From positions 78-64,077 of the forward strand of contig CAZKWX010000003.1 in NCBI GenBank assembly GCA_964556685.1: a stretch of DNA of 64,000 nt, given 5' to 3'. The DNA comes from an uncultured Bdellovibrionales bacterium. Lineage in GTDB: Bacteria; Patescibacteriota; Minisyncoccia; Moranbacterales; DUUL01. Shown one piece after another: positions 1 through 64,000 of the stretch. A model generated the notes under the pieces. It had not been told where the DNA came from and did no database searches. It saw only the letters and a program-made list of their open reading frames with translations. Numbering within the stretch: position 1 is the stretch's first letter; each line of letters opens with the position of its first letter. The translations under genes were made by a program, and so were the position numbers.

Positions 1-510
1 TTGCAACCTACGGTAAAAACCGTAGCCGCCACTTTGCCCGGATAATCGATTAAGGTTAATTTTTGCAGTCCTCCAATCTTCATGAAGTTCTTTACTAATT
101 ATCCCGCGAAGCGGGATCTCGGTGTGCGGGACTAATCAAATACAAATATACGAATCAATAAACTCTGCCATAGTGTCATCCCGGACTTGATCCGGGATCC
201 AGTGTCTATTCGTATATTCGTACACAATTCGCCTGTCCTCCGTAGCTCATCAGAGCGTAGGATGAGTAATCCGTAATATGCAAAACAAAAAGCTCCAGGT
301 TCCCCCAAAGCCATGAGCGAATTTTGAAATATAATTCTTCAGCACAAGTTAAGCACGTTCCTATTGAGATTAATGGCAATTTCCCGCAAGTAAGATATTT
401 TTGACACCGCAGAGAAACAAAGTGGATCGTTTAGCAAAAATATTTTACTTGTGGGAAACCAAACATAGAACGTGAAGTCTTTTTTTCAAATTAAAAAATA
501 ATCTAATAAT

Positions 511-2838
511 CTATCCCCATTTGTCTCTCTCCTTCTGATCTTTCTCATCATCTTTATACCCAACTTTCTCTTCTTTTAATTCAGCTCCCACCAAAACTTC
601 CCTTGGCTTAGACCCATCCGGCGGTCCCACCACCCCATTTTCTTCCAGCATGTCAATAATTCGAGCAGCTCGAGAATAGCCAATGCTCAAACGACGCTGC
701 AGCATCGAAGTTGATGCTTTTCGCGCTTGGATCACCAATTCCTTGGCTTGCCCATAGAGCTCATCATCCTTATTTCCCTCGGTTCCAGGACCACTGAAGA
801 TTCCTGTATCACTATCCAGTTGCTGTTCTAATGATTCAGACAAATTCTCATCTTCATCAAATTTGAGATGCTTAGTTTGCTTCCTAATAAACTTAACTAA
901 CTTTTTAACCTCAGTTTCTGAAATGAATATTCCTTGAATTCTTCGAGGCCGAGCCGATTCAGCATTGATATAGAGCATATCACCATTGCCCAAAAGCTTT
1001 TCTGCTCCTGCCATGTCCAGAATGGTTCGTGAGTCAATCTGAGTGGCTACTTGGAAAGCCACTCGGGTGATGATGTTGGCTTTAATCAATCCAGTAATCA
1101 CTTCCACTGATGGTCGCTGAGTGGAAACAATCAAATGAATTCCCACCGCTCGAGCCATTTGAGCCAATCTCACGACCAATCCTTCCACGTCACGACCATG
1201 AGCAGCCATCAAATCTGCTAGTTCGTCAATCACAATCAAAATGTAGGGCATTTTTTCTGGTTTTTCTCCATTCTTTCCATTTCCATTGCCATTTTTCATA
1301 CTGGCCACTTTGTCATTATAGGAATGAATGTCCCTTGAGCTCATATCTTGAAGCACCTTGTATCTTCTCTCCATTTCTCCCACTGTCCACTTCAAGGTTC
1401 GCACTACTTTGTTCATGTCCACAATCACTGGCGTGAGCAAATGAGGAATGTCATTGTAGATTGAAAGCTCCACTCGCTTGGGATCAACCAGAATCAATCG
1501 AAGATCTTCGGGTGAGTTTTCATGAAGCAGAGTGCAAAGAATTGAATTAATATTGACACTCTTTCCAGTGTTAGTCGAGCCAGCAATTAAGAGATGAGGC
1601 ATCTTGTCAATATTAGCCAAAATCGGATGGCCGTTAACATCCTCACCAAGAATAATGCTCAACTTGGAAGGACGATTCTTGTAGACGTCGCTTTCCAGCA
1701 TGGAACGCATCCGAACAATTGATTTGGATTTGTTGGGCACTTCCACGCCTACCAGTGACTTTCCTGGAATGGGAGCTTCGATTCGAATGGCTGAGGCCGC
1801 TAAGGCGAGAGCTAAATCATTTTGAAGAGCCACGATTCGACTGAGTTTTACTCCCACGGCTGGTTTGAAGGTGTATTGGGTAACTGTTGGTCCAATGTGA
1901 TATTCACTGGGAGCTACTTCGATTCCAAAATTTCCCAATGTCTTTTTTATTATTTCAACATTTTCTTCTAAGTTTCCTTGATGAGGACGCTCTTTATTTT
2001 TTTCAAAAATTTCAATCGGCGGTTTCTTCCATCTTGAACCAGAATAGATATTTTTCTTAACTCTAGCTGAGTCGGAAAGACCCGCTCCCACAGCCGGTGC
2101 CACGGCTTTCTTTTTTTCATCGTCCTCTGCTCCTTCTGGTCCTTCAACAAACTGAATTGTATCTAACCTGATATTGTCTTCATCCTCCACTTTTTCTGGC
2201 ACTTCTTTTTCTTCTTCTGTTGAAGGTCCTTCAACAAATTTGTCTTTTTCCTCTGGCATTTCTTTTTTAATTCTTCCTCTCAGTCGATCCCACAAGGCAT
2301 GCAGGGGCGCATTGAAAATCAGCATCATACCAATCAAAAGAAAACCAAAGAGAATAATCACGGCTGCTATTTTTCCCAAGAATTTTGCCAGCGGATAGGC
2401 TACAGCTAGCCCTAAGAAACCACCGTCCTGACCTTGTTTGGCTGAGTCGATCATCAGATCAACGTCTTGAAACACGTGAGCCAATCCCAAAAACATAATT
2501 AGGAAAATAAATCCACCAACTGCTGCAAGAGTGTAGCGAATTGGTTCCATTTTTCGAAAATACATAATTCCCACCAAGATCATAACCAACGGCAAGAGAT
2601 ATCTCCCCCAGCCAGCCAAATAGGCCAGGCCTTGATCCGTTTTTTCGCCCACCATCCCGGCTTTGTGAATGAGACTCAGAAGAAATACACAAGCCAGCAT
2701 CACCAGTATAACCGCAACGATGCTTTTTTTGACATCCCGACTCAGACCATTTTCTTCATTCCCATTCTTTTTACCTCTTTTCCCTTTCTTGCCCTTTTTC
2801 TTCTTGTCTTTTTTAGTTTCTTTTTTCTTTCTTGGCAT
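511..2838 (-). CDS. ftsK: DNA translocase FtsK/SpoIIIE
   Basis: 775 aa; Lys-rich N-terminus, four TM segments, C-terminal motor domain with Walker A GSTNTGKS and FtsK gamma-like tail; stop TAG. Confidence 0.9.
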   Translation of the reverse strand: MPRKKKETKKDKKKKGKKGKRGKKNGNEENGLSRDVKKSIVAVILVMLACVFLLSLIHKAGMVGEKTDQGLAYLAGWGRYLLPLVMILVGIMYFRKMEPIRYTLAAVGGFIFLIMFLGLAHVFQDVDLMIDSAKQGQDGGFLGLAVAYPLAKFLGKIAAVIILFGFLLIGMMLIFNAPLHALWDRLRGRIKKEMPEEKDKFVEGPSTEEEKEVPEKVEDEDNIRLDTIQFVEGPEGAEDDEKKKAVAPAVGAGLSDSARVKKNIYSGSRWKKPPIEIFEKNKERPHQGNLEENVEIIKKTLGNFGIEVAPSEYHIGPTVTQYTFKPAVGVKLSRIVALQNDLALALAASAIRIEAPIPGKSLVGVEVPNKSKSIVRMRSMLESDVYKNRPSKLSIILGEDVNGHPILANIDKMPHLLIAGSTNTGKSVNINSILCTLLHENSPEDLRLILVDPKRVELSIYNDIPHLLTPVIVDMNKVVRTLKWTVGEMERRYKVLQDMSSRDIHSYNDKVASMKNGNGNGKNGEKPEKMPYILIVIDELADLMAAHGRDVEGLVVRLAQMARAVGIHLIVSTQRPSVEVITGLIKANIITRVAFQVATQIDSRTILDMAGAEKLLGNGDMLYINAESARPRRIQGIFISETEVKKLVKFIRKQTKHLKFDEDENLSESLEQQLDSDTGIFSGPGTEGNKDDELYGQAKELVIQARKASTSMLQRRLSIGYSRAARIIDMLEENGVVGPPDGSKPREVLVGAELKEEKVGYKDDEKDQKERDKWG

Positions 2839-2878
2839 AGTGAAATATATTACTGTCTGATTATAACATTATAGCTTA

Positions 2879-5536
2879 TTATTTTCTAATTAAAAATCTT
2901 CTTTTGAAAAATTCAAATATGAAGATTTCAACAAAGGCCAGCGAAATAATTAACACCCAGCTGGCTGAACTAATGGGTACAGTTTTCAAAAATCCCTGAA
3001 GCAGAGGAAGATAGATTGCCAAAACTAAAAGCAGGGCGCTGGCCAGCACAGCAGCATTCAAATACCAGTTGGAGAAAATATTTTTTCGAAAAATTGATTT
3101 TTTGAGTGATCGAACTGAATAGGCAAAAATTAGTGAATCGAACGCCATCAGAGCTAGAATCATGGTTCTGGTTTTTTCAATGTCCCCTGTAGTTTTCCAA
3201 ACAAACCAGAAAAACAAAAAAGTGATGATGCCATTGATGGCGAAAACCGAAATGACCCATTTCTTGATTGGTTTACTCAAAATCGGCTCTTTGTTGCCCC
3301 GTGGTTTTTCCTCCATCACGCCTGTTTTTTCATTTTCAGTCGTCAAAGCAATATCAGGCAATCCGTCTTCAATTAAATTGATCCACAAGATTTGAACAGC
3401 TAAAAGCGGCAAAGGCAACCCCAAAAACATAGCTCCCAAGAAAATAAATATCTCAGTGAAATCATCAGCCACCAAATATATGAATACTTTTCGAATGTTA
3501 TCAAAAGCTACTCTTCCTTGTTCCACTGCCTTGACAATTGTTTGATAGCTATCATCGAGCAAAATCACATCAGCCACTTCCTTAGCCACATCAGTGCCAC
3601 TGCCCAGAGCCACTCCCACATCTGAAGCTTTCAGGGCTGGAGCGTCATTGACTCCATCCCCGATCATGGCCACTGACTCTCCTCCTCTTTGCAGAGCTTT
3701 AACAATCCTAAGTTTGTGTTTGGGAAGCGTGCGAGCATAGAGAGTTGTTTTTTTAGCTGAATTCCTGAGCTCGGCTTCACTCAGTTTTTCTAATTCATCA
3801 CCTTCAAGAATGTGATTTTTTTGAATATTAATTCCCGCTTCTTGAGCGATTGTCTTAGCCGTCAATTGATGATCGCCAGTGATAATTATCGGACGAACTC
3901 CTGCTCGAGTAATTTTTTTAATGGCCTTTTTTGCGTCATGTCGAATTGGATCTTGAAGGGCCAAGAAACCAACGAAATTTAAATCTGTTGCTAACTCAGA
4001 AATGCTATTTAACTTTCCATTGTTGTCTAAATTTTTCTCGGCACAAGCCACCACTCGGAAACCTTCTTTGGCAATCCGTTCAAGTATTCTCTTGCCATCT
4101 TTCTCTTCATGTTCTCTAAAACCTATGCTCCCATCTGAAACAGAATATTTGGATGATCGTTTGAATATTTCTTCGGGAGCTCCAGCGACAAACAATTTTT
4201 TGTTTTCCCCTCTTCGGCAAAGAGTGGCGGCAAACTTTCGATCTGAGTCAAAGTTCCACTTATTGATAATATTACATTCTCTTTTGAGCTTTTCAATCTT
4301 CAAACCTGCTTGAGTAGCCGAAAGCAACAGAGCCTTGTCCGTATATCGACCTCTCACTGTCCATTTCCTTTCTTCTTCATGAAAATTTTCGATGTAGGCA
4401 TCGTTGGTTACCGTAGCTATTTTGATGATCTTCAGTTCCTGAGCTGAATAGGCAGACGGATCATTTGGGTTGAGTATGGTTGTCTTGTCCAGCAAGCTTT
4501 TCTTATGTCCCACTATTTGGGTCACTCTCATTTGTCCTTCGGTGAGGGTTCCTGTTTTGTCAGCACAAATCACTGTCACTCCTCCCAAACTTTCAGCAGC
4601 CGAAAGTTTTTTGACCACTCCTTTGCTCTTGAGAACTCTTCTCATGGCCAACACCAAAACCACAGTTATAGCTGGCAACAACCCCTCTGGAATTGATGAA
4701 ACTGAAAGCGCCAAGGCAGAAAGAAAAATTTGTTCAATGTTCTGATTGGAAAAATAACCGGCAATGATAATCACGATTACCAGCAAGAGTATGAAAATTC
4801 CGATCAGCTTGGAAAGCTTGAGAATTTTTCTTTGCAAGGGGGTAGAAGGCTCTTTGGTTTCCTTCAAAAGCTTCACCGTTTGACCAAATTCAGTCCTTTC
4901 GCCTGTCTCCACCACCACAGCCTCGGCTTGTCCTTGGGTGACAGCAGTACCGGAAAAAACCATGTTAGACTTTTCAACCAATTTCGCCTCCCGAGAAACA
5001 ACTTTTTCATCCTTTTTAACTGGCAGAGATTCGCCCGTTAAAGTCGATTCATCAGTTCGGAGATTTCTTGAAGTAATTATTCGAGCATCAGCCGCGATGC
5101 GGTCTCCTTCTTTGATGATAACAATGTCACCAGGTACCAATTGGCTACTATCAATTTCCTTTTCGTTGTTTCCCCTTCTCACTCTGACTTTAATCCTCAC
5201 CATTTTGTGAAGCTCGTTTAATGATCGGTTGGCCTTCATCTCCTGATAGAAACCAACTGTGGTGTTGATCAGAAGAACTACTAGAATGAAAATCGAGTCA
5301 GCATAGTGTCTGAGCAAGAATGAAATGATGATAATAATTAGCAAAACATAGACCAGAGGGTTTCTAAATTGACGCAAAAAAACAGTCAACTTAGACAGTG
5401 ACTTTTTTTTAGGAATTTCATTGCGGCCATGTTTCTCCAATCTCTCCCTTATTTCAATCTTGCTTAGCCCTTTTTTGTCAGATCCAATTCTTTTTAACAC
5501 TTCAGCCGCATCAATTGCGTGCCAATTTTTCTGCAT
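2879..5536 (-). CDS. Cation-transporting P-type ATPase (P2/P3-type, Ca2+/Mg2+-like)
   Basis: 885 aa; DKTGTLT phosphorylation motif, PEGL TM4 motif, GDGVNDAPALK hinge motif, about 10 TM segments. Confidence 0.85.
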   Translation of the reverse strand: MQKNWHAIDAAEVLKRIGSDKKGLSKIEIRERLEKHGRNEIPKKKSLSKLTVFLRQFRNPLVYVLLIIIIISFLLRHYADSIFILVVLLINTTVGFYQEMKANRSLNELHKMVRIKVRVRRGNNEKEIDSSQLVPGDIVIIKEGDRIAADARIITSRNLRTDESTLTGESLPVKKDEKVVSREAKLVEKSNMVFSGTAVTQGQAEAVVVETGERTEFGQTVKLLKETKEPSTPLQRKILKLSKLIGIFILLLVIVIIIAGYFSNQNIEQIFLSALALSVSSIPEGLLPAITVVLVLAMRRVLKSKGVVKKLSAAESLGGVTVICADKTGTLTEGQMRVTQIVGHKKSLLDKTTILNPNDPSAYSAQELKIIKIATVTNDAYIENFHEEERKWTVRGRYTDKALLLSATQAGLKIEKLKRECNIINKWNFDSDRKFAATLCRRGENKKLFVAGAPEEIFKRSSKYSVSDGSIGFREHEEKDGKRILERIAKEGFRVVACAEKNLDNNGKLNSISELATDLNFVGFLALQDPIRHDAKKAIKKITRAGVRPIIITGDHQLTAKTIAQEAGINIQKNHILEGDELEKLSEAELRNSAKKTTLYARTLPKHKLRIVKALQRGGESVAMIGDGVNDAPALKASDVGVALGSGTDVAKEVADVILLDDSYQTIVKAVEQGRVAFDNIRKVFIYLVADDFTEIFIFLGAMFLGLPLPLLAVQILWINLIEDGLPDIALTTENEKTGVMEEKPRGNKEPILSKPIKKWVISVFAINGIITFLFFWFVWKTTGDIEKTRTMILALMAFDSLIFAYSVRSLKKSIFRKNIFSNWYLNAAVLASALLLVLAIYLPLLQGFLKTVPISSASWVLIISLAFVEIFIFEFFKRRFLIRK

Positions 5537-5684
5537 TTATTTTTATTTTGCTTGTTCAGCGAGCTAAATAAAATGGTGTTAACCCCAGAGCAAGCTCTCG
5601 ACTCTTATTCCGCAGCAAGCTACAAGGAATTAAGCCAACAATTTGTCCTTCGTAGTCCCGACGTAACGTCGGGACGAAGTAGGA

Positions 5685-6239
5685 TCAAACTATCTCCTCA
5701 CCTTTTCTCCAAATCAACCAATATTTATTTTTGTCTTTCGTTTTCTTTTCCTCCTGCTCGTCTTCAATCAGATGTTTTTGAGAAAATTTTTTTTGTTTAT
5801 TATTAAAGCCTTTGGTCAAGATCATAATGTAGCGACCTTTGACTTTTTCGCCCAAAAGATTGAAAGACAGTTTTCCTTCTTCGAATGATCCATTGATCAT
5901 GCCCCATTTTCCTTCGTCCCAAATTTCCACCGTTCCGGCACCATAGTTGCCTTCAGGAATTTCTCCTTCAAAATCAACATAGTCCACTGGATGATCTTCT
6001 GTTTGAATCGCTAGATGTTTGATTTCCTTGGTCAGAGGCAAGTTCTTAGGAACTGCCCACGATTTGAGCACCACTTTGCCATTCTTCTCATCTTTCATTT
6101 CAAGCCGAAAATCATAGTGCAGATGTGATGCATCGTGTTTTTGAATCACAAACCTCTGTTCCGAAGTCTTTCTGGCAGCGGGCTTCGGTTCTTTTGTCTC
6201 CTTAAAATTGCGTTTGAGCCGATATTGAATTAAGCTCAT
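5685..6239 (-). CDS. LigD-type 3'-phosphoesterase (PE) domain protein, stand-alone
   Basis: 184 aa; HLHYDFRLE motif and beta-rich core typical of the LigD PE / DNA polymerase-ligase N-terminal domain. Confidence 0.6.
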   Translation of the reverse strand: MSLIQYRLKRNFKETKEPKPAARKTSEQRFVIQKHDASHLHYDFRLEMKDEKNGKVVLKSWAVPKNLPLTKEIKHLAIQTEDHPVDYVDFEGEIPEGNYGAGTVEIWDEGKWGMINGSFEEGKLSFNLLGEKVKGRYIMILTKGFNNKQKKFSQKHLIEDEQEEKKTKDKNKYWLIWRKGEEIV

Positions 6240-6449
6240 TTGGCTTTAATCTAGCACAAAAAAGGGTTTTTTACAAATTAAAATACACAAAGAATCTTGC
6301 TTTTTATCCCTAAATAGAATACTATTTTTTATGCACAGGAGGGAGTCAGATATTTTCTGACTCTTGTTCATTGATAGGTCAATTAGGATATCAGGAAGGA
6401 CCTGTATCTCTGATTGTAACGCTAACCCTGAGACAAACAGGAGGATGTT

Positions 6450-7172
6450 ATGTCAAAGGAATTAACCGTTAGAAGCATGGTAGAGGGTCTTGTTCGAGAA
6501 GAAGCAATTGATGATTCAGGCAAGACAAGTTTCCTTGTAACATTTGAAACGGGCGCTTACGAAGATGGGCATATTAACTGGCTAAGAAAGAAACTGGGCC
6601 CTTGGATAGAAGAAATGAAACACGTTAAGGGCATTCTTTCTGTTAAAAACATCGCATTTAAAAAGGCTCCAAATAAGAAAGGAAGAGGCAGTATTTCATT
6701 GAGCATGGAAGTTAAGGGAGCGATATCGCCATCGCCAAAAGAAGTCGAGAACACTTTCTTTTTAGGTCAGTTCTTAAGCATGTTGAGAAAGACTTTGGCT
6801 ATGACTGTGTTAAGTCACTTCCGTCCACAGTTCAATTATATAAATCCAAAATTTGATGCTCTTCATGTCCATAGCTACGTTTTTGTGCCGGTTAGTTCTA
6901 ATTGGAAAACGGCTACAAAAAGACTTACGAACTTGGAAACTAATCATCCACTTGATTTCAGTAATCTAATAAGAGAATGTGGTGCTATGTTCACAAGTCC
7001 TGGCTTTACTCTAGAAAGAAATGATGAGGGTGACATTGTAAAGGCCCTTATGACAATAAGATGGAGAGTAGACGCATCAGAGACCCAAAGAGAAATACTG
7101 GAAAGGATACTCGACGCTTATTTCAAGGGAATGGAAATTGATATGCAGTCTCTTGAGGTTAAACCAGGGTAA
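6450..7172 (+). CDS. Hypothetical protein (no recognisable domain)
   Basis: 240 aa ORF with good SD (AGGAGG) 7 nt upstream; followed by strong terminator. Confidence 0.5.
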   Translation: MSKELTVRSMVEGLVREEAIDDSGKTSFLVTFETGAYEDGHINWLRKKLGPWIEEMKHVKGILSVKNIAFKKAPNKKGRGSISLSMEVKGAISPSPKEVENTFFLGQFLSMLRKTLAMTVLSHFRPQFNYINPKFDALHVHSYVFVPVSSNWKTATKRLTNLETNHPLDFSNLIRECGAMFTSPGFTLERNDEGDIVKALMTIRWRVDASETQREILERILDAYFKGMEIDMQSLEVKPG

Positions 7173-7205
7173 AACTTATAAACTATTTCACCAAGAGATG
7201 ATTTT

Positions 7206-7243
7206 TAAAGGCGATAATTTCTAATTTATCGCCTTTGTTTTTT
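7206..7243 (+). terminator. Rho-independent terminator (AAGGCGATAA/TTATCGCCTT stem + T7)
   Basis: 10-bp perfect stem followed by TTTTTTT directly after the 6450..7172 gene. Confidence 0.6.
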
Positions 7244-7589
7244 TAATTGACATTTTACTTCATACGTATTAGTATTACATGTTAGCCATATTCGACATTT
7301 GACATGTAACATTTGACAATTGACTCAATTAGATTACCTTGTTACGGATGATCTTCCCTTGAAGTTAAATGTTAATTGTTAAATGTTAATTGTTAAGCTA
7401 AGTTGGCTATTTACTTTTTAGAAAACAAAAGTTTTGTCTCAAAACCAAAATTTGCTTGCATGATAACAAATTCGAATTTATAATGAATCTAGGTTTAGAC
7501 AAAAATAAAAACGCCCCGCGGAGCGGAAGGATCGCTTAAAAAGCAATCACTCCACTTCGGGTGAAAAATAAATAGCCAAAACAAAATCC

Positions 7590-8396
7590 ATGGGGGAAAA
7601 GAAATCTGCTAATAAGAAGCAGGAAGAAGATCGAGCTGAAAAAATCCGATCACTTCAGGAAATGATTGCCACGGCAGAAAGAACCATCACTTCTGCCAAG
7701 GCCATGCTATCTCAAGTTCAAATCGAGGAGAAAGCATCTGGCAACGGCGCTGACTTTGGTTCAGTTGATGATTCCGATTTTGATGGTGATGGTCAAATCA
7801 TTCACGGAACTTTTGATGGACAAATTATGATCGGTGAAGATGGAAAACAATATCCGGTTCCTGCTAATTATGCTTCAAAATCAAAACTAGTCGAAGGAGA
7901 CATGCTCAAACTCACCATCACGGGTGAAGGAAATTTTGTTTATAAACAAATTGGTCCGGCTGAGCGAAAATATTTGATTGGCATTGCCAATCAAGACGAA
8001 AGAGGAAACTTTTTTGTTAAAACGGAAGATCGAAGTTATAAGGTTCTTTTGGCTGCTGCCACCTATTTCAAGATTGAAGCAGGTGACGAAGTGACGGTTA
8101 TTGTTCCCCGAGAGGGTGAAGTCACCTGGGGAGCAATTGAAAATATTGTCCGCAAAGCGTCCGATGTTCTCAGCTCTCCGGACATCAATTTGCAGTCAGA
8201 GCCAATGCAACCAAAGCTGACTGAAGAGAGCGCCAATGGAAAACCAACCGCTATTGAGAAACTAGAAAAAGAAATTGAGGACGAACGAAAGAGCGCTAAG
8301 AAAAAAGATGACATTCTCGATGAGTGGACTCCTGATATTGATCAAATGAAGAAAGAGGCCAAACAGCCAGCTGGAGCTGAAGAGGATGTTAGTTAA
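7590..8396 (+). CDS. Hypothetical acidic protein with N-terminal coiled coil
   Basis: 268 aa ORF; TTGCAT-17-TATAAT promoter-like sequence at ~7457-7490 upstream. Confidence 0.5.
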   Translation: MGEKKSANKKQEEDRAEKIRSLQEMIATAERTITSAKAMLSQVQIEEKASGNGADFGSVDDSDFDGDGQIIHGTFDGQIMIGEDGKQYPVPANYASKSKLVEGDMLKLTITGEGNFVYKQIGPAERKYLIGIANQDERGNFFVKTEDRSYKVLLAAATYFKIEAGDEVTVIVPREGEVTWGAIENIVRKASDVLSSPDINLQSEPMQPKLTEESANGKPTAIEKLEKEIEDERKSAKKKDDILDEWTPDIDQMKKEAKQPAGAEEDVS

Positions 8397-8472
8397 AAGA
8401 TCATTTATTATTTAAGTAAAATATTACTGAATACTCTGGGTAATATTTTTATTTTCTAAAAAGCAAAACAAA

Positions 8473-8931
8473 ATGCAAGCAATTCTGTCTCGCTATCCTG
8501 CTATTGGACAATTTCTTCGTTTCGGCGTCATTGGCGCAATGAATACCGGGGTTGATCTTGTCATCCTCAACATTCTAATGTTCATATCTGGTTATACTGA
8601 TGGCACGCCCTATTCGATTTTCAAAACCATTTCATTCGCTGCTGCTGCAACCTTTAGCTACTTCATGAACAAGCGCTGGGCTTTCAGAGACAAGTCCAAG
8701 AATCAGGAAGTCAAGAAGTTTTCTCAATTTTTTGTCATTTCCATCATTGGCGCCTTGATCAATGTTACTGTCGCTTCTTTGGTGGTTAATTTTGCTAAAC
8801 CGGCGCTTGATAGCACTTTAATTATTCCTCTTTCTGCTCAAATTTGGGGCAGCGTTGGTGCTCTTTGTGGAACAGCCGTAGGTCTTGCCTGGAACTTCCT
8901 GGGATACAAGTTTATTGTTTTTAAAAAATAG
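8473..8931 (+). CDS. GtrA family membrane protein (polysaccharide/glycolipid synthesis accessory)
   Basis: 152 aa, four TM helices, N-terminal RFGVIGAMNTGVDLVILNIL matches the GtrA-like family. Confidence 0.7.
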   Translation: MQAILSRYPAIGQFLRFGVIGAMNTGVDLVILNILMFISGYTDGTPYSIFKTISFAAAATFSYFMNKRWAFRDKSKNQEVKKFSQFFVISIIGALINVTVASLVVNFAKPALDSTLIIPLSAQIWGSVGALCGTAVGLAWNFLGYKFIVFKK

Positions 8932-9149
8932 AGTCTCTCATGGAGTACTCTATAGAATACTCTCTCGAACATTTGTCTATTCAAATACGATTGCATTTGC
9001 GATCGTATTTCATTATTTAAATGGCTCGAAATTATAGTATATATTTTAGTATATACTATAGTATATACCATTTTTTACTCTAAAAATCTTTACATTTGCC
9101 ATTCTCTATCTATACTAAATACCAGATACCTTTGAATAGTAAAATTTAT

Positions 9150-9310
9150 TTACTCTTCCCCCTCTTTTGGAAAGATGTTGAATTCATTGGTTTTGAATTC
9201 AGGGGGGAATTAAGTGAATTGGCCGGCGTCTACTGCCATTTGAATTAACCCCTCTTGAGAATTACTCATCCGCAATTCTCCGCCTTGCCATAAGGGGAGA
9301 GAATGGGTAT
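9150..9310. repeat. G-tract palindromic dispersed repeat (copy A, MITE/REP-like)
   Basis: Shares blocks AAGAGGGGTTA, CCGGCCAATTCACTTAA, CCCCCTGAATTCA..TGAATTCA and AAGAGGGGGAA with 23245-23375 (opposite orientation). Confidence 0.55.
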
Positions 9311-9345
9311 TTTATAATTCAAGGATTCACTAAAAATTACATACA

Positions 9346-11052
9346 ATGTCTTCATCCCTTTATCAAAAATATCGACCAAAAACTTTTTCCGAGATCAGCG
9401 GACAGAGCTTTACTATTCGCACGCTGACCAACGCCATCAAAAATGATCACGTTGGCCATGCCTATTTGCTAACTGGTCCTCGTGGAACCGGAAAAACTAC
9501 CATTGCTCGAGTTTTTGCCAAATCCATCAATTGCCTGGATCTGCAAAAACCCAAAACCAGCAAACAAGCTAACCAAAACACCAGTATTGAGCCGTGTAAC
9601 CAATGTGATAATTGCAAACTGATCCTTGAGGATAAGGCCTTAGATCTAATCGAAATTGATGCTGCTTCTCACACTGGAGTGGACAACATTCGCCAGCTCA
9701 AAGAAGCGGTTCCTCTTCCTCCGTCGGCTTTGAATTATAAAGTCTATATTATTGATGAAGTTCACATGCTTTCGATTGGCGCTTTCAATGCCTTACTTAA
9801 AACTTTGGAAGAACCTCCTGCTCATGCCGTTTTCATTTTGGCTACCACTGAACTTCACAAAGTTCCCGAGACTATCATTTCTCGCTGTCAACGATTTGAC
9901 ATCACTCCTCTCTCTCAAGATCAAATCACTGGGCGCTTGGCTCAGTTGGCCAAAAAAGAAAGGGTTAAAATTGAAAAAGAAGCGCTTGAAACGATTGCTT
10001 TGGAAGCCGAGGGTGGGATGCGCGATGCTGAATCATTGCTGAGTCAAATTATTGCCCTAGAGGACAAGAATATAACTGCCAAAGAAGTTCAGCAAATCCT
10101 AGGCACTTCTTCGCGACGTTTGGTGACTGAGTTTGTTTCGATGATAGCCAGCGGTCAAACTAAAGAGGCCCTAACTAAAATCGACCAAATTCAAAATGAA
10201 GGACTAAATTTGAAGAATTTCAATAAAAATGTTCTGCAATACTTGCGTCATCTGATTATTATTAAGACCAATCCAGATTCAGCCAAGGAAATTATCGGTA
10301 GTATTTCTCAAGATCAGTTCAAGGAAGCTAAGGAAATTGCAGAAAAATTGGTCTTGGAAGATATTTTGTTTTTGACTGAGCTTTTTCAAAAAAGTCTTGA
10401 AGGTTTCAAGGATACTGCTATTCCTCAATTACCTTTAGAATTAGCGGTAGTGGAATATCATGTCAGCAAAAATCAGACAGTTGGTGATCCGGAAGATATT
10501 TCCAAAAATAATCCGGAAAATAAAGAGCCGACGAAACGAGAAAATATTAAATCGCCTGCTACAAAGAAGGGTACCCCACTTCGTCTTGCTGAGCAGGACT
10601 CCGAGGAGCAGGCAGAAAAAGGTATCTTAAAAGATACAGATAATAAAAAAGAGAATAAAAAGGTCATAGAGAAATCAAATAAAAAAAGCAAAGCCAGCAA
10701 TCGAACAGTTACTCTAGAAGAAATTCTAGAAAAATGGTCGGATATTCTCACGGAAGTTAAGCCTCACAACCATTCGATTCATGCTTTTTTGAAAAACTGC
10801 ACGCCTTGTGGAATTGAAGATGATTCACTTTATATAAAAACAAAATATGCCTTTTATAAGGATAAATTAAGTGAAAATAATAATCGGTTGACAGTCCAGA
10901 AGGTCGTTGCTAAAATTCTCGGAGTGTCTTTGAAGGTGGTTTTTTTGACTGAAGCGGAGTGCAAAGATAGAAAATTTGAAAGTTCTAGTGAAAACAAGAA
11001 TGTATTACATGATGCAATGCAAATGATGGGAGGAAGGATTGTGAAGAATTGA
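9346..11052 (+). CDS. dnaX: DNA polymerase III subunit gamma/tau
   Basis: 568 aa; Walker A GPRGTGKTT, zinc module CNQCDNC, AAA+ clamp-loader architecture; stop TGA. Confidence 0.9.
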   Translation: MSSSLYQKYRPKTFSEISGQSFTIRTLTNAIKNDHVGHAYLLTGPRGTGKTTIARVFAKSINCLDLQKPKTSKQANQNTSIEPCNQCDNCKLILEDKALDLIEIDAASHTGVDNIRQLKEAVPLPPSALNYKVYIIDEVHMLSIGAFNALLKTLEEPPAHAVFILATTELHKVPETIISRCQRFDITPLSQDQITGRLAQLAKKERVKIEKEALETIALEAEGGMRDAESLLSQIIALEDKNITAKEVQQILGTSSRRLVTEFVSMIASGQTKEALTKIDQIQNEGLNLKNFNKNVLQYLRHLIIIKTNPDSAKEIIGSISQDQFKEAKEIAEKLVLEDILFLTELFQKSLEGFKDTAIPQLPLELAVVEYHVSKNQTVGDPEDISKNNPENKEPTKRENIKSPATKKGTPLRLAEQDSEEQAEKGILKDTDNKKENKKVIEKSNKKSKASNRTVTLEEILEKWSDILTEVKPHNHSIHAFLKNCTPCGIEDDSLYIKTKYAFYKDKLSENNNRLTVQKVVAKILGVSLKVVFLTEAECKDRKFESSSENKNVLHDAMQMMGGRIVKN

Positions 11053-11159
11053 CAATTTTATATTTATGATTGACGATTAAAAAAGGATCTAATATTGTAA
11101 GTCCTTTGAAATATCGAACCATTGATGTATAATATAGTTACATTAACTATGGTTCTTAT

Positions 11160-11837
11160 ATGAAAGAGAAAGAAAGAAAACGGGCAATCAAACTCAGAAA
11201 ACTAGGACTTTCCTATAATGAAATCTTGGAAAGAGTTTCCGTCTCCAAATCAACTCTATCTGTCTGGTTGAGAGATGTTGGGCTTGCTAAAAGTCAGAAA
11301 CAAAGATTAACAAAGAAGAGAAAACTTGCCCAGCTAAAAGCACAGCGAGTCTGTAGGGAAAGAAGGATAGAAATTACCAAGGAAATAAGAGAAAAAGCTT
11401 CCAAAGAAATTGGAGAGATATCGCAAAGGAATTTATGGCTAGTTGGAATTTCTCTTTATTGGGCCGAAGGGAACAAACAAAAAGAATCTAACGTATCAGA
11501 AAGAGTGGGATTAGGAAATTCTGATCCGGACATCATAAGGATATTTATTCTTTGGCTAACTAAAATATGTAAAATTAAAAGAAGTGATATTGATGTTCGC
11601 TTAGCAATTCATGAAACAGCTAATGAAAAAAGAGCGAAAAAGTATTGGTCTAAAATATCCAAGGTTCCAATTCCAGAATTTAAAAAAACACTGATAAAAA
11701 GGCATAACCCTAAAACTAATAGAAAATATAATAAGAATTATAATGGCCTTCTGATCGTATCTGTTAAGAAAAGTACGAATTTTAATAGGAAAATTAAAGG
11801 TTGGATTGATGGTATTATTGATAACACTGGGGTGTAG
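11160..11837 (+). CDS. HTH-domain protein with LAGLIDADG-like motif (putative homing-endonuclease-like)
   Basis: 225 aa; N-terminal sigma-70 region-4-like HTH (LGLSYNEILERVSVSKSTLSVWLRD); LWLVGISLYWAEGNK resembles LYLAGFVDGDGS of single-motif LAGLIDADG enzymes; stop codon overlaps tRNA-Gln. Confidence 0.4.
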   Translation: MKEKERKRAIKLRKLGLSYNEILERVSVSKSTLSVWLRDVGLAKSQKQRLTKKRKLAQLKAQRVCRERRIEITKEIREKASKEIGEISQRNLWLVGISLYWAEGNKQKESNVSERVGLGNSDPDIIRIFILWLTKICKIKRSDIDVRLAIHETANEKRAKKYWSKISKVPIPEFKKTLIKRHNPKTNRKYNKNYNGLLIVSVKKSTNFNRKIKGWIDGIIDNTGV

Positions 11838-11899
11838 CCAAGCGGTAAGGCAGTAGCTTTTGGAGCTATGATTCGTAGGTTCGAATCCTACCACCCCAG
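11828..11899 (+). tRNA. tRNA-Gln (anticodon UUG)
   Basis: Cloverleaf UGGGGUG/CACCCCA acceptor with U1-A72, D arm GCCAAGCGGUAAGGC, anticodon loop UUUUGGA, T arm GUAGGUUCGAAUCCUAC, discriminator G; near-identical layout to E. coli tRNA-Gln. Confidence 0.85.
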
Positions 11900-12032
11900 C
11901 ATAGTAGGACAAGAAGAGGCAGAAACGCCTCTTTTTGCTTTATTTAAAGCAAGAAAGATCGGTTCGAGGGCTGGCATTCTGATCTTTAGATCTCCAGCAT
12001 CTTCCATGAGCCAATTAAACGGTTCTCTTAGC

Positions 12033-12518
12033 TTAAACTTGGCTATTTTTCTGTCCTTTAGAATGATGTTCGATGATGATCTCCCTGGCATATCCGGCCA
12101 AGTGCAACCCTGGCGGAAAAAAGTCGTGAGCCGTTGTAGAAATTGGACATAGCCCAATTTCATGAGGTTGCATATCTTCGGGATACTTCACGGAGTATTT
12201 TTTCACCACGCCCCGTCCCTCTTCGGCCAATTCCTCCAATATGAGATGTTCCTCATAATTTTGAGGAACATCCTTTGCAGAAATTCTGAGTAGTTGCACC
12301 CTTTGTTTGATTTCAGGCAATCTCTTTTCAAAATCCTTTCTGCTGAGGCGTGGCGGGCGTTCAATGGAACGCACCAATATTGTATTGCGTCCCAGCTTTT
12401 TGATCGTATCTATCAGAATATCAAAGATGGGGTTGTCACTTCCAACGATTTTAAGAGCCTTCAAAAAATCTTCTTTGCTGTTGTGTTTAATTTTTTCCTC
12501 CAATCGTTTATTTTGCAT
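12033..12518 (-). CDS. Hypothetical protein
   Basis: 161 aa ORF, no recognisable motif. Confidence 0.45.
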   Translation of the reverse strand: MQNKRLEEKIKHNSKEDFLKALKIVGSDNPIFDILIDTIKKLGRNTILVRSIERPPRLSRKDFEKRLPEIKQRVQLLRISAKDVPQNYEEHLILEELAEEGRGVVKKYSVKYPEDMQPHEIGLCPISTTAHDFFPPGLHLAGYAREIIIEHHSKGQKNSQV

Positions 12519-12680
12519 TATCGGTTCTTGTTCTTTTTGCTTCCATTATTTTATTTCCCATGGAAAGTGTTGATTCCAGTATGTTGTTTTAATGAACTTC
12601 CCCTCCTCAACCCACATCCAATATGTGGACTGGGGAAGGTGGAGATCCAAGCGCGATGGCGAGGACCTCCGGACATTATA

Positions 12681-13037
12681 TTATGAGAAAAAACTCGCCG
12701 CATAGACTTCCTGAGGGCGCCCTGCTTTTTCCCATTTTTCTTTCATCAGGGTCTTAATCCTCCCCTTGGCGTTTTTGATCTTCTCCGGATTTTCTGATCT
12801 TAAAAATCTCAATTTTATAAGGAGATCTTTTTCGCCTCTCGAGACAAGACTACTATCGCCTGTCCCCGCACAGTTTGCGCAAATTGCAATCTGCACAGGA
12901 AAATCTTCAGGGCAATAATCAATGTCGATATCCCTGAAATAACCCGGTTGCACTGCCAAGGGCCCAGTAGTGCACCAATCACAAGTTTTTTGATGTCTTC
13001 TCATCTTATTCTCCTTTCTTAAAAATTTTTCAGTCAA
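12681..13037 (-). CDS. Hypothetical Cys-rich protein (possible metal-binding)
   Basis: 118 aa; CDWC...CPEDF...CANCAG cysteine cluster. Confidence 0.45.
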   Translation of the reverse strand: MTEKFLRKENKMRRHQKTCDWCTTGPLAVQPGYFRDIDIDYCPEDFPVQIAICANCAGTGDSSLVSRGEKDLLIKLRFLRSENPEKIKNAKGRIKTLMKEKWEKAGRPQEVYAASFFS

Positions 13038-13563
13038 AATATCCCCTCACTATGAGGAGATATCAGGTTGAAATATATAAACAATATACATGCTGAAAAC
13101 TCCTCGTGTTGCCTGGTTGCAACGAAAGAGATTTTTTTGAGTATCATTTTCACAAAAATGCTCGCTTCTTGGTGGAATCGATGTGAAGAATTGAAACCAA
13201 AATACTCTATTTCAATGTACTTATTGTTAATTTTAGAGATAAATATCTTTTCCCCTCCTCAACATGGTTATTTGGTGATTGTGGAGTCTAACACATTAAG
13301 AAATGCTTGCCAAGAGCTTCGAAGTCGAGTCGTAAATTGTATAAAAATAGCTGAAATAAAGTGTTCTCATGTTTTTTTTAGTTTATTTTCTGCGACCGAA
13401 ACGCTTCAAAAGTGAGCTTTCAAAAATTTCTTTGAAAATCCTTGAATATACACTCTGAAAAAGCTTTGGATCGACGTGGCTAGCCCTATTTTACAATTCC
13501 GACTTAATACCCTAGAATAAAATCACCAGCTGCTCCACGTTTCTAACTAAATAACAATATTTA

Positions 13564-14970
13564 ATGAACGAAAATCAAGCGGGGGGAGCAAGTGCGGAGG
13601 GAGAAGAGAAGAAGAAACCTAATTACATCCTAATTGCAGTCATTGCTTTGGCAATAATTGCAGTAGCGATGTTTTTTTCTTCTTCTAATTCTAATAAGAA
13701 AGAGGTTGTGACCATTTCTGGCACAGTGAATTTCAACGGCCTCAAACCTCAAGGAGAAAATCAAGTGGAAGGAAGGATTGTTTTGATGCAAAGAGAAACT
13801 GGCCGAACAGAATTTTCCCAAGCTAGTATTGAAATTGTTTTTCAGGACAACGCAACTTGGGCTTGGGATCAGGCTGAATCGGGCAAAGTCTATGATTTGA
13901 AAGTTGATCTCTTTCTCGGTGACCAACATATCAAATCTTCCAACACCATCACGGTGACTGCTCCAGCGACAAACCAAGTTCTAACCTTGCAGGTGACCTT
14001 GGAAGATGTGCCTCAAGAGATTCTCGATCAAGCAATCTTCTCTGTTTCTGGTCAACTAGACATTAATGGATTTGTACCAAATGGAAGCATCGTGGTAGTT
14101 TTTCAAAAAGAAAAAGGCACGGACGATGAAGCCTATGACCCAGCTACTGAAGAAATTCCAGCAGTCGATGGTGTAGCTTGGAGTTGGAACGAAGCTAAGC
14201 CCGGAAAAGAATATGATTTCAAAGCTGTTATGTCTTTCGAAGATAAGATCATTGGAGAGTCTGATCCAGCTAGCGCAGTGGCCCCTGCCGAAAATGAAGT
14301 TTTGCGCATTCAATCCATTGCTAAAGATCCAACCAAGGAAGAAAAGGCTTCAATTTCTGGAATAGTCAGAATTTCCGGACCAATTGCCGATGGCAGTGAA
14401 GTAGCGCTCTATCAAAAAAAATACGGAACCTCTTACACAGAGTTTAGCGAGTTCCAAAGAATTCCAGCTGTCGATAATAGCAATTGGAAGTGGACTAAAG
14501 CTATCAAAGGAGAAAAATATGAGGTTCAGGCAGTTTTGCAAGTAGCAGGAGTCGACAGTTCTCATAGCAATCAAGTCTTAGCGACTGCTCCAGCCAAAGA
14601 TGAAGTGTTGGCAATCGATACTAATTTATCGCTTAAAGCTCCAACGGGTAAACCTTCAGTAAAATGTGGCAGCATTGATGATACTGGCCATTATAATGCT
14701 ACGGTGACCTACAAGCGCATTGATAAAGCCGCTCTTTATACCCTTGAAGTTGGTTCTAAACCCAACGAACGAGATGTAGCTCATGAAATCAAAGAGCAGA
14801 CTACTAAAAGTGATCCAGCCATGGAAGCTTATGTAAAAGATGGCAAGAAATATTATGCTCGCTATTCCTATTCTGGCTGCAGTGAGTGTGATTTGGAAGA
14901 CAAGAAAAACTGGTCAGGCTACTCACCCACCTTAGGTTTTGTCTGTGCTGCTGAAGGAGAGCAGTCTTAA
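13564..14970 (+). CDS. Membrane-anchored surface protein with three ~95-aa CarboxypepD_reg-like repeats and a C-terminal Cys-containing domain
   Basis: 468 aa; N-terminal TM; three internal repeats of pattern ISG.V..NG..P.GS.V...IPAVD..W.W..A..GK.Y...AP...EVL. Confidence 0.55.
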   Translation: MNENQAGGASAEGEEKKKPNYILIAVIALAIIAVAMFFSSSNSNKKEVVTISGTVNFNGLKPQGENQVEGRIVLMQRETGRTEFSQASIEIVFQDNATWAWDQAESGKVYDLKVDLFLGDQHIKSSNTITVTAPATNQVLTLQVTLEDVPQEILDQAIFSVSGQLDINGFVPNGSIVVVFQKEKGTDDEAYDPATEEIPAVDGVAWSWNEAKPGKEYDFKAVMSFEDKIIGESDPASAVAPAENEVLRIQSIAKDPTKEEKASISGIVRISGPIADGSEVALYQKKYGTSYTEFSEFQRIPAVDNSNWKWTKAIKGEKYEVQAVLQVAGVDSSHSNQVLATAPAKDEVLAIDTNLSLKAPTGKPSVKCGSIDDTGHYNATVTYKRIDKAALYTLEVGSKPNERDVAHEIKEQTTKSDPAMEAYVKDGKKYYARYSYSGCSECDLEDKKNWSGYSPTLGFVCAAEGEQS

Positions 14971-14993
14971 CTGAATATCTTATATATAATGAT

Positions 14994-15725
14994 TTGCTAT
15001 TTGTTTTGACAGATGGGATAATACAGAGAATAATTAAAAACAAAAATATGGAGGAAAAACAAAATGCTTCAGCTGAAAAACAAGCTGAAAAACAAAAAGA
15101 GGCTGTGTCAAAAGATGCCAAGTGTAATTGTAGCGGTCCTGCGATGATTATTCTGGTCATCATAGCTACTGCTTTGGTGGTTGGTGGCGCAGTCTATTTC
15201 TGGCAACAGTTTGTGATGAAAAGTCAAAAGCAAGTTGCCCTGCAGGAAAACCAAGTTGTAGCTAAGCAACTAGCCGACATGAAAAAAGACATGGCCCAAA
15301 TGAAAAAAGCAGAGAATGGAGTAGCTGCCCCTGCTACCCAGGAGGCTGAGACTGAAGAAGTGGAAACAGTGAATATCCACACTTCATTTCAAAAAGCAGT
15401 TAACTCCAAAGACGAAGCTGCTATGGCCAATCTTATGACCGCCAGTGTAAAAGTGATCATTGAAGCTACTGAATGCTGCGGTCAAATGACCAATCAAAAA
15501 GCCACTGATCAAATTGCCGGCTACACCAAGAATGCTGTGCCTTATAATTTTGATCAAAATCAACAAGTGGTTAGACAGATGAAAGTTAACATGGAAGACT
15601 ATTTCGGAAAATACACCATTGGCATTGCTGCCAACCAAGGAGTCTTCGCCTATCATGTAAACGACGTTGGAAAGGTTGACGATGTCTACATGTCAGTTAC
15701 GCACGGACTGTTGGATTTGGAATAA
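14994..15725 (+). CDS. Hypothetical membrane-anchored protein (start possibly at 15048, MEEKQ)
   Basis: 243 aa ORF; single TM then soluble domain; Lys/Gln-rich linker. Confidence 0.5.
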   Translation: MLFVLTDGIIQRIIKNKNMEEKQNASAEKQAEKQKEAVSKDAKCNCSGPAMIILVIIATALVVGGAVYFWQQFVMKSQKQVALQENQVVAKQLADMKKDMAQMKKAENGVAAPATQEAETEEVETVNIHTSFQKAVNSKDEAAMANLMTASVKVIIEATECCGQMTNQKATDQIAGYTKNAVPYNFDQNQQVVRQMKVNMEDYFGKYTIGIAANQGVFAYHVNDVGKVDDVYMSVTHGLLDLE

Positions 15726-15794
15726 ATTTCTTTGCGATAGAAACAAAAAGCGCCTTTCAAGGGCGCTTTTTGTTTATGAAGATAACTACTTTTT

Positions 15795-16415
15795 CTAATC
15801 AATGGCATAATCTCCGCTACAGACATGATCAAAGCCTGCTTTTTTGTGCTTGTCCATGATGGAAATGTCAAGTAAAACTTGTCGGGAAGCCGGATCAAGA
15901 TAATCAAGCGGACAAATTCTGTCAGGATATTTCTTTCCTTTTTGAGCGGCACCAAATTCCCAATGAGTGTTAAAGCCCTCACCGACATAATTTCCCTTTC
16001 TGATCGACTGGCCCACTTCTAAGTCAGGATTAACCGGTTTGAGATGACCATAAAAAGTCTTGGACTTGCCATCATCGTGCTCAATTATCACCGCCCAGCC
16101 CTCTCGACCTCTCTCGTCATAGATGTGAGTCACTTTTCCATCAGCACAAGCAATGATTCGACCAGTTGTCGGGCCACTTTCGTCATAGAATAAAAAATCA
16201 ATCCCTGCATGACCATGAGGATTTTCACTCAATGGATGCTCCAATGTCTCACCCATGGGAATGAGTTGTCCTGGTGGATTGTCTAATGAAAACGGCAAAG
16301 ATATTGTTACATCTGAGAGCTTTTCCTCAGAGCTCTGGAAAAATATTCTCAAAAAAAAGAAAGTGACTCCCAGGGTAACTATAACAATCGCACTTATCAA
16401 TAAGAGCTTTTTCAT
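15795..16415 (-). CDS. M23 family metallopeptidase (LytM-like)
   Basis: 206 aa; N-terminal TM; HAGIDF (HxxxD) and THWEF (HxH) zinc-ligand motifs. Confidence 0.75.
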   Translation of the reverse strand: MKKLLLISAIVIVTLGVTFFFLRIFFQSSEEKLSDVTISLPFSLDNPPGQLIPMGETLEHPLSENPHGHAGIDFLFYDESGPTTGRIIACADGKVTHIYDERGREGWAVIIEHDDGKSKTFYGHLKPVNPDLEVGQSIRKGNYVGEGFNTHWEFGAAQKGKKYPDRICPLDYLDPASRQVLLDISIMDKHKKAGFDHVCSGDYAID

Positions 16416-16463
16416 TTTTCGTGATTTAACTCTTTTTTATTCTACCACAAGACCACTCTCGGG

Positions 16464-17513
16464 CTATTTTTCTATTTTCTCCCAAGGCAAGCCTTCTTCT
16501 CCAAAATGTCCATAGGTAGCCGTTTGAAGGAAAATTGGCTTTCGCAAGTCAAGCTTCTCAATAATCGCCAAAGGGGTGAAGTCATAATTCTCTCTGACAT
16601 ACTTAGACAGATCCTCTGCTCTTTCATTAATCGCTCTGATCATAACCGGTTGAGCTTTTCCAATAGAATAAGCCACAGCTACCAAGCACTCTTTGGCCAT
16701 TCCTTTGGCTACAATGTTTTTGGCCACAAATCTAGCCATATAGGCCGCTGAGCGGTCCACTTTGGTGGCATCTTTTCCTGAAAAACATCCTCCTCCGTGA
16801 GGAACTAGTCCGCCATAGGTGTCAACCATAATTTTTCTGCCAGTCAGTCCCGTGTCCGCTTCAAAACCTCCCAGAACAAAATTTCCTGTTTTGTTGATAA
16901 TCACTTCAACACCGGAGACATCTCCAATGATTGGCTTGATCAGTTTTTCCATCAGTTCTTTTTTAATTTCTTCCTGAGAAACATCTTCATCATGTTGAGT
17001 GCTGACCACAACAGTTTTCACATTACCATTGCACATAGTCACTTGGGATTTCCCATCTGGCATAAGCCAGGGAAGCGTTCCGTCGGTCCGCAATTTTTCC
17101 AAACCTTGAGTCAGTTTGTGCGCCAGCACTACTCCCTTAGGAAGATATTCTTTGGTCTCATCAGTAGCGTAACCATACATAATTCCTTGATCCCCTGCTC
17201 CACCAGTGTCTACTCCTTGAGAAATGTCGGGTGATTGCTGAACAATATTAGTTTCAATTTTTAGTTCTCCGTTGTGACCGATTTTGTCATAAATTTCTTG
17301 AGCAATTTTTTTCGCATCGATTTTAGCATTGGTGGTAAGTTCTCCTCCAATGACTAAAAGTCCATGGGCTCCCAAAACTTCCATGGCCACTCGACTTTTT
17401 GGATCTTGGCGCAAACATTCATCCAAAATGGCATCGGAAATTTGATCACAAATTTTGTCAGGGTGTCCTGACGTGACACTTTCGGCAGTGTACTCTCGAC
17501 AATCATAATGCAT
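16464..17513 (-). CDS. metK: S-adenosylmethionine synthetase
   Basis: 349 aa; GHPDKICDQISDAILD and GGGCFSGKDATKVDRSAAYMAR signature blocks. Confidence 0.95.
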   Translation of the reverse strand: MHYDCREYTAESVTSGHPDKICDQISDAILDECLRQDPKSRVAMEVLGAHGLLVIGGELTTNAKIDAKKIAQEIYDKIGHNGELKIETNIVQQSPDISQGVDTGGAGDQGIMYGYATDETKEYLPKGVVLAHKLTQGLEKLRTDGTLPWLMPDGKSQVTMCNGNVKTVVVSTQHDEDVSQEEIKKELMEKLIKPIIGDVSGVEVIINKTGNFVLGGFEADTGLTGRKIMVDTYGGLVPHGGGCFSGKDATKVDRSAAYMARFVAKNIVAKGMAKECLVAVAYSIGKAQPVMIRAINERAEDLSKYVRENYDFTPLAIIEKLDLRKPIFLQTATYGHFGEEGLPWEKIEK

Positions 17514-17533
17514 TTTTTCTTTTTTAATAAATT

Positions 17534-17670
17534 AAAAACTTTCCCAAAAGGAAAGCTTCATTCAGCATCTTTCCTCGAAAGGCTAGAGTTGGCACCTACT
17601 GAGATCAAACTCAGGGTTGCCGGCAGGTCATTGGGCTAGATCCCTATCTGCACTCTTGATGATATTTGGT
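17534..17670 (-). promoter_or_regulatory. SAM-I (S-box) riboswitch with intrinsic terminator in the metK leader
   Basis: Minus-strand ATCAAGAGTGCAGATAGGGATCTAGCCCAATGACCTGCCGGCAACC...GGTGCCAACTCTAGCC matches the S-box consensus; followed by GGAAAGATGCTGAATGAAGCTTTCC stem + UUUUGGG U-run just 5' of the metK ATG. Confidence 0.75.
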
Positions 17671-17966
17671 TGTGTGAAAATTATAACACCGTTCTCATTT
17701 CTGCGCAATAGATATTTATTATCCTCCTCTGTGATTAATCCCTTTTTTTCATTTCGGTCAGTTTCTCATTTAGAATTAAGCGACTTTTTCGCCTGTATAT
17801 TTACACTTTTAGCTTAGAACATTATTTTTTGAAAGTCTGGTAATTACAAAATCTGAGTCATTCTTGATTTTGCCTAATTAAAATGGTATAAATTATACCT
17901 TGTCGAGAAATATTGTCTATTCAAATCAAACGCGCCTTAACGTTCAACTCAAAAGGAGGTTACACG

Positions 17967-18299
17967 ATGTCAGATTATGAAATCATAGTCGAAATTTTGG
18001 GAATGACGACCCATTTTGTTAACCGACATCCTAAAAAAGTGGTTAAGTTAGCATCAAAAATCTGCGCTGCTATTGCATCGGATCGAGAACTCGAAATCGA
18101 GCCAGAGAGTGTATTCTGTTTCGTCTTTCCAGTTATTGTCGGTGGTTTCGTCAACGACAATAAAACGGTTTTTGTCAGGTATTCAGCTACTTCTTCTGCT
18201 AACCTTGACATGGACTGGAGAAGCGGCGCTCACATTAAAGTCGGGCGAGTATTTTCTGAAATCTTCGGAGATGCTCTTGTTCCTAAACGAATTTTATAA
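17967..18299 (+). CDS. Hypothetical protein (start moved to ATG with AAGGAGG SD)
   Basis: 110 aa from MSDYEII; SD AAGGAGG 7 nt upstream of 17967; higher-GC islet. Confidence 0.4.
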   Translation: MSDYEIIVEILGMTTHFVNRHPKKVVKLASKICAAIASDRELEIEPESVFCFVFPVIVGGFVNDNKTVFVRYSATSSANLDMDWRSGAHIKVGRVFSEIFGDALVPKRIL

Positions 18300-18498
18300 T
18301 AGCCACCATGGGTACTCTAAGAACCGCTGGTCCACGACTGGCGGTTAAATTTTTTGGGTACCTCAAGAGGTACTTTTCGTACTTGCTAATTTTCATATTC
18401 TCAATTACTATTTATCATCACGATAAATAAGAGTTTTCATTTGGCAAAGTTTCAATTGTGAAGTTCATCAATAACACAAGACTTACGGGAGGGAAAAA

Positions 18499-18981
18499 AT
18501 GACAATCTTAACTATTGATCTGGTTGAACATGCAATTCGCTTGGCAGAACCTACAGCCCTTGCCATTCTCGATGACGATCGTGCAGTCTGGGGACCCAAA
18601 TGGGTCGATGGTTTTGTTGATGGACCAGGACTGCAACAGATAGTTCCTTTCACGTTCGGTAATAAACTACCTGCCGGTACATGGAATACTACGTGGGGAC
18701 CAGAAAAAGACTTCGTTAAAGTCGCCGGCAAAAAGTATGACCTGGTAAGCAGAGAAAAGATGTCAAGCAGCCTGATCATTGCTATTATGCCGTGGCTGTT
18801 GCAAAAAGACGAATTTCTCTATGCTGGCGGCGCCTATCGTCATGGCATAATTGCAGTGGCATCTGGAGCGAAAGGGTGGGCGGACGAAGCAATCGGTAAT
18901 GTAATCATCGACATGACCATTATGCTTTCTTACCTAAAAACAGATGCTCTTATTGCAGAAAAAAAGATGCAAATCGAATAA
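18499..18981 (+). CDS. Putative GlcG/DUF336-family (heme-binding-like) protein
   Basis: 160 aa; C-terminal GGAYRHGIIAVASGAKGWADEAIGNV resembles the GG(L/V)P..GAIGVSGG..QDEA block of DUF336; SD GGGAGGG upstream. Confidence 0.4.
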   Translation: MTILTIDLVEHAIRLAEPTALAILDDDRAVWGPKWVDGFVDGPGLQQIVPFTFGNKLPAGTWNTTWGPEKDFVKVAGKKYDLVSREKMSSSLIIAIMPWLLQKDEFLYAGGAYRHGIIAVASGAKGWADEAIGNVIIDMTIMLSYLKTDALIAEKKMQIE

Positions 18982-19077
18982 TACGAGTCACTACCTCGAA
19001 ATAACAGAAAAAGAGCCTACGATGTTAACGTAATAATATCGTTAATGTGTAGGCTCTTTATTATTTGGTAAGTAATA

Positions 19078-19245
19078 TCACTTCCAGTCTTCGATCATAA
19101 TCTTTTGGCCTTTTCGGGTGATGACAACCTTTTGACCTTCTTTGATTTTCAAGGCCTTGATGATTTCCATTGGAATTGTCACTCCATAGCTTCCTGCTTT
19201 TCGATAGACCTTGCGAATGCTTTTTTCTTTTAGTTTTCTTCTCAT
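19078..19245 (-). CDS. AbrB/MazE/SpoVT-type (swapped-hairpin) DNA-binding protein, antitoxin-like
   Basis: 55 aa from MRRKLK (start revised from 19302 ORF); GVTIPMEIIKALKIKEGQKVVI matches the looped-hinge helix of AbrB/MazE; palindromic operator sits 12 bp upstream. Confidence 0.6.
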   Translation of the reverse strand: MRRKLKEKSIRKVYRKAGSYGVTIPMEIIKALKIKEGQKVVITRKGQKIMIEDWK

Positions 19246-19256
19246 AATTATGCTTG

Positions 19257-19286
19257 GGTACCTTTTAAGGTATCTTAAAAGGTACC
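19257..19286. promoter_or_regulatory. Perfect 13-bp inverted repeat GGTACCTTTTAAG-GTAT-CTTAAAAGGTACC (putative operator of the AbrB-like gene)
   Basis: Perfect palindrome immediately upstream of the revised start 19245; a related GGTACCTC-AA-GAGGTAC palindrome lies at 18349-18368 upstream of the 18499 gene. Confidence 0.5.
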
Positions 19287-19386
19287 TTTTTATTACCTTC
19301 ATTCTATCATATCTACTTAAAAACTTGCATCATTAATTTAATAATATATCATATTACTCAAAAAGAAGCCTAATCTACTAATTGTT

Positions 19387-19929
19387 ATGGCATATCAAGT
19401 TGCCGAGTATTACAAACAGTATTTCCCATTCATTCAAGAGTGGGGAAGAAAAAAAGATATTAGTCACCATCTTCAGTATTTAGATTATCTTTACGATATA
19501 AAAAGGAGTAACAATCCTGATCGCACTTATTTATCGCTAACAAACAAGACGATCATTGTCGAATTCTTTGCTATATCCGAAGCTATAATTGATGCTCTTT
19601 TATGCGAAAAAATAGTTGATATTGGTGACGGAAAATTAGCACAGCTGTATGTGAAAGAATATACAAATGCTTCTACGTTATTAAAAATGGCTGAATATTA
19701 TGAAATAATAGACAAAAATATTTACGGTCAATTACTAAGCCTTTCAAAAACAAGAAACTTTATCCATATAAAAAGACCGAAAAGTGGCAAGCTAGAATGT
19801 AACCATTATACAGACGCTGTGCTTAAAAGGTATGAGAATTATTTTGAAAATTTTCTATCCTTTCTCTTCAATAAATACAAAGTTTATGAGACTTATGGAC
19901 TTGGTATTTTCGCTTGGCCATGGAAATAA
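19387..19929 (+). CDS. Hypothetical protein (divergent from the AbrB-like gene)
   Basis: 180 aa ORF, Tyr/Lys-rich, no assignable family. Confidence 0.45.
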   Translation: MAYQVAEYYKQYFPFIQEWGRKKDISHHLQYLDYLYDIKRSNNPDRTYLSLTNKTIIVEFFAISEAIIDALLCEKIVDIGDGKLAQLYVKEYTNASTLLKMAEYYEIIDKNIYGQLLSLSKTRNFIHIKRPKSGKLECNHYTDAVLKRYENYFENFLSFLFNKYKVYETYGLGIFAWPWK

Positions 19930-20131
19930 TCTTAATCCATAATTTTTTTTAGTAAGAGGATAAAACGAAAATCCCCCTTAGTCCCCCTTTTTCTAAGGGG
20001 GAAATATTAATTGCCACTTAGCTTTATTTTCGCTAAAATATCAACTTTCCAAATAAAAAAGCCGTTGGCCTGCGCTTAGAGCAAGTCTCCGGCTTTTTAA
20101 ATTTCGCTGATTTCTTTTCAAAATGAGGGAT

Positions 20132-20911
20132 TTACTCGAAATCTAGCCTGAATCTTGCCCAAAAATCATCAGTGAGATACAGACCTGACTTTTCTCCAAA
20201 ACTACCATGCTGGCCAATCAGTTGTTCGATACAGAAGAAAGCAGGATTGTCTGACCAGGCAACAATGTAGTGGTCCGTTTCGACAGATGACTGCATGGTC
20301 ATATAAATTCTGCAAACCCGTATCAGATCGATTATAACCGGGCATTCTGGATCATCCCAAGGAACTATTACAGCTTTTTTAAAAATGCCGCGATAGGGAT
20401 TTTTGAAAATCGGTAAACCAAGATTACACCATAAACCGTGTCGGTTATTGAAATATCAATGTTGTGCCAAAGTAAAGGGTGCATCCGAAGAGAACTTATC
20501 TAACCGAGAAAGATGCACTCGAACTTCAAAGGCTTTCTTAAGAAGTTGAAAGTCAATATTGCACTTAATCTCCCAAGGGTAGTCTGGAAAATTTTCTTCA
20601 TCATTTCCAATAATTGACTTACTTGTGATGAGATTCTTGTCGGCTCGCACCTGTTCAGAGTCGACGTCTCGAAGCCATCCATGCTGGGGAATTCCCGGAA
20701 AGTTGTCCGGTGTGCGACCAAAATTCGGGAAACATAGATGGGTTTTTCGCGGTTTAATAACTTCATCGTCACGAACGATTTCCTCAACCGGATTTCCATC
20801 CCTGTAAATGATATCTCGGCCAGGGAAAAGGATGTGAGCTCCATATCGCTGAAATCTTGTTATATTATTGCTTACAACATCAACGCTCATATCATGGCCT
20901 TGGATCAACAT
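20132..20911 (-). pseudogene. Aldose 1-epimerase / D-hexose-6-phosphate mutarotase-family gene interrupted by one in-frame TGA
   Basis: N-terminal 151 aa (..HLCFPNFG..PQHGWLRD..) ends TLAQH-TGA, then the same frame continues stop-free for 107 codons (YFNNRHG...HYIVAWSDNPAFFCIEQL..), restoring the mutarotase H-x-YFN and CIEP motifs. Confidence 0.65.
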
Positions 20912-20939
20912 AAGACACCTCTCCTTCGCCGAAAATTTG

Positions 20940-21371
20940 TTATAACACAGCCGTTGTTTTTCGTGGTCCGATAATAACTTTACACAGATACGAATCTGAC
21001 CAATTCATCGAAGCTCTATCAAAATATGCTCGCGCTTCATCCTTGTCATTAAACGGAACAAATTTTCTTTCTTCGCCATCACCAAATATAATTACAAAAT
21101 ATTTGGTTACGAGATCTGGTTCTTTTTTCTCTAGTTCCAATCCTCTTGCAATAGCATGAAAAGCATCGGCAATGGCTCTAGGCAGACCAGGAAATGCCGT
21201 AGCTGCACCACCCGAGGTGCAAATTCTGACACCTCTTCCAGCAACGCCCCGACCTTCTGGTACTGTAGCAACGTACCAATCGCCGTTACCTCCTATAGTA
21301 ATCACTAGTTCATTTCTCCTTTTCGAATCTTTATCATCAGTGAGAAACCTGACTTCCTTGATTTCACTCAT
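20940..21371 (-). CDS. Hypothetical protein
   Basis: 143 aa ORF in higher-GC islet. Confidence 0.45.
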   Translation of the reverse strand: MSEIKEVRFLTDDKDSKRRNELVITIGGNGDWYVATVPEGRGVAGRGVRICTSGGAATAFPGLPRAIADAFHAIARGLELEKKEPDLVTKYFVIIFGDGEERKFVPFNDKDEARAYFDRASMNWSDSYLCKVIIGPRKTTAVL

Positions 21372-21758
21372 TTTTTTCCTCCTTTTGTAAATAACTTTGA
21401 TTGTTTATTATCAAGGTTACATTAATAGCATTTATTTTCCGAAAATTCAAGCTGCAAAAAAATACCCATTAAAATGGCCATTTAAATGGGTATTTTTTCA
21501 TCCCATCTTAATCTTCCCCTTATTAATGGGAGGAACATCATCAACCACCCCCATCCTTCGCTAAAGCTTCAGAGGGCAGGCCTACGCCCCTCCCTGCCTA
21601 CTGGCAGGCAGGCTTTCTAAGGAGGGGAAAGATGCAAATCCCCCTGAAAAATGTGATCCATTTCGTTCATCTATGTTTTTCTTCTCCCTCTTTCAAAAGG
21701 GGAACAAGAACAACAGGTTGCGTTTGAATGGTTATGTCTTTATGATGAATTTGAAAAT

Positions 21759-22301
21759 ATGAAAAAGCGTTTAGATCAAAAATTTTATGCTCAAGACACT
21801 CAACAAGTGGCTCAAGGCCTTTTGGGTAAAATTTTAGTTCGGAAAATTGGCCATCAAACGATCGAAGGCACAATTATTGAAACTGAAGCCTACTTGGGAC
21901 AATACGACAAGGCCTGCCATACTTCGCGAGGGAAGACAGCTCGAAATGAAATTATGTTCGGTCCGGCAGGTTTTTGGTATGTCTATATGATTTATGGCAT
22001 GTACCATTGCCTCAATATCGTCACCGAAAAGGAAGATCAAGGATCTGCCGTTTTGATTCGAGCAGTTGAACCAGTTTCTAGACTAGCTTCTAACATCAAA
22101 ACTGATGGACCAGGAAAATTGTGTCGAGAATTTCAAATTGATAGGAAATTAAATGATTCAAGTGCGTTCGATAATGATTCAGAATTATATATAGTGGATA
22201 ACTTCATTAAACCTAAAATAAATAAAACAAAAAGAGTCGGCGTTGATTATGCGGGAAAATTTTGGAAAAATAGATTATTGAGGTATCATATAGAAAAGTA
22301 A
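21759..22301 (+). CDS. mpg: DNA-3-methyladenine glycosylase (Mpg/AAG family)
   Basis: 180 aa; LLGKILVRK..GTIIETEAYLG..DKACH..RGKTARNE.MFGP.G..YVYMIYGMYHCLNIV. Confidence 0.85.
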   Translation: MKKRLDQKFYAQDTQQVAQGLLGKILVRKIGHQTIEGTIIETEAYLGQYDKACHTSRGKTARNEIMFGPAGFWYVYMIYGMYHCLNIVTEKEDQGSAVLIRAVEPVSRLASNIKTDGPGKLCREFQIDRKLNDSSAFDNDSELYIVDNFIKPKINKTKRVGVDYAGKFWKNRLLRYHIEK

Positions 22302-22329
22302 ACTTATAATTAAGAATTAAACTAAAAAC

Positions 22330-22875
22330 ATGCTGGAAAAAATTGAGGGGAAAATGGGCACTCCTCCGGATCTTTCAGAGCTTTCAGACAAAGAATTGGA
22401 AAAGCGAGGAATTGATCCAGAACAATTCAGAGCCGGAGAAAAGAAACTGGAAGAAATGCAACGTTTATCAAGAACAAATTTAGAGGATGTTGATAGTCCA
22501 AAAAAGAAGATTGATTCTCAATTGAACAAGGCTAGAAGCAGGTTCTCAAAAATATTCGAGGGGTGGGGAAAAAGAGGCAAAACAATATCAGCAATAACAA
22601 TGGCCGCAGCTACTAGCTTCGCGGCAGCGTCTCCGGCTTTCGCAGATACTTGGGGCGACAGAAGGAGTGGGCAAAGAGGAGGTTCTAGCGGTTCTACTGG
22701 TTCTACTAAAGAACGGGCTGGTAATGTTCTAAATGAAATAGAAGCATGGTCAGATATAATCGATAGAACTTTAGAAATATACAATAAAGAAAAAAAACGC
22801 TTCCCTAAAAAGAAACCCGATAGCCCTCAGCCCAGGACTTCATCTGAAGAATCACCGTCTGATGAAGGACATTAA
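22330..22875 (+). CDS. Hypothetical protein
   Basis: 181 aa; Lys/Glu-rich; Gly/Ser-rich tract. Confidence 0.45.
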   Translation: MLEKIEGKMGTPPDLSELSDKELEKRGIDPEQFRAGEKKLEEMQRLSRTNLEDVDSPKKKIDSQLNKARSRFSKIFEGWGKRGKTISAITMAAATSFAAASPAFADTWGDRRSGQRGGSSGSTGSTKERAGNVLNEIEAWSDIIDRTLEIYNKEKKRFPKKKPDSPQPRTSSEESPSDEGH

Positions 22876-22891
22876 AAGTAATTAATAAAAA

Positions 22892-23152
22892 ATGAACAAT
22901 AAAGAAAAACTTAAGAAACATATCGAGAATTCAAATCTAGAGCTGGAAGAAAAAGCTCTTTGGTATCGTTATCTCGAAATTGGAAAAGATCCTGATATCG
23001 ATGCAATTCTAGGAGCTGTTGAAAAGAATCCCGAAGATCTGAAATTTTTAACCAAGAACTTCAAGAACAAAATAGAGGCTTTTGAATCTGGGAGCGAAGA
23101 GGATTGGAAAAGAATTGCCCAAAATGATATGAAATATGTTAGTGAGGAATAA
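22892..23152 (+). CDS. Hypothetical small protein
   Basis: 86 aa ORF followed by terminator. Confidence 0.4.
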   Translation: MNNKEKLKKHIENSNLELEEKALWYRYLEIGKDPDIDAILGAVEKNPEDLKFLTKNFKNKIEAFESGSEEDWKRIAQNDMKYVSEE

Positions 23153-23170
23153 GAATGAACTAAAAAACAA

Positions 23171-23195
23171 GAGCCGTCTGAGGACGGTTTTTGTT
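23171..23195 (+). terminator. Rho-independent terminator (CCGTC-TGAG-GACGG + T5)
   Basis: GC stem followed by TTTTTGTT after 22892..23152. Confidence 0.55.
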
Positions 23196-23244
23196 CCTTT
23201 ATTGATGTTAAATAAACAAAACGTAAAACATTTTTCTCTCTTCT

Positions 23245-23375
23245 TAGTGTAAGGGGAGATTAAGAGGGGTTAGTTTTGATTGCAGAAGAGACCGGCCAAT
23301 TCACTTAACTCCCCCTGAATTCATTACTAATGAATTCAGCCCCCTCTTACCCTAAGAGGGGGAACAAATAAGATC
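23245..23375. repeat. G-tract palindromic dispersed repeat (copy B)
   Basis: Homologous to 9150-9310; contains perfect palindromes GAATTCATTA-c-TAATGAATTC and CCCCCTCTTA-ccc-TAAGAGGGGG. Confidence 0.55.
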
Positions 23376-23430
23376 TACGGCTCATAGGTATCCAAATTAA
23401 TTTCATGAAACTAAGTGAATAGCTGTACAC

Positions 23431-24189
23431 ATGGATGATATCCACAATAACAAAAAGGATGTGAAAAAAATGAATCAGCCTAGCAAAAAGCCCGGAAACA
23501 AAAAAGCTTTCCTTTGGGTGGTGGTAGCAGTGGGAATTTTTATGCTGCTGCTTTTGCTTTCTGGAGGAGTGTCATTTTGGTTCTGGTTGGGACTGGCTTT
23601 GTGGATCGGATATATCCTATTCGTGAAAATCAAATATGTTGGAGGGGATTACGCTTTCAGCAAAGTTTTGGGAATGGGAATTGGCGTGTTCTTTCTGAGT
23701 TTTATTTTTTTAGCCTTTACACCTTCTGAGCAGAATGGCACACCTTCAAATAACGTGAATAGTTTTAGCAATGAAGAAGAGTCCGAAGATGATTTTCAAG
23801 AAATTGAACTAGCCATTGAGCCAACTAAAGTAGAAATTTTTCTGATGAAATTAAAAAATGACACGAATCTGCAATTTTCCGAAATTGAAGATGCTAGTTT
23901 GCTCTGGAAAGGCTCTAATGTGAATATGATATTGCAAGAAGTTGAGAGTTTTCAATTGAAAGACGCTGGTGAAGAAGACGTGAAAAAGATTAATACTTTT
24001 TTCACCGATTTGGGATGGGATCACGGAACTGTTGGCTTCACTTACACTCCTATTGAAGATGACAAGGAAACCGGTTATGCTTCAACCTCGATGGAACCTG
24101 CGTTCAAAGGAATCATGTGTGTGATTGATCAAAATGATCCAAAAGCTGTGGTGATTAAGTGCGGGCTTAGTCCAGAAGAAAATGAATGA
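23431..24189 (+). CDS. Hypothetical membrane protein (two N-terminal TM helices)
   Basis: 252 aa ORF; acidic C-terminal domain. Confidence 0.5.
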   Translation: MDDIHNNKKDVKKMNQPSKKPGNKKAFLWVVVAVGIFMLLLLLSGGVSFWFWLGLALWIGYILFVKIKYVGGDYAFSKVLGMGIGVFFLSFIFLAFTPSEQNGTPSNNVNSFSNEEESEDDFQEIELAIEPTKVEIFLMKLKNDTNLQFSEIEDASLLWKGSNVNMILQEVESFQLKDAGEEDVKKINTFFTDLGWDHGTVGFTYTPIEDDKETGYASTSMEPAFKGIMCVIDQNDPKAVVIKCGLSPEENE

Positions 24190-24278
24190 ACTATAAATTA
24201 TAGTGAAATATGTCATCTCGAGTTCCACTTTGGTGGAATTCAGTCAAATATCCCTTACATGATTGGAGGAACTAAAAA

Positions 24279-25094
24279 ATGAGTGCTGCACCAGCAAGAA
24301 ATATTATAAACGCCTTTGGTCCCGATAAAAATTCGGAGCTTTTTGAAGGAGGGCAAGGAGAAGCCTATCGAGCAGGTGACATTGTTCTCAAGTCAGTACT
24401 TGATAAAAAGGAAACTATTTGGTGCATAGAAATACTAAATAATTTTCAAAGCGAGAAAGTAAGAGTTACTAAACCTATTAAAGCGAAAAATGGCGACTGG
24501 ATCTTTAATGGTTGGATGGCTTATGAGTATTTGGAGGGAAAAAGTGTTCCTGATGATCTTGAGAATATCTACCAAGTATCAAAAGATTTTCATAAAGTTC
24601 TGAAAAATATTCCGCGTCCAGATTTTTTTGATGATAGAATGGATCCCTGGGCAATCGCCGATAGAATGGCTTGGAACGAATTACCTTTGCCGCTAGAGTT
24701 CGATCAAGCAAGAGAAGCTTTGGAAAGACTAGATCAAGCAAAGGAAAAAATAGACTTAGATAATCAGATAATCCATGGGGACATCGGCGGTAATGTTCTT
24801 TTCCACAAAACATTACCTCCAGCTGTCATTGATTTTAGCCCTTATTGGAGACCAACAAACTTTGCTTTTGCGATAGCAATTGTTGATGCTCTGACCTGGC
24901 AAGGAGCAAGAGAAAAAATAATTAAAATATTCAAGGATATTGAAGAATTGGACCAATTGATTATTAGGGCATTCATACGCCGAATATGTGAGACTATTAA
25001 TTTGTCTGAGTTGCAGAAAAGAGATTGCGCTGAAGATATGAAAAAGCATCTTCAAGCGGCAGATAAAATCTTGGGAAGATTACAAATTAAGTAG
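24279..25094 (+). CDS. Phosphotransferase-family (APH/choline-kinase-like) kinase
   Basis: 271 aa; Brenner motif HGDIGGNVLF and IDFSPYW (DFS/DxD-like Mg site). Confidence 0.6.
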   Translation: MSAAPARNIINAFGPDKNSELFEGGQGEAYRAGDIVLKSVLDKKETIWCIEILNNFQSEKVRVTKPIKAKNGDWIFNGWMAYEYLEGKSVPDDLENIYQVSKDFHKVLKNIPRPDFFDDRMDPWAIADRMAWNELPLPLEFDQAREALERLDQAKEKIDLDNQIIHGDIGGNVLFHKTLPPAVIDFSPYWRPTNFAFAIAIVDALTWQGAREKIIKIFKDIEELDQLIIRAFIRRICETINLSELQKRDCAEDMKKHLQAADKILGRLQIK

Positions 25095-25265
25095 GGTTTT
25101 GAAAAAAGCTAAGTTTCGTGCATCCTGCATGATTGGGAGGGCTAAGCAGTGATTTTTCCTCATGAGATTCCTCATGAGGAAATAAGGAAATGTAATTTGC
25201 TTTAAACGGCTTTTCTGATTATTATTTTGATAAATATAAAGCACGGTAACGTATAAGTATTTTTT

Positions 25266-25739
25266 ATGAAACATTCACTACGCACAGGAATTTGTTTCGG
25301 ATTGACTTCTGCTACCATTACCACTTTGGGATTGATGGTGGGACTTTATTCTGGAACTAGTTCTGAAGCAGTGGTGATCGGAGGAATTATCATCATTGCT
25401 ATTGCCGATGCTCTTTCTGATTCACTGGGGATTCACATTTCAGAGGAGTCAAAGAGCAACCACCGAAAAGATATCTGGGAGGCTACTATTTCTGCTTTTC
25501 TTTCTAAGCTTATTTTTGCCCTCACTTTTCTGCCTGCCCTTTTTCTGCTATCTCTAAAAGTTGCTATTCTGGTAAATGTTTTTTGGGGTTTGTTGGTCTT
25601 GGCAATTTTGAGCTACTTTATTGCCAAAGACCAAAAAGAGTCTGCTTGGAAAGTAATTGGGGAGCATCTTCTAATAGCCGTTATTGTGATTTTAGTTACT
25701 TACTCACTGGGCACATGGATTTCACAATATTTTTCATAA
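25266..25739 (+). CDS. Integral membrane protein, possibly VIT1/CCC1-family
   Basis: 157 aa; 4-5 TM; GLMVGLYSG..GGIIIIAIADALSDSLG resembles the VIT family core. Confidence 0.4.
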   Translation: MKHSLRTGICFGLTSATITTLGLMVGLYSGTSSEAVVIGGIIIIAIADALSDSLGIHISEESKSNHRKDIWEATISAFLSKLIFALTFLPALFLLSLKVAILVNVFWGLLVLAILSYFIAKDQKESAWKVIGEHLLIAVIVILVTYSLGTWISQYFS

Positions 25740-25815
25740 TTCTTTTTTCAAAAATCCGATCTTCTCAGATCGGATTTTTATATTTGAAACTTTCCAATAC
25801 CCATCTATCATTACT

Positions 25816-26205
25816 TTATTTCTTTTTCGCATCCTGCCAAAGACCAATCACATTTCCTTCTGGATCTTTGAAACGGGCATACCAACCCATGTCACTCACC
25901 TGCCAAGGAGCCATCACAGTTTCCCCTCCAGCTTTCTCCACTTCCTTGAGATGATCTTTCAAATGAGGAACATCAATGACAATCACCGGAGTATCATCGT
26001 CTTTCTCTTTTTTCATAATACCACCGTTGATTGCACCAGCTTCTTTGGGCATTTTATTTTCGTCAACTTCTACAGTGTGAACCATGGTATACTTTCCTTC
26101 CGCCATTTCCACATCCTCAGTTTTCCAACCAAAAACTTTTGAATAAAAGCCCTTAGCTCGTTCAACATTATCAGCGGGTATTTCAAAATGCACTACTTTG
26201 TTCAT
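25816..26205 (-). CDS. VOC family (glyoxalase/bleomycin-resistance fold) protein
   Basis: 129 aa; MNKVVHFEIPADNVERAKGFYSKVFGW...DPEGNVIGLWQ. Confidence 0.8.
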   Translation of the reverse strand: MNKVVHFEIPADNVERAKGFYSKVFGWKTEDVEMAEGKYTMVHTVEVDENKMPKEAGAINGGIMKKEKDDDTPVIVIDVPHLKDHLKEVEKAGGETVMAPWQVSDMGWYARFKDPEGNVIGLWQDAKKK

Positions 26206-26343
26206 TTTTTTGTGTTAATTATTAGAGAAAATAATTTTTCTTCTACTAATTAATACAAGAAATAAGGGCTAGTTATTTGGAAACAAAAACCTCCTAAGTG
26301 GAGGTTTAGCACATACACATCACGTACACAGAAAAATATTTGA

Positions 26344-26943
26344 TTAGAGCTTCCCCCTCAATATCTCTCCCTCTCTCTTCTTCTGCTCTTGGATCGCTCT
26401 CTTTTGCAATTTCATGATAACTGATCGAATAAAAACTGGGTTGGGCACCTGTTTGAAGACAAATCTTTCTTTAGTTCCAGCCGTTTGAATGTAGACGTTG
26501 CCATATTTAAATAATGTGGGAATAAATCCTTTAATTTTAGTGGTCACGTCTTGGACTTTGCTGTGACCGAGCTCGCTAACTTCTCGACGAAACAAACCAA
26601 ATTGTTCGATGTTAATCACTCTTTGATTGGTCACAATCCAAACGTCTAAGTAGTAGTCTACCCAAATAACAAAGGCTGTTAGCCAAAAAAACATCCACAA
26701 GAAAGTGATTGCCAGATAAAAGACGTTCATGGCGACGGGAACATCAGCTGCTTTGATCCAGCTGGGACCAAAAGCTTGGACTAAAATAATAAAAAGAAGA
26801 AAAAAGAAAACTGGGATATAATTAAAAACAAAAATCAACCAGTGGTGGCGAAGAAGAAGGACTATTTCCTCATCAGGTCTTTTACCCTTAAAGGTGTAGT
26901 CACGATATCGATGTTGATAATCAGCGTCAGGAACAAGATTCAT
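26344..26943 (-). CDS. Membrane protein with bacterial PH (bPH_2, YdbS/T-like) domain
   Basis: 199 aa; two TM helices then VWIVTNQRVINIEQFGLF..VYIQTAG. Confidence 0.6.
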   Translation of the reverse strand: MNLVPDADYQHRYRDYTFKGKRPDEEIVLLLRHHWLIFVFNYIPVFFFLLFIILVQAFGPSWIKAADVPVAMNVFYLAITFLWMFFWLTAFVIWVDYYLDVWIVTNQRVINIEQFGLFRREVSELGHSKVQDVTTKIKGFIPTLFKYGNVYIQTAGTKERFVFKQVPNPVFIRSVIMKLQKRAIQEQKKREGEILRGKL

Positions 26944-26962
26944 TGTACAATTGTTACGTTTC

Positions 26963-27178
26963 TTAAAAAATAATCTCTACGGCAGACCAATTGATCGTCA
27001 AAGCAATGATGGCATTAATTAAAAATAAAATTCCTGCACCAGTCAGGAAAGTTAATGTGACTAAAACAGAGAATTTTTGATTCATCCTATAAACTAGCAA
27101 GTGAAAAACCACGGCAAAAACACCGAACAAGAAGAAAAGGATTAAGATGAAATATAATATCAAAAATGGGTTAAACAT
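26963..27178 (-). CDS. Small hydrophobic protein (two TM)
   Basis: 71 aa ORF immediately upstream of the PH-domain gene, same strand. Confidence 0.35.
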   Translation of the reverse strand: MFNPFLILYFILILFFLFGVFAVVFHLLVYRMNQKFSVLVTLTFLTGAGILFLINAIIALTINWSAVEIIF

Positions 27179-27220
27179 GTCTCTGGTTACTAGTTTGCAG
27201 TTTGCAGATTCGGATTCTAC

Positions 27221-28276
27221 TTAAATTAGCTTGCTTTGCTCCTCCGGGTACTCGATATCCAAGTGTTTATAGGCTGACTTAGTGGCTTTCCGTCCTCGAG
27301 GAGTTCGTTCCAGAAATCCAATTTGCAAAAGATAAGGCTCATAGACTTCTTCGATGGTTTGAGGTTCTTCAGAGAAAGCCGCTGCCACGGTCTGCACACC
27401 TACCGGCCCACCATCAAATTTTTCAATCATCACTCGGAGCAACTCTCTGTCAGCTGGTTCCAGCCCTATTCCATCAACATCTAGCATATTGAAGGCTCTT
27501 TTAACCGTGCTTTCAGTTATCATATCATGATCATTAATCTGCGCATAGTCACGAACTCTTTTTAGCAAACGATTGGCTACCCGAGGAGTTTTGCGAGAGC
27601 AACGAGCAATCTCGTTGCACCCGGAACCATCCACTCCTACGTTGAGAATTTTTCCCGAGCGACGCACGATGTCACTGATTTCATCGTCGTCATAGAAATT
27701 CAGTTTATAGGTCACTCCAAATCTGTTGCGCAAGGGTGAAGAAAGCATGCCTAATCTAGTTGTCGCGCCTACCAAGGTGAAGCGAGGCAGATCAAGTTTG
27801 ATCGTTCGAGCTGAAGGTCCCTTACCTACAATGATATCCAATGATCCATCTTCCATCGCTGGATAGAGCACCTCTTCGACTAATTTACTCAATCGGTGGA
27901 TTTCATCAATAAATAAGACGTCCCCGTCATTAAGATTGGTCAGAATCGACCCCAAATCGCCCACTCTTTCTATGGCTGGACCAGAGGTGGTTTTGATTCC
28001 AGTGCCCATTTCTTTGGCAATGATGTGGGCTAGAGTCGTTTTTCCCAATCCTGGTGGACCAAAAAGCAGCACATGCTCAATGGGTTCTTTTCTCTTTTGG
28101 GCGGCACCCAAAAGAACACTTAAGTTTTTCTTAATTTTCTTTTGACCAACATACTCGGAAAAGTTTTGTGGCCGAAGAGTGATCTCCAACTGTTCTTCTT
28201 CGACTGTTCGATTTTTGTTCGAAGTAATCATTAAAATTTTTGAAATAATCCACGTCGTGTTTAGTAGTATATACAA
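27221..28276 (-). CDS. ruvB: Holliday junction branch migration DNA helicase RuvB
   Basis: 351 aa; [22 protein letters not shown] Walker A, sensor motifs, C-terminal winged helix. Confidence 0.95.
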
Positions 28277-28334
28277 GATGCTTGGGCTTGCAAGAGGGTC
28301 TTGACAATGTTTTCCGTGTATGCTAATCTGTTAT

Positions 28335-28545
28335 GACACATTCAAAAGACATTTTTGCTAGTAACCTGTAGGCAAAGGGGTGCTCTGACTCCTTGGATCT
28401 CTTCTTATGTAAAAGACTTGCGTGGTTTCGACTGCGTTAGCTCTCGGATCTGATCCAGCCTTACGCTCTTTGCGTAAGATTTTTGTCTACAGATTACTAG
28501 CAAAATACAAATGGCTACCTCTCTGAGAGGTGGTTTTTTGTTTTA
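28335..28545 (+). ncRNA. Candidate small structured RNA of unknown class
   Basis: TTGACA at 28301 with weak -10; nested helices (CTGTAGGCAAA/TTTGTCTACAG, CTTACGC/GCGTAAG, GGATC/GATCC) and a terminator stem + T6GT4 at 28512-28545; no ORF. Confidence 0.25.
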
Positions 28546-28563
28546 AATAAGCCAGATTCAATG

Positions 28564-31500
28564 TTATTTTGAATTATTTTTCCCTTCTTCCAGTCGTTCT
28601 TTTTTTTCTTCTGAGTCAATTTCTTTGACTATTCTGGCCACTTCATCATAAGAAGTCTCGCCTAACAAAACTCTCAAGATGCCATCTTGAGCCATGGTCA
28701 TCATTCCCTCTTCGATGGCCTCTTTTCTAATTTCGCTAGTAGTGGGATTCTTAGCCAAAAATGTTTCCATCTCCGGATTAATTTCAAGCATCTCAGCAAT
28801 AGGAATTCTTCCTTGATAGCCAATGTCGCTGCACTTTTCACAGCCCACTGGATCATATATCTTTTTAATTGGGGGTGTTTTTATTCCTGTTTTGGGAGAA
28901 AGCTCTTCGAGTGCTTCGTTGATCTCTTCTTTTTCTGAATCAGTTGGCCTTCTTCCTTTTCGACAATCAGGACAAAGTTTTCGCACCAACCTTTGAGCGA
29001 TGAAGCAATTGGTTCCAGCAATCATATCAGAAAGACTCAGTCCCATATTAACTAGGCGCTGAATTGATCCAGCCGCACTGTTGGTGTGCAAGGTGCTCAA
29101 AACCAAATGGCCAGTTAGAGCCGCTTGATAGGCCGCTTCGGCTGTGTCACCATCCCGAATTTCACCCACCATCATAATGTCAGGATTTTGTCGGAGCAAG
29201 GCCCTGATAGCTGTTGCAAAAGTGTAGTCTTCTTTTTCTTTAATTTGAGTTTGAATAATCCCATCCAGTTGATATTCGATTGGATCTTCAACGGTAATTA
29301 TTTTTGATTCAGGACTATTAAGATAGGTCAAAGCACTATAGAGAGTAGTTGTTTTTCCGCTGCCGGTTGGCCCAGTGTTGATGATGATTCCATTGGGCTT
29401 CTTGATGTTGCGTTTGAGTTTTTCCAAGTTGAGTGGATGCAAGTTTAATTTTTCAAGTTCAGTCGCCTGAGCTGCTTGGTTGAGCAAGCGCATCACGATA
29501 ATGTCTCCGAAGCCACCCAAAATGATCGAGACTCTCACGTCAATTCTTTTATCTTTGATTTCTTTCATGTCATCGGGAACACTAATTCTGAACCTTCCAT
29601 CAATCACCCCTTGTCTGATTTGAGTTTTGAATCCAGAAAGGTTTTTGATTTCATTCAAAACATTTAAAAATTCGGTCATCGGCAATCTCACAATATCATG
29701 TAAAATTCCGTCGATTCTGAATCGAACTTTAAAGTCATTTTCCCCTGGTTCAATGTGAATATCACCCGCTCTCATGAACAGCGCTGCCGAAAGAACATAC
29801 TTAATGATCTCACTCAGAGAAGCCTTCTGAAGTTTTGTTTCCAATTTTTCATAATCTTTGGATAGTTTTTTAGTTTTATCCATAATTTCTTTTTCAATCA
29901 TGACTCCTCTTGAAAGAGATTGAATGACAATCTTTTCATAGATTTTCATGAGATATTCTCCTGTTCCAACCACTCGTTGCAATTCTTCCAGTGATGTTGT
30001 TCCTTGGATAGATTTTAGAATTCCATCTTGTTCATAGGTGATCATGCCATTCTCCAACGAAGCAATTCTTAAATCATCTTCAGTGGCAATTTTTTCAATC
30101 AGGTTTCTAATGTCATCATTGATAGTCATAACTTCAAAAATTCCTGTTCTCCCTCGATAGCCCAGCCCTTGACACTTGTGACATCCTTTTGGCCGCCAAA
30201 GATATTCTACCTTTTTAGGGATTTCCACCTTTGATTTGGGAGAAATTAACGAGAGCATCTTTTTGAGAGTGGTGATTGTTTCTTCGGCCGGCACATATTT
30301 TTCTTTACAATGAAAACAAAGTTTTCGCACCAATCTCTGGGCAATAAGACAATTTACGGCCGAAGCAATCAGGGCGGGTTTGACTCCCAAGTCAATCATG
30401 CGGCCAACTACTCCCGCTGAGCTGTTTGAGTGGATAGTGGTTAACACTAAATGACCGGTCAAGGCTGCATGGATTGCAATTTCGGCTGTAGCTTCATCCC
30501 GAATTTCACCCACTAAAATAATATCTGGGTCTTGACGAACAATTGAGCGAAGGCCTTTTTCAAAAGTATAACCCTTTTCATCCTCTACTTGAGTTTGACT
30601 AACTCCTGAAACTTGATATTCCACTGGATCTTCAATGCTAATAACTTTTTTGTCGGGAGAATTTATTCGATTGATGATTGAATAGAGAGTAGTAGTTTTA
30701 CCGCTGCCGGTTGGTCCAGAGTTGATGATCATGCCTTGCTTTCTCTCTGATTCAGCTACTAGCCAATCATAACTCAACCCAGTCAATCCTGCTTTTTTGA
30801 GATCAAGTTCTTCGATGTCTTGACCCAACAGTCGAATCACAATATTTTCTCCGTGATTGCCAGGAAGCACTGAAACTCGAACATCAATTTCATCTCCCTT
30901 TTCTTCGTCAAGTTTGATGGAAAACCTTCCATCTTGAGCAACTTCTCTCACATTGACCATCATTTTGCTCAATATTTTTATTCGAGACAAAATTGTGGGA
31001 TAGATGTTGATGGAAAATTCCGCTACCGTCTGAAGCACCCCATCAATTCGGTAACGCAACCTGACTTTCTCGTCTTTTTCTGGTTCAAAGTGAATATCCG
31101 ATGCTCTGAGTTTCATCGCTCCAGCAAAAATCATATTCAGAACCTCAGTCACTGGGAGTTCGTTAATTCTTTTTTCCAAATCAATAACTCCTTCGAGATC
31201 TTTTTCGAACTCTTCCAGATCTCTCCCCTTCAGATTCATCCTCATATAGTCAAAGACCTCAGTTAGTCTAGTCTTTTTGTATTCGCCTAGCGCTGCTTCG
31301 AAAGAAGTTTTTGAAACTACAAATACTTCAACTTTATAGCCCTCTTTTTTCTCCAAATTTTCCAGATAGGTTTTAACTTCCTTAGGCTGCGGATTAACAG
31401 CAGCGACCTTGATGTCTTTTTCCTTCCGGTAGATGGCCATCAGATTTAACTTTTTGGCCTCTGTCTCAGGAACAACCCAAATGCTTTCCTGATCAATGGG

Positions 31501-31668
31501 AAAGATATTCAAATCTAAGTAGGGGTAGTTCAAGGACTTGGCAAATCGAGCCGCTTCTTCCTCCTCTGACTTCTGGCGAAGCGTTTTCAGCACTTTGCGA
31601 ACTTTTGTGGGATCGGCCATTCCTGGATTATGGATTTTTTTTGTTTTTTTATTTTCTTTTTTTGGCAT
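28564..31668 (-). CDS. pilB: Tandemly duplicated type IV pilus / type II secretion ATPase (PilB/GspE-GspE fusion)
   Basis: 1034 aa; two complete GspE N-terminal + ATPase cores, each with Walker A GPTGSGKTTTLYS, Asp/His boxes and a C-terminal tetracysteine zinc module (CFHC..CHKC and CPDC..CEKC). Confidence 0.85.
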   Translation of the reverse strand: MPKKENKKTKKIHNPGMADPTKVRKVLKTLRQKSEEEEAARFAKSLNYPYLDLNIFPIDQESIWVVPETEAKKLNLMAIYRKEKDIKVAAVNPQPKEVKTYLENLEKKEGYKVEVFVVSKTSFEAALGEYKKTRLTEVFDYMRMNLKGRDLEEFEKDLEGVIDLEKRINELPVTEVLNMIFAGAMKLRASDIHFEPEKDEKVRLRYRIDGVLQTVAEFSINIYPTILSRIKILSKMMVNVREVAQDGRFSIKLDEEKGDEIDVRVSVLPGNHGENIVIRLLGQDIEELDLKKAGLTGLSYDWLVAESERKQGMIINSGPTGSGKTTTLYSIINRINSPDKKVISIEDPVEYQVSGVSQTQVEDEKGYTFEKGLRSIVRQDPDIILVGEIRDEATAEIAIHAALTGHLVLTTIHSNSSAGVVGRMIDLGVKPALIASAVNCLIAQRLVRKLCFHCKEKYVPAEETITTLKKMLSLISPKSKVEIPKKVEYLWRPKGCHKCQGLGYRGRTGIFEVMTINDDIRNLIEKIATEDDLRIASLENGMITYEQDGILKSIQGTTSLEELQRVVGTGEYLMKIYEKIVIQSLSRGVMIEKEIMDKTKKLSKDYEKLETKLQKASLSEIIKYVLSAALFMRAGDIHIEPGENDFKVRFRIDGILHDIVRLPMTEFLNVLNEIKNLSGFKTQIRQGVIDGRFRISVPDDMKEIKDKRIDVRVSIILGGFGDIIVMRLLNQAAQATELEKLNLHPLNLEKLKRNIKKPNGIIINTGPTGSGKTTTLYSALTYLNSPESKIITVEDPIEYQLDGIIQTQIKEKEDYTFATAIRALLRQNPDIMMVGEIRDGDTAEAAYQAALTGHLVLSTLHTNSAAGSIQRLVNMGLSLSDMIAGTNCFIAQRLVRKLCPDCRKGRRPTDSEKEEINEALEELSPKTGIKTPPIKKIYDPVGCEKCSDIGYQGRIPIAEMLEINPEMETFLAKNPTTSEIRKEAIEEGMMTMAQDGILRVLLGETSYDEVARIVKEIDSEEKKERLEEGKNNSK

Positions 31669-31761
31669 TTTAGTAATATTTGAAGTAATTCACTTATGAT
31701 GAATCACTTTAATTATATCAATTTAAAAGGGGCTTGGAAACCCCTGTTTTTAGTCTATCTT

Positions 31762-32610
31762 TTAGTCTTCCGTTCTCTCTTTCAGCTCCTGCCATTTTTT
31801 GATCGAAAGATCTTCTGCTCTGACTTTTTCATCTAATTCAATGTCATTGAGTATTTTTTTAATTTCATTTTTTGGCTGGTATAGTCCGGCTGAAAGATTG
31901 TTCACTAGAGTTTTCCTCGGTGAAGCAAAACCAATTTTGACTAAATGGAAAAAGTCTTTATTTTGTTGAGGTTTCTTTTTAAATGGAATGATCTTCAAAA
32001 TTGCACTATCCACTTTTGGCACTGGTTCAAAGCTCTCTTTGGGAACACAATCAATAATTTCTGGCTTTCCAAAATATTGTACCGACACAGCCAAGATGCT
32101 CATATCTCCTGGCTGGGCGCAAATTCGTTCAGCCACTTCTTTTTGAATTAATAATACAATTAATTTTGGCATATACTCTGTCTCAAAAAGCAAACGAATT
32201 ATTTTTCCCGTTATATAGTACGGAATATTGGCTACTACTTTGTAGTCTTGGAAATTGTTTTTTTCTATTAACTCGGGAAGGGTCACCTCTAAGATATCTC
32301 CTATTACAACTTGCGAAATTTTATTATTGAAATTATTGATATTATTAATTTGGTTTTTAGGCTTTGGACTTGATTGATAATTGATAATTGATAATTGATA
32401 ATTGTGCGCAAGACTCCTTGCCAACTCTTCATCTTTCTCAATAGCTATCACTCTTCCTGCATATGCAACTAATTCCTTTGTCAGCGCTCCCTTCCCTGGT
32501 CCAATCTCAAGAACATTGTCCTTCTTTGACAATTCTGCCGCTTTCACTATTTTTCCTAAGGCTTTTTGATCAACCAACCAATTCTGCCCAAGATATTTTT
32601 TCGGTTTCAT
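31762..32610 (-). CDS. rsmA: 16S rRNA (adenine1518/1519-N6)-dimethyltransferase RsmA/KsgA
   Basis: 282 aa; KYLGQNWLVD..VLEIGPGKGALT SAM-binding motif; contains a low-complexity insert encoded by a 7-bp microsatellite. Confidence 0.9.
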   Translation of the reverse strand: MKPKKYLGQNWLVDQKALGKIVKAAELSKKDNVLEIGPGKGALTKELVAYAGRVIAIEKDEELARSLAHNYQLSIINYQSSPKPKNQINNINNFNNKISQVVIGDILEVTLPELIEKNNFQDYKVVANIPYYITGKIIRLLFETEYMPKLIVLLIQKEVAERICAQPGDMSILAVSVQYFGKPEIIDCVPKESFEPVPKVDSAILKIIPFKKKPQQNKDFFHLVKIGFASPRKTLVNNLSAGLYQPKNEIKKILNDIELDEKVRAEDLSIKKWQELKERTED

Positions 32611-32645
32611 TTTTATACATAATACTTAATACGTGATACATAATA

Positions 32646-33587
32646 CTATTCTAAAATCTCTTCCACTTTCACTTCAATCACCCCTTTCCCCAATGGAGCC
32701 AGTTTTTCGAAAGCCACTTTGTCTAAATCTATCATCTTTCCTGTTCCGCGCATAGGTCCAAAGTCATTAACTTGCACAAAAACTCGTTTGCCATTTTCTC
32801 GATTGGTCACTCGCAGCCAAGTTCCTCGCGGGAACATTCGGGAAGCGCAAGCCATGGTGCCGGCGTGGGTATACCAACTGGCCACTCCCACCTTGGTCTT
32901 GCCCACTTCCACTTTGGTGCCGATTCGCACAATTTCTTTCACTGGCTTTTTGAGCACTTTGGAAGAGAGTTCTTCTTTGGAAATTTTTTTGCCATTTTTA
33001 TAGGTAACTCGATAAGTTACTTCCTCTAAGCCTTTTTCACCTTCTTGTTTAACCTTTTTTCTTCTCCAGCGCAAATCATCATCTTCTTTCTCCACTGTTT
33101 TAAAATCGATCTTTTCTTCCGCCGTCACTTCTTCAATGTTAATTCGGGTTACCACAATCTCCATATCTTTTTGCAAAACCGTGTCTTTCCCTGGTTCCAC
33201 TTTGTCCAGATGACTCATCGTCACCCCGGTTCCAGCTAGCGCCCCGGAAACACTGGTGGCAAAAACATTTTTCTCAATTACTCTACGGTCCACTTCGATC
33301 ACGACCGGCATGGCTCGTTCAATTTCCACTGTCAATCCCGGTGTCACTCGAGCTGCCAATCCTGGATAGACTCGATCATCAGCTCCCAAGCTGATTCCCT
33401 GGCTTTCAATCAAGCTTTTTACGTTTTCAACACTTGAATTTATGTTGTAACGAAAGCCATTATCTACTAAAATAACATTTTTTTCTCCCGAAAAATTCAC
33501 CTGTCTCTTCCCAAACCAAAAAGCTCCCGCTCTGGCTCCCAGCAGAATCAAAACTAAAAGAAAAGTTATGAAAATCGCCCTTTTCAT
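32646..33587 (-). CDS. G5-domain and 3D/RlpA-like (DPBB) domain cell-wall protein (YabE/Rpf-like architecture)
   Basis: 313 aa; N-terminal TM; G5-like VTYRVTYKNGK; C-terminal GVASWYTHAGTMACASRMFPRGTWLRVTNRENGKRVFVQVNDFGP DPBB motif. Confidence 0.6.
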   Translation of the reverse strand: MKRAIFITFLLVLILLGARAGAFWFGKRQVNFSGEKNVILVDNGFRYNINSSVENVKSLIESQGISLGADDRVYPGLAARVTPGLTVEIERAMPVVIEVDRRVIEKNVFATSVSGALAGTGVTMSHLDKVEPGKDTVLQKDMEIVVTRINIEEVTAEEKIDFKTVEKEDDDLRWRRKKVKQEGEKGLEEVTYRVTYKNGKKISKEELSSKVLKKPVKEIVRIGTKVEVGKTKVGVASWYTHAGTMACASRMFPRGTWLRVTNRENGKRVFVQVNDFGPMRGTGKMIDLDKVAFEKLAPLGKGVIEVKVEEILE

Positions 33588-33624
33588 CGACGATGATTAT
33601 AGCATAAGTATTTTATCTGGGTAG

Positions 33625-33668
33625 GGCCAAAAAATAGTATATACTATGGTATATACTATTTTTTGGCC
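33625..33668. repeat. Perfect 19-bp inverted repeat GGCCAAAAAATAGTATATA-CTATGG-TATATACTATTTTTTGGCC
   Basis: Perfect palindrome upstream of the 32646..33587 gene; core AGTATATACTAT(A/G)GTATATAC recurs at 9044-9066. Confidence 0.6.
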
Positions 33669-33852
33669 GATAAAACTTGAGTGCTTCTTCATCGCAAATT
33701 TTCTCTTTTGATACTATTTAATTATCTACAAGCTAATGATAGACAATGAGGTATTAAAAAACAAGGTGAACACCTTGTTTTTATCTGAGCCGAGACCAGG
33801 AATTGAACTCGCCCCGCACCAATACTTTCTTATCGCTTAAAAATCAATAGAA

Positions 33853-33906
33853 TGGAGCCGAAGACCGGGCTTGAACCGATAACCTACCGCTTACAAGGCG
33901 GTTGCC
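33853..33906 (-). pseudogene. 3' two-thirds fragment of a second tRNA-Thr(UGU) (anticodon arm, T arm, acceptor 3' strand, encoded CCA)
   Basis: GCAACCGCCTTGTAAGCGGTAGGTTATCGGTTCAAGCCCGGTCTTCGGCTCCA; no matching 5' acceptor strand nearby; lies 17 nt downstream of the intact tRNA-Thr(UGU). Confidence 0.5.
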
Positions 33907-33923
33907 CCGCCTGCCTATGCCTG

Positions 33924-33996
33924 AGCCCACGGTCGGGCTTGAACCGACAACCTACCGCTTACAAGGCGGTTGCTCTACCAATTGAGCTACGTGGGC
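33924..33996 (-). tRNA. tRNA-Thr (anticodon UGU)
   Basis: GCCCACG/CGTGGGC acceptor, D arm GCTCAATTGGTAGAGC, anticodon stem ACCGC/GCGGT with loop CUUGUAA, T arm GTCGGTTCAAGCCCGAC, discriminator U. Confidence 0.8.
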
Positions 33997-34384
33997 TTAG
34001 GCGAAGGCGGGCAGGTCTACCATTGAGTCCCGATGTACCGCAAGGCGGTAATCGGGACCCCGACTTCACGTCAGGGCTATCTCGGCAAGAAGAATCAGCG
34101 TCTGCACTTCGTAAACCCCGCTCTTTAACATAAACATAAAGGACGGGACGAGATAGTGGGCCACCTCGAGACGAAACTCGAAGGATGGGAAAATTGCCAA
34201 AACGGCGAAGTAAGAACCAACTGAGAAAAAAGCGAAAGTAGATGATCAGAAAAATAATTCTTGGATAGAGTAACAGTAATTAATTCAATCCATCAATCTG
34301 TATTTGATCATATGAAATAAAAACTGTAAAGCTGCAATAAATATTGAATTTATTTTATAAAATAAGAATGTCGATATTATATTC

Positions 34385-34789
34385 CTAATCGCGTCCAGAC
34401 ACAACAATTACATATCCAGCTGGGTCTCTAAAAGAAAATTCGTATGACCCATAATCAGTTTCAATCGGACCGGTTTCAACAGAACATTCCTTTTCACGCA
34501 GCTTTTCTAAAAGAGCCTTTGCGTAAGTTACCGGTTTAATCCGCATGACCAAAGCAAAATTTGGCTTGCCAGTCTCATTCGACACTCCGGAAAGCTCTTT
34601 GCTTAGATAGTCCAACCGTTCAAACATGAGCCGCGATGTTCCAGAAGAAATCTCGGCCCAAAACGGAATACCGCGCTCATCCTTCTCAATTTCTAATAGC
34701 TTGCATCCAAGAATATCAACATAAAAGTCTAAGACACTTTGGATGTCTCCAACACCTAATTCAAGAACGAATTGTGTACTTTTTTTCAT
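34385..34789 (-). CDS. VOC/glyoxalase-fold family protein
   Basis: 134 aa; MKKSTQFVLELGVGDIQSVLDFYVDILGCKLLE...FRDPAGYVIVV; SD AGGAGG upstream; bracketed by ~30-bp direct repeats. Confidence 0.7.
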   Translation of the reverse strand: MKKSTQFVLELGVGDIQSVLDFYVDILGCKLLEIEKDERGIPFWAEISSGTSRLMFERLDYLSKELSGVSNETGKPNFALVMRIKPVTYAKALLEKLREKECSVETGPIETDYGSYEFSFRDPAGYVIVVSGRD

Positions 34790-34871
34790 TATTCGGCCTC
34801 CTTCTTAGTTACTAGGACACAAATTGAAAAAGCCAGACCTCAAGGATGGGAAGATTGCTAAAACGGCGATA

Positions 34872-34957
34872 TGGTGGGCCGGGAGAGATTCGAACTCCCG
34901 TAGGCTTGCGCCGCCAGATTTACAGTCTGGTGCATTTGACCGCTCTGCCACCGACCC
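34872..34957 (-). tRNA. tRNA-Tyr (anticodon GUA), long variable arm, CCA encoded
   Basis: GGGTCGGTGGCAGAGCGGTCAAATGCACCAGACTGTAAATCTGGCGGCGCAAGCCTACGGGAGTTCGAATCTCTCCCGGCCCACCA. Confidence 0.85.
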
Positions 34958-35139
34958 ATGATTTGTCGCTTTTAAATTAATTTATAACGATTTGGTAGTG
35001 CCTGCACTTCGTAGCCTTGGTGTTTATAGCACAGATCTTTGAATTCTCAATTATCTGCCCTACTTCGCTACCTACTTCGCTAAAGCTACGAAGGTCAAGA
35101 AAGCTTCGAAGGGCACTACTTCACCAAGGCGAAGTAGTG

Positions 35140-35422
35140 AGCCGTTGCGCGGGGTTGAACCGCGGACCTCATCCTTCATTTACACCTCTATTTTAATTAG
35201 CACGATATTAGAGGATTAGACTGTATCTTAGACTTATCCTGAAAACACTTAGGACTTAGTCTCTCTTGTCAGTCGTTCGGGCCCTACTACGATAGTGCCA
35301 CGGTCTTGACCTCGTACCAGGCTTTTAACCGTTATTCGAGATTCACATTACTGTTTCCAATTATGTGGGCATGGACTCTTCGTCCCACCATGGATGCGCT
35401 CTACCAACTGAGCTACAACGGC
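35140..35422 (-). tRNA. tRNA-Thr (anticodon GGU) interrupted in the anticodon loop by a ~210-nt group-I-like intron
   Basis: Exon1 GCCGTTGTAGCTCAGTTGGTAGAGCGCATCCATGGT and exon2 AAGGATGAGGTCCGCGGTTCAACCCCGCGCAACGGCT form a complete cloverleaf; split after U36 gives U-ending 5' exon and G-ending intron; R/S-like elements AGAGACUAAGUCC and AAGAUACAGUCUAAUC. Confidence 0.6.
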
Positions 35423-35581
35423 ATTGAAGCAAAACATCTCTTATGAACTTGAGTTGCTGCTGATAAACAAAAAATTTTAGGGCGGTTCTGAAGTATATAA
35501 TTCCAAATTCTAACACTTTGTAGTGGTTCCTGAAATTTTTTTGTGAAGCAGTAGCAATTCAAGTGAATATTAATTTTGTAT

Positions 35582-36643
35582 TTATTTCAGTCTCTTGAGA
35601 AGCTTGATTTTTTCCAATTTTCTTCTCGCATCAGCGTCTCGAGCGGCAATTTGCAAAATAAATTTATATGACTCTTCAGCATCTTCATAGTTCCCCATTC
35701 TGATATACAGCTCTCCCAATTCTCGATAATTTTCAGTGTTCCGAGGATTTTTCTCGACTTTTTGAAGAATCTTTTTTTCCAGAATCTCCTTATCAACACC
35801 CAGTTCATCATCACTCAGCCCTTCTGTTTTTTGAATTGTCACCACATCGTTAAGAATATTTTCGTTGTCTTCCTCGCCATGTTTCTCCACTTTTACCACT
35901 CCATCAGAAAAACTTTCTTCGGTCATTGGGACGGTCGCATCACCAGCCACATAATCGACTCCTTTGATCTCTTCTTTTTTCTTTTTCCCAAACAGCCGAC
36001 CAAAAAATCCTTTTTTTGCTCCCGGCTCTCCAATCTCAACCCTTTCTTCTGTTTCATCGGCAATCACTTCTAGATTATTCCCTTCTGCGACTGCTTCCTG
36101 TTGAGCAGTCTCACTGATCATTGGTTTTGGCTGGGGAGATTCAGCTATCTCTGGAGTAGTATCAACTGCTTCGGTTGATTTTTGAGCCAGTCTCATCTTT
36201 TCAGCAATAAATTCTTCTTGAGCTGTGAATTGTTTCTTTGCTGCCTCTTCTTCAACATTGGCTAGGTCTTCATTGATAACTGTGTCAAGATTCTTTTCTT
36301 CTTCTATCAGCAATTCCTCCTTGGCCTCAATTTCATCTTGAACTCCATTGCCATTCTTGCCTTTTTTTGTCTTAATCAGCCAAAAATGAATCAGGTGGAG
36401 AAGTTTTTTGATCTTTTTCACAAACCATTCAGCGATGACAATGAAAAACTGTTTGATCTTGCTAAATATTAGAACGAAAAAACCAGCAATGGGATTTCTT
36501 TTCCTTTCTTCTCCGCCACTTTCCCTCGCTTCTTTTTCAATAGCTTTTAAATTGATTTTCTTTGCGTTCTTACCAAAAATGATGATGATAACAATCAAGC
36601 TAATAAAGATAAGGCCTATAAAAATGAGACTGATCAAATTCAT
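35582..36643 (-). CDS. Membrane-anchored TPR-repeat protein
   Basis: 353 aa; N-terminal TM; acidic linker; C-terminal TPR (NYRELGELYIRMGNYEDAEESYKFIL). Confidence 0.5.
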   Translation of the reverse strand: MNLISLIFIGLIFISLIVIIIIFGKNAKKINLKAIEKEARESGGEERKRNPIAGFFVLIFSKIKQFFIVIAEWFVKKIKKLLHLIHFWLIKTKKGKNGNGVQDEIEAKEELLIEEEKNLDTVINEDLANVEEEAAKKQFTAQEEFIAEKMRLAQKSTEAVDTTPEIAESPQPKPMISETAQQEAVAEGNNLEVIADETEERVEIGEPGAKKGFFGRLFGKKKKEEIKGVDYVAGDATVPMTEESFSDGVVKVEKHGEEDNENILNDVVTIQKTEGLSDDELGVDKEILEKKILQKVEKNPRNTENYRELGELYIRMGNYEDAEESYKFILQIAARDADARRKLEKIKLLKRLK

Positions 36644-36672
36644 TTTTGTAGAGTCGTTTAGTTAGATTAAAT

Positions 36673-37509
36673 TTAGATTGTTTTAGCTTTTTCTTTCTCC
36701 ACAGTTATTTCCGTTCCGTCTTCTAATCTCACTTTTACTTTTTGAGACATGGCTTGAAGATCAATCACCTCACCAATTTTCCCATCAACCTTCACCTTTG
36801 TTCCCTTGGGAGGCAATTTGCCCAGAGATTCTTCATATTGGTCAGCTTCATAGGCCAAACAACACATTAATCTTCCACACAGACCAGAGATTCGATCACT
36901 TCCTCGATGAGAAATGAGTTGGCAACGAGCCATTTCTGTGGAAATACTTTTTAATCCACCAGTTGAATTCATGCAACACAGTTCTTTGCCACAAATTCCA
37001 TATCCGCCGCATCTTCTTGCTTCGTCTCGAGAACCAATTTGTTGGAGACGAACTGATTTTCCAAATTTTGTTGAAAGATTTTTTACCATTGAGCGAAAAT
37101 CAACTCGTCCATCAGCCACAAAAGCAATCACCACACAGCTGCCGTCAATGCTTATCCGGGCATCAATAATTTTCATGGGCAATTCCAGAGCTCTGGCTTG
37201 ATTTTTTGCTTCTCTGAGAATTTCTTTCTCCTTTTTCTGGTTATCTTTAATTTCCCTGACGTCCCCTGGAGAAGCTTTCCTTTTAACTCTTCCAACTGTT
37301 TCATCGCCTTCAATATTTTTGTCGGCTATCAGAATTTCTGCCAAAAATGTGCCCCATTCGTGATCCACGATCACCTCACCTTTCTTTATTGAAAGATCGC
37401 AAGAGACATTTCTTGGTTGATCCCAATCGAAAAATCTAACAATCATTTTTTTTGAATTATGAATTTCGAATTTGGTATTTTGAATAAGAACAGAGCAATC
37501 AGCCAGCAA
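36673..37509 (-). CDS. PSP1 C-terminal domain protein (RicT/YaaT-like)
   Basis: 278 aa; CGGYGICGKELCCMNST...GLCGRLMCCLAYE signature. Confidence 0.7.
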   Translation of the reverse strand: MLADCSVLIQNTKFEIHNSKKMIVRFFDWDQPRNVSCDLSIKKGEVIVDHEWGTFLAEILIADKNIEGDETVGRVKRKASPGDVREIKDNQKKEKEILREAKNQARALELPMKIIDARISIDGSCVVIAFVADGRVDFRSMVKNLSTKFGKSVRLQQIGSRDEARRCGGYGICGKELCCMNSTGGLKSISTEMARCQLISHRGSDRISGLCGRLMCCLAYEADQYEESLGKLPPKGTKVKVDGKIGEVIDLQAMSQKVKVRLEDGTEITVEKEKAKTI

Positions 37510-37570
37510 TGTTAAACTCTCGATTCAACATTCTCATTCTAAATTCTAAATACCTAATTCTAAATTCTGT

Positions 37571-38149
37571 CTAAAGTTCTAGGCGAACAAAATTTTCAAT
37601 GATGATGTTCTCTCCAATAGTAGCGATCTTTTCCTTGAGAACTTCTTCCACTGTTCTGTCTTGATCTTTGATAAAAGCCTGAGAAAGCAATGCATTTTCT
37701 GCTCGAAATTTCTTTTCTTTTCCTTCCATGATTTTTTCAGCCACCTCAGCCGGCTTTCCTTCTTTTTCAACTTCTTCTTTCCAAAATTTCTTCTGATTTT
37801 CAATCATGTCCTCTGGCACATCTTCTGGAGCAACTGCTTTTGGATTCATGGCAGTGACTTGCATGGCCACATCCTTGGCAAATTCTTGAAATTCATCGTT
37901 GCGAGCAACAAAATCGGTTTCACACAGAATTTTTACTAAAGCTGCCACTTTACCATTGCTGTGAACATAAGATGTGACAACACCTTCTCTTGCTTCACGG
38001 TCACCTTTCCTGGCCGCCTTTTCCAAGCCTCTCTTGTGAAGAATTTCCAAAGCTTTTTTTTCATCACCGTCAGCTTCATCTAAGGCCTTCTTAACATCAA
38101 TCACTCCAGCGCCAGTTTGCTGCCTAATTTTTTTTACAAGATCTAGCAT
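37571..38149 (-). CDS. tsf: Elongation factor Ts (short form)
   Basis: 192 aa; N-terminal UBA-like LVKKIRQQTGAGVIDVKKALDEADGD and TSYVHSNGKVAALVKILCETDFVARN core. Confidence 0.9.
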   Translation of the reverse strand: MLDLVKKIRQQTGAGVIDVKKALDEADGDEKKALEILHKRGLEKAARKGDREAREGVVTSYVHSNGKVAALVKILCETDFVARNDEFQEFAKDVAMQVTAMNPKAVAPEDVPEDMIENQKKFWKEEVEKEGKPAEVAEKIMEGKEKKFRAENALLSQAFIKDQDRTVEEVLKEKIATIGENIIIENFVRLEL

Positions 38150-38265
38150 TTTTTTTCTAATCTATAATTTTCAATAAGATCATAACATTCGATTGGAGAT
38201 TGAAAATTGTCCTATTGGAAATTAAATAAAAATTAAAAATTTTAAATTGAAAATTAGTTTCTACA

Positions 38266-39048
38266 TTATTCCTTTGCATTCGGATCAACACTTTTTTCTT
38301 TGGCTTCCAGAACGGTCTTCATGAAAAGACCCAGGATATATTTGAGTGAGGAAAGCGCGTCATCGTTGGCTGGGATGGGATAGTTGATGTTGTCCAAATT
38401 GCTGTTGCTGTCTAGCAAACCAATCACTTTGATGCCAGCAGTGTGAGCTTCTCGAACTGCTGTTTCGTCTTTGCAGACATCCAGCACAAACACAGCATCA
38501 GGCAAGCGTTTCATGTTTTTCAGTCCGCCCATTTTTTGCTCAATTTTGGTCAATTTCTTGTCCAATTTGTTTCTTTCCAACTTAGTCATATTACCCAGCT
38601 TTCCTTTGTCCAATGCCTCTTTATTCTCAACCAAATATTTCACCCGTTTTTTGAGCACATCAAAATTAGTAAAAGTTCCACCCAACCATCGCTCGTTGAC
38701 ATAGGGCATATCCAATTTTTCTCCTACTGTTTGAACCAAATCTTTGGCTTGCTTTTTAGTGCCGACAACAAGGATGATTCCATTTTTCTTGACCACTTCC
38801 TCAACAAACTTGAGCGCTTCTTCAAGCAGGCTCTTGGTTTTTTCCAAATCAATAACGTGCACCCCGTTGCGCACTCCAAAAATATATCGATTCATTCTTG
38901 GATTCCAACGGGATTTTTTGTGACCAAAATGAACTCCAGCTTTCAGCATCGCTTCCAGAGTGAGTTCATACTTATCTTTGGCCCCTACATCAAAAGACAC
39001 CTCGCTTGGAGCTGAGGCCTCTTTGGTGTTCTCCGAATCATTAGACAT
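38266..39048 (-). CDS. rpsB: 30S ribosomal protein S2
   Basis: 260 aa; LKAGVHFGHKKSRWNPRMNRYIFGVRNGVHVIDLEKT. Confidence 0.95.
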   Translation of the reverse strand: MSNDSENTKEASAPSEVSFDVGAKDKYELTLEAMLKAGVHFGHKKSRWNPRMNRYIFGVRNGVHVIDLEKTKSLLEEALKFVEEVVKKNGIILVVGTKKQAKDLVQTVGEKLDMPYVNERWLGGTFTNFDVLKKRVKYLVENKEALDKGKLGNMTKLERNKLDKKLTKIEQKMGGLKNMKRLPDAVFVLDVCKDETAVREAHTAGIKVIGLLDSNSNLDNINYPIPANDDALSSLKYILGLFMKTVLEAKEKSVDPNAKE

Positions 39049-39294
39049 GATTTTTCCTTAATAATTTAGCCTCTACCTGATTTTAAATCTAGCTTTTGAT
39101 CCCGCCTGGGCGGGACTAGGCAAGCCAGCCATCAGATATGTGTGATAAGTTATTGAAATTCTACTCCCAATAACTTAGAACAATCTAGCACAAGAAGAGT
39201 AAAATGTAAAGACGATAAAATGTAAAATAACAAAGAACCCTTAGCGCTTGTGAAAATAATCTTTCACAGCGCTAGGGCCCTTCAGGGAAAATTA

Positions 39295-40665
39295 TTATTC
39301 CCAGATTTTTACAGTTTCAACGAAACATCCGCCGCCACCGCTACCAGTGACTGTTTGTCTTGATGCCGATGTTGGTTCTAATCTGGTCGATCCTGCTTGC
39401 GGACGACTACGATTAAGAGGATCCAATTCCTTGATCTTTGCTGAGATTTTTCTTGCATAACACTTCTGACATTCAGGATCTTCCGGATGAATGCCATCGG
39501 GTGCACACTTCATCCAGTCTTCCCAGCTATCTCCAGCACAAGACCTCACCTCAACAAATCTCTTTCCAACGATTTCACGGAGTGTTTTGTTATACTCTTT
39601 CACAATAGAGTCTTCGCGAGGATTGCGTCCGCCACTCATTCCAACCATAATGATCTTGTCTGACATTCCAATCAGTTTTCGCCAATTGAATTTAGTGGTC
39701 TGAAAACTAATTGCATAATATAGATCATTATATCCCCACCCACACGTCATTAAGTGAGGAGAATATTTTCGTAGAGCTTCAGCAGCCAACTTCAAACCGT
39801 CGACTGTTGTTGATCCTGAAACTCCTAGTTTAACAACGTTATACAAATCAGCTAACATGTCTTCCAACCAATACTTGTATCGATGAGTGATGGAGTTGCC
39901 GTGAGCAACAACAACTAAGTTGTCGTTTAGCAATCTTCTCATTCCCTCATCGTCTTGCACGAAAGGGTGAGTAATACCTCTCTGCACAGAAGTCTTCCCT
40001 TGGTTCCAGGTAGTTTTCGAATAGGGTCCTACAAAAACTTCAGATAGCTCTCTATCCTTTTTATCCGGAGCTTGATCTTCGTTAAGGTGAATAACAATTC
40101 CATCGGGATTCTGCTTGACCCAATAATAAACACCTTCTTCCTCATTAAATTCCTTCCAATAGATTGATCCACTTTCGTCTATTCGAGGAGTAATGTGAGG
40201 AATCAATGGATTATCAGTCACCTCTTTGAGTTTTGTCCAACTATCATCCTCCCAGATCATTTTGTAGATTGAGTCTTCACCTGAACCGCTATTCGCTGAA
40301 AAAACTAGAGTTGGAGTTCCACTCACTACAGCTAACCAAGAGGCACCATTCGATTCAAAATTGGTTTCAACTTTTTCTGGCACGCTCCAGCTTCCATTCA
40401 AATAATAAGAATAATAGAGATATATCTGTCCAATAACCTCTTCTTCCTCCCAAACAAGCAAGCTCCTATTTTCTCCAAAACCAATTCCGACAGGATGTCG
40501 ACTGTTAGTCAGATAGCTGAAAAGGGAAGAGCCGTTTATATATAATTGGGAATGACCATTTTCAAAATAAATAGTTTCGACATTAAACGTCATACCTATT
40601 GCAGTTTCAGTGTTACTAATAACGAAAAAGCCAGCGATAATTAGACCCACCAATATTTTCTTCAT
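39295..40665 (-). CDS. Secreted protein with C-terminal SGNH/GDSL-like hydrolase domain
   Basis: 456 aa; signal/TM N-terminus; VVVAHGNSITHRY (block I Ser) and GWGYNDL (block III); terminator hairpin at 39230-39270. Confidence 0.5.
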   Translation of the reverse strand: MKKILVGLIIAGFFVISNTETAIGMTFNVETIYFENGHSQLYINGSSLFSYLTNSRHPVGIGFGENRSLLVWEEEEVIGQIYLYYSYYLNGSWSVPEKVETNFESNGASWLAVVSGTPTLVFSANSGSGEDSIYKMIWEDDSWTKLKEVTDNPLIPHITPRIDESGSIYWKEFNEEEGVYYWVKQNPDGIVIHLNEDQAPDKKDRELSEVFVGPYSKTTWNQGKTSVQRGITHPFVQDDEGMRRLLNDNLVVVAHGNSITHRYKYWLEDMLADLYNVVKLGVSGSTTVDGLKLAAEALRKYSPHLMTCGWGYNDLYYAISFQTTKFNWRKLIGMSDKIIMVGMSGGRNPREDSIVKEYNKTLREIVGKRFVEVRSCAGDSWEDWMKCAPDGIHPEDPECQKCYARKISAKIKELDPLNRSRPQAGSTRLEPTSASRQTVTGSGGGGCFVETVKIWE

Positions 40666-41186
40666 TTTGAAGAACCTCCTTTTCGATTATTTCAGATTCT
40701 AAAACAGTTATTATCAATATATTTGCAATTCTTTACAAACTGAATATAAAGTTGTTAAAAAACTCTCCATTTTCGCCAAAATATACTATCAAAATGACTA
40801 TTTGTCAATTTTAATATTCACAGCTTTTTTGCTATATTTGCTACTTGTTCATATGCTTGAAACCTTTTCTTATTTTAGAAGCTTCTGCAGAGTACTCTAA
40901 AGATGATTCTATGCTTGAATTGACGATTTACCTTTTTTATGCTATCTTTTCTCTAGTTATTAATAAATTTAACTTTCTGATTTTCAGGCAAATTGATAGG
41001 AAACAGGCTTTGTCATTTCGACCGTATCACATCGTTTTTAACGATGTGAGAAGTGGAGAAATCTCATGATTAACTACGTCTTATAATTCGTGAGATCCCT
41101 CGACTTCTCCCGCCAAGGCGGGATTCGCTCGGGATGACTTTCAGTCGGTTTTTACCTTCATTTGTCCCGAATTTCGGAACAAAAAA

Positions 41187-43310
41187 ATGGAATCAAAAAA
41201 ATTTTCCGTCGAAGTAGGCGGGAGAACGCTTGAAGCTGAAAGCGGAATGCTAGCCGGCCAAGCTGGTGGAGCTGTCACCGTGCGCTATGGCGACACGGTT
41301 GTTTTAGCAACGGCTACCATGAGATCTCAGCGGGCTGAAGGAATGGACTATTTCCCGCTTTTTGTTGACTATGAAGAGCGTTACTATGCGGGAGGAAAAA
41401 TCAAAGGCTCACGTTTCATCAAGCGAGAGGGCCGACCTTCTGATCAGGCCATTCTGAATGACCGAGTGATTGATCGAACCATTCGACCGCTCTTTGATGA
41501 ACGAATGAGGAATGAAGTGCAAGTGATTGTCACTGTGCTTTCTATCGACAATGAAAATGATCCTGTAATTGTTTCAGTTATTGCCGCATCTTTGGCTTTG
41601 GGAATTTCCGACGTGCCTTGGAATGGACCAATTGCCGCTGTGCGAGTGGGCGAAATAGATGGAAAGTTGACCATTAATCCAGTCAATGGACAGCTTGAAG
41701 AGTCTCCCGTTGATCTGCTGGTTGCCGGAACTAAAGATAAAATAAACATGATTGAATGCGGTGCCAAGGAATATAGCAATGAAGCCACTGCTAAGGCTAT
41801 CACTCTCGGATTCAATGAAGTCAAGAAGATTGCTGAGTTTCAAGAAAGCATCATCAAAAAAATTGGCAAGAAAAAGCAGGACGTGGAATTGACCACTCCT
41901 TCAGCTGAGTTTAAAAAAGAAATACGAGCAATTTTGGAAGAAAAGAATCTAGCTGAAGCTTTCTACACCAAGGACAAGGAAGAACAGAGCGAAAAAATGG
42001 ACGGAATTAAAGAGCACATCAAAGAGACGTTGGAAGAAAAGTATAGCGATGAAGAAGAGCTGACCAAAAGAAAGGCTGAAGCTGATCTAATCTTTGAAAA
42101 TTATCTCAATGAGGTCTTGCATGAGCGAATTCTGAAAGAAGACAAGCGCCCAGATGGAAGAAAAATGGACGAAGTCAGACTCATTTCTTGTCAGACAGGA
42201 ATTCTTCCTCGCACTCATGGGTCAGGTCTTTTTCAAAGAGGAGAAACTCAAGCTTTGACTGTGACCACTTTGGGAGCTCCTGGTGATGAACAGATTATTG
42301 ACACCATGGAGACCGATGAAAAAAAGCGCTACATTCATCATTACAATTTCCCGCCCTATTGCGTGGGCGAAGTGGGATTCATGCGCGGACCCGGTCGAAG
42401 AGAGATTGGTCATGGCGCTTTGGCTGAGAAAGCCTTGCTGCCAGTGTTGCCATCTCAAAAAGAATTTCCCTACACCATGCTTTTGGTCAGTGAGATTATG
42501 TCCTCCAATGGATCATCTTCGATGGCTTCCACTTGCGGATCAACCCTAGCTTTGATGGACGCAGGAGTGCCCATCAAAAAGCCGGTTAGCGGAATTGCCA
42601 TGGGAATTGTGACGGGAGAAAAAAGTGAATACAAGATTCTCTCTGACATTCAGGGACCGGAAGATCACTGGGGAGACATGGACTTTAAGGTTGCTGGAAC
42701 CAAGGATGGCATCACTGCCATGCAGATGGATGTGAAAATCGACGGCATCACTCCTGAGATCGTGGAAGAGGTTTTGGATCGAGCTTTCAAGAGTCGAATG
42801 GAAATCATGGATGTTATGCTCAAAACTATTGCTGAACCTCGCGAAGAACTTTCTGAATATGCTCCTCGCATCATCACCATACAAATTGATCCTGAAAAAA
42901 TTCGCACCGTGATTGGTCCAGGTGGAAAAGTGATTAATGAGATTATTGATGAAACTGGAGTTCAAATTGACATCGAAGATGATGGCAGCGTGTTTATCAC
43001 TGCTGAAAATGGTGAAGGAGGAGAGCAAGCCAAGAAATGGATTGAAAATTTGACTCATGAAGTGAAGCCCGGTGAAGTTTTCAAAGGAAAGGTTGTCAAA
43101 ATTATGGATTTTGGTGCTTTTGTTGAAATTCTTCCCGGACAAGACGGCATGATACACATTTCCCAATTGTCAGAAAAACGAGTGGAAAAAGTTGAAGATG
43201 TGGTGAAAGTTGGCCAAATTGTAACGGTGCGAGTGGCCGAAATTGATAAAATGGGACGGATTAATCTAACCATGAAGGGACTTAATCATGATGCTCCAGA
43301 AAAAAAGTAA
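41187..43310 (+). CDS. pnp: Polyribonucleotide nucleotidyltransferase (PNPase)
   Basis: 707 aa; two RNase PH domains, KH and S1 domains; leader 41030-41186 carries hairpins TCACATCGTT/AACGATGTGA and CCCGCCAAGGCGGG. Confidence 0.95.
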   Translation: MESKKFSVEVGGRTLEAESGMLAGQAGGAVTVRYGDTVVLATATMRSQRAEGMDYFPLFVDYEERYYAGGKIKGSRFIKREGRPSDQAILNDRVIDRTIRPLFDERMRNEVQVIVTVLSIDNENDPVIVSVIAASLALGISDVPWNGPIAAVRVGEIDGKLTINPVNGQLEESPVDLLVAGTKDKINMIECGAKEYSNEATAKAITLGFNEVKKIAEFQESIIKKIGKKKQDVELTTPSAEFKKEIRAILEEKNLAEAFYTKDKEEQSEKMDGIKEHIKETLEEKYSDEEELTKRKAEADLIFENYLNEVLHERILKEDKRPDGRKMDEVRLISCQTGILPRTHGSGLFQRGETQALTVTTLGAPGDEQIIDTMETDEKKRYIHHYNFPPYCVGEVGFMRGPGRREIGHGALAEKALLPVLPSQKEFPYTMLLVSEIMSSNGSSSMASTCGSTLALMDAGVPIKKPVSGIAMGIVTGEKSEYKILSDIQGPEDHWGDMDFKVAGTKDGITAMQMDVKIDGITPEIVEEVLDRAFKSRMEIMDVMLKTIAEPREELSEYAPRIITIQIDPEKIRTVIGPGGKVINEIIDETGVQIDIEDDGSVFITAENGEGGEQAKKWIENLTHEVKPGEVFKGKVVKIMDFGAFVEILPGQDGMIHISQLSEKRVEKVEDVVKVGQIVTVRVAEIDKMGRINLTMKGLNHDAPEKK

Positions 43311-43359
43311 TTGATAGCAATTCATCATAAACAAAAGACACCTCCCTCGATGGTGTTTT

Positions 43360-44745
43360 TTGTTTCTCATATTTTTCCATATGTGGTATAATTTTCCTGA
43401 AAAATTAACTTTTCAAAAAAACAAAATGTTTGGCTCAAAAAATAAAAAAAATAAGGGGGAAGAAAAGAAAGAATCTGTGAAGTTTGATTTAGAGACAATG
43501 GAGAGCGACATGAAAGATCCTTTCAAAAAAAAGGATGTGGAGATCACTTCCAATATTCCTATAAAAAATAATGAAAAGCCTCAGAAAGCCTCAGCTAAGA
43601 ATATGCCTCCAAGAAACACGCCGGAAACCCCTTCAAAAAGTCCTTTTTTGACTGATGAAATTGCTTCAGTTACGCCTTCTGATTTTGGCCAGGAGATTCA
43701 GAAAAACAAAGAAAGAGATCATGGGCAAGCTCCCACTCCTAAGGAACAATTTCCAAAAGAGAAAATACCAGCTGTTAAGCCGGAGGTCCCCCAAAACCTG
43801 CCCACTGCAGAAAAAGCTGAAATGCCGAAAACAGACAAGCCTGTTTTTCCTGGAGTTCCAGAGCAAAAAGCTAAGAAAGAAGCCAGTAATGAAGAAATTG
43901 AAAAATATCTTAAACAATCTGTGTCGCGCAAGAAAAAATCAGTTAACATGCCGCTTCTAATCATTGCGGTCGTGGTGCTTGTCGCTACTATTGCGGCTGG
44001 AGCCTATTATTATTTCTTTGTTCTGAATCAGTCATCTGAGACTGTTGAGATTCCTTCGCAAGTCAATGAGGGTGTTAGCACAGACCAGCAAGACACGACT
44101 GACCAAACTGATGTTTCAACAGAGACAACGAATCCCACTGATACGCTTTCCGACACTGGCGTTTTAAATAGTGCTGAAGTTCTTATCATTGAAAACAACG
44201 ACCCCAATGCCAGCTTGATTAATTACATTGCTTTGGCGAAAGAGGACATGGAAAAATCTGCTATGCTGGCTGAAGGCTTCTTCGTGCGAGTGCAAGATGA
44301 AAATGGAATAGTTTCATCGGTTGATCTTTTAGATTATTTCACAATCAACATCCCTAATCTAGATCTATATATCGAGAAGGATGCGTACCTTTTTCTTGCA
44401 TCGTTAAAAGATACCGACACAGTAAAGGTAGCTTTAGTACTTTCTATTGAATCGAATACCAGCGCCGCTATTGTTAAAGAGCATATGAAAGTAGAGGAAA
44501 AAGTTATGCCCAGTCAGATCAAAGTTTTGATGATTGATGAGACAGCTCCTGAAGTGCCAGATCAAGTAGATTTTTCTCCCAGCCTAGTCAACATAGACTT
44601 TCGCTTTTTCAATTATATCGCCGAGAATACCGATCAATCCACTGATTGGGGTGTCATGAAATACAAGGAAGCTAATTATATTGTGTTTACCACTTCGAAA
44701 GACTCAACTGAGAAAATAACTAAAGCTTTGGACCCCTCGCAATAG
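43360..44745 (+). CDS. Hypothetical membrane-anchored protein (likely start 43426, MFGSKNKK)
   Basis: 461 aa ORF; Lys/Pro-rich N-terminal region, one TM, Thr/Asp-rich linker, C-terminal globular domain. Confidence 0.5.
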   Translation: MFLIFFHMWYNFPEKLTFQKNKMFGSKNKKNKGEEKKESVKFDLETMESDMKDPFKKKDVEITSNIPIKNNEKPQKASAKNMPPRNTPETPSKSPFLTDEIASVTPSDFGQEIQKNKERDHGQAPTPKEQFPKEKIPAVKPEVPQNLPTAEKAEMPKTDKPVFPGVPEQKAKKEASNEEIEKYLKQSVSRKKKSVNMPLLIIAVVVLVATIAAGAYYYFFVLNQSSETVEIPSQVNEGVSTDQQDTTDQTDVSTETTNPTDTLSDTGVLNSAEVLIIENNDPNASLINYIALAKEDMEKSAMLAEGFFVRVQDENGIVSSVDLLDYFTINIPNLDLYIEKDAYLFLASLKDTDTVKVALVLSIESNTSAAIVKEHMKVEEKVMPSQIKVLMIDETAPEVPDQVDFSPSLVNIDFRFFNYIAENTDQSTDWGVMKYKEANYIVFTTSKDSTEKITKALDPSQ

Positions 44746-44914
44746 CGGATCTAGTGAATGTGGACAAGTTGTTGACAACTATGGAATCGTTGCAGCTCTG
44801 AAAATTTTGTTAAAAGATTGTTTAAAACGAAAAAAATTTAAATTTTTTCGTTTAGATAAAGCAATAATCGCTTGATTCGTTGACCATTGGGTCAAAAAAT
44901 GCTATAATAGTTAT

Positions 44915-45355
44915 AGATGTAAGTTCCTTCCAATCTTCCGCTTACGCGGCAGAAGAGTTCCAATCGCGATTTCCCCCTATTCGCGATTGGAGTTCTTCTG
45001 CTGCAACTTCCAGGAAACCAGTAAGACTGGATCTAGTAATTCCTGGGTTTTCAAAAACAAAAACAAAATGTTTCTAAAAACAAAAACTAAAAAAATGGGC
45101 CTAGCCCTACAGCGGAAGAAACAAACCTAGTTACTAGAACTAGATCCCGACGAGATTCTAAATAATAACCGAATTGCCGTCTCACCCCCGGCGAGTAGGT
45201 TTCAAGAAATTCGTCGGTATACCCGTGGCACCATGCCACAAAATCTTTTAGAGGGCATTGGTGCCCGGGTTACCCCCCAAGACATTCACGGGTAGAACAA
45301 AGCGGGTGTTCACATAGTTAGGTTTTTTGAGGAAGCGCCAATAGGGCGGTTTTTT
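44915..45355 (+). ncRNA. Candidate structured ncRNA (~440 nt, class unknown)
   Basis: Consensus promoter TTGACC-17-TATAAT (44880-44908, -35 inside palindrome TTGACCATTGGGTCAA); perfect 18-bp stem GAAGAGTTCCAATCGCGA/TCGCGATTGGAGTTCTTC; long-range ACCCGTG/CACGGGT helix; AGAGGGCAUUGGUGCCCGGGUUACC block; terminator-like stem + T6GT4 at 45329-45360; no ORF. Confidence 0.4.
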
Positions 45356-45792
45356 GTTTCCTGAAATATTTTTTGGAAATAAAAAGTGGAAAGCGACAGT
45401 GTTCCTGCTACTTCCCACAAAATTATTTCTGTTGGGTTTATGATTTTAATTGAGGCTATGTTTTAATAGTCACATTCATAAATCCCTAATTCTTTTACAG
45501 CTTTGCACCAGGGCCTGTGTTCAACATGGCCATCGCCACGCAATGGCATGTCGCAACTTCACGTACTTCCAACTTTTTCACAGCCACTTCTGTTTCTGGC
45601 TCTTTCAAGTTCGGCTTTTATATTTATCACTTTATTAGGCTTTCCCATTTGCCCCTTCTCCTTTTAGTATTCCACACGTTAGAGCCTCATGGATTATGTT
45701 TTGATCATCGACTGTTAATCGTTCCAGCTTTTCTCCTATTGGAACTGAAAGGATTATAATAACCACATCTAAAAAGAATTGTATTACCCTTT

Positions 45793-48700
45793 TCATTCTC
45801 CCCCTCCTTGTTTTTTAAGCCATACTGTTAATTGAATGTTATCAATTTTAATATCTTTATTAAAAATGTCTTCACTTGGCTTTTTTAAATAAATCTTTTC
45901 CGCCAGAACTTCCCTGGCAATTTCCTTTTCAAACTTCTGAAAAATATCCGACCCACCTTGATACCATAGTTCAATCCGATCGTCAACTTCAAATCCAGCT
46001 TCTTTGCGAGCACTCTGAATGTGCCGCACCAACTCTCTCATCTGACCTTCCAGTTGCAACTCTTCATCGATGTTGATATCTAGACCAACTTTCAGCTCCT
46101 TTTTATCCTTTTCTTTAGCACCATTAGCACTATATGCTTTCCACTTTAGATTTTTATCTTCCTTTTTAGTCAATTCAACACTTTTCACATTGACTTCATC
46201 TTCTATTAATCCAAGAAGCTCTTTTGTCAATTGACAATTGACAATTGACAATTTATCTAATGGTTGTCTCACTTTGATTCCGTTATCAGCTCTAAGCGAC
46301 AGTCCCAATTCAATAATTTTTCTGGTCATTTCCATGTTCTGGCTTAATTCTTCATCGATTAACTCGTCATTACTCTCTGAAAAATCAACCAGGTGAACTG
46401 ATTCATCCCCTGTCAAATTTCGATATATCTCATCAGCCACAAAAGGACAGAAGGGCGCTAACACTTTTGAAAACTCAGCCAGCACTGTCCAAAGTGTTTG
46501 ATAGGCATCTTCTTTGTCGCTATCATTTTCGCTCTTCCAAAATCTTCGACGTGATCGACGAATATACCAGTTGGAAAGATTGTTGATGAATCTATCGATT
46601 GGTTTAGTGGCAGTAACAATATCATATTTTTGCATATTTTCATCAACTGACTTGATCAGCTTGTGAAGTTCAGATAAAATCCACCGATCAAGTAAGTTTT
46701 CTCGATAGTGCACTTCATGAACATCCAGTTTTTCAGCTGACCACTTGTCCACTGATGCATAGAGAGTGAAAAATGAGTAGCTGTTCCAAAGAGTTCCCAG
46801 CACTCTTCTTTGAATGTCTTTGATGGTTGCTTCAGAAAAGCTCACATCTTGTCCATTGAGCAAGGGAGAAGAAAGCATATAGAATCTCAGCGCATCGGCC
46901 GAGTAGTTTTCCAGGATTTCATCTGGATCAGTGAAATTACCAAATGATTTTGACATTTTTCTTCCGTCTTCCCCGGCAATATTTCCTGTAACAATAACGT
47001 TTTTGAAGCTTTCTTTGTCAAAGACTCCCGTGGCCATCACATGAAGCACATAAAACCAAGCTCGCACTTGACCAACATATTCAGCAATGAAATCGGTGGG
47101 GAAGCTTTTTTCAAATTTTTCTTTATTTTCAAAAGGATAATGAAATTGAGCATAGGGCATGGAACCAGATTCCACCCAGCAATCTAAAACCTGAGGAATT
47201 CGCTTCATTGTTCCACCACATTTTTCGCAAGGAAAAGTCACTTCGTCAATATAGGGTCGATGGTAGTCATCTAGTTCAGCACCTGATAGTTTTTTCAACT
47301 CCTCATACGAGCCCACAACTTTTATATTCCCGCAACCATCACTATTGCTTGCACCATTTTTACCAGATTCCGGTTTCTGATTTACGGATTCCGAATGACA
47401 CTTCCAAACAGGCATAGCTGTTCCCCAATAACGATCTCGCGAAATGTTCCAATCAGGCGCCCCTTCAATTCCTTTTTTGAAACGACCTTCTTTAAAATGA
47501 GTTGGATGCCAGAATATTTTTTCGTTGTTTTTGATAAGTTTTTTTCTGATCTTGTCTATTGCCAAAAACCAAGCCGGTTGAGCTTTGTAGATCAGTTTGG
47601 CATGGCAGCGATGACAGTGGGGATATTTGTGAGTAAATTTTTCTTTTTTAAAAAGTATTCCTTCTTTCTCTAGCCACTCAACAATTTTGTCATTAGCTTC
47701 CCAGACTTTTTCTCCCTGCCACTTCCCTTCAGTCAATCTGCCTTCTTCATCAACAATTAGAGCTAGTGGTAAACCATTCTTTTTTCTAGCTTCAAAATCT
47801 TCTTCACCAAAGGCCGGCGCCGTGGAAACAATTCCTGTTCCATCTTCGCTGGTGACATAATCCTCACTAATCAGGACATAGGCTTTTTGTTCATCATCAG
47901 CAACTTCGCTTTGATGATAGACTGGTTTATAGTGAAGACCAATTAGATCAGTCCCCTTGAATTCCTGAATTATTTCATATTGATCTTCTTGCCCCAAAAC
48001 ATCTAAACGCTCTTTGGCTAAAACATATACTTCTTTTGATTCTAGGTGTTTGACCATTGTATAGGTCATTTTCTCGTTGATGGCCAAAGCAACATTGGCC
48101 AGGATCGTCCAGGGCACAGTTGTCCAAACAAGAAAGTAGGTTTTCTCGTCTTTGGCAAAACTGGCTTGAGATTCTTCGTCAGGGCTGGAGTCTAGTTCCA
48201 TTTTAACAAAAACTGCTGTGTCAGTGTCCTCTTCATAACTATTGTCCATGGCAATTTCAAAATTGGCTAAAGGCGTGGAGCAGCGTGGACAATAGAGCGA
48301 AATACGCACATCTTCATAGATCAGATCTTTTTCATAGAGCTCTTTGAAAGCCCACCAAACTGATTCCATGTAGGTTTTGTCCATGGTTTTATAGGCTCCT
48401 TTGAATTCCACCCAGCGGCCAATCCTATCCACTATTTTCTCCCAGTCGGAAGCGATTTTTGAAGTCATGGCAAAGCAAGTTTGGTTGAATTTCTCGATAC
48501 CCACCACTTTTTCAATTTCTTTTTTTGATTTGATTCCCAATTTTTTTTCCACCATGTTTTCAGCTGGCAGACCATGACAATCCCAACCCCAGCGTCTTTC
48601 CACCCGATAGCCTTTCATTGTCCAATAGCGCGGCATACAGTCTTTCACAATCGAAGAAAGCAAGGTGCCATGATGAGGCACGCCAGTAATAAACGGCGGT

Positions 48701-48837
48701 CCGTCATAGAAGCTATACATTTTGTCTTTGCTCCTTTGTTCGACAGATTTCTCAAAAGTTTGGTTTTCCTTCCAGAATTTAACCAAATCTTTTTCCATCT
48801 CGGAATATTTTCTTTTGGGATCTACTTTTTTGAACAT
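45793..48837 (-). CDS. ileS: Isoleucyl-tRNA synthetase
   Basis: 1014 aa; class I HIGH-like GVPHHGT and KMSKS (KMSKSFGN); zinc-binding Cys cluster; contains coding 7-bp microsatellite at 46226-46254. Confidence 0.95.
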   Translation of the reverse strand: MFKKVDPKRKYSEMEKDLVKFWKENQTFEKSVEQRSKDKMYSFYDGPPFITGVPHHGTLLSSIVKDCMPRYWTMKGYRVERRWGWDCHGLPAENMVEKKLGIKSKKEIEKVVGIEKFNQTCFAMTSKIASDWEKIVDRIGRWVEFKGAYKTMDKTYMESVWWAFKELYEKDLIYEDVRISLYCPRCSTPLANFEIAMDNSYEEDTDTAVFVKMELDSSPDEESQASFAKDEKTYFLVWTTVPWTILANVALAINEKMTYTMVKHLESKEVYVLAKERLDVLGQEDQYEIIQEFKGTDLIGLHYKPVYHQSEVADDEQKAYVLISEDYVTSEDGTGIVSTAPAFGEEDFEARKKNGLPLALIVDEEGRLTEGKWQGEKVWEANDKIVEWLEKEGILFKKEKFTHKYPHCHRCHAKLIYKAQPAWFLAIDKIRKKLIKNNEKIFWHPTHFKEGRFKKGIEGAPDWNISRDRYWGTAMPVWKCHSESVNQKPESGKNGASNSDGCGNIKVVGSYEELKKLSGAELDDYHRPYIDEVTFPCEKCGGTMKRIPQVLDCWVESGSMPYAQFHYPFENKEKFEKSFPTDFIAEYVGQVRAWFYVLHVMATGVFDKESFKNVIVTGNIAGEDGRKMSKSFGNFTDPDEILENYSADALRFYMLSSPLLNGQDVSFSEATIKDIQRRVLGTLWNSYSFFTLYASVDKWSAEKLDVHEVHYRENLLDRWILSELHKLIKSVDENMQKYDIVTATKPIDRFINNLSNWYIRRSRRRFWKSENDSDKEDAYQTLWTVLAEFSKVLAPFCPFVADEIYRNLTGDESVHLVDFSESNDELIDEELSQNMEMTRKIIELGLSLRADNGIKVRQPLDKLSIVNCQLTKELLGLIEDEVNVKSVELTKKEDKNLKWKAYSANGAKEKDKKELKVGLDINIDEELQLEGQMRELVRHIQSARKEAGFEVDDRIELWYQGGSDIFQKFEKEIAREVLAEKIYLKKPSEDIFNKDIKIDNIQLTVWLKKQGGGE

Positions 48838-48959
48838 TGTTTCGCGAGTATTAAGTATTTAGTATTATGTATTAAGTATATATTGTTTTACGTTTCTGTT
48901 CCATAATCTCTGTATAACAGTTTTTGTACATCTGTATATCTGTACTGATCTGTAATCAG

Positions 48960-49260
48960 TATAAAAAATCGCCCCAATATCTAAGGACGACTCATGGCCG
49001 TGGTACCACCTTGGTTTAGCTAGTAGTTAGTAGTTGGTAGTTTGTAGAAAAGGTATCCTAAAAACTATCAACTAAAAACTAAAAACTCTTGCTTACAGCT
49101 ATTACGGGCTTACCCGACGAGTTCTATTCTCCCGAGTACTCGAGATTTCTTCTCGCAGCTCCGAAGTGATTGCTCCATCATTGCTTTTGTAATTGTACTT
49201 CTTAATAATTAAATATTTTTCGTGATTTGTAAAGTCTTCTTGGCGTTGCTAAGAGATAAC
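48960..49260 (-). promoter_or_regulatory. T-box leader (tRNA-sensing riboswitch) with intrinsic terminator ahead of ileS
   Basis: Minus-strand AACCAAGGUGGUACCACGG (T-box consensus AAnnnGGGUGGnACCGCG) at 48998-49016, followed by terminator UCGUCC..GGGGCGA + U6 (48964-48990), upstream of the ileS ATG. Confidence 0.7.
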
Positions 49261-49351
49261 ATAAGTGTTAGAATCAGACTGTACTATTGTACTAAATAGT
49301 GAATCTTAACTCACCTGTCTTTCGGCTAGTTTAAAATTATTAATCAACGAA

Positions 49352-49711
49352 ATGTTAGACCAACAAACACAAGATGAACTGAAACAAAAACTTCTAGCTG
49401 AGAAGAAGAATCTTGAAGAAGAGTTAGCCAAGATAGCTAGAAAAGAAGAAAATGGTGATTATGAAGCCAAGCACACTGATATTGGACGAGATGAAGAGTC
49501 CAATGCTGATGAAGTGGAAGAATACACTTCGAATTTGGGAATTACTGAAACTTTAGAAAATAAATTAAAAGAAGTTGATGATGCTCTCAATCGGATGGAA
49601 AAGGGTAATTATGGAAAATGCGAAAACTGCCCCGGAGAGGAAATCCCCGTGGAACGACTTCGAGCCTATCCAGCCGCTAAGACTTGCATCAAATGTAAAA
49701 GTGGAAATTGA
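49352..49711 (+). CDS. DksA/TraR-family C4 zinc-finger protein
   Basis: 119 aa; coiled-coil N-terminus then CENCPGEEIPVERLRAYPAAKTCIKCK; stop TGA. Confidence 0.7.
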   Translation: MLDQQTQDELKQKLLAEKKNLEEELAKIARKEENGDYEAKHTDIGRDEESNADEVEEYTSNLGITETLENKLKEVDDALNRMEKGNYGKCENCPGEEIPVERLRAYPAAKTCIKCKSGN

Positions 49712-49731
49712 TCTAATCAGAAAACTTTGTT

Positions 49732-50148
49732 GTGAAAAAAATATTATTGTTTGTCTCTATTATATTTATTGATCAATTGACGAAGTACTTCGCAATTCAA
49801 AGCCTCCTGCCTGAGCTTGGAGGTTTTTTGAAACAGACGACTGTTTGCAATCAGTTTCTGGCTTGGGGAATCCCCTTGGGAAAAGTTTGGTTGGTCACTT
49901 TGTGGCTAGCCATCATGGGAATTTTCATTTGGCTAGCTGCCAAGACCAAATGGAACATTTTTTTAGTGATGGTTTTGGCTGGAGCTTTTTCTAATTTCAT
50001 TGATCGAGCTCGCTTTAGCTGCGTGGTTGACTTTATTCAAGTCGGAAATTTTCCCACTTTCAATGTGGCCGATGTTTTTATCACAATCGGAATTGTCTTG
50101 TTTGTCGTTCAAGTCCTAAGAAAAAAAGAGGATAAAATTAAAACCTGA
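49732..50148 (+). CDS. lspA: Lipoprotein signal peptidase (signal peptidase II)
   Basis: 138 aa; four TM; IDQLTKY and NFPTFNVADVFITIG motifs. Confidence 0.8.
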   Translation: MKKILLFVSIIFIDQLTKYFAIQSLLPELGGFLKQTTVCNQFLAWGIPLGKVWLVTLWLAIMGIFIWLAAKTKWNIFLVMVLAGAFSNFIDRARFSCVVDFIQVGNFPTFNVADVFITIGIVLFVVQVLRKKEDKIKT

Positions 50149-50189
50149 ATTATTCTTAATTCGCAATTCATAATTCATAATCCTATTCC

Positions 50190-51719
50190 GTGGCTTCCAA
50201 AGTTTATTCTGCCTGTTTCTACGGCATGGATGGAAAAATTATCGAAGTTGAAGTTGACACTTCTCCTGGTCAACCAGTTTTTAATATTGTTGGGTTGCCC
50301 GACATGGCCGTCAAAGAAGCCAAGGATCGCGTTTCCAGTGCTATCAAGAATTCTGAATTGCGTCCTCCTCAGTTTTTTGGTCGCATTACTGTTAATTTGG
50401 CACCAGCTGATCTTAAAAAAGAGGGTCCTTCATTTGATTTGCCGATTGCTTTGGGAATCTTGCTGGTTTCAAACCAGATCGAAGAATTGCCTGAAAAATC
50501 CGTCTTTTTAGGTGAATTAGCTTTAGATGGGAGGCTTCGAAAAACCAAAGGGGCTCTGCCAGTAGCCATCACTCTCAAGGAAAAAGGCTTTGAAAAAGTT
50601 TTTGTGCCAAGCATAGTAGCCGATGAGGCTAATCTTGTTGAAGAAATTAAGGTCTATCCAGCTGATAACTTATCCGAGTTAGTCGATCATTTATCAGGAG
50701 AGGAAAAAATATCACCACTCGTGAAAAAGAACGATGTTTTTGATGATCTTAAAGCCCTTCAGTACTCTCATGATTTCTGTTTCATCAAAGGACAACATCA
50801 CGTCAAACGAGCTTTGGAAATTGCCGTTGCTGGAGGTCATAATATTTTGCTTTCAGGACCTCCCGGATCGGGGAAGACTATGTTGGCCAAATCTCTACCT
50901 TCCATTATGCCACCGCTCACCATTGATGAAGCTTTTGAAGTGACAAAATTGTATTCGATTTCGGGTCTAACCAACTCTGAAAATCCATTCGTCAAAGAGC
51001 GACCTTTTCGTCATCCTCATCATAGCGCCTCAGCGGTTTCTTTGGTGGGAGGAGGAACTTTCCCCAAGCCAGGAGAGATCTCTTTGGCTGATCGAGGAGT
51101 GTTGTTTCTTGACGAATTCCCTGAATTCACCCGAGAAGTGATTGAAAATCTGCGCCAACCTTTGGAAGACGGCCAGGTTTCAATTTCCCGCGCTCAAGGC
51201 AGCGTCACTTTCCCTGCTAGATTTATCCTTGTGGCTGCCATGAACCCTTGCCCTTGCGGCAATTCCACTGATCCGCAAAAAGCTTGCACTTGCACTCCCA
51301 GTCAAGTGTCCCGCTACAAGCGAAAACTTTCCGGACCGATCATGGATCGAATCGATCTTCACATTGAAGTTCCCCGACTCAAGTTTGAAAAGCTTTCCTC
51401 TGAGGGACTGGGTGAGAAGAGTTTTGACATTCGGAAAAGAGTCGTGGGCACCAGAGATATTCAATCGAAAAGGTTTAAAAACATGAAGATTTTCACCAAT
51501 TCTGAAATGGACAGCAAGCTACTTCGAAAACATTGTGCCATTGGTGAAACTGAAAAAGAGCTCTTGCGCAATGCCATCAAGCAAATGAATCTTTCCCCCC
51601 GAGGTTATTATCGACTTTTGAAAGTGGCCCGCACCATTGCTGATTTGAATGGTGAAGAAAACATAAAATCGTCCCATCTAGCCGAGGCGATCCAATACCG
51701 ATTCAGGGAAGAGATGTAA
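50190..51719 (+). CDS. comM: YifB/ComM-family Mg-chelatase-like AAA+ ATPase
   Basis: 509 aa; Lon-like N domain, Walker A GPPGSGKT, Mg_chelatase core and C-terminal domain. Confidence 0.85.
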   Translation: MASKVYSACFYGMDGKIIEVEVDTSPGQPVFNIVGLPDMAVKEAKDRVSSAIKNSELRPPQFFGRITVNLAPADLKKEGPSFDLPIALGILLVSNQIEELPEKSVFLGELALDGRLRKTKGALPVAITLKEKGFEKVFVPSIVADEANLVEEIKVYPADNLSELVDHLSGEEKISPLVKKNDVFDDLKALQYSHDFCFIKGQHHVKRALEIAVAGGHNILLSGPPGSGKTMLAKSLPSIMPPLTIDEAFEVTKLYSISGLTNSENPFVKERPFRHPHHSASAVSLVGGGTFPKPGEISLADRGVLFLDEFPEFTREVIENLRQPLEDGQVSISRAQGSVTFPARFILVAAMNPCPCGNSTDPQKACTCTPSQVSRYKRKLSGPIMDRIDLHIEVPRLKFEKLSSEGLGEKSFDIRKRVVGTRDIQSKRFKNMKIFTNSEMDSKLLRKHCAIGETEKELLRNAIKQMNLSPRGYYRLLKVARTIADLNGEENIKSSHLAEAIQYRFREEM

Positions 51720-51859
51720 AGATAAATTTTCAATACTTCAATAAAAAATTTACAAAGAAGCGCTTTCGCCTAAGCGAGAGCGCTCCATTCTAAAAGCCTA
51801 ATCGGATTCTCCGTCGGGCTTTTGTATTTATTAAGGGAATTTTTACTCACTCTCCCTCA

Positions 51860-52291
51860 TTAATGAAAAGGAGAAATTTCAAAAAATCTAGCTTCTGGAT
51901 GTTTTTCCCAAAGCTCCTCCAGCGCTTGTTGCATGCCACCATCAGTGGGTTTTTTTTCGATTTTACTGCAACCACAACGAAGAGATTCTCTTCTTCTTCC
52001 AACGTTTGTATCTTCTATGACGAATGCTATCCAGGCAGAATCCATTTCATCAAAGTTTGCTCGAATAGAGCCAGCAAGATTAATAATACGTCTTTTGCCA
52101 TATTTTTCCTCGAGCCACCTATTGAGAAGAATATGGACTTTTTTTTCGTCTGTCGGATCTTCAGCTAATAAAATTTCTTCGCCACTCGGGGTGCAAATTA
52201 TTATCTCCTCTTTTTGATAGTTAAGGCTTGCAGTAATTGTCTCAGAATTAACTTTATATTCCCCCAGTTCGACTACCTTATTTTCAGTCAT
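51860..52291 (-). CDS. Hypothetical protein
   Basis: 143 aa ORF with CGC cysteine pair; no assignable family. Confidence 0.4.
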   Translation of the reverse strand: MTENKVVELGEYKVNSETITASLNYQKEEIIICTPSGEEILLAEDPTDEKKVHILLNRWLEEKYGKRRIINLAGSIRANFDEMDSAWIAFVIEDTNVGRRRESLRCGCSKIEKKPTDGGMQQALEELWEKHPEARFFEISPFH

Positions 52292-52407
52292 TGGAATTCT
52301 CCTTTTCTGTCCAACAATTTATATCCAAAATTACGCATTATATATTCTTTCAATGAACTATGGATAATAATCCTAGCTTATTTACAATATAATTTCAACC
52401 AGAAAAG

Positions 52408-52434
52408 AAGCGCTCCGGTTCTACCGGAGCGCTT
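52408..52434 (-). terminator. Perfect hairpin AAGCGCTCCGG-TTCTA-CCGGAGCGCTT (terminator of the LysM-CHAP gene)
   Basis: 11-bp perfect stem immediately downstream of 52465 on the minus strand, followed by a T-rich run. Confidence 0.55.
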
Positions 52435-52464
52435 TATTGAATATTGATAATTGAGTATTGGTTA

Positions 52465-53502
52465 TTAATAAATATATCCCTTAATTACCCGGCTTTTAGC
52501 TGAAATGGTCCTGCTTGAAACCACTCCCCATCCATTATAGTTCATCTCTTTTATCGAAACATTATTACCTTTAACCCTAGTCACAATTCCTACGTGGCCA
52601 TACCAGCTTTCTGAGGTCACAATAATCGCACCAGTCTTTGGTTTCTTTCCGGTCTTAGCTCCATAGGCCCGGGCATGGTAGAGCCAAGTACCCGCGTTTC
52701 CACCCCATGGTACATATTTTTTTGAAGATACATACCAAGTACAATATCCATAGGGAAACCGGTGTCCACCTTTGGGATTTCGGTCAATAATAGATGGTCC
52801 TCGAGTGGTAGAATCAGCAATGCCACTGCTGTAGTAGTCTCTCTGTTGCAAAACACTGCCTGGAGTTGTTGGTGTTGGTTGTTCGACTCTTCCATCTGGA
52901 ATGATCAGCTCCTCACCTTCTTTCAAAGCTCCGTCAGCCGGAAGCTCATTGAAAGCAATGATCCGGTCCTTTTCCGCTTTATATTTCTTGGCAATTTTAT
53001 CAATCGTGTCACCACTGCGCACGGCGTGCTTCACACCAGTTGTTGGCAAAACGAATATTTTATCGCCAGGCATGATCATGTCTGGATCATCAATATCATT
53101 GGCCCACAAAATTGTGTTGCTAGTGACACCAAAATCCTCTGCAATTGATCCAAGCGTGTCTCCATCTTCAACTTCATAGACAGCTACGTCAGCACCACCT
53201 TCCAATAATTCCTTCGCATCCGGCGTAGTAGCAGTTAGCACCTGATATTGCATTTCATTTTGGCTAAGCAGATCTTCATTGATCATCAAAGCGGCCATGT
53301 CTTCTTCTGGAGTAGTCTCTTCAGTGGACAACTCCAAAGATGCAGAAGCCAAATGTTGCTCTTGAGTTTCGGCTTCTACTCTTTTTTGAATTTTTTCTTC
53401 ATTGCTTTCTGACTCCTTAAAAAAATCATATAAAAAACCGCTCTCATCATCTCCTGAATTAGCGTTCCCAGCAGTCACCAAAATAGTCACAAAAACTACC
53501 AC
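52465..53502 (-). CDS. LysM-LysM-CHAP peptidoglycan hydrolase
   Basis: 345 aa; two LysM repeats (DGDTLGSIAEDFGV, SGDTIDKIAKKYK) and C-terminal CHAP (YGYCTWYV...GHVGIV). Confidence 0.75.
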   Translation of the reverse strand: MVVFVTILVTAGNANSGDDESGFLYDFFKESESNEEKIQKRVEAETQEQHLASASLELSTEETTPEEDMAALMINEDLLSQNEMQYQVLTATTPDAKELLEGGADVAVYEVEDGDTLGSIAEDFGVTSNTILWANDIDDPDMIMPGDKIFVLPTTGVKHAVRSGDTIDKIAKKYKAEKDRIIAFNELPADGALKEGEELIIPDGRVEQPTPTTPGSVLQQRDYYSSGIADSTTRGPSIIDRNPKGGHRFPYGYCTWYVSSKKYVPWGGNAGTWLYHARAYGAKTGKKPKTGAIIVTSESWYGHVGIVTRVKGNNVSIKEMNYNGWGVVSSRTISAKSRVIKGYIY

Positions 53503-54005
53503 TATGATTGCTGAGTGCTTTCTAAAAAAATCCAGAAAAACTCTCGTGCGGTTGTTCTTAATAAAATCAAGAGCCCGACGCTCCTGCTTTTTGAACCAGT
53601 GTAGGAAAGCTATTAACCCTCCTTCATTTCCATCATTGTTAGCACTGGTTATTTTTCCCCCAAAGACTTCTCGATGAAGTTTTGGAAAGTATTTTTTGTA
53701 GCGTTTAATCGCCTTTTTCCTTCTTTAAGATGAATATTTATAGGGAAGTTTTGCCTATAAATAAGCTAAATTCCCATCAATTTTCACCTTTTAAAAAGCA
53801 AACATCACTAGTTTACACAGGGCCTTTTTTTTGTCAATACACCCTTCAAAAATGGCTTATTCTAGTGTAATATGAAGGCAGGAATATCGAATGACAAAGC
53901 TCAAATGACAAACCAAATTCAAATGATAATTAACCTCTTTTAAGTATTTGATAATTTGGATTTGAATTGGTATTTGGATTTTGGTATTTGTAATTTTTTA
54001 TACTT

Positions 54006-54917
54006 ATGTCAAAAATTCAGAATCTCATTACTGACTATCTCGAATATCTTGAAGTTGATCTCGGCCGATCCGAGAAGACTTTGGAAAATTATCATCGCTA
54101 TTTAAATAAATTTATTGAGTGGTCAAAGATCACCAGCTCTTCCCAAATCAATGAAAATTTGGTTCACAAATATCGGGTTCGTCTCAATCGAGTTCAAGAC
54201 AAAAGTGGCAAGAGTCTTTCTCGTCGAACTCAGAATTATCACATCATCGCTCTGCGAGGTTTTTTGAAATATCTTTCCAAAAAAGATATCAAATCTCTAG
54301 CGGCCGAAAAATTGGACTTAGCTAAAACTGAAGAACGGCAAGTTGATTTTCTCACTTTCGATGAAGTGAAAAGTCTCATTGAAGCAGCTGAAGGGACTAC
54401 TCAAATGAAGTTGCGTGATCAAGCTATTTTAAAGCTTTTTTTCTCTTCTGGTCTTCGAATTTCTGAATTAACAAGTCTCAATCGTGATCAAATCAATCTC
54501 AAAAGTGGTGAATTTTCTGTTCGTGGCAAAGGCTCAAAAGTGAGAATCGTCTTTGTTTCTGATGTGGCTCGCGATGCTATTCGCAAATATTTCGATAAGC
54601 GCACTGATGTGGACCAAGCCCTCTTTGTTCGAGTGATGAAAAATCCTGAAAAAGAATCTGACCTGCGCTTAAGTGCTCGGAGTGTCCAAAGAATGATCAA
54701 AAAATATGCTGCCAAGGCTGGCATCGTCAAAAAAGTCACTCCTCACGTTCTGCGCCACAGCTTCGCCACTGACCTGCTTCAGAACGGTGCCGACATTCGT
54801 TCCGTTCAAGCCCTCTTGGGCCACAGCTCAATCAACACCACTCAGATCTATACTCATGTGACCAACAAAGATCTCAAAGAAGTGCACCGAAAGTTTCATG
54901 GAAAGGAGAGGAGGTAA
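54006..54917 (+). CDS. xerC: Tyrosine site-specific recombinase XerC/XerD-like
   Basis: 303 aa; RHSFATDLLQNGADIRSVQALLGHSSINTTQIYTHV C-terminal catalytic block (R..HxxR..Y). Confidence 0.85.
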   Translation: MSKIQNLITDYLEYLEVDLGRSEKTLENYHRYLNKFIEWSKITSSSQINENLVHKYRVRLNRVQDKSGKSLSRRTQNYHIIALRGFLKYLSKKDIKSLAAEKLDLAKTEERQVDFLTFDEVKSLIEAAEGTTQMKLRDQAILKLFFSSGLRISELTSLNRDQINLKSGEFSVRGKGSKVRIVFVSDVARDAIRKYFDKRTDVDQALFVRVMKNPEKESDLRLSARSVQRMIKKYAAKAGIVKKVTPHVLRHSFATDLLQNGADIRSVQALLGHSSINTTQIYTHVTNKDLKEVHRKFHGKERR

Positions 54918-55156
54918 TCTGGAAATGGGAAACTGGAATCTGTACAGAAAAGGCTTCACCACGAGTACTCACAGTGAAACTTCTATAAAATAGTATAGCA
55001 ACTTAGAAAAATCCGATCGTAGTCTCCAATGCTTGCTATAATGATCATTTCAGATTAATATAATACAGTTACATTTCAGGCTCGTAGCTCCTACCTACGC
55101 TCTCGTTACTCGAGCTACGGTGGGCAGGCAGGTGGCAAACAATTTTGATAAATTAG

Positions 55157-55230
55157 GGACGATTAGCTCAGGTGGTTAGAGCGTTCGCTTGACATGCGAG
55201 AGGTCGGAGGTTCAAGTCCTCCATCGTCCA
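55157..55230 (+). tRNA. tRNA-Val (anticodon GAC)
   Basis: GGACGAT/ATCGTCC acceptor, D arm GCTCAGGTGGTTAGAGC, anticodon stem-loop TTCGC-TTGACAT-GCGAG, T arm GGAGGTTCAAGTCCTCC, discriminator A. Confidence 0.85.
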
Positions 55231-55417
55231 CAAGGAAGTCAGAGATTTTAACAATTTGTCTCCGACGTTACGTTGGAGCAACAAATCGAAATCCGCTCTT
55301 GGCGGGCAAGTCCCCTCGAGCCCACAAGATAAAAGGCGTCTCTAGCGCTTTTTTAGTTTTTTCTGTTTTACTTTCCTCTTTTTTGATGTTACATTTGGAA
55401 TACCTAAAGTAAAAAAT

Positions 55418-55930
55418 ATGCCTTTCGACAATCAAAATATTACTATAATTATAGTTGCCGTACCCACAATAATTCTTTTTGTTTGGATAATTTTGCTTCA
55501 AATTAGCCTTTCTAAGGTGAAAAAGAATCAAAAAGCTTTCTTCGAGGGAAAAGACGCTAAAAACTTGGAGCAAGTTTTGCTGGATAGCAAAAATAAAATC
55601 ACTGCTATCGAGGGAGACGTGAAAGATCTTTATGAAATCACCGGAAAAATCAATGGATTGGCCAGCCGAGGTTTGCACAAAACTGGCATGGTTCGTTTCA
55701 ACCCTTTCCGAGACATTGGTGGCGATCAAAGTTTTTCAGTAGCGCTGCTTGATGGTGAGGATAACGGAGTGGTGATCTCATCGCTCTATTCTCGAGACGG
55801 TGTGAGGGTTTATGCCAAGTCGCTACTGAAGGGTCAGTCTCATAAATATCCCCTGACTGAGGAAGAAAAACATGCCATTGGCATTGCCACTGCAGAGAAA
55901 GACAATGCTGGAGCAAAGAAGAAAGTATAA
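55418..55930 (+). CDS. Membrane-anchored protein, DUF4446-like
   Basis: 170 aa; N-terminal TM; RFNPFRDIGGDQSFSVALLDGEDNGVVISSLYSRDGVRVYAK. Confidence 0.5.
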   Translation: MPFDNQNITIIIVAVPTIILFVWIILLQISLSKVKKNQKAFFEGKDAKNLEQVLLDSKNKITAIEGDVKDLYEITGKINGLASRGLHKTGMVRFNPFRDIGGDQSFSVALLDGEDNGVVISSLYSRDGVRVYAKSLLKGQSHKYPLTEEEKHAIGIATAEKDNAGAKKKV

Positions 55931-56079
55931 ATCCAAATTACAAATTAAAAATGACAAATCAATGTCTAAATATCAAATACATTAAATGATTTGAATTGGC
56001 ATTTGATATTTGACATTTGCCATTTCGAAGCTTATCTGATAGACTTAACTGTTTGACGAAAAGTATCTAAAACCTAACT

Positions 56080-57858
56080 ATGACTGAGAAGAAAGACAAA
56101 ATTAAGATTCCGTTTCAACTGACAGTCGGCGAATTGGCCGATCGTTTAAACTTACCTGCTTCTGATGTGATCAAACAATTGATGGAAAATGGCATCATGG
56201 CTAACATCAACGAGACAATAGACTATGAAACTGCTGTAATCATCGCTGAAGAAATGGGATTCGAAACTGAAGCTGACCAAAGCACTGGTGATGATGTCAT
56301 CACGCTGGAAAAACTTGAGGAAATTTTGAAATTAGAACAAGAAGATGGAGGCGATTTGAAACCTCGTCCACCTGTGGTGACCATTTTGGGACACGTTGAT
56401 CATGGAAAAACTACCCTTTTGGACACATTGCGCAAAACCCGCATTGCCGAGAAAGAATCGGGTGGAATTACGCAACACATCAGCACCTATCAAGTTAAGA
56501 AGAAGAATAAACTGATCACTTTTATTGACACTCCTGGTCATGAAGCTTTCCAAGCTATGAGAGAAAGAGGCGCTGGCACAGCTGACATTGCTGTTTTAGT
56601 AGTAGCGGCTGATGACGGAGTCAAACCTCAGACAAAAGAAGTGGCTCAATTTTTGCTTGATAAAAAAATTCCTACCGTAGTGGCGATTAATAAAATTGAC
56701 AAGCCTGAAGCCAATGTGAATAAGGTCAAACAAGAATTGGCCGAGTTGGGAATTCTCCTGGAAGGATTTGGCGGTGATGTGCTTTTTAATGAAATCTCTG
56801 CCAAAAACGATGTAGGGCTGGATGAATTGCTTGACACTATTTTGCTGGTGACAGAGGTACATGAATTTAAAGCAGATCCAGAACGCAACGCCCTGGGCGT
56901 GGTGTTGGAAGCCCACAAAGATCCACAAAAAGGTCCTGTAGCCACCGTTTTGATCAAGTCCGGAACATTGAAAATGGGTCAAGATATGACTATTGGAAAC
57001 ATCCAAGGAAAAGTGCGAAAAATTGAGGACTATAGCGGCCGATCGGTGGACAGTGCTCCTCCTTCAATGCCTGTCACTTTGATTGGATTGGAAAATGTCC
57101 CTCAAAGCAATGACGTGCTGAGCATTCCCAAAGAGACATTAGATCGAAAAAAGAAAAAATTGCTAGAAAAGGTTACTGCTACTTCATCAGCTGGCGCCAT
57201 CAGCTCCAAACAGATGATTGAAAACATTGATGAAGCTTTAATGAAAAAATATTCCATCATTCTCAAAGCTGATGTGCAAGGCTCTTTGGAAGCAATTCAT
57301 CAAATTCTCGACACTATCAAATCAGATGAAGTTAACTTGGATGTTTTCTCTGAGGGAGTTGGCCCCATAACTGAAACTGATGTGCAATCTGCTCAAACAG
57401 CAAAAGCAACAGTCTATGGCTTCAACGTTTTCCCCACCGCTGTGGCCTCTCGTTTGGCCGAAGGAGCCGGTGTGCCAGTCAAGACCTTCAGCATCATTTA
57501 TGAACTAGTTGAGGATGTAAAAAACGAAATGTCTGAACGATTAGATCCAGAAATCAAGCGTACTAATCTTGGTCGATTGAAAGTATTGGCCATTTTCAAG
57601 AACATGAAAAATAGTATGGTGGTAGGCGGGAAAGTCACCAATGGGAAGATAGTCAAGGGACAAAACATCGAAATTTTGCGTAATAAAGAACCTATTAATA
57701 GCGGAAAATTGGTTCAATTGCAGCAGAACAAAGAAGAAGCCACTGAAGTCAAAGAAGGACTCGAATGCGGCATCTCTTTCGAGGGAAAAGAAAAAATAGA
57801 AGTGGGAGATGTGTTGGTTTGTTATAAAGAAGAGAAGATAAAGAAAAAAATTAAATAA
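56080..57858 (+). CDS. infB: Translation initiation factor IF-2 (short form)
   Basis: 592 aa; G domain GHVDHGKTTLLD, DTPGH, NKID; beta-barrel domains II and C2. Confidence 0.95.
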   Translation: MTEKKDKIKIPFQLTVGELADRLNLPASDVIKQLMENGIMANINETIDYETAVIIAEEMGFETEADQSTGDDVITLEKLEEILKLEQEDGGDLKPRPPVVTILGHVDHGKTTLLDTLRKTRIAEKESGGITQHISTYQVKKKNKLITFIDTPGHEAFQAMRERGAGTADIAVLVVAADDGVKPQTKEVAQFLLDKKIPTVVAINKIDKPEANVNKVKQELAELGILLEGFGGDVLFNEISAKNDVGLDELLDTILLVTEVHEFKADPERNALGVVLEAHKDPQKGPVATVLIKSGTLKMGQDMTIGNIQGKVRKIEDYSGRSVDSAPPSMPVTLIGLENVPQSNDVLSIPKETLDRKKKKLLEKVTATSSAGAISSKQMIENIDEALMKKYSIILKADVQGSLEAIHQILDTIKSDEVNLDVFSEGVGPITETDVQSAQTAKATVYGFNVFPTAVASRLAEGAGVPVKTFSIIYELVEDVKNEMSERLDPEIKRTNLGRLKVLAIFKNMKNSMVVGGKVTNGKIVKGQNIEILRNKEPINSGKLVQLQQNKEEATEVKEGLECGISFEGKEKIEVGDVLVCYKEEKIKKKIK

Positions 57859-57950
57859 CAAATTACAAATGTCAAATCAAGTTCAAAATCCAAATTCATT
57901 AAGGCATTCTGGCTTTGTTATTGATTTGTCATTTGATATTTGAAATTTGG
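57859..57950. repeat. AT-rich hairpin repeat element (CAAATCAA/TTGATTTGTCATTTGATATTTGA family), copy after infB
   Basis: Identical 32-mer GCTTTGTTATTGATTTGTCATTTGATATTTGA also at 60604-60635; upstream arms ~75% identical; relatives at 53880-54000, 55935-56030, 7270-7330. Confidence 0.55.
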
Positions 57951-58306
57951 GATTTATCAATATGTCTCAACGAATTCACAAAATAAACGATCTCATTCGA
58001 GATCATTTAGCCAATATTATCAGCAAGAATGTCTCGCTGCCGCGGGATGTTTTTGTCTCCATCACAAAGGTTGACACTTCGAAGGATTTGCGTTATTCTC
58101 GAGTGCTTGTCAGCGTCTTCCCAGAAGACAAAAGAGAGTCGGCCATGAAGATTTTGGAGAAAAATGTTTTTCAAGTTCAAGGCCAACTGAATAAACTGCT
58201 CTCATGCAAGCCGCTTCCTCGGATTGAGTTCATCTCCGACGACACAGAACAAAAAGCTGATGAATTAGAAGAAATCTTCGAGCAAATCCGGAAGGAAAGG
58301 AAATAG
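57947..58306 (+). CDS. rbfA: Ribosome-binding factor A
   Basis: 119 aa; KH-like fold pattern of RbfA, positioned directly after infB as in most bacteria. Confidence 0.7.
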   Translation: MGFINMSQRIHKINDLIRDHLANIISKNVSLPRDVFVSITKVDTSKDLRYSRVLVSVFPEDKRESAMKILEKNVFQVQGQLNKLLSCKPLPRIEFISDDTEQKADELEEIFEQIRKERK

Positions 58307-58349
58307 GGAACATGGGGTGTAGGCAGTAGGTTAAGTCATAGGAAAGAGG

Positions 58350-59408
58350 TTGTTGGTTGGTTATTTCTTAAGTCCTACAGCTTATAACCAATCTTACTGC
58401 CAATGCCATATTTCCCAACAACCAGTCAAAAAGATGGAAATTTTAGCTGAAAAATTTGAGCGACTAGAAAAAAGCCTCAGAAAATCAAGGACTCCCCTTT
58501 TGATCGTCCATCCAAAGCCCGACACTGATGCACTTGGATCAGTTTTTTCGCTCTATGAATATATAAAAGAGAGCCATCCTGAAAATCAGCCTAAGATTTT
58601 TAGCATCGACAAACCAAGACTAGAGTTGGAAGAGCTTTTCCCCACTCAAAAAATAGATTATAAGTATAAAATGTCTGATCACGATCTATTCATCTTTCTT
58701 GATCGGGTTGACCTTTATTATAAGCTTGAGATTGATAGTAAGATTGAGAAATTGAAAAAACCGGTTGATGTTTTGGGAATTGATCATCACGCCAATTCAT
58801 ACATCCCTGATTCTCTGGTGGTGCTCGACACCAAAGCTTCGGCCACCAGTGAAATTCTCTATCGATTTTTTGATCACGTTGAATTTTCCTACGACAAAAA
58901 AGTGGCCCAGTATCTGCTTAACGGCATCTATGATGACACCGGCGGCTTTCGTCATGACAACACCTCGCCACTTAGCCTGGAAATCAGTGGTAATCTGATG
59001 AGAAAAGGGGCATCAGTTACTAAAATTAACCGGATTCTGTATTCCAACAAATCAATCAGCACTTTGAAGCTTTGGGGTATTGCTCTTGATCGAGCTCAAG
59101 TCAATCCCAAGACTGGCATGGCCGTCAGCTTCATCACCAAAGCTGACATTGAACGCTGCGGTGCCACTCCCCATGACCTCGATGGGCTTTCCGAAATTCT
59201 CAACACTATTTCTGGCTCAAAATTTTCTTTGGTTTTGTCCGAAAGAGAACAAAATAAAATTCGAGCTTCGCTCAGATCAGAAAGATATAAGAAAATTGAT
59301 GTTTCAAAAATTGCCCGAGAATTCAAAGGTGGCGGTCACACCTTGGCCAGCGGTTTTGAGATCAAGGGTCGTTTACGTCAGGTGGGAGATAGTTGGATTA
59401 TTGAATAG
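58350..59408 (+). CDS. nrnA: DHH/DHHA1 phosphoesterase NrnA-like (oligoribonuclease/pAp phosphatase); start possibly 58434
   Basis: 352 aa; DHH motif GIDHHANS, DHHA1 GGGH motif near the C-terminus. Confidence 0.75.
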   Translation: MLVGYFLSPTAYNQSYCQCHISQQPVKKMEILAEKFERLEKSLRKSRTPLLIVHPKPDTDALGSVFSLYEYIKESHPENQPKIFSIDKPRLELEELFPTQKIDYKYKMSDHDLFIFLDRVDLYYKLEIDSKIEKLKKPVDVLGIDHHANSYIPDSLVVLDTKASATSEILYRFFDHVEFSYDKKVAQYLLNGIYDDTGGFRHDNTSPLSLEISGNLMRKGASVTKINRILYSNKSISTLKLWGIALDRAQVNPKTGMAVSFITKADIERCGATPHDLDGLSEILNTISGSKFSLVLSEREQNKIRASLRSERYKKIDVSKIAREFKGGGHTLASGFEIKGRLRQVGDSWIIE

Positions 59409-59441
59409 GTCGTGTAACACATAACTTAGAACACATAACAA

Positions 59442-59466
59442 GTCCCGCTAAGCGGGATTTTTTACT
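59442..59466 (+). terminator. Rho-independent terminator (AGTCCCGC-TAA-GCGGGATT + T5)
   Basis: GC stem plus TTTTTTA after nrnA. Confidence 0.6.
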
Positions 59467-59608
59467 CCACCTGAGATATCTCATGAGATAAACTACCATT
59501 TAAATGGTAGTTTTACCTCCTTCGTCCCAAGAGTTAAGGCTATAGAGGACAGGTGGTAGTTTTTCTTGGCACAATTTATATTTCCCTTATACTTAATACA
59601 TACGGTAC

Positions 59609-59644
59609 TGAAATGCGATTACCGGTACCGGTAATCGCATTTCA
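59609..59644. promoter_or_regulatory. 34-36-bp perfect palindrome GAAATGCGATTACCGGT|ACCGGTAATCGCATTTC upstream of nfo
   Basis: Perfect dyad centred on GGTACC, 40 bp upstream of the nfo start; preceded by palindromes GAGATATCTC and CTACCATTTAAATGGTAG. Confidence 0.5.
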
Positions 59645-59684
59645 AAGAACTCAGTCTCTCCCCATCAATCACTAATTACAAGCT

Positions 59685-60554
59685 ATGAAAATCGGCTGTC
59701 ACGTTTCCATCGCCGGAGGATTAGAAAACGCTCCCAAGAACGCTCGGGACTTGGATTGCGAATGTTTTCAAATGTTTTCCCGATCACCTAGAGGCGGAAA
59801 TTACACCCCCCTAGACGAAAAAGGGGCAAAAACATTTCTAGAAGCCTGCAAAAAATATAAATATGAAATTGGCAAGGATTACGTTATCCACTCTCCCTAT
59901 TTTATCAATTTAGCCAGCAGCAATAATCGGATTTATTATGGCTCAATCAATATTTTGCGACAAGAATTAGACACGGCCAGCTTGATTGATTGTCCTTATG
60001 TGATCACACACATTGGTAGCGCTAAGGATATCTCTGGAAAGACGTCGGACGTCTCCAAAGACGTCGGACGTCTCATCCTAAGAGCTATCAAAAAAATCCA
60101 CGAAAAATATTCTGGCAGTGCTCAGTTAGTTTTGGAAATCGCTGCCGGATCAGGCCAGATTATTGGCGATTCGCTTGAAGAAATCGGTTATTTTTTAAAA
60201 CAGGCCAAAAAAGATGATATTGAATTGGGATTTTGTTTTGACACTTGCCACAGCTTTGCAGCTGGTTATGATTTGAGATCAGCAGAAAAAGTGCGAGAAG
60301 TTTTTGCCGAAATTGACAAAGTAATTGGCTTGGATCACCTTAAGTGTATTCACTTCAATGACTCAATGACCGAGTTTGATTCTCACAAGGATCGCCACGA
60401 GCATATTGGCAAGGGTCAAATTGGAAAAGAAAACCTCAAAGAAGTAGTCAAGGTAGCTCAAGAACTTGATCTGAACTTATATTTAGAAACCAAGCATGAT
60501 AAGATAGAAGAAGACCTTAAAGTCACGAAAGGATTTCGTGACAATTCCAGATGA
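59685..60554 (+). CDS. nfo: Endonuclease IV (AP endonuclease family 2)
   Basis: 289 aa; HSPYFINLAS, VITHIGS, CFDTCHSFAAGYD metal-ligand motifs; stop TGA. Confidence 0.85.
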   Translation: MKIGCHVSIAGGLENAPKNARDLDCECFQMFSRSPRGGNYTPLDEKGAKTFLEACKKYKYEIGKDYVIHSPYFINLASSNNRIYYGSINILRQELDTASLIDCPYVITHIGSAKDISGKTSDVSKDVGRLILRAIKKIHEKYSGSAQLVLEIAAGSGQIIGDSLEEIGYFLKQAKKDDIELGFCFDTCHSFAAGYDLRSAEKVREVFAEIDKVIGLDHLKCIHFNDSMTEFDSHKDRHEHIGKGQIGKENLKEVVKVAQELDLNLYLETKHDKIEEDLKVTKGFRDNSR

Positions 60555-60650
60555 CAAAATCCCAATGCCAAACCAAGCTCAAATTCCAAATTAATTCTTT
60601 CATGCTTTGTTATTGATTTGTCATTTGATATTTGATATTTATCATTTTAA
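60555..60650. repeat. AT-rich hairpin repeat element, copy after nfo
   Basis: Same family as 57859-57950 (identical 32-mer at 60604-60635). Confidence 0.55.
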
Positions 60651-60653
60651 GTT

Positions 60654-61316
60654 ATGACTCTCAAAGAACTCGAAGAAAAAACTAGAACTTGCACCAAATG
60701 TGGCCTAGCTGATGGTCGCACTCAAGTGGTTCCTGGTGAAGGCAGCGCTAAAGCCGAGGTTATGTTTATTGGTGAAGGCCCGGGTAAAAACGAGGATGAA
60801 CAAGGCCGTCCTTTTGTTGGTGCAGCTGGAAAGTTTCTGACTGAACTGATTGAATTGATAGGAATGAAACGAGAAGACGTTTACATTGCCAACGTGATCA
60901 AGTGTCGACCGCCCAACAATCGTGATCCGATGCCTCACGAAGTTGATGCTTGTTGGCCTTGGTTAGAGCAGCAAATTCAGTTGATTAAACCTAAAATAAT
61001 TGTTCCTTTGGGACGTCACAGTCTAGCCCGATTTTTGCCAGTGGCTCGCATCAGCGGTGACCACGGAAGAGCTTTGCGGAAAAATCTTGAATTTTCAGAT
61101 AAATCCTCTCGCCGGATTATTTTCTTTCCTTGTTATCATCCGGCAGCTGCTTTGTATAATGGTGGACTTCGCGAGGTGATTAAAAAAGACTTTCAAAAAA
61201 TTCCTAAGATTTTAGAGATTGCTGATAAAGAAAAGAATGAGCCTGCTCCTGGTGCTGATTATACCCCTCCAGAAAAAGAAAAGACTGATGAACCTGTTCA
61301 GGGAAGCTTATTTTAG
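60654..61316 (+). CDS. Uracil-DNA glycosylase, family 4 (Fe-S type)
   Basis: 220 aa; GEGPGKNEDEQGRPFVGAAGKFL motif A, 4Cys Fe-S ligands, HPAA motif B. Confidence 0.85.
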   Translation: MTLKELEEKTRTCTKCGLADGRTQVVPGEGSAKAEVMFIGEGPGKNEDEQGRPFVGAAGKFLTELIELIGMKREDVYIANVIKCRPPNNRDPMPHEVDACWPWLEQQIQLIKPKIIVPLGRHSLARFLPVARISGDHGRALRKNLEFSDKSSRRIIFFPCYHPAAALYNGGLREVIKKDFQKIPKILEIADKEKNEPAPGADYTPPEKEKTDEPVQGSLF

Positions 61317-61375
61317 GTTAAAAAACTCATTATTGACCAAGAATCAGATTATTGATATTGTTAATTGGTATAATT

Positions 61376-61448
61376 GGCCGCGTGGTGAAGTAGCTAACAC
61401 ATCGGTCTGCAAAACCGAGATTCGCGGGTGCAAATCCCGCCGCGGCCT
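61376..61448 (+). tRNA. tRNA-Cys (anticodon GCA)
   Basis: GGCCGCG/CGCGGCC acceptor, anticodon stem-loop TCGGT-CTGCAAA-ACCGA, T arm GCGGGTGCAAATCCCGC, discriminator U (Cys identity element); extended -10 TGGTATAAT upstream. Confidence 0.8.
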
Positions 61449-61461
61449 CAGATATTTTAAT

Positions 61462-61545
61462 GCCCGGGTGGTGAAATTGGTATACACGCGAGACTTAAAA
61501 TTTCGTGGAATTTATTCCGTGCGGGTTCGAGTCCCGCCCCGGGCA
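61462..61545 (+). tRNA. tRNA-Leu (anticodon UAA), long variable arm
   Basis: GCCCGGG/CCCGGGC acceptor, anticodon stem-loop CGAGA-CTTAAAA-TTTCG, variable arm TGGAATTTATTCCGT, T arm GCGGGTTCGAGTCCCGC, discriminator A. Confidence 0.85.
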
Positions 61546-61696
61546 CACCAACGCAAACTTAGGATTTTAATCACGTATTACTACATTCAGCTGGCCAACC
61601 CAGCAAGTTCAAAAGTCATAGGATTCCCATTTTATATGGGGATACTCATAAACAAAAAAGGTCGCTACCACGCGCCTTTTTTGTTTGTTAAGAATT

Positions 61697-62935
61697 CTAT
61701 TTTAATTCCTTCACCGAGTTAACAAATATTTCTATCCCTTTGTCTAATACGCTTTTTTCTATTGTTAATGGGGGCATCAACTGAATATTTCCACCACTTC
61801 CCAACACTAAGTGCAAGCCATTTTTGTATGCTTTAGTTATAACTTTTTGAGCAAAAGCTTCATTCGGTTCTTTGCTACTCTTGCTTTTAACAAAATCAAC
61901 ACCGACTTCCATTCCAATTCCTCGAATGTCTCCTACTCTTGAATCATCATCTAGCTCCTTTTTTAATAAATTTATGAAATACATTCCGTCTTTCTTAGAT
62001 TTTTCCCATATTTTTTCTCTTTGATGAATTTGTAGAGTTTTAAGAGCGGCAGCACAAGAAGGTGGATTCCAACCGAAGGTAGAGATGAGCGTTGTTTTAT
62101 CACATGTTTTATCCGCAATAGTTTTAGTGGTGACCATTGCCCCGATTGGAGCAACTCCATTAGACATACCTTTCGCGAAAGTAGCAATGTCAGGAACTAT
62201 TCTCTCTAATTCCATGCCATATAATTTACCACACCGAGAAAATCCGGTTCCAACTTCATCTAAAATAAGCAAGGTTCCATATTTTTTTGTCAGTCTTCTT
62301 AATAACTTCAAGTATCCCTTCGGAGCAACGTAGGTTGAGCCCCAACCAGTGATTATTCCCGCCTCTGTGATTATTGCTGCAACATTTTCTCTTTTTAGGA
62401 TTTTTTCTATCTTCTTTTCAAATTCTTCGAGAATTACTTTGGAACTTTTGATTGTTCTATAAGTATTTGGGTATTCAAACCGAATAATTCCTCCTACCAA
62501 TGGTGCTATTACATCTGCATATTCTTTGAAACCAATTGAAATAGTAGCGAAAGATTGTCCATGATAGGTATCTTTGAAGCTAAGTATTTTCTTGCGACCT
62601 GTATATGCCCTTGCTGTTTTCAGCGCTTCTTCATTAGCTTCCGTGCCTCCTGTTGCTCTGCCAACTGCAACTAATTCTTTGGGTAGGGAACTTGTTAGTT
62701 CTTTTGCGAGTTCATTCTGAATTGGATCAGCGGTCCACATTGGGGCGTACGTATTAACCTTCAACTGATTAACCATCGCTTTGGTTATTTCCGGATGGTT
62801 CCAGCCCAGATTTGTTACATTCCAGCCAGAAGTAAAATCAATTAATCTATTCCCCTTGCTGTTCCAAATATAGCTACCTTGAGCTTTTTTCAAATCAAAT
62901 TGCCAGTCAGAAAAAAGAATATTCTTTTTAAGCAT
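61697..62935 (-). CDS. Class-III PLP-dependent aminotransferase
   Basis: 412 aa; conserved class-III fold with Lys-containing segment and GWN.P pattern; substrate not assignable. Confidence 0.75.
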   Translation of the reverse strand: MLKKNILFSDWQFDLKKAQGSYIWNSKGNRLIDFTSGWNVTNLGWNHPEITKAMVNQLKVNTYAPMWTADPIQNELAKELTSSLPKELVAVGRATGGTEANEEALKTARAYTGRKKILSFKDTYHGQSFATISIGFKEYADVIAPLVGGIIRFEYPNTYRTIKSSKVILEEFEKKIEKILKRENVAAIITEAGIITGWGSTYVAPKGYLKLLRRLTKKYGTLLILDEVGTGFSRCGKLYGMELERIVPDIATFAKGMSNGVAPIGAMVTTKTIADKTCDKTTLISTFGWNPPSCAAALKTLQIHQREKIWEKSKKDGMYFINLLKKELDDDSRVGDIRGIGMEVGVDFVKSKSSKEPNEAFAQKVITKAYKNGLHLVLGSGGNIQLMPPLTIEKSVLDKGIEIFVNSVKELK

Positions 62936-63035
62936 AGTTATTTGTAACTTTAATTATTATACTTCTGATTTCTTTAATACTGTATTCCAAATTTAACACG
63001 TTCTTATAACATTTCCCAAATTTTTCCGTGCCGTT

Positions 63036-63752
63036 TCATGACATCGCCTTCTTTCTGAGATTCTGAGGCATTTTTTCAATGGCATAGCGCAAGGCTGTGC
63101 GCGGCATTCGATTCTTATTTTTAATTACATAATCAAATACTTCCTTTTGCCAGAAATTAGCTGCCTCTTTAAGCATCCAGCCATAGCCCTTTTGCACTAG
63201 ATCATCTTCATCCAAAAGTAGCTGATCAGCCACCCAAAATATATCTTTGAGATATTTTTTTTCTTTTTGTTTGGCATGATAGATCAAAGTTACCGCTGCG
63301 GCTCGTTTTTCCCAGCGGTTTTCTGATTTGGTCCATTTTTTTAACTTTTTTAATAATTCCGGAAATTGATAAATCAATGTTCCAAAAGTGTGGGTACAGA
63401 AATCATCACAATGAGCCCAATTGTGGACATACTTTTTGAGCCATCTCTCAAATATATTGAAATCATCAATTGTGAAATCTTTTCTGATTTTACAGGCCCA
63501 GGAGAATGCTACCGTCCCATGCTCCATGTAGCCAGTCCTCAATAATCTCTCACAAAGATCAAAAATCTCTTTTTTATCTAGTCCTTTCACTTCTTGAAAG
63601 TATTTCCTTGCAATAGTCCTCGTGTCTTTTGCTCTAACTCCAATGGGATTTATTTTTTCTTTAAAAAAATTCATCGAGCCTTTTTTATATTCTAAGTCTC
63701 GATGCTTTTTTAAATCTCTTGTGATTTGAGTAATAACCTGCTTTTTATCCAT
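63036..63752 (-). CDS. DNA alkylation repair protein, AlkD/AlkC-like HEAT-repeat glycosylase family
   Basis: 238 aa; helical repeats with WEKRAAAVTLIY..VQKGYGWMLKEAA blocks typical of the AlkD-like family. Confidence 0.55.
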   Translation of the reverse strand: MDKKQVITQITRDLKKHRDLEYKKGSMNFFKEKINPIGVRAKDTRTIARKYFQEVKGLDKKEIFDLCERLLRTGYMEHGTVAFSWACKIRKDFTIDDFNIFERWLKKYVHNWAHCDDFCTHTFGTLIYQFPELLKKLKKWTKSENRWEKRAAAVTLIYHAKQKEKKYLKDIFWVADQLLLDEDDLVQKGYGWMLKEAANFWQKEVFDYVIKNKNRMPRTALRYAIEKMPQNLRKKAMS

Positions 63753-63781
63753 AAGCTATACTTAATACCTAATACTATATA

Positions 63782-64000
63782 CTATATATCTTTCAACATT
63801 ATTCCCGCTGCAAACCTTCCAGTGATGTCTTCTTTTCGGTGAGAGAAAAACTCATTAACATGGCAAGCAGTGCAGATCCCCGATATTTCTATATTTTTTC
63901 TTGGGATTCCAGTGTTCTGGAGTTGAATTTGGTTAGCTCTCCAAAGATCAAGATACCTTTTCCCATCTTTTTCTGCCAATACATGATCTTCTTCTTTATA
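63782..64000 (-). CDS. YfiH/PgeF-family (laccase-domain, DUF152) protein, C-terminal part only; N-terminus beyond window end
   Basis: C-terminus ..GIPRKNIEISGICTACHVNEFFSHRKEDITGRFAAGIMLKDI matches the ..CT.C....FFSYRR...TGR end of the family; ORF open to the window edge. Confidence 0.5.
   Translation of the reverse strand, partial: YKEEDHVLAEKDGKRYLDLWRANQIQLQNTGIPRKNIEISGICTACHVNEFFSHRKEDITGRFAAGIMLKDI

Follow-up and report, generated by a model that had tools for sequence, protein, structure and literature searches.

Two inverted intergenic sequences in a Moranbacteria-like genome are best explained as diverged copies of a modular palindromic repeat

REP/BIME and ERIC repeats are non-coding, extragenic, imperfect palindromes that occur in either orientation, are co-transcribed and possess neither terminal inverted repeats nor target duplications. 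REP units measure 20–40 bp and are present in hundreds of copies. MITEs such as Correia/NEMIS and RUP are small and non-coding, and are found in both orientations within spacers, including the interval between a promoter and its gene, with the equivalent site in relatives being empty. A further point of reference is whalefall-1 (RF01762), an orphan motif from 2010 that is known only from whale-fall metagenomes and was judged by its authors to be a non-cis-regulatory RNA (Weinberg et al. 2010, PMC2864571). The 16 seed sequences of this family, which are solely environmental, consist of a hairpin, a second hairpin and a purine tail, and are multi-copy with inverted pairs located on the same contigs. 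The Patescibacteria have very small genomes that are thought to be poor in repetitive or selfish DNA. Literature searches with the motif strings of the present element, and for MITEs and such repeats in Patescibacteria, returned nothing relevant.

The window, which is the whole 64,000-nt stretch of DNA that was analysed, contains two long copies of a repeat that are reverse complements of each other. Copy A occupies 9125–9318, with its sense on the plus strand, as defined by blastn and nhmmer comparison with copy B, alignments and spacer length. Copy B, the better preserved, occupies 23217–23392, with its sense on the minus strand, as defined by alignment, inverted repeats and the Logan contigs L002 and L003, in both of which its sequence is identical. 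By blastn the two copies share 76% identity over 135 nt (E 2e-22), and a MAFFT alignment gives a mean column identity of 76%. The repeat finder reports the same relationship as inverted arms of 54 nt at 83% (I1) and 28 nt at 89% (I16). The first-pass annotation had described four collinear blocks common to 9150–9310 and 23245–23375; these blocks do align, and in the order given, by sequence inspection, MAFFT, the repeat finder and local alignment alike. The homology is in fact wider, with a left edge at GATACC (9125 in A and 23392 in B), and the aligned segments are 9125–9256 plus 9276 to about 9318 against 23392–23262 plus 23261 to about 23217. Between them lies a 19-nt stretch (9257–9275) that is present in A and absent from B, beyond which the homology resumes at a second hairpin. 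A 17-mer, CCGGCCAATTCACTTAA, is found within the window only in the two copies, even with up to three mismatches tolerated (0.2 sites expected).

Both long copies are intergenic, as had been claimed. Copy A lies between a GtrA-like gene (8473–8931) and dnaX (9346–11052), and copy B between an ORF at 22892–23152 and another at 23431–24189. Their flanks display no mutual similarity and their orientation relative to the neighbouring genes is opposite. Copy A is preceded by AAATACCA, starts with GATACC, ends with GGATTC and is followed by ACTAAA; copy B is preceded by AATTAATTT, starts with GGATACC and is followed by AAAAACCG. The repeat unit is best explained as a non-coding, modular and palindromic sequence of about 175–195 bp that is represented by A and B, which have diverged and lie in inverted arrangement. 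No conserved long ORF common to A and B was found, and in L067 the gene callers placed no ORF over the element.

Read along the sense strand, the unit consists of a hairpin H1 that has a pyrimidine run in one arm and a purine run in the other, a second hairpin H2 with a GAATTC character, the purine tract R2 (GGGGGAGTTAAG), an invariant 17-nt core, the pyrimidine tract Y2 (TAACCCCTC) and a final hairpin H4, again of the pyrimidine/purine kind. In copy B, all on the minus strand, H1 (23340–23362, repeat I3) is formed by CCCCCTCTTA-N3-TAAGAGGGGG with a perfect 10-bp stem, and H2 (23315–23339, repeat I2) by CTGAATTCATTA-N-TAATGAATTCAG with a perfect 12-bp stem. These are followed by R2 together with the invariant 17-mer (23292–23315), by Y2 (23260–23273, CTAACCCCTCTTAA), which pairs with R2 in the predicted folds, and by H4 (23237–23259), which sequence and alignment define as TCTCCCCTTA-CAC-TAAGAAGAGA. 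In copy A, on the plus strand, the corresponding region starts with a tract termed Y1, CCCCCTCTT, and a degenerate H1 (9155–9176), identified by alignment to the H1 of B, in which the purine arm has been lost and the remaining stem is a 5-bp TCTTT/AAAGA. H2 of copy A (9179–9201, repeat I4) has the form TGAATTCA-N7-TGAATTCA with an 8-bp stem, the arms of which are themselves palindromic. R2 (9202–9226, GGGGGGAATTAAG) overlaps the invariant 17-mer TTAAGTGAATTGGCCGG at 9210–9226, Y2 (9245–9256, TTAACCCCTCTT) pairs with R2 in the minimum free energy folds, and H4 (9277–9302) is recognised from sequence, fold and alignment as TCTCCGCCTT...AAGGGGAGAGA. The description of the hairpins as perfect holds for H1 and H2 of copy B. 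Copy A appears decayed relative to B, having lost H1 without compensation, with a shorter H2 and the 19-nt indel, as would be expected if the insert is non-essential.

The folds of both strands are more stable than those of shuffled sequences (z -2.6 to -4.7). There is one compensatory change in the R2:Y2 pairing, from AAUU:AAUU in A to AGUU:AACU in B (alignment columns 76/112). H4 of copy B pairs better on the plus strand, where two C.A mismatches of the minus strand become G.U pairs, and with only two sequences to compare, covariation does not settle either strand or structure. A speculative mini-ORF can be read from each copy, running GTG...TGA over 9 codons (MNWPASTAI) at 9214–9243 on the plus strand in A and GTG...TAA over 14 codons (MNWPVSSAIKTNPS) at 23260–23304 on the minus strand in B. 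Conservation between the two is limited to the first 4 codons, and peptides that are just as “conserved” can be read in another frame and from the opposite strand.

The position of copy A relative to dnaX can be compared with that in relatives. The DnaX homologues are named as Patescibacteria or Moranbacteria and, to judge from them, the host genome is that of a Moranbacteria-like member of the Patescibacteria. Three relatives keep the gene order FtsK, cation ATPase, LigD_N, hypothetical, GtrA and dnaX, and their GtrA–dnaX spacers are 178, 128 and 131 nt in length compared to 415 nt here. The spacers of the relatives consist of a terminator, a TTGACT-17-TATAMT promoter (ending in TATACT or TATAAT) and a leader of 50–60 nt. 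In the window a similar promoter, TTTACA-16-TATACT, is predicted at the equivalent place (9089–9116, plus strand; 10/12 in a consensus scan). Copy A starts 8–9 nt past its -10 box, which is the predicted +1, and is thus predicted to make up most of a 222-nt dnaX leader. Within 58 kb of sequence from the relatives, nhmmer found no homologue of the element and there was no Rfam match. The syntenic spacer is consequently free of the element in all three, although the nearest non-identical DnaX is only 61% identical, so the empty sites speak for lineage specificity and not for a recent insertion.

The suggestion that the hairpins act as transcription terminators was not borne out. A scan of the surroundings of both copies found terminator-like sites only outside the repeat, at 8983–9010 and 23166–23195, and no T-run follows H1, H2 or H4, for which reason the idea fails. 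The latter site is a bidirectional intrinsic terminator that adjoins copy B; it terminates the gene at 22892–23152 and, on the minus strand, would do the same for a transcript of B. No promoter-like site was detected near or upstream of copy B on either strand.

The family within the window is restricted to these two copies. The first-pass annotation had listed shorter relatives at 19968, 21500, 12598 and 13247, none of which proves to be homologous. With an HMM of A and B the best other site in the 64 kb is 19936–20004 (E 0.12), followed by 21679–21702 at E 28, whilst the sites at 12598 and 13250 have only a 14-nt direct repeat in common. Only three hairpins in the window have strict C4/G4 arms and 7 bp or more (19982, 23340 and 59801), and an HMM of the phage motif described below reaches no better than E 2.4 at 19973–20001. 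On the basis of nhmmer, blastn, the hairpin census and the phage-motif HMM, the short hairpins can be ruled out as family members and are unrelated structures, some of them terminator-like, so that the family consists of A and B alone. Neither are the runs of G and C generally out of character for this genome, as had been proposed, since in the window, with a GC content of 39.7%, 28 runs of five or more are seen where a first-order Markov model predicts 46 ± 6.7. A general enrichment is thereby ruled out, and the runs are simply clustered in A, in B and at 19973–20001.

Only two copies are seen directly, and the pattern of contig breaks in metagenome assemblies points to another elsewhere in the genome. 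Among the matches listed, the Logan contigs that carry dnaX all start at 9252 and the contig on the GtrA side ends at 9254; one of the dnaX contigs, 22.5 kb in length, continues unbroken through copy B. The Logan assemblies are k = 31 graphs. In such a graph the left contig ends 30 nt inside an exact repeat and the right contig starts 30 nt before the end of the repeat. A positive control is provided by the only exact inter-locus repeat of at least 31 nt in the window, a 32-nt sequence at 57912–57943 and 60604–60635, and here the contig boundary at 60606 corresponds to the repeat end minus 29. Taken with this geometry, the break at 9252/9254 implies that the 57-nt segment 9225–9281 (plus strand) is repeated exactly, with other flanks, in the same metagenomes. 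From this we infer a third copy in the genome, which would be of the A subtype because the 57-mer takes in 9257–9275, the stretch that B lacks. Exact-pattern scans with the 17-mer gave 55 matches in GTDB, 1 in JGI and 4 in IMG/VR, all of them chance matches in coding DNA and close in number to the chance rate for a 17-mer, which indicates that the source lineage is not represented in these collections. The whole element gave no BLASTN match to phage and plasmid sequences.

The first-pass label of a MITE is not supported. When the left end is compared with the reverse-complemented right end, the terminal inverted repeat score of copy A is 10 against 8.0 ± 1.6 for shuffles (p 0.16), and that of copy B is 8 against 7.0 ± 1.3 (p 0.30). 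The inner inverted arms of B (27 nt, 74%) merely reflect the similarity of H1 to H4. No direct repeat that could represent a target-site duplication is visible at any plausible boundary of A or B, and no transposase or other informative Pfam domain is found in 10 neighbouring proteins. H1 and H4 are extragenic palindromes of 23 nt, whereas the repeated unit is about 180 nt.

The modules of the element are also found in phages. The H1 pattern, which has 20 fixed bases, occurs in IMG/VR at 33 unique sites on 29 viral contigs, with up to 4 per contig, where about 0.3 sites would be expected by chance if the collection is taken as about 58 Gb. TAAC[GT]CCCC is found just upstream in 17 of the 33 and GGGG[AC]GTTA just downstream in 20. 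The complete phage element (loci L077–L114) spans about 55 nt as a nested palindrome, TAACGCCCCC-nn-CCCCCTCTTA-NNN-TAAGAGGGGG-n(2-12)-GGGGGAGTTA. The palindrome is asymmetric, with TAACG... paired with ...GGGGGAGTTA, or the reverse complement, in 13/13 complete elements. The elements are located between phage genes, and some of the viral contigs contain 2–4 copies in either orientation. Those contigs that are annotated belong to tailed phages, with genes for terminase, a gp29/DUF935 portal, a capsid-protease and a tape-measure protein. The one contig probed for its host, L079, is Mu-like, and its portal homologues are in Syntrophales, Nitrospirota and Spirochaetota MAGs and not in Patescibacteria. 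The phage elements have no Rfam match. A scan with the arms only revealed a variant group in which the inner stem has undergone a compensatory change from CCCGTC:GACGGG to CCCTTC:GAAGGG. At 10 of 21 phage sites the arm termed A, to which R2 of copy B is equal, is directly followed by ATG, often at the head of a very short ORF. A link between the orientation of the phage element and the genes downstream was considered and rejected, as long-ORF starts follow arm A in 10/21 cases and arm C in 7/16.

Since H1 served as the query, its own match is circular, and independent evidence can come only from the modules that flank it. The minus strand of copy B is matched at E 7.3e-10 and 33.9 bits by an HMM built from 21 oriented phage elements, 13 bits more than H1 gives by itself; the match on the other strand consists of H1 alone, at 20.6 bits. 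In B, H1 and GGGGGAGTTA are 25 nt apart with H2 between them, there is no 5' arm and TAACCCCTC lies downstream, whilst copy A contains GGGGGGAATTA and no intact H1. An H4-like hairpin, CCTCCCCTTA-N3-TAAGGGGAGG, is present in the phage loci L097 and L100. Two tandem units in L100 give a stretch that is collinear with B, namely H1, GGGGGAGTTA, about 50 nt, TAACCCCTC and H4, and L097 has the same modules in a circularly permuted order. Three patterns that describe the spaced layout of the element gave 0, 0 and 1 matches in viral contigs, the single match being a chance one in coding DNA. In tailed-phage contigs, including a Mu-like one, the modules H1, GGGGGAGTTA, TAACCCCTC and H4 are found in the order that they have here, within nested palindromes that are intergenic and multi-copy. 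The modules other than H1 speak for a real relationship between the element and the phage palindromes, whether by descent, by transfer or through shared constraint.

Copy B also bears a resemblance to whalefall-1. At the gathering thresholds Rfam finds nothing at A or B. Below them, the segment of B comprising H1, H2 and the purine tail (23306–23365, minus strand) matches whalefall-1 with 33.6 bits, where the gathering score is 37, and E 5.6e-5 for the whole window; copy A gives no whalefall-1 match at E up to 10. The seeds carry two adjacent hairpins and a purine tail with the feature AG(G/A)G.GAGGAC, for which B has H1, H2 and CAGGGGGAGUUA. The H1 of A is degenerate, and the element has no significant sequence similarity to the seeds. 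A blastn comparison of the element with the whale-fall seeds and their flanks gave nothing significant (best E 0.3), and a proposed extension of the homology into the flanks, for example through GCAAUUCAAAAUCUA, was rejected on the same grounds. The phage-motif HMM does not match the whale-fall sequences. What links copy B with whalefall-1 is accordingly resemblance, not membership. Other known RNAs upstream of dnaX, such as SRP RNA and 6S RNA, were also considered and rejected, as Rfam finds nothing at A, whether the gathering score or a limit of E 10 is applied.

We regard A and B, with a probability of about one half, as a modular palindromic repeat that is closer to the REP/ERIC kind than to a classical MITE. 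It is favoured because the element is lineage-specific, is present in at least two and probably at least three copies, is independent of orientation, is decaying in A and lacks the hallmarks of a cut-and-paste MITE. The dispersed, REP-like palindromic family originally proposed fits the inverted diverged copies with their unrelated flanks, the empty syntenic spacers, the contig breaks that imply a third copy and the phage modules, whilst its listed short members fall away. Against this reading it counts that two copies alone are seen directly, that the 17-mer scans gave nothing but chance matches and that the phages have the modules in a different arrangement, with the pyrimidine arm 5' of H1. 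The main rival is a functional structured RNA related to whalefall-1, in which B would be an sRNA of about 230 nt from the minus strand that ends at 23195–23166, A would be a cis-acting dnaX leader, and the C-rich and G-rich tracts would form switchable Shine-Dalgarno/anti-Shine-Dalgarno pairings. We consider this possible but doubtful. The match to RF01762 is the only one in the window with E below 0.01 that is not a tRNA, a riboswitch or a T-box, and the architecture of B, together with nucleotides of its linker and tail, agrees with the 16 seeds. Copy A is sense-oriented directly after a good predicted promoter, a strong terminator lies downstream of B on the minus strand, and the phage-motif HMM favours that same strand. 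A functional RNA would account just as well for the sub-threshold whalefall-1 match and for the one compensatory pair of R2:Y2. On the other hand, the B score is below the Rfam threshold with A unmatched, blastn detects no significant similarity to the whale-fall sequences, to which the phage-motif HMM is likewise blind, and no promoter-like site precedes B on either strand. Moreover, H1 has been lost in A without compensation, H4 of B is better paired on the opposite strand (two G.U against two C.A), two sequences cannot establish covariation, and the relatives give no matches.

The other explanations are less probable still. The copies would improbably represent sites that act at the level of DNA, either as operators for a dimeric regulator on the H1 and H2 dyads or as recombinase sites that invert the 14-kb segment between them. 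The perfect 10- and 12-bp dyads of B, the palindromic TGAATTCA arms, the inverted placement of the copies 14 kb apart, stems that are almost purely Watson-Crick on both strands and an orientation relative to genes that is not conserved are in keeping with such a role. However, with four helices and a length of about 180 bp, the unit far exceeds an operator in size, the H1 dyad is destroyed in A and no recombinase or regulator gene is adjacent. Of the inversion itself there is no sign, as L002, L003 and the 22.5-kb contig all cross B in the arrangement of the window and the position of the break at A is that expected from a short exact repeat. It is very unlikely that the element derives from phages as a degenerate mini-gene cassette, with H1 and a ribosome-binding-like GGGGGAGTTAA ahead of a GTG-initiated ORF of 9–14 codons (MNWP...) that ends near TAACCCCTC and H4, which would encode a translated leader peptide or be what is left of a collapsed gene that these signals formerly enclosed. 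For this it can be said that the GTG lies 1–2 nt past GGGGGAGTTAA in both copies, that ATG directly follows arm A at those 10 of 21 phage sites, and that the tandem units of L100 have the layout H1, arm, about 50 nt, arm, H4. Yet the ORFs end differently (9 and 14 codons), equally “conserved” peptides come from the opposite strand and from a second frame, the sampled gene starts of the window, as read from the sequence, have no obvious Shine-Dalgarno, and long-ORF starts are no commoner after arm A than after arm C. The least credible proposal is one of ordinary intrinsic terminators or chance look-alike hairpins. Their stems are GC-rich and lie in intergenic DNA, and the viral H1 matches in L083, L091 and L093 are plain terminators with an A-run, a hairpin and a T-run. 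Nevertheless, collinear similarity over 135 nt at E 2e-22 cannot be due to chance, the hairpins of the element have no T-run, with terminators found only outside it, and copy A sits between a promoter and its gene.

If the REP/ERIC-like reading is correct, the repeat would spread or duplicate as DNA by a mechanism that leaves neither terminal inverted repeats nor target duplications. Candidate mechanisms are a hairpin-dependent single-strand transposition of the RAYT/IS200 type, or recombination. As neither significant terminal inverted repeats nor target-site duplications nor, among the 10 neighbouring proteins, a cognate transposase were found, any mobility of the repeat is putative. At least one further copy would exist in the genome. 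In a transcribed spacer the element would be co-transcribed and may fold into very stable stem-loops. Copy A would have inserted at the predicted transcription start (+1) of dnaX and today make up most of the leader of this gene, in which the Shine-Dalgarno-like purine tracts may be locked by the anti-Shine-Dalgarno-like pyrimidine tracts; any effect would thus be on the stability or translation of the dnaX mRNA and not on termination. Copy B would lie between a terminator and the next gene with no evident promoter.

The element probably represents a new repeat of the REP kind, selfish or regulatory, and not a set of terminators. The view that Patescibacteria are poor in repeats would be contradicted, in one concrete case, by a palindromic, modular repeat that sits in the leader of an essential replication gene. 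The presence of its modules in tailed phages, at least one of them Mu-like, that apparently infect unrelated anaerobes points to horizontal spread or to an undescribed signal: either a tiny non-coding element has moved across very distant hosts, or an RNA or DNA signal is under strong constraint. The element also offers a lead on the orphan whalefall-1 motif. Speculatively, and with the balance clearly against it, the element, the phage nested palindromes and whalefall-1 could belong to one widespread, horizontally mobile class of hairpin modules that mimic Shine-Dalgarno and anti-Shine-Dalgarno sequences and settle in intergenic DNA, both in phages and in distantly related bacteria, Patescibacteria among them; at the RNA level they might insulate translation or serve as decoys for ribosomes, with mini-ORFs at arm A. 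Were this true, it would provide the first biological context for whalefall-1. If there are no further copies, the element would be a two-copy, lineage-specific duplication of modest interest.

Compared with the described systems, the element resembles REP/BIME and ERIC repeats in being non-coding, extragenic, made up of imperfect palindromes, present in either orientation and, as predicted, co-transcribed with its neighbours, as well as in the absence of terminal inverted repeats and target duplications, and its phage relatives share with the REP types a conserved asymmetry with a fixed mismatch between the arms. In contrast to those repeats, to which it has no sequence relationship, the unit is more modular and measures about 180 bp, two copies are seen and a third is probable, and the host is a small-genome Patescibacterium. 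Its size, non-coding nature, location in spacers that include a promoter–gene interval, occurrence in both orientations and empty site in relatives are also those of Correia/NEMIS and RUP, which differ in that the terminal inverted repeats of the element are non-significant, no target-site duplication is visible and there is no known parent IS. With whalefall-1 the element shares a pyrimidine/purine hairpin, a linker of 2–4 nt (C.GA), a second hairpin of 9–12 bp and the tail UCAGGG.GAG, as well as multiple copies in inverted pairs and an occurrence confined to environmental sequence. It differs in a score for B below the gathering threshold, an unmatched A, the lack of significant primary-sequence similarity to seeds or flanks and an extension of about 110 nt past the 56-nt model. 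The phage nested palindrome is only about 55 nt long and has its pyrimidine arm 5' of H1, whereas here that arm lies downstream of R2 and the 25-nt H2 parts H1 from the purine arm. It is likewise intergenic and multi-copy, however, with an identical H1 stem, GGGGGAGTTA on the same strand downstream of H1, and TAACCCCTC and an H4-like hairpin also present, and in L100 all four modules are collinear with copy B.

Directly upstream of the predicted dnaX promoter, the repeat finder located tandem copies of a perfect 12-bp palindrome, TAGTATATACTA (9029-9071), which recurs near tRNA-Thr at 33629-33659 (direct and inverted repeat families D10, D20 and I6) and which resembles the operator of a dimeric regulator. 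The same tRNA-Thr is adjoined by a partial tRNA-like duplicate on the minus strand (33856-33914, 26.6 bits; direct repeat D13), and a match to the T-box leader, also on the minus strand, lies at 48980-49190; its 51 bits stay below the gathering score of 93. On the other side of dnaX, the interval up to the following tRNA holds a different small gene in each genome. In the window (11160-11837, with tRNA-Gln at 11828-11900) this is a gene for an HTH_23 protein, and in the relatives, loci L061 and L063, GIY-YIG or 23S-rRNA-IVP proteins are encoded there. Such variation suggests that the region downstream of dnaX is an insertion hot spot, and the small genes are possibly selfish.

The spacer between two divergent genes is occupied by a GC-rich structured stretch with GGCAGG/CCTGCC helices (21455-21730), which includes a perfect bidirectional terminator at 21457-21498. 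The first-pass annotation had counted this region among the shorter relatives of the A/B repeat, the two diverged palindromic intergenic copies, to which it is unrelated. The stretch has fold z values of -3.5 and -4.3, one per strand, gave no match in an Rfam search and may represent an unannotated small RNA. The first 510 nt of the window form a further stretch of about 500 nt that is devoid of ORFs and contains several GC-rich palindromes, including ATCCCGCGAAGCGGGAT (102-118) and ATCCCGGACTTGATCCGGGAT (176-196); it may be another palindromic repeat class or a non-coding RNA.

Amongst the remaining repeats, a 14-nt exact direct repeat, TTCCCCTCCTCAAC (minus-strand reading GTTGAGGAGGGGAA), brackets a small minus-strand gene (12681-13004) with copies at 12598-12611 and 13250-13263, and could reflect chance at such a length, or else a regulatory or att-like site common to both positions. 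AT-rich repeats (TTTGTCATTTGATATTTGA and similar; families D2, D4, D5, I2-I5, I10 and I14 of the repeat finder) are found at intervals of about 2-2.7 kb in the spacers of 53880-60660, and one 32-nt exact repeat (57912-57943 and 60604-60635) belongs to this family. The Logan short-read contigs of the source organism stop at recurring positions, namely 9252/9254, within copy A of the A/B repeat, and also 175, 17544, 31733 and 60606, the last of these because of the 32-nt repeat. The end at 175 adjoins the palindrome ATCCCGGACTTGATCCGGGAT and that at 31733 falls within a terminator hairpin; both may mark additional short exact repeats outside the window.

Tailed-phage contigs, including Mu-like ones, carry a multi-copy intergenic element (IMG/VR loci L077-L114), a nested palindrome, conserved and asymmetric, that spans about 55 nt and reads TAACGCCCCC-nn-CCCCCTCTTA-NNN-TAAGAGGGGG-n-GGGGGAGTTA(TG). 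Copies are found, for example, at 581, 3388, 4101 and 10919 of the Mu-like L079, and as a tandem duplication at 7636-7940 of L100. An Rfam search with this palindrome returned no match and it appears to be undescribed so far. For whalefall-1, the orphan Rfam RNA motif, the 16 aligned seeds (supplementary files 53 and 175 of PMC2864571) split into two subtypes, which occur as divergent inverted pairs on shared contigs with about 35-50 nt between them, and the flanks of the seeds carry additional C-run/G-run hairpins. Taken together, the inverted pairs and the flanking hairpins suggest that whalefall-1 itself forms a portion of a larger repeated palindromic unit.

Follow-up and report, generated by a model that had tools for sequence, protein, structure and literature searches.

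A reproducible in-frame TGA in a mutarotase-like gene of a standard-code Patescibacteria genome, probably a recent nonsense mutation

The mutarotase-like gene on the minus strand at 20911 to 20132 of the window, by which we mean the whole stretch of 64,000 nucleotides analysed here, contains one in-frame TGA, and this gene is quite probably a young pseudogene produced by a real, reproducible and recent nonsense mutation in a Patescibacteria genome that uses the standard code. In the mechanism that we propose, an uncultivated, standard-code Patescibacteria (CPR) bacterium would have gained a single nonsense mutation at codon 152, and translation would halt after the invariant His151. The 151-aa product lacks about 40% of a single beta-sandwich domain, including Asp221 and Glu229, the latter of which probably corresponds to the glutamate that acts in catalysis in characterised mutarotases. 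Because that part of the domain and both residues are missing, the truncated gene is predicted to be inactive, that is, a pseudogene. Three options had been left by the preliminary description, namely a very recent nonsense mutation, a sequencing error and local recoding. Since an error is unlikely and local recoding is without support, a recent nonsense mutation is the best reading of the locus. The finding is an ordinary one.

Results and Discussion

Structure of the interrupted gene

The N-terminal ORF (20456-20911, minus strand; 151 codons plus TGA) ends in ...TLAQH and is followed by the TGA at 20458-20456. This TGA is codon 152 and lies between the invariant H151 and Y153, in the local context CAU-UGA-UAU. 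The same frame then remains open for 107 sense codons (20132-20455, minus strand), reading YFNNRHG...WSDNPAFFCIEQ...FRLDFE up to a TAA at 20134-20132, in agreement with the preliminary description, which had given a 151-aa ORF followed by 107 further codons in the same frame. By chance, 107 codons without a stop have a probability of about 7e-4, as calculated from the base composition, and only 1.4% of all intervals between stops in the window are at least 107 codons long. The codon-usage score was best in frame 0 for both parts of the gene.

Two other ways of expressing the downstream part were considered and rejected. Frameshifting at the TGA was ruled out, as the continuation is already in frame 0. 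Separate translation of the C-terminal piece was likewise rejected: the earliest in-frame start past the TGA is M204, which leaves 56 aa, so that a useful separate C-terminal product is implausible.

The Shine-Dalgarno-like sequence AAGGAGAGGTG, as read from the sequence at 20916-20926 (minus strand), is followed after 4 nt by the ATG at 20911 and falls within the 28-nt gap that separates the gene from a 143-aa upstream ORF (20940-21371, minus strand), which has no Pfam match and was called as a gene in all of the Logan loci; the two genes are probably co-transcribed. On the other side, a GC-rich hairpin with a flanking A-run and T-run (20054-20099) resembles a bidirectional terminator. The terminator-like site on the minus strand, at 20071-20059, is placed 3' of the full-length TAA and away from the internal TGA.

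Family, fold and conserved residues

The gene belongs to the aldose-1-epimerase superfamily, within a compact clade of about 250 aa from uncultivated organisms with small genomes, and the superfamily assignment made earlier holds on the Pfam match, the homologues and the fold of the merged product. The merged 259 aa matched the Pfam family Aldose_epim (PF01263) at 28.3 bits (cut-off 27, E = 1.5e-6). This match runs across the stop, over residues 58-157, and each half by itself gives no score; an uninterrupted frame for the whole Aldose_epim domain is absent, with the TGA standing at codon 152. No NCBIfam model matched the merged product. With phmmer, 1.84 billion cluster representatives were searched exhaustively, giving 104 homologues, nearly all of which are single proteins of 240-260 aa that aligned in one stretch across both halves; the best matches were P0002 (39% identical), P0003 (40%; residues 12-258, E = 1e-33) and P0004 (37%; residues 3-258).

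A family profile from 20 homologues matched 13 mutarotase-like chains of the PDB, including 3k25 (Slr1438) with E = 1e-23 over both halves and 2ciq (yeast hexose-6-phosphate mutarotase) with E = 2.5e-17 over profile positions 7-176 only, the N-terminal two thirds. In the AF2 model, the merged product forms a single beta-sandwich domain (pLDDT 91.8, pTM 0.89) with strands contributed by both halves. When this model was searched with Foldseek, the top 16 matches were all mutarotase-like structures, and 3dcd, 3k25, 3q1n, 3nre and 2ciq were matched with E values of 2e-10 to 2e-8 and TMq values of 0.61-0.70.

The invariant or near-invariant residues are distributed over the two parts of the gene. 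R55, H77, R81 and H151 are carried by the N-terminal ORF, together with strands of the mutarotase-like beta-sandwich, and Y153, W219, D221, C227 and E229 are carried by the continuation. H77, H151, D221 and E229 are invariant in an alignment of 20 sequences and 97-100% conserved in an alignment of 94 sequences. The downstream motifs Y153-F-N, W219-S-D221 and C227-I-E229-Q align to family-invariant columns, and the earlier statement that the continuation completes the mutarotase motifs was thus confirmed. The conserved active-site residues of characterised mutarotases are two His and one Glu, of which the first His and the Glu serve as acid/base catalysts (PMC5902678). Judging from their positions in the motifs, H77, H151 and E229 are likely to be the equivalents of this His/His/Glu set.

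Compared with its closest relatives, the product has an insertion of 11 residues at about 43-53 (VEEIVRDDEVI, window 20752-20784) and another of 4 residues at about 107-110 (NFPD, window 20581-20592). The lowest pLDDT of the AF2 model (77) was found in a 10-residue block, residues 41-50. As a separate observation, an intact homologue among the closest, that of the P0002/P0105 cluster (MBU1251992.1; 39% identical), comes from a MAG that bears the label 'Nanoarchaeota archaeon', in contrast to the bacterial window; either the compact mutarotase-like clade is common to CPR and DPANN-type organisms, or the 2-kb contig of MBU1251992.1 was mis-binned.

Genetic code of the genome

The window encodes FtsK, DnaX, IleRS, PNPase, IF-2, RuvB, S2 and EF-Ts among others, and 24 of its genes with Pfam support were used to examine the use of TGA. 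None of their 10,448 codons is an in-frame TGA. Moreover, TGA closes the genes of IleRS, DnaX, lspA, the nfo-like AP endonuclease and a DNA-alkylation-repair protein exactly at the ends of the Pfam profiles, and reading on past these TGAs gives short extensions, further stops or an out-of-frame overlap with the next gene. The preliminary description had named dnaX and nfo as genes that end in TGA; both (the latter as an nfo-like gene) were verified, and the other three can now be added. Code 25 is used by two lineages of Patescibacteria, the group to which the host belongs, and this membership is what would favour a genome that reads UGA as sense (code 4 or 25) like some of its relatives. Against such a reassignment stand both the 0 of 10,448 count and the five genes terminated at their profile ends. 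Reassignment therefore has next to no probability and is effectively refuted, as had already been concluded for code 25 in the preliminary description. The genome uses code 11, the standard code, and the TGA in the mutarotase-like gene is a one-off.

Reproducibility of the TGA in the DNA

Six public contigs (NCBI and Logan) encode exactly this 151-aa product. Over a 1380-nt stretch with the gene at its centre, the Logan contigs from the runs SRR24302412, SRR24302418 and SRR29008690 show 100% identity to the window, and one of the three differs from the window by a single SNP at 17658, away from the gene. Because three separately assembled SRA runs carry the same TGA, it is very unlikely to be an error of a single assembly.

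The wider possibility that the TGA results from a sequencing or assembly error, the real codon being a sense codon and the gene intact, should be weighed against the nature of this support, which comes from assembled contigs; in addition, all of the known copies are from near-clonal populations that are 99.97-100% identical. However, the three SRA assemblies and the NCBI record agree on the base calls across the whole gene, and one run, whose accession does not belong to the series of the others, carries a SNP elsewhere. The site itself, CAACATTGATATTTC, is not a homopolymer. Nor did an intact allele emerge when the merged 259 aa were used for a word-indexed search of the protein collection, which matched only the 151-aa fragment. 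These results make an error very improbable, and this option of the preliminary description can hardly be kept, with the identical TGA present in three independently assembled runs.

Recoding, selenocysteine and read-through

The family column at the TGA is occupied by Pro in 85 of 93 homologues, by His in four, by Asn in two, and by Ser and Phe in one each; Cys occurs in 0 of 93. In the nearest clade the residue is His or Asn, the codons of which are three substitutions away from TGA. The description of this site as Ser/Ala/Gly in homologues was therefore wrong, since Pro predominates, the closest clade has His or Asn, and Ser was seen once. No other family member is truncated at the codon-152 site.

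We looked for signals of recoding around the stop. No hairpin was found near the UGA: the 91 nt around and after it have an MFE of -13.7 kcal/mol, and shuffled sequences average -13.75 (z = 0.02). When 19800-21500 was scanned permissively with Rfam, no match reached the gathering score, and those below it were chance matches. None of the 6 tRNAs detected by ARAGORN in the 64-kb window is a tRNA-Sec. The earlier remark that no SECIS-like element was obvious is borne out by the fold (z = 0.02) and by the lack of an Rfam match.

These observations bear directly on the possibility that UGA encodes selenocysteine and that the gene is a selenoprotein mutarotase. The in-frame UGA does adjoin an invariant His, and the check for selenocysteine machinery covers 64 kb of the genome. 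Nevertheless, none of the 93 homologues has Cys at the column, and neither a SECIS-like hairpin past the UGA, an Rfam SECIS match nor a tRNA-Sec in the window was found; to our knowledge, no redox role of the codon-152 position in mutarotases has been described. We consider a selenoprotein extremely improbable.

A leaky stop deserves somewhat more attention, although we regard it as unlikely. The gene would then still be functional at a low level, some full-length 259-aa mutarotase being made by occasional decoding of UGA by near-cognate tRNA-Trp or tRNA-Cys or via an unrecognised local signal, and little enzyme might be enough for an accessory activity that also happens spontaneously. Such leakiness would fit the fully intact downstream frame, which is conserved as well as the upstream part and keeps every invariant residue, as well as the intact Shine-Dalgarno sequence, the intact terminator placed past the full-length frame, and the presence of the TGA allele in every sampled contig. 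All of these features are, however, equally expected of a very young pseudogene. No stimulatory structure was found downstream (z = 0.02) and no Rfam element, no relative has a stop at the codon-152 site, and the 0 other in-frame TGAs in 10,448 codons give no indication of a genome-wide tendency. In E. coli, a U 3' of UGA favours termination over leakiness, and the nucleotide directly 3' of the UGA in the mutarotase-like gene is U.

A tolerated or programmed read-through site, with the downstream frame kept because the full-length mutarotase is still made, is very unlikely in our judgement. If this were true, the site might conceivably stand at an early stage, an 'ambiguous intermediate', of the kind of UGA reassignment known from Gracilibacteria and Absconditabacteria, and its demonstration would provide a rare local UGA recoding in a phylum with two UGA-reassigned lineages. 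We found no evidence here that points toward local UGA recoding, and this option of the preliminary description is unsupported: Cys homologues, a SECIS-like structure, conservation of the stop and a tRNA-Sec in the window are all lacking.

Age of the lesion and constraint on the gene

We return to the preferred reading, a nonsense mutation, and to its age. Residues 1-151 are 36-43% identical to the closest relatives, and residues 153-259 are 32-42% identical to them. As the 107 downstream codons contain no further stop or frameshift and their similarity to the homologues matches that of the upstream part, the lesion appears to be evolutionarily recent. The intact 107-codon continuation is compatible with a recent lesion and equally well with read-through. 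The Shine-Dalgarno sequence and the operon position are retained, and the stop is the sole lesion.

Some features of the sequence hint weakly at an earlier relaxation of constraint on the mutarotase-like gene. It is the most divergent member of its clade, with 36-40% identity compared with 44-52% among the other members, and it departs from conserved columns at 6 of 27 positions, compared with 1.7 +/- 1.5 in the other members. Three of the six departures are clade-wide, and the change of the near-invariant RGG to R-K is seen only in this gene. The truncated allele seems to be fixed in the six sampled contigs, which shows only its persistence in the populations, whatever its effect on fitness.

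None of the protein collections, GTDB representatives and JGI metagenomes yielded an orthologue with more than 40% identity. A clade-alignment scan of the GTDB representative genomes gave 36 pattern matches, none of which was a relative; the genome of the window and its close kin are not among these representatives. The metagenome scan yielded four relatives that are 32-38% identical, all intact and with His or Asn at the TGA site. MetK of the window, encoded 3 kb from the mutarotase-like gene, shows no more than 72% identity to its counterparts in Patescibacteria (CPR) MAGs, and a mutarotase homologue was present near MetK in 0 of 80 Patescibacteria loci (10-kb flanks, MetK identity at most 72%). 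Likewise, no conserved neighbourhood was recognised around two of the relatives (the P0004 contig and L084).

Base composition and neighbourhood

The GC content of the mutarotase-like gene is 0.418, compared with 0.404 +/- 0.029 for the genes in the window, so that the 'higher-GC islet' of the preliminary description was not borne out, and the horizontal origin that had been suggested from it lost its support. The segment 19000-20000 has a GC content of 0.31 against a window mean of 0.40, and the gene seems GC-rich only beside that segment, which is the compositional outlier of the neighbourhood. Within the low-GC segment, the ORF at 19078-19302 (minus strand) is like a MazE/AbrB-type antitoxin (PF04014), for which no toxin partner was recognised, and the 180-aa ORF at 19387-19929 (plus strand) has no Pfam match and a GC content of 0.315, the lowest among the genes checked.

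Several other genes of the window may be recorded here. The 1034-aa protein encoded at 28564-31668 (minus strand) matches T2SSE (PF00437) with 733 bits in two stretches. It also contains an MshEN domain and looks like a PilB/GspE-type secretion ATPase, about twice the usual length, that was duplicated in tandem or fused. DNA-repair genes are numerous in the 64 kb (5685-6239, 21759-22301, 59685-61316 and 63036-63752), the set comprising a protein with a LigD 3'-phosphoesterase domain, a methylpurine-DNA glycosylase, the nfo-like AP endonuclease and the DNA-alkylation-repair protein, and a gene for a UDG-superfamily glycosylase directly follows that of the nfo-like AP endonuclease. A 225-aa HTH_23 ORF (11160-11837) has TAG as its stop and shares its last 10 nt with the 5' end of tRNA-Gln (11828-11900); its frame is open for 104 codons past the TAG, over the tRNA-Gln and antisense to the ORF at 12033-12518, probably by chance. 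The tyrosine recombinase gene at 54006-54917 (plus strand; Phage_integrase with a SAM-like N-terminal domain) is located about 240 nt from tRNA-Val (55157-55231) and could encode XerC/D or an integrase adjoining a tRNA attachment site.

Significance and comparison with known systems

For annotation, the two pieces are best entered as one disrupted mutarotase-like gene, in place of a hypothetical protein of 151 aa. The case also shows the stop to be biological in origin and no artefact of assembly, and its importance beyond annotation is small.

Like ordinary bacterial nonsense pseudogenes, the gene has one premature stop in a conserved single-domain enzyme, the stop being absent from all homologues, real in the DNA and without a recoding signal. 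The present case differs in that there is a single lesion with no visible downstream decay, which suggests that it is young, and in that the host is a streamlined CPR genome; few pseudogenes are expected in such genomes. Bacterial selenoprotein genes share the in-frame UGA in a standard-code genome, but they differ from the gene studied here, for which a Cys at this position in homologues, a SECIS hairpin and, within the 64-kb window, a tRNA-Sec are all lacking.

With respect to the members of PF01263, of which 3k25, 3dcd and 3q1n are the nearest structures, the merged product is likewise a single beta-sandwich and contains motifs of the same type (PQHGWLR, H-x-YF, WSD and C-x-E). The solved members are 289-344 aa long, whereas the product here is about 250 aa and its Pfam score is barely over the threshold; furthermore, the frame is broken by the TGA, and a full-length product is not expected. 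The family also shares with D-hexose-6-phosphate mutarotase (yeast YMR099c, 2ciq; bacterial YeaD, 2hta/2htb) the N-terminal motif R-G-G-[IS]-P...FP.FG and, again as in that enzyme, the His/His/Glu triad conserved in mutarotases (PMC5902678). In the family, the RGG columns are 96% and 81% conserved, whereas the interrupted gene has R-(gap)-K.

Follow-up and report, generated by a model that had tools for sequence, protein, structure and literature searches.

A conserved double-core PilB/GspE-type ATPase encoded outside pilus operons in Patescibacteria

The gene described here encodes two ATPase cores of the PilB/GspE type in a single polypeptide of 1034 aa and represents a conserved double-core family that seems to be undescribed so far. 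Judging by its sequence, the tandem protein is a member of the PilB/GspE clade of PilT/VirB11-like (T2SSE) secretion ATPases. Its gene falls into an "orphan" PilB clade that is found throughout Patescibacteria outside pilus operons; it goes back to a tandem duplication of the core within the protein, which took place in a Patescibacteria-specific PilB lineage. The product is probably a natural covalent PilB/GspE-type dimer, three chains of which would form an alternating six-core ring driving a PilC-type platform encoded elsewhere.

Gene and domain layout

The ORF is complete, starts with ATG and occupies positions 28564..31668 on the minus strand of the window (the whole 64-kb stretch of DNA analyzed). 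All parts of the protein, its candidate promoter and terminator, the intergenic RNA and ruvB, given below with their coordinates, are on the same strand. The host is an ultrasmall Patescibacteria bacterium.

The layout of the protein is N1, core 1 (N2D-CTD), a linker of about 45 aa, and core 2 (N2D-CTD). Pfam T2SSE (PF00437) matches the ORF in two stretches (E = 6e-221), and self-alignment places aa 164-567 against aa 609-1014 with 41% identity over 408 aa (E = 7e-117). The uninterrupted ORF, the two stretches and the identity of the halves bear out the reading of the first-pass annotation, two PilB/GspE ATPase cores in one polypeptide. According to Pfam, self-alignment and alignment with PilB, core 1 (N2D1 and CTD1) spans aa 164-567 (29968..31179) and core 2 (N2D2 and CTD2) aa 613-1014 (28627..29832), the duplicated unit being the N2D and CTD core with a short helical pre-N2D segment. 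The same annotation counted two full GspE N-terminal domains, which needs correction: there is a single N1 domain (MshEN/T2SSE_N) at aa 46-135 (31264..31533; Pfam PF05157, E = 3.7e-7, one stretch), and core 2 is preceded by the linker. Hence the N1:core ratio is 1:2, not one N1 per ATPase core. A second N1 hidden in the linker was considered and rejected, as the linker, 45 aa long, is too short and has no Pfam match. The c-di-GMP motif RLGxx(L/I/V)2xxG is absent from the N1 domain, and the corresponding regular expression matched only one of 388 proteins.

The linker (aa 568-612, 29833..29967) begins with the conserved motif GxGEYLxxLYEKIxxQxL, in which G568, L573, Y577 and L585 are invariant among 37 aligned family members. 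Residues 571-590 are predicted by AlphaFold2 to be helical at low confidence (pLDDT 54-56). Foldseek yields TM-scores of up to 0.91 (normalized by the target chain) with PilB chains, 5tsh and 5it5 among them, each alignment spanning one core, and no solved chain found in the structure searches spans both cores.

A candidate promoter, TTTCCA-17-TATAAT with a TG element, lies about 44 nt upstream of the ATG (31712..31740) and is overlapped by a terminator-like hairpin of ksgA (31728-31745), both coming from a consensus scan only. A candidate terminator, consisting of a hairpin and a U-rich tract, follows the stop codon of the ATPase gene (28513..28535); it stands out better in relatives than in the window, where it is weak. 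Further downstream are a conserved structured RNA, outside the protein (28356..28502), and the neighboring gene ruvB (27221..28276; Pfam RuvB_N, AAA_lid_4, RuvB_C).

Conservation of the two cores

Residues were mapped by alignment to E357, E395, H413, H420, R271, R286 and R455 of PilB from G. metallireducens (PMC5424180). Both halves contain a GPTGSGKT Walker A motif (aa 318-325, 30694-30717 in core 1; aa 766-773, 29350-29373 in core 2), an Asp box, an atypical Walker B with the catalytic Glu, a His box, and a CxxC...CxxC module (C451, C454, C496, C499 at 30172-30318; C899, C902, C943, C946 at 28831-28974). The first-pass description of each RecA-like ATPase as having Walker A, Asp box, His box and a C-terminal tetracysteine is therefore accurate.

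Among the 37 aligned members, Walker A, the Asp-box Glu (E350 in core 1 and E798 in core 2), the catalytic Glu (E388 and E836), the His-box residues (H406 and H413; H854 and H861), the N2D arginine fingers (R264 and R279; R712 and R727), the inter-chain Arg specific for PilB/GspE (R448 and R896) and the tetracysteine positions of both cores are invariant; metal binding by the latter is predicted from the Cys residues only. The tetracysteine zinc module is absent from PilT and FlaI. R455 of G. metallireducens PilB is a clade-specific inter-chain Arg (PMC5424180). In an alignment of 117 members, 82 positions have the same residue in both halves at a conservation of 95% or more, and the columns of Walker A, the Asp-box Glu, the catalytic Glu and the His box likewise reach at least 95%. 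The loss of catalytic residues from one half, raised in the first-pass annotation, is not observed, every such residue being kept in both halves across the family. Both cores, retaining the complete active site and the ring-contact residues, are apparently active.

Core 2 is more relaxed, with a mean pairwise identity of 59.5% vs 65% in core 1 (117 members), and positions conserved in core 1 only are spread over both its N2D and its CTD. The equivalent of PilB R257 is variable in core 1 (Arg, His or Thr, as read from the sequences), while in core 2 it is the invariant R692.

Distribution and origin of the double-core layout

The joining of two neighboring pilB paralogues by a sequencing or assembly error is extremely improbable, and misassembly was rejected: the identical 1034-aa protein was obtained in assemblies of three independent SRA read sets and is present in an NCBI record, and hundreds of full-length relatives (44-70% identity) have one open frame and the conserved linker motif. 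The stop or frameshift between two ordinary pilB genes, for which relatives were to be searched, is thus not seen in them.

At least 245 distinct cluster representatives (at least 950 aa, two P-loops), mostly from Moranbacteria/Parcubacteria, have the double-core layout. Its characterization as unusual stands for T2SSE ATPases in general, with about 15 two-core clusters among the best 150 examined, out of about 15,000 T2SSE clusters (50% identity) at E < 1e-30, but not for Moranbacteria-like Patescibacteria, in which this layout is the norm. The open-access literature searched yielded nothing relevant on a tandem, fused or duplicated PilB, on proteins with two T2SSE domains or on ruvB together with pilB in Patescibacteria.

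In the neighbor-joining tree, first cores group with the single-core PilBs of three loci (L003, L004, L006) with 98% bootstrap, second cores are monophyletic with 78% bootstrap, and an exclusive grouping of core 1 with core 2 has 0% support. The suggestion of an old duplication holds, as the halves are only 41% identical and the second halves from different genomes form one clade. The single-core PilBs that group with first cores sit at the same locus as the double-core gene.

The same syntenic locus carries versions without N1 and with one, two or three cores. Two proteins, P0131 and P0134, stem from independent duplications of more recent date, and their halves share 55% and 71% identity, respectively. 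In an unrelated double-core protein, P0136, two T2SSF stretches are fused to two cores, and the Walker A lysine and the Asp box have been lost from the first of these. Only one triple-core protein was observed, and no second one was found among the best 120 matches to it used as the query, which weakens an argument we had considered, that two and three are divisors of six.

Genomic context

The order of genes at the loci of the orphan clade is conserved: tsaE, then the ATPase gene, the structured RNA, ruvB and sometimes ruvC. The loci compared are a sample from a profile scan of genome contigs, in which at least 600 stretches were listed. The ruvB gene is found within 3 kb at 26 of 34 clade loci vs none of 49 other PilB loci; tsaE is present at 21 and ruvC at 12 of the 34. 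Conversely, pilC is present at 38 of the 49 other loci, while pilT, pilC, pilM, pilD and pilin genes were found at none of the 34 clade loci (up to 10 kb on each side). The absence of adjacent pilC, pilM and pilin genes noted in the first pass extends to the whole window, where pilT and pilD are likewise absent and no pilins were detected with a regular expression for class III signal peptides and by reading small ORFs. As the gene set of type IV pili or type II secretion is not encoded with the ATPase in the window or at the 34 clade loci, the only link of the ATPase with a pilus is homology.

At one clade locus (L043), a ComEA-like HHH_3 protein is encoded two genes beyond ruvB. Saccharibacteria have the clade gene (L030) besides a full pilM-pilB-pilT-pilC-pilin-pilD operon (L016).

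Comparison with known ATPases

The best sequence and fold matches are to PilB, the extension ATPase of type IVa pili (5TSG, 5TSH and 6OLJ from G. metallireducens, 3JC8 from Myxococcus), with E-values of about 1e-103 for core 1 and 1e-84 to 1e-87 for core 2. As in PilB, an N1 domain is present, and both cores have the catalytic, arginine-finger, His-box, zinc-module and inter-chain Arg residues; unlike PilB, the tandem protein has two cores per chain with one N1, and neither pilC nor pilT adjoins its gene. GspE/EpsE, the type II secretion ATPase (1P9R, 4KSR and 4PHT from Vibrio), belongs to the same clade and shares the zinc module and the N1 domain. The score with the NCBIfam GspE model is above the cut-off, but it is inflated, being summed over two cores, and there is no gsp operon around the tandem gene. 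The ComGA model (NF041000) gives 455 bits with the cut-off of 300, also summed over two cores and below the PilB and GspE models, and no comG-like operon surrounds the gene.

PilF from Thermus thermophilus (6F8L, 913 aa) is likewise a PilB lengthened by internal domain repetition, but there the repeated part is the N-terminal GSPII/N1 domain, with one ATPase core, while in the tandem protein it is the core. Two or three NTPase domains produced by duplication within a chain are also found in KaiC, EccC (type VII secretion) and ClpB/p97, which are other branches of the superfamily and form stacked rings, unlike the single alternating ring favored for the tandem PilB. The platform protein PilC/GspF, too, is the product of internal duplication, with two T2SSF repeats, but it is a membrane partner, not an ATPase, and none is encoded near the tandem gene.

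Patescibacteria are not expected to have a secretin system of the diderm type (Meheust 2019, PMC6744442). For two PilBs of Saccharibacteria TM7x, PilB1 and PilB2, roles in twitching motility and in binding to the host have been tested (PMC12206443). Their genes sit with pilC, pilM, pilN and pilO, while the ruvB-linked clade gene (e.g. L030) is separate and is not listed in that study.

Ring assembly and possible function

Three chains of the covalent dimer would close into a single six-core ring with core 1 and core 2 in alternation, carrying three N1 domains and two chemically distinct classes of ATP sites. The built-in symmetry of this ring would be three-fold, not two-fold, and it may power a PilC-type platform whose gene would lie elsewhere in the genome, leading to pilin polymerization into a pilus or a DNA-uptake filament. 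Since each nucleotide in PilB is bound between an N2D and a CTD that belong to the same chain, core 2 on a flexible linker could take the next bead position. Single-chain AlphaFold2 models give no confident docking of the cores (pTM 0.53 for the whole chain and 0.38 for the construct CTD1-linker-N2D2). The alternating ring would place unlike cores opposite each other, in conflict with the two-fold-symmetric cycle proposed for PilB, and the conservation specific to core 1 in N2D and CTD, together with the relaxation of core 2, fits contacts of like with like at least equally well.

As a rule, tandem P-loop NTPase domains within a chain form stacks, and it has to be considered that six chains could assemble into a double ring, with a homomeric hexamer of core 1 stacked on one of core 2, as in KaiC, EccC, ClpB and p97. 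Besides this general tendency, like-with-like interfaces are compatible with the positions conserved only in core 1, in both its N2D and its CTD, and with the uniformly more relaxed core 2, and AlphaFold2 leaves N2D2 undocked on CTD1 in the lower-scoring construct. However, PilB works the membrane platform via a single ring face and presumably threads no substrate (PMC5424180), so the distal ring would probably be idle; a second ring stacked far from the membrane would have no platform, which favors the single ring. The linker, moreover, is flexible and long enough to reach the neighboring position within a ring, and the two T2SSF stretches and two cores in the single chain of P0136 suggest a one-to-one, side-by-side arrangement. 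We regard stacking as rather unlikely. Hydrolysis of ATP by one core only, with the other being a structural or regulatory pseudo-ATPase, is the less probable still: core 2 evolves faster, its P-loop in divergent lineages reads GPTSSGKT, GPTSAGKT, GSTGAGKT or GPTGHGKS, and P0136 is a precedent for a degraded core, but all these variants fit GxxxxGK[ST], and the P-loop Lys, Asp-box Glu, catalytic Glu, both His and both arginine fingers are conserved in both cores of the tandem protein and of 117 relatives.

It is also possible, though unlikely, that the orphan ruvB-linked clade is not a pilus motor and has another role tied to DNA uptake or recombination. The association with ruvB, tsaE and ruvC, the lack of pilT, pilC, pilM and pilD at the clade loci (with the reverse pattern at other PilB loci), the ComEA-like protein past ruvB, and the presence of the clade gene in Saccharibacteria beside a full pilus operon are in line with such a role. 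Against it, every feature specific for PilB/GspE is kept, including the platform-facing N1, the zinc module and the inter-chain Arg, and pilus genes are often scattered in genomes. Moreover, the ATPase gene has an apparent promoter and terminator of its own, so that co-transcription with ruvB is not obvious, and synteny with housekeeping genes may be merely inherited. A broader proposal, an ancient PilB-like motor independent of pilus operons, repeatedly remodelled in core number, built as an alternating ring from a trimer, and acting with the RNA in DNA uptake or recombination instead of classical pilus extension, is rather speculative.

The order of firing in PilB/PilT-type motors is debated, with both two-fold and three-fold symmetric cycles discussed, as well as which sites must be active. 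A mutation in a homohexamer strikes all six sites at once, and engineered linked subunits have given access to alternate sites in other ring ATPases. If the tandem protein is a natural covalent dimer, it would provide direct genetic access to alternate ring sites, which could be altered separately. In addition, the usual "PilB" of Moranbacteria-like genomes is a different, orphan lineage, which matters for reconstructions of the metabolism and lifestyle of Patescibacteria, where pili are thought to be central to attachment and DNA uptake.

Conserved intergenic RNA

The RNA between the ATPase gene and ruvB, about 150 nt long, is a separate lead. It has no Rfam match at E <= 10, and we know of no likeness to SRP, 6S, RNase P or any riboswitch class. 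Its minimum free energy z-score is -5.6, and 17 of 18 base pairs in P1 covary. The RNA accompanies the locus across Patescibacteria, and its covariance models match clade loci only.

Domain structure of the tandem ATPase

The tandem ATPase is encoded by a single uninterrupted ORF of 1034 codons (28564-31668, minus strand). Pfam identifies T2SSE in two stretches (E = 6e-221), and the halves, aa 164-567 and aa 609-1014, are 41% identical over 408 residues (BLASTP, E = 7e-117). The Walker A motif GPTGSGKT, the Asp box, Walker B with the catalytic Glu, the His box and the CxxC...CxxC module are present in both halves, their coordinates having been checked by translation. The first-pass annotation, which described two PilB/GspE cores fused in one chain, each with Walker A, Asp box, His box and tetracysteine module, is therefore right in all but one point. 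It counted two GspE N-terminal domains, while MshEN (the present Pfam name of T2SSE_N, i.e. the N1 domain) is matched only once, at aa 46-135. The duplicated unit is the N2D + CTD core with a short helical segment in front.

In the alignment of 37 members, several functional residues are invariant in both cores (core 1/core 2): the Walker A lysine (K324/K772), the Asp-box Glu (E350/E798), the catalytic Glu (E388/E836), the His-box histidines (H406, H413/H854, H861) and the zinc-module cysteines (C451, C454, C496, C499/C899, C902, C943, C946). Residues with roles assigned in G. metallireducens PilB (McCallum et al. 2017, PMC5424180) were mapped by HMMER alignments against 6OLJ/5TSG and are invariant as well. 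The counterparts of the arginine fingers R271 and R286 are R264/R279 in core 1 and R712/R727 in core 2; those of the Mg-coordinating E357 are E350 and E798, and those of the PilB/GspE-specific inter-chain R455 are R448 and R896.

When 117 members are compared, 82 alignment columns share one residue between the two halves at a conservation of 95% or more. Core 1 is under a somewhat stronger constraint, its mean pairwise identity being 65% compared to 59.5% for core 2. Moreover, about 14 more divergent representatives of 50%-identity clusters retain GxxxxGK[ST] and the remaining motifs in both cores, and nothing in these alignments suggests an inactive half in the double-core family.

Distribution of the double-core architecture

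The identical protein, with the same neighbours, is found on contigs from three independently assembled sequencing runs, and additionally in an NCBI record. These independent assemblies, together with many full-length relatives, rule out an assembly artefact. In a word-indexed search, all 120 best clusters, one truncated excepted, are full-length relatives (1005-1110 aa, 52-70% identical, 94-100% of the query covered); a further search, started from one of the relatives, yielded about 115 more. Altogether, at least 245 cluster representatives have a length of at least 950 aa and two P-loops. Where source names are given, they are Moranbacteria, Parcubacteria group or Patescibacteria group, and the existing annotation is simply "GspE/PulE family protein" or "PilB".

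When the 50%-identity representatives were searched exhaustively with HMMER, 14,960 T2SSE-like clusters had E < 1e-30, and about 15 of the best 150 representatives were double-core. The architecture is rare overall, yet standard in the lineage of the tandem ATPase, which is a member of a conserved Patescibacteria family of double-core PilB-type ATPases. No description of this family was found in the searchable literature; Meheust et al. 2019 (PMC6744442) grouped PilB with PilT in a single family and did not comment on fusions.

The ruvB-linked neighbourhood

The gene order on the minus strand of the window is G5/DPBB protein, ksgA, ATPase, ruvB, bPH_2 protein, with tsf, rpsB, pnp, ileS, dnaX, metK, ftsK and infB farther off; this is housekeeping DNA of a Patescibacterium. 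The first-pass observation that pilC, pilM and pilin genes do not adjoin the ATPase extends to the whole 64-kb window, where no pilus genes were found, and neither was ruvA, including beside ruvB.

Using tblastn, we compared 83 PilB loci, 34 from the CPR-specific clade containing the tandem ATPase and 49 others. Within 3 kb, ruvB is present in 26/34 clade loci (always downstream, on the same strand), tsaE in 21/34 and ruvC in 12/34, whereas none of the three occurs in the 49 other loci. Conversely, pilC and pilT accompany 38/49 and 30/49 of the other loci, and pilM and pilD 4/49 each, while all four are absent from the 34 clade loci, even over the whole locus (up to +/-10 kb). The order conserved Patescibacteria-wide in these 34 loci is tsaE (divergent), PilB-like ATPase, RNA, ruvB and optionally ruvC (e.g. 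loci L030:9523-13028, L043:9346-12455, L032:6120-13990, L006:7591-15148). N1-less (~440 aa), ordinary (~570 aa), double and triple ATPases all occur in this slot, and the sources include Saccharibacteria, Nealsonbacteria, Giovannonibacteria, Kaiserbacteria, Staskawiczbacteria, Minisyncoccia and Moranbacteria, among others.

The tandem ATPase belongs to an orphan, ruvB-linked PilB lineage. The saccharibacterial locus L016 has a complete pilM-pilB-pilT-pilC-pilin-pilD operon, and its PilB falls into a different PilB clade from the ruvB-linked gene of the saccharibacterial L030. In a study of TM7x (PMC12206443), the PilBs listed are PilB1 and PilB2, both within pilus loci; the ruvB-linked gene is not mentioned there.

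A structured RNA between the ATPase gene and ruvB

The RNA in this arrangement is about 147 nt long in the window (28356-28502, minus strand; z = -5.6 for the fold) and has no match in Rfam 15 even at E <= 10. It is conserved in relatives from many Patescibacteria classes with a length of about 125-190 nt (L002:9188-9345, L003:2316-2475, L081:13183-13337, L082:13049-13205, L083:14441-14596, L087:13365-13511, also L042, L043, L054 and others). With two covariance models combined, it is detected in 26 loci, the window among them, each time on the ATPase strand; all of these loci are from the clade, and 0/49 other PilB loci have it.

A long stem closes the structure, which also has a hairpin and an inner helix enclosing the conserved core YYGAGGAAU-[hairpin]-AUCC. 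The 18-bp closing helix is 90.7% paired, compared to 62% for shuffled and about 35% for slid sequences; 17/18 pairs have compensatory changes, G-U pairs occur in the stem, and the inner hairpins covary too. Where ATPase and ruvB are apart, the RNA lies beside ruvB in four loci and beside the ATPase in three. A riboswitch-like leader of ruvB and a free small RNA are both possible. As for transcription signals, there is weak evidence for a promoter-like site, 44 nt upstream of the ATPase ATG and having an extended -10, and for a -35/-10-like box ahead of ruvB. The hairpin with a U-rich tract after the ATPase stop codon is weak in the window, while L081 and L002 have a clear hairpin and T-run there.

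Origin of the second core

A neighbour-joining tree of 187 cores (200 bootstraps) was built from the fused proteins and single PilBs of 80 genome loci, with PilT as an outgroup. Phylogeny of each half, proposed in the first-pass annotation, places the second cores in one clade (78% bootstrap) and joins the first cores to the single-core PilBs from L003, L004 and L006 (98%), with 0% support for core 1 and core 2 of one protein as closest relatives. The single-core genes of these three loci occupy the syntenic position of the fused gene; therefore, either the duplication is older than these lineages and was later lost in some, or core 2 evolved faster, and the tree is compatible with both.

Other duplications are seen as well. 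Protein P0009 (1460 aa, JGI; L083:10001-14383, on a single contig) has three T2SSE cores, of which cores 2 and 3 are sisters (85% bootstrap, 58% identical); no second triple-core protein was observed among the 120 best hits. The halves of P0131 and P0134 are 55% and 71% identical, each pair being closer mutually than to any other protein, which makes them independent, younger duplications; neither protein has a Pfam match to MshEN at E <= 1e-5. In P0136, a protein of 1047 aa obtained in the search of representatives, two T2SSF (platform) stretches are joined to two T2SSE cores; the Walker A lysine (GPTGSGTT) and the Asp box are lost in the first core. This protein apparently comes from another phylum, judging by its non-Patescibacterial composition, and may be a "Rosetta stone" pointing to one platform repeat for each ATPase core. 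Core duplication has thus occurred several times in this ATPase.

Possible ring organization

In the AlphaFold2 model made with the family alignment, individual domains fold well (mean pLDDT 79), with low confidence at the linker start (residues 571-590). In Foldseek, the two cores individually match chains of PilB, PilF and GspE, and these structure searches found no solved chain covering both cores. As the whole chain has pTM 0.53 and the CTD1-linker-N2D2 construct, modelled for docking of N2D2 on CTD1, pTM 0.38, we infer the assembly from other considerations. PilB has a "beads on a string" build, with the active site inside one chain and the rigid contact of N2D to the neighbouring CTD between chains (PMC5424180); the linker of the tandem ATPase is flexible and 45 aa long. 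Given both features, three chains would form one ring of six cores, which would carry three N1 domains and in which the two types of site would alternate. A stacked double ring of the two cores is possible too, but a ring out of platform reach would have no role, which also favours the six-core ring. If the trimeric ring is true, three-fold "open-closed" conformations, known for the ATPase family (PMC6858323), would fit naturally, unlike the two-fold cycle proposed for PilB.

Other features of the window

An ordinary SAM-I riboswitch (17562-17665, minus strand; 58.4 bits, gathering score 44.4) lies directly upstream of metK (16464-17513, minus strand). The segment 17900-24200, with a lower G+C content (0.37) and full of small ORFs without Pfam matches, is possibly a variable island; one small ORF (19078-19302, minus strand) was assigned by eye as a putative AbrB/MazE-type antitoxin. 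A ComM/YifB-type Mg-chelatase-like AAA+ protein (50190-51719, plus strand), of a family with members tied to natural transformation, is encoded 20 kb from the ATPase, and no linkage is claimed. A tyrosine recombinase gene (Phage_integrase family, XerC/D-like; 54006-54917, plus strand) is located 240 nt upstream of tRNA-Val (55157-55231, plus strand). The region is rich in DNA-repair genes, with a stand-alone LigD 3'-phosphoesterase domain protein of 184 aa (5685-6239, minus strand), MPG (21759-22301), AP endonuclease (59685-60554), UDG (60654-61316) and a DNA alkylation repair gene (63036-63752).

Follow-up and report, generated by a model that had tools for sequence, protein, structure and literature searches.

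The locus analysed here raises the question of why an intact tRNA-Thr(UGU) gene should be surrounded by pieces of other tRNA-Thr genes. The window, the whole stretch of 64,000 nucleotides that was analysed, comes from a small-genome Patescibacteria bacterium and carries, on its minus strand, a tRNA operon in the order Thr(GGU)-Tyr-Thr(UGU). Around the working tRNA-Thr(UGU) of this operon lie the fragmentary remnants of two or more older tRNA-Thr genes, so that it is enclosed by them, and the locus is an unusual form of a known genomic scar rather than a new machine. The intact gene, allele C (33923 to 33996, minus strand), already recognised in a previous sequence-only reading of this DNA, is recovered by ARAGORN (33923/4-33996), by the Rfam tRNA model (73.9 bits) and by nhmmer (72 bits), the latter with a tRNA-Thr HMM built on 113 genes. 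Its acceptor stem is GCCCACG/CGTGGGC and its T stem GTCGG/CCGAC, CCA is not encoded, and it is presumably the functional tRNA-Thr(UGU) of the locus. The middle gene of the operon, tRNA-Tyr(GUA), lies at 34872 to 34957 (minus strand; ARAGORN, Rfam), and the operon is closed by an intrinsic terminator, a hairpin and T run at 33757 to 33782 (minus strand; a 12-bp perfect inverted repeat, read directly from the sequence). The relic pieces are all on the minus strand and collinear. The 9-mers common to tRNA-Thr alleles are clustered at the 34086-33786 locus and scattered singly over the rest of the 64 kb.

Downstream of C, after 17 nt, starts fragment B (33853 to 33905, minus strand), a 3' piece of 53 nt that covers tRNA-Thr(UGU) positions 24-76 and reads GCAACCGCCTTGTAAGCGGTAGGTTATCGGTTCAAGCCCGGTCTTCGGCTCCA (33905-33853). 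It is aligned to HMM positions 17-74 by nhmmer (44 bits, E 4e-15), scores 77 by Smith-Waterman and reaches 26.6 bits with the Rfam tRNA model, which confirms the earlier claim that a 3' fragment of a different tRNA-Thr(UGU) allele, ending in CTTCGGC-CCA, lies at this distance. The T stem of B is ATCGG/CCGGT, as against GTCGG/CCGAC in C, its acceptor strand is CTTCGGC, as against CGTGGGC, and its CCA is encoded. Because the T stem is changed on both sides (G49-C65 to A49-U65) and the acceptor is a different one, B did not arise from C by random decay. Its 5' start, at position 24, falls in the D stem/position 26 region, and its partner 5' acceptor strand, GCCGAAG, was not seen when 33500-35500 was read by eye. 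The 17-nt spacer between C and B, AGGCATAGGCAGGCGGG (33906 to 33922, minus strand), belongs to the 3' arm of an imperfect inverted repeat around C, whose 32-nt arms (33900-33931 and 33990-34021) are 78% complementary. Seven base pairs of this repeat are the tRNA's own acceptor stem, and the flanking-helix score of C ranks in about the top 2% among 562 tRNAs.

A second 3' piece, relic A (33786 to 33842, minus strand; positions 33-44 and 49-76), follows B after 10 nt and is made of two parts separated by an unrelated gap of 19 nt. The inner part, TTTTAAGCGATA (33842-33831, positions 33-44), begins within the anticodon loop, at position 33, and contains a 9-mer, TAAGCGATA, that matches the allele of a related genome, L134, exactly; exact 9-mers are found with the alleles of both L134 and a second relative, L112. 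The outer part, CGAGTTCAATTCCTGGTCTCGGCTCA (33811-33786), matches HMM positions 50-74 (7.4 bits; E 1e-3, with 601 nt searched) and agrees at 22 of 26 positions with the 3' end of allele A in L112, where that allele is intact. The further T-arm/acceptor remnant that had been proposed at 33786-33817 is real and extends further 5', to 33842. Its T stem is broken, its acceptor strand TCTCGGC is followed by TCA, and the operon terminator comes 3 nt further on. L134 and L112 carry allele A in intact form at the corresponding place of the operon, and the intact genes of the relatives adjoin the terminator, as relic A does in the window. Tandem duplication of the neighbouring functional gene followed by random decay of the copies is not supported, since B has the both-sided T-stem change and another acceptor, and A equals an allele that is functional in L134 and L112.

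Pieces of the 5' side lie upstream of C. The 5' relic A, GCCGAGATAGC (34076 to 34086, minus strand; positions 1-11), is the start of the allele intact in L134 and L112, as judged from a Smith-Waterman score of 22, three exact 9-mers, the pairing table and folding. Its acceptor strand, GCCGAGA, pairs 7/7 with TCTCGGC at 33795-33789, and the MFE and centroid folds both pair the outer ends of the 34086-33786 region. Next to C lies a further 5' relic, CTCAATGGTAGACCTGCCCGCCTT (tRNA-Thr positions 11-34), which makes up the stretch 33997 to 34027 (minus strand) together with a 7-nt junction, CGCCTAA. It scores 26 by Smith-Waterman, against a null 95th percentile of 19, and contains four exact 9-mers in a run; the 5' arm of the inverted repeat around C lies in this same stretch. 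This 5' relic stops at position 34 and the 3' relic A begins at 33, which gives complementary breakpoints in the anticodon loop. The parse is ambiguous, however: positions 24-34 are present both in the 5' relic and in B, and the anticodon strand of the former, CCGCC, is a better partner for GCGGT of B than for GCGAT of relic A. Both the inverted repeat embracing C and the 5' relics at 34086-34004 had been overlooked in the earlier description of the locus.

After TAGC, a 48-nt insertion (34028 to 34076, minus strand) folds into two GC-rich hairpins, and L134 has homologues of them in the corresponding location. The first, hp1, is CCCTGAC-GTGAA-GTCGGGG; the second, hp2, is TCCCGAT...ATCGGGA, and its loop contains ACCGCCTTGCGGT, a Thr anticodon arm without TAAG. 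Similar hairpins occur at 5655-5675 and 55260-55278, and a pattern search for hp1 gave one more copy, in L134, and none elsewhere in the window. Between the window and L134, the 5' relic and the hairpins are conserved above the expectation for neutral DNA, a hint of function or mobility for which nested replacement (see below) has no need.

Moranbacteria-like relatives have the same Thr-Tyr-Thr operon in differing states. It is compact and fragment-free in L139 and L141-144. In L134, L136, L137 and L112 it holds pieces of Thr or Tyr genes, 5' or 3' ones, that differ from genome to genome, those of L134, L136 and L137 including upstream 5' fragments. Presence/absence polymorphism among related genomes is thus observed, and the view of the locus as a lineage-variable recombination hotspot is borne out. 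The arrangement differs in every relative examined, which speaks against an ancestral tandem duplication common to them, the counter-explanation that the sequence-only reading had named. In L134 the arrangement is reciprocal, allele A being intact and flanked by relics with C-like ends; the downstream copy is a chimera with its junction in the T loop, and the relics contain a duplication of an internal D-loop segment. L112 has an array of three 3' halves with an acceptor strand identical to that of the intact tRNA-Thr(GGU), arranged as a plain tandem repeat with a unit of roughly 120 nt, and L093 has a 34-nt duplication internal to a tRNA. A clean, uneroded tRNA-in-tRNA case comes from a Doudnabacteria genome, L007, where one full tRNA-Thr(CGU), flanked by inverted repeats of 14-16 nt, interrupts another tRNA-Thr(CGU) in its anticodon loop, and TAAA is duplicated, with one copy on each side; no integrase is found within 5 kb downstream of the nested tRNA. 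The nearest relatives of the window are distant (PSP1, 60-68% identity), and no before-and-after pair was caught among them.

Our preferred explanation is serial whole-gene replacement, in which tRNA-bearing DNA would insert into the resident gene and the dispensable DNA would then be deleted; we put the probability of this explanation at about one half. The resident single-copy gene would have been broken at least twice by DNA carrying a complete tRNA-Thr(UGU) of its own. The incoming copy would take over the essential function and leave the broken halves free to decay, and the dispensable inserted DNA would be lost, as expected of a streamlined genome. The older gene around C would be represented upstream by its 5' part (GCCGAGA, D arm and 5' anticodon strand) and downstream by B and the more decayed A. 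Two routes are plausible: site-specific recombination at the anticodon loop or the D region, by a recombinase acting in trans, or homology-facilitated illegitimate recombination, in which the conserved tRNA body would anchor foreign DNA that the cell has taken up. As no donor element, integrase or transposase was found, we can only infer that the nesting arose by insertion, and not by local duplication, from the order, complementarity, allelic identity and variability of the pieces. Other insertions are present in the same operon, namely a glyoxalase ORF with a 28-nt direct repeat and a 210-nt insert (see below). A simple linear history does not easily accommodate the reciprocal arrangement of L134, for which gene conversion between tandem copies would be an explanation as well. 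The pieces could alternatively be parsed with relic A as a classical displaced 3' end and with B supplying the 3' half of an A/B hybrid that was functional until the C cassette split it; the acceptor stem of such a hybrid would pair 6/7.

The stacked pieces had previously been interpreted as attL/attR scars of tRNA-targeting integrases, successive elements having displaced 3' ends and later been deleted, so as to leave attR-type pieces. Element integration reportedly gives rise to such duplications, and part of this interpretation stands. B and A are genuine tRNA-Thr 3' pieces in direct orientation, partial copies beside an intact tRNA and variable between lineages; relic A is outermost, begins in the anticodon loop, which is said to be a classical sublocation of crossover, and abuts the terminator, as a displaced original 3' end would. 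The 6/7 pairing of an A/B hybrid makes one canonical event possible, A being displaced by a B-type attP, and the array of three 3' halves in L112 looks canonical. In the attL/attR model, however, the repeat must equal the 3' part of the same gene, whereas the alleles differ here: GCCCACG, the 5' strand of C, has two non-pairing positions with CTTCGGC of B and two with TCTCGGC of A. As B and A do not fit the 5' acceptor strand of C, a whole-gene rather than a 3'-end replacement is required. Integration at the 3' end yields no upstream 5' fragments, yet these are present in the window, L134, L136 and L137, and the intact gene is nested. The gaps are only 17 and 10 nt, so that no element lies between the pieces. 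That no integrase is adjacent, as had been stated, holds in a Pfam scan of 29 window ORFs (16-54 kb), where the only tyrosine recombinase is a Xer-type enzyme at 54006-54917, 20 kb off. Although tRNA gene fragments left by the integration of mobile elements are common (van der Gulik et al., 2023; PMC9897764), we therefore regard integrase scars as an unlikely explanation of this locus.

A purely local origin would need no foreign DNA: slippage, template switching or unequal crossing-over at tRNA genes, which are rich in hairpins and heavily transcribed, would create partial tandem copies, which would then decay and undergo gene conversion. Everything seen here is short-range, and tandem short repeats are frequent in these spacers. 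The D-loop duplication and the chimera of L134, the 34-nt duplication of L093 and the tandem array of L112 are all of the kind that such processes could leave. They account poorly, however, for three acceptor stems at one locus, one of them identical to a functional allele elsewhere, for the both-sided T-stem change of B, for the nested order with complementary breakpoints and a 7/7 acceptor, and for a foreign ORF in the same operon. A local origin thus appears improbable to us.

Serial replacement might also be the work of a dedicated element, a small 'disrupt-and-replace' tRNA cassette of Patescibacteria made of a complete tRNA gene between short inverted repeats, inserting into the cognate resident gene at the anticodon loop or D region and possibly also into hairpin loops. 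By destroying the resident copy, such a cassette would become indispensable. L007 would then be a fresh insertion and the window an older one stacked on earlier events; hairpins with 4-6-nt loops at the same positions in L134 would be empty footprints, and the upstream hairpin block perhaps part of a recombination site. Seen as a MITE- or IS-type insertion, the cassette would have the 32-nt arms around C as its ends, those of L007 being cleaner. Pattern searches for dispersed copies covered hp1, which recurs once, in L134, and the 28-nt repeat of the glyoxalase segment, which has its two window copies and no others; a target-site duplication is ambiguous in the window, and L007 has its TAAA on either side. 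We consider the existence of this cassette doubtful.

The region could also be read as a functional composite RNA: hairpins, inverted repeat and outer halves would together make a scaffold for processing, or a split RNA resembling a tRNA, and RNase P/RNase Z would free the inner tRNA. Folding is better than for shuffled versions of the region (z = -4.8), and the two outer acceptor strands pair in the fold; in the window as in L007, the inner tRNA is flanked by a helix, and the changes in hp1 and hp2 between the window and L134 are pair-preserving, covariation being judged from only two sequences. When the outer halves are joined, all 7 of 7 acceptor positions pair, but the 48 nt split the D stem, and the T stem, GCGAG/CCTGG, has only 3/5 pairs, the outer T stem being broken in L134 too. 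The arrangement is unlike in every relative and missing in several, and no Rfam family corresponds to it, which makes a composite RNA very unlikely. A spliced split tRNA was rejected, as the outer halves do not restore a canonical cloverleaf, with D stem and T stem both broken. A tmRNA formed from the paired outer ends was likewise discarded (none by ARAGORN or Rfam; acceptor without G3-U70), as were the GOLLD and ROOL RNAs, which can contain tRNAs and neither of which has an Rfam match. Finally, a mis-joining of reads from co-existing strains with different tRNA-Thr alleles is hardly credible, even though same-species contigs in public assemblies all break within or beside the tRNA cluster, because an independent assembly, L002 (SRR29008691), is 100% identical over 30820-34445 and spans every fragment junction, L001 is 99.99% identical up to 33980, and analogous fragments are found in relatives from unrelated projects.

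Several known systems resemble parts of the nested arrangement. At one tRNA att site of Streptococcus thermophilus, integrative elements and integrase-less derivatives accrete in tandem (ICESt1/CIME). As in that case, several att-like tRNA fragments are stacked here without a recombinase, the elements between them having decayed, but the intervals are of 10-17 nt instead of kilobases, and no single att sequence underlies all the repeats. In plastid genomes, tRNA pseudogene fragments lie at rearrangement endpoints; a related parallel is homology-facilitated illegitimate recombination, for which conserved sequence serves as the anchor. Partial copies likewise mark breakpoints here without an integrase, and synteny breaks exactly at the end of the cluster; the window is, however, part of a bacterial chromosome, a complete different allele replaces the old one, and the phenomenon recurs in many lineages of one clade. 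The split and intron-containing tRNAs of the archaea Nanoarchaeum and Caldivirga (PMC3218864) share with our loci halves set apart at the anticodon loop and complementary sequences by the break, most clearly in L007. Unlike them, the halves in the window are decayed, and the complete isoacceptor between them makes them dispensable.

Relics, hairpins and 210-nt insert all lack a matching Rfam family, and scans of viral contigs for the 3' ends of B and C, relic A and hp1 gave nothing. Synteny via the downstream G5-domain protein leads to relatives (55-61% identity) with other genes upstream and no tRNA cluster. A metagenome scan with a 25-nt anticodon-arm block was too unspecific and returned intact tRNA-Thr(UGU) from many phyla; it gave L112 and the background set. 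Among 120 tRNA-Thr loci from diverse bacteria (763 kb), few non-edge, sub-full-length HMM matches are unlike cross-hits to other tRNAs (L051, L113, L037, L083). Around tRNA-Val (55079-55327), where a second nested case was sought, no tRNA-like sub-threshold match was found, and a generic scan for orphan acceptor pairs performed no better than controls.

If nested replacement is true, essential single-copy tRNA genes in ultra-small genomes would turn over by whole-gene substitution and not by point mutation, and foreign DNA, in this case a glyoxalase gene and an intron-like insert, would enter through tRNA operons even without a visible integrase. Such relics are liable to be miscalled as tRNA genes or pseudogenes, break metagenome assemblies and mark synteny breakpoints.

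The glyoxalase/VOC ORF (34385-34789; Pfam PF00903) lies within 28-nt direct repeats that delimit a segment at 34181 to 34869 (minus strand). The two repeats, 34842-34869 and 34181-34208, are 26/28 identical, with none expected by chance, and a pattern search finds no copy other than these two. The segment is inserted between tRNA-Tyr and the tRNA-Thr relics, is absent there in all relatives and is probably acquired cargo. The ORF has three homologues only, and its GC content is ordinary, so that composition gives no date of acquisition.

The first gene of the operon, tRNA-Thr(GGU) (35137 to 35422, minus strand; nhmmer halves 1-36 and 37-74), is interrupted by a 210-nt insert at 35177-35386. 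The insert lies between positions 36 and 37, after U, and ends in G, with the junctions CATGGT/GGGACG and AAATG/AAGGATG; the gene is intronless in L112, L134, L136, L137, L139 and L141. Bacterial group I introns occur in the anticodon loops of tRNA-Leu(UAA), tRNA-fMet, tRNA-Ile(CAU) and tRNA-Arg(CCU), and to our knowledge tRNA-Thr(GGU) has not been reported as a host. The site in the anticodon loop after U, the terminal G and the intronless relatives resemble those introns, and GAGAGACUAAG and AAGAUACAGUC in the insert are similar to the R and S elements of a group I core. In contrast to them, the insert matches no Rfam intron model at E<=10, even when 226 nt are searched alone. The repeats that had been noted in the adjacent spacer, 34958-35139, are recovered by a repeat search and are real.

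The tRNA-Thr(UGU) feature of the window is real, and it is richer than first described. The intact gene (C; 33923-33996, minus strand) is called as such by ARAGORN and by Rfam (73.9 bits). The 3' fragment B (33905-33853, minus), 17 nt downstream, matches a tRNA-Thr HMM built from 113 genes over positions 17/24-74 (44 bits, E 4e-15). B and C share a perfect block of 25 nt in the anticodon arm, which is uninformative because it is unchanged in tRNA-Thr(UGU) genes across many phyla; they differ in the T stem (ATCGG/CCGGT in B vs GTCGG/CCGAC in C) and in the acceptor strand (CTTCGGC vs CGTGGGC), with CCA encoded in B, as the sequence-only reading had described. A third piece (33811-33786), weak when taken alone (7.4 bits, E 1e-3 with the same HMM), agrees at 22 of 26 positions with the 3' end of A, an allele that is intact in relatives. 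Beyond a 19-nt gap it resumes 5'-ward with TTTTAAGCGATA (33842-33831, tRNA positions 33-44), and its 9-mer TAAGCGATA exactly matches the A allele of a related genome, L134. All junctions are 100% identical in an independent assembly from another sample. These matches, the allele identity and the independent assembly bear out the stacked 3' pieces noticed at first, and it is confirmed that the observed fragments are far beyond chance. C also lies between the arms (32 nt, 78% complementary) of an imperfect inverted repeat that includes its own acceptor stem, and its flanking-helix score places it in roughly the top 2% of 562 tRNAs.

5' relics, overlooked in that first reading, are present upstream of C on the minus strand. 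GCCGAGATAGC (34086-34076, tRNA-Thr positions 1-11) is followed by two GC-rich hairpins that form an inserted stretch of 48 nt (34076-34028), then by CTCAATGGTAGACCTGCCCGCCTT (34027-34004, positions 11-34) and, after seven nt, by C. Against GCCGAGA of the 5' relic, TCTCGGC of the 3' relic that lies outermost pairs at 7/7 positions and B at 6/7, and C clashes with it; the outer 5' and 3' ends are paired in both MFE and centroid folds of the whole region. In L134 and in a related genome from a metagenome, L112, the intact tRNA-Thr(UGU) that occupies this place in the operon is allele A (GCCGAGA...TCTCGGCTCA). The upstream relic stops at position 34 and the 3' relic of A starts at position 33, with a terminator 3 nt after it, matching the placement after the intact gene in relatives. 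In the simplest reading, an A-type resident gene would have been split in its anticodon loop, and C plus B would now lie inside it. A second parse is possible, in which the D-arm piece and B formed a functional gene that was split by C at position 22/23: fusing the D-arm piece (...GGTAGA) with B (GCAACC...) gives a contiguous tRNA, the anticodon strands match (CCGCC/GCGGT), and the acceptor strand of B would pair 6/7 with GCCGAGA. Relic A could then be an older, displaced 3' end. Under either parse, C is nested within the remains of an older gene.

The window belongs to a Patescibacteria (CPR) genome of Moranbacteria type; the best matches of the flanking proteins are in Patescibacteria and Moranbacteria MAGs (55-69% identity). 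The minus-strand tRNA operon comprises, from 5' to 3', tRNA-Thr(GGU) interrupted by a 210-nt insert (35422-35137), tRNA-Tyr (34957-34872), a glyoxalase-family ORF (34789-34385), the tRNA-Thr(UGU) region and a closing intrinsic terminator (33782-33757). PSP1/RicT, a protein encoded on the opposite side of the cluster, has homologues that led to the same operon in six lineages, and L112 was added from a metagenome scan; homologues of the downstream G5 protein did not recover the operon synteny in relatives. In L139 and L141-144 the operon is compact (Thr(GGU), Tyr, 12-36 nt, Thr(UGU), terminator) and fragments are absent. L137 (7022-7441) holds 5' fragments of tRNA-Tyr (about positions 1-13) and tRNA-Thr (positions 1-12), each of 12-13 nt and ~100 nt upstream of its intact gene. 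In L136 (2205-2364) there is a tRNA-Tyr copy truncated at its 5' end, together with a 5' piece of tRNA-Thr that scores 26 bits (positions 1-35); 16 nt separate this piece from the intact gene downstream of it, whose acceptor stem differs. L134 (9186-9452) carries a 5' relic homologous to that of the window, two hairpins included, then intact allele A, and then a 5'-truncated copy with a C-like 3' end (CCCGACCATGGGCTCC) that is chimeric, with its junction in the T loop. In L112 (1160-1480), tRNA-Thr(GGU) is intact and intronless, and a tandem array of three ~120-nt units comes after it. Every unit closes with a 3' half (positions 37-76) whose T loop carries a 21-nt hairpin insertion and whose acceptor strand equals that of the intact tRNA-Thr(GGU). 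Across 120 tRNA-Thr loci from diverse bacteria (763 kb), most Thr-HMM hits below full length come from other tRNAs or from truncation at contig edges, and a handful are shorter and away from edges. As some relatives are compact and the fragment-bearing ones differ from each other, the fragments are, by this comparison of loci, lineage-specific and recurrent in the clade. An ancestral tandem arrangement common to the relatives, the alternative envisaged at the outset, is thus contradicted.

Foreign input at the operon is supported by the glyoxalase ORF, the 210-nt insert and a synteny change exactly at the cluster end (G5/KsgA/PilB in the window vs RNase J/PGI in relatives). The glyoxalase/VOC ORF segment (34181-34869) is bounded by a 28-nt direct repeat, and none of the relatives has the ORF at this point of the operon. 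Just three of 5.8 billion proteins are homologous to it at E<=1e-10; the closest, with 60% identity, is the last gene of a methyltransferase operon on a contig of a GC-rich organism. The 210-nt insert (35177-35386, minus), 100% identical across three independent assemblies, lies between positions 36 and 37 of tRNA-Thr(GGU) and is missing from relatives, L112 having the same allele intronless. It resembles a group I intron in following a U, ending in G and having intronless relatives, and in its motifs GAGAGACUAAG and AAGAUACAGUC, which resemble the R and S elements of the intron core; it differs in failing every Rfam model (no match at E<=10). Public same-species contigs all end inside or beside the tRNA cluster (window 33980, 34445 and 35076-35090; Logan assemblies, five sequencing runs), where repeats or strain heterogeneity appear to break assemblies.

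In the classical attL/attR model, 3' repeats copy the 3' part of the intact gene and an integrase-bearing element lies between them. This model, proposed in the sequence-only reading, fits poorly here, as the acceptor strands of the fragments clash with C, the gaps between pieces are only 17 and 10 nt, 5' fragments are present, and the sole tyrosine recombinase among 29 window ORFs (16-54 kb) compared with Pfam is of the Xer-like kind, at a distance of 20 kb. Purely local duplication accounts for the short-range repeats, but it does not readily explain why a single locus has three alleles, of which one equals a functional allele found elsewhere, and it leaves unaccounted for why the T stem of B changed on both sides and why the pieces are nested, with breakpoints that complement each other. 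Since the attL/attR predictions are poorly matched and local duplication falls short, we favour serial whole-gene replacement of tRNA-Thr, with a probability of about one half. DNA bearing its own tRNA-Thr would insert into the resident gene, the incoming copy would assume the role of the resident, and the remaining inserted DNA would be deleted. Insertion could plausibly occur by site-specific recombination in trans, or by recombination of DNA taken up by the cell, with the conserved tRNA body as its anchor.

Conservation of the hairpin-bearing 5' relic between the window and L134 is much above expectation for junk: in one block, 25 of 28 positions agree and stem changes keep pairing; coding DNA is only about 69% identical. 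The L134 hairpins have 4-6-nt loops exactly where those of the window enclose tRNA-derived sequence, an anticodon arm in one loop and the whole of C in the other "loop". The arrangements are reciprocal, A surrounding C in the window and C-like ends surrounding A in L134. GC-rich hairpins of the type of the first one (YCCCGAC-GTNAM-GTCGGGR) occur three times in the window (5655-5675, 34058-34076 and 55260-55278; about 0.02 expected by chance) and at 9200-9218 in L134; they may be REP-like elements, and two of the three window copies adjoin tRNA genes. Relic conservation, filled loops, reciprocal arrangement and this hairpin family keep alive the unlikely idea of a tRNA cassette, bounded by inverted repeats, that would insert into its cognate gene and take its place, perhaps with hairpin loops as the insertion sites. 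Such a small mobile tRNA cassette, a minority possibility, would be new.

Fragments of tRNA genes left by element integration were reportedly described by Reiter in 1989 and Williams in 2002. Such fragments, with their accreted decayed forms, are the nearest known phenomenon (PMC9897764); unlike them, the window is without any element, its alleles are mismatched and a gene is nested. Archaeal split tRNA genes are alike in geometry only. The feature is a variant, not previously known in form, of a known scar type.

A clean tRNA-in-tRNA was found by chance in a Doudnabacteria MAG (JBDTSL010000001.1, 7781-7979), one of two GTDB genomes matched by a T-arm pattern. One tRNA-Thr(CGU) is split into a 5' half reaching the anticodon loop and a 3' half, and between these halves stands a complete tRNA-Thr(CGU) with one arm of an inverted repeat at either end; the arms are 14-16 nt long and TAAA occurs on both sides. 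No integrase was found within 5 kb downstream. A -10-like TATAAT lies immediately upstream of the outer 5' half. In another locus, L093 (1040-1110), a tRNA-Leu(UAG) has a 34-nt internal tandem duplication (variable arm and T arm), and strongly complementary flanks surround this tRNA in about ten related loci.

Elsewhere in the window, the Xer-like recombinase (54006-54917) is 240 nt upstream of tRNA-Val(GAC), whose flanks (55079-55327) hold GGCTCGTAGCTC and ...CCCCTCGAGCCCA. These resemble halves of another old tRNA, and no tRNA-like sub-threshold hit lies behind this resemblance. A Whalefall-1 RNA match at 23306-23365 (minus) is near threshold (33.6 bits vs a gathering score of 37). Ordinary features are a sub-threshold T-box leader (51 bits; 48980-49190, minus) upstream of IleRS (45793-48837) and a SAM-I riboswitch (17562-17665, minus) upstream of metK (16464-17513).
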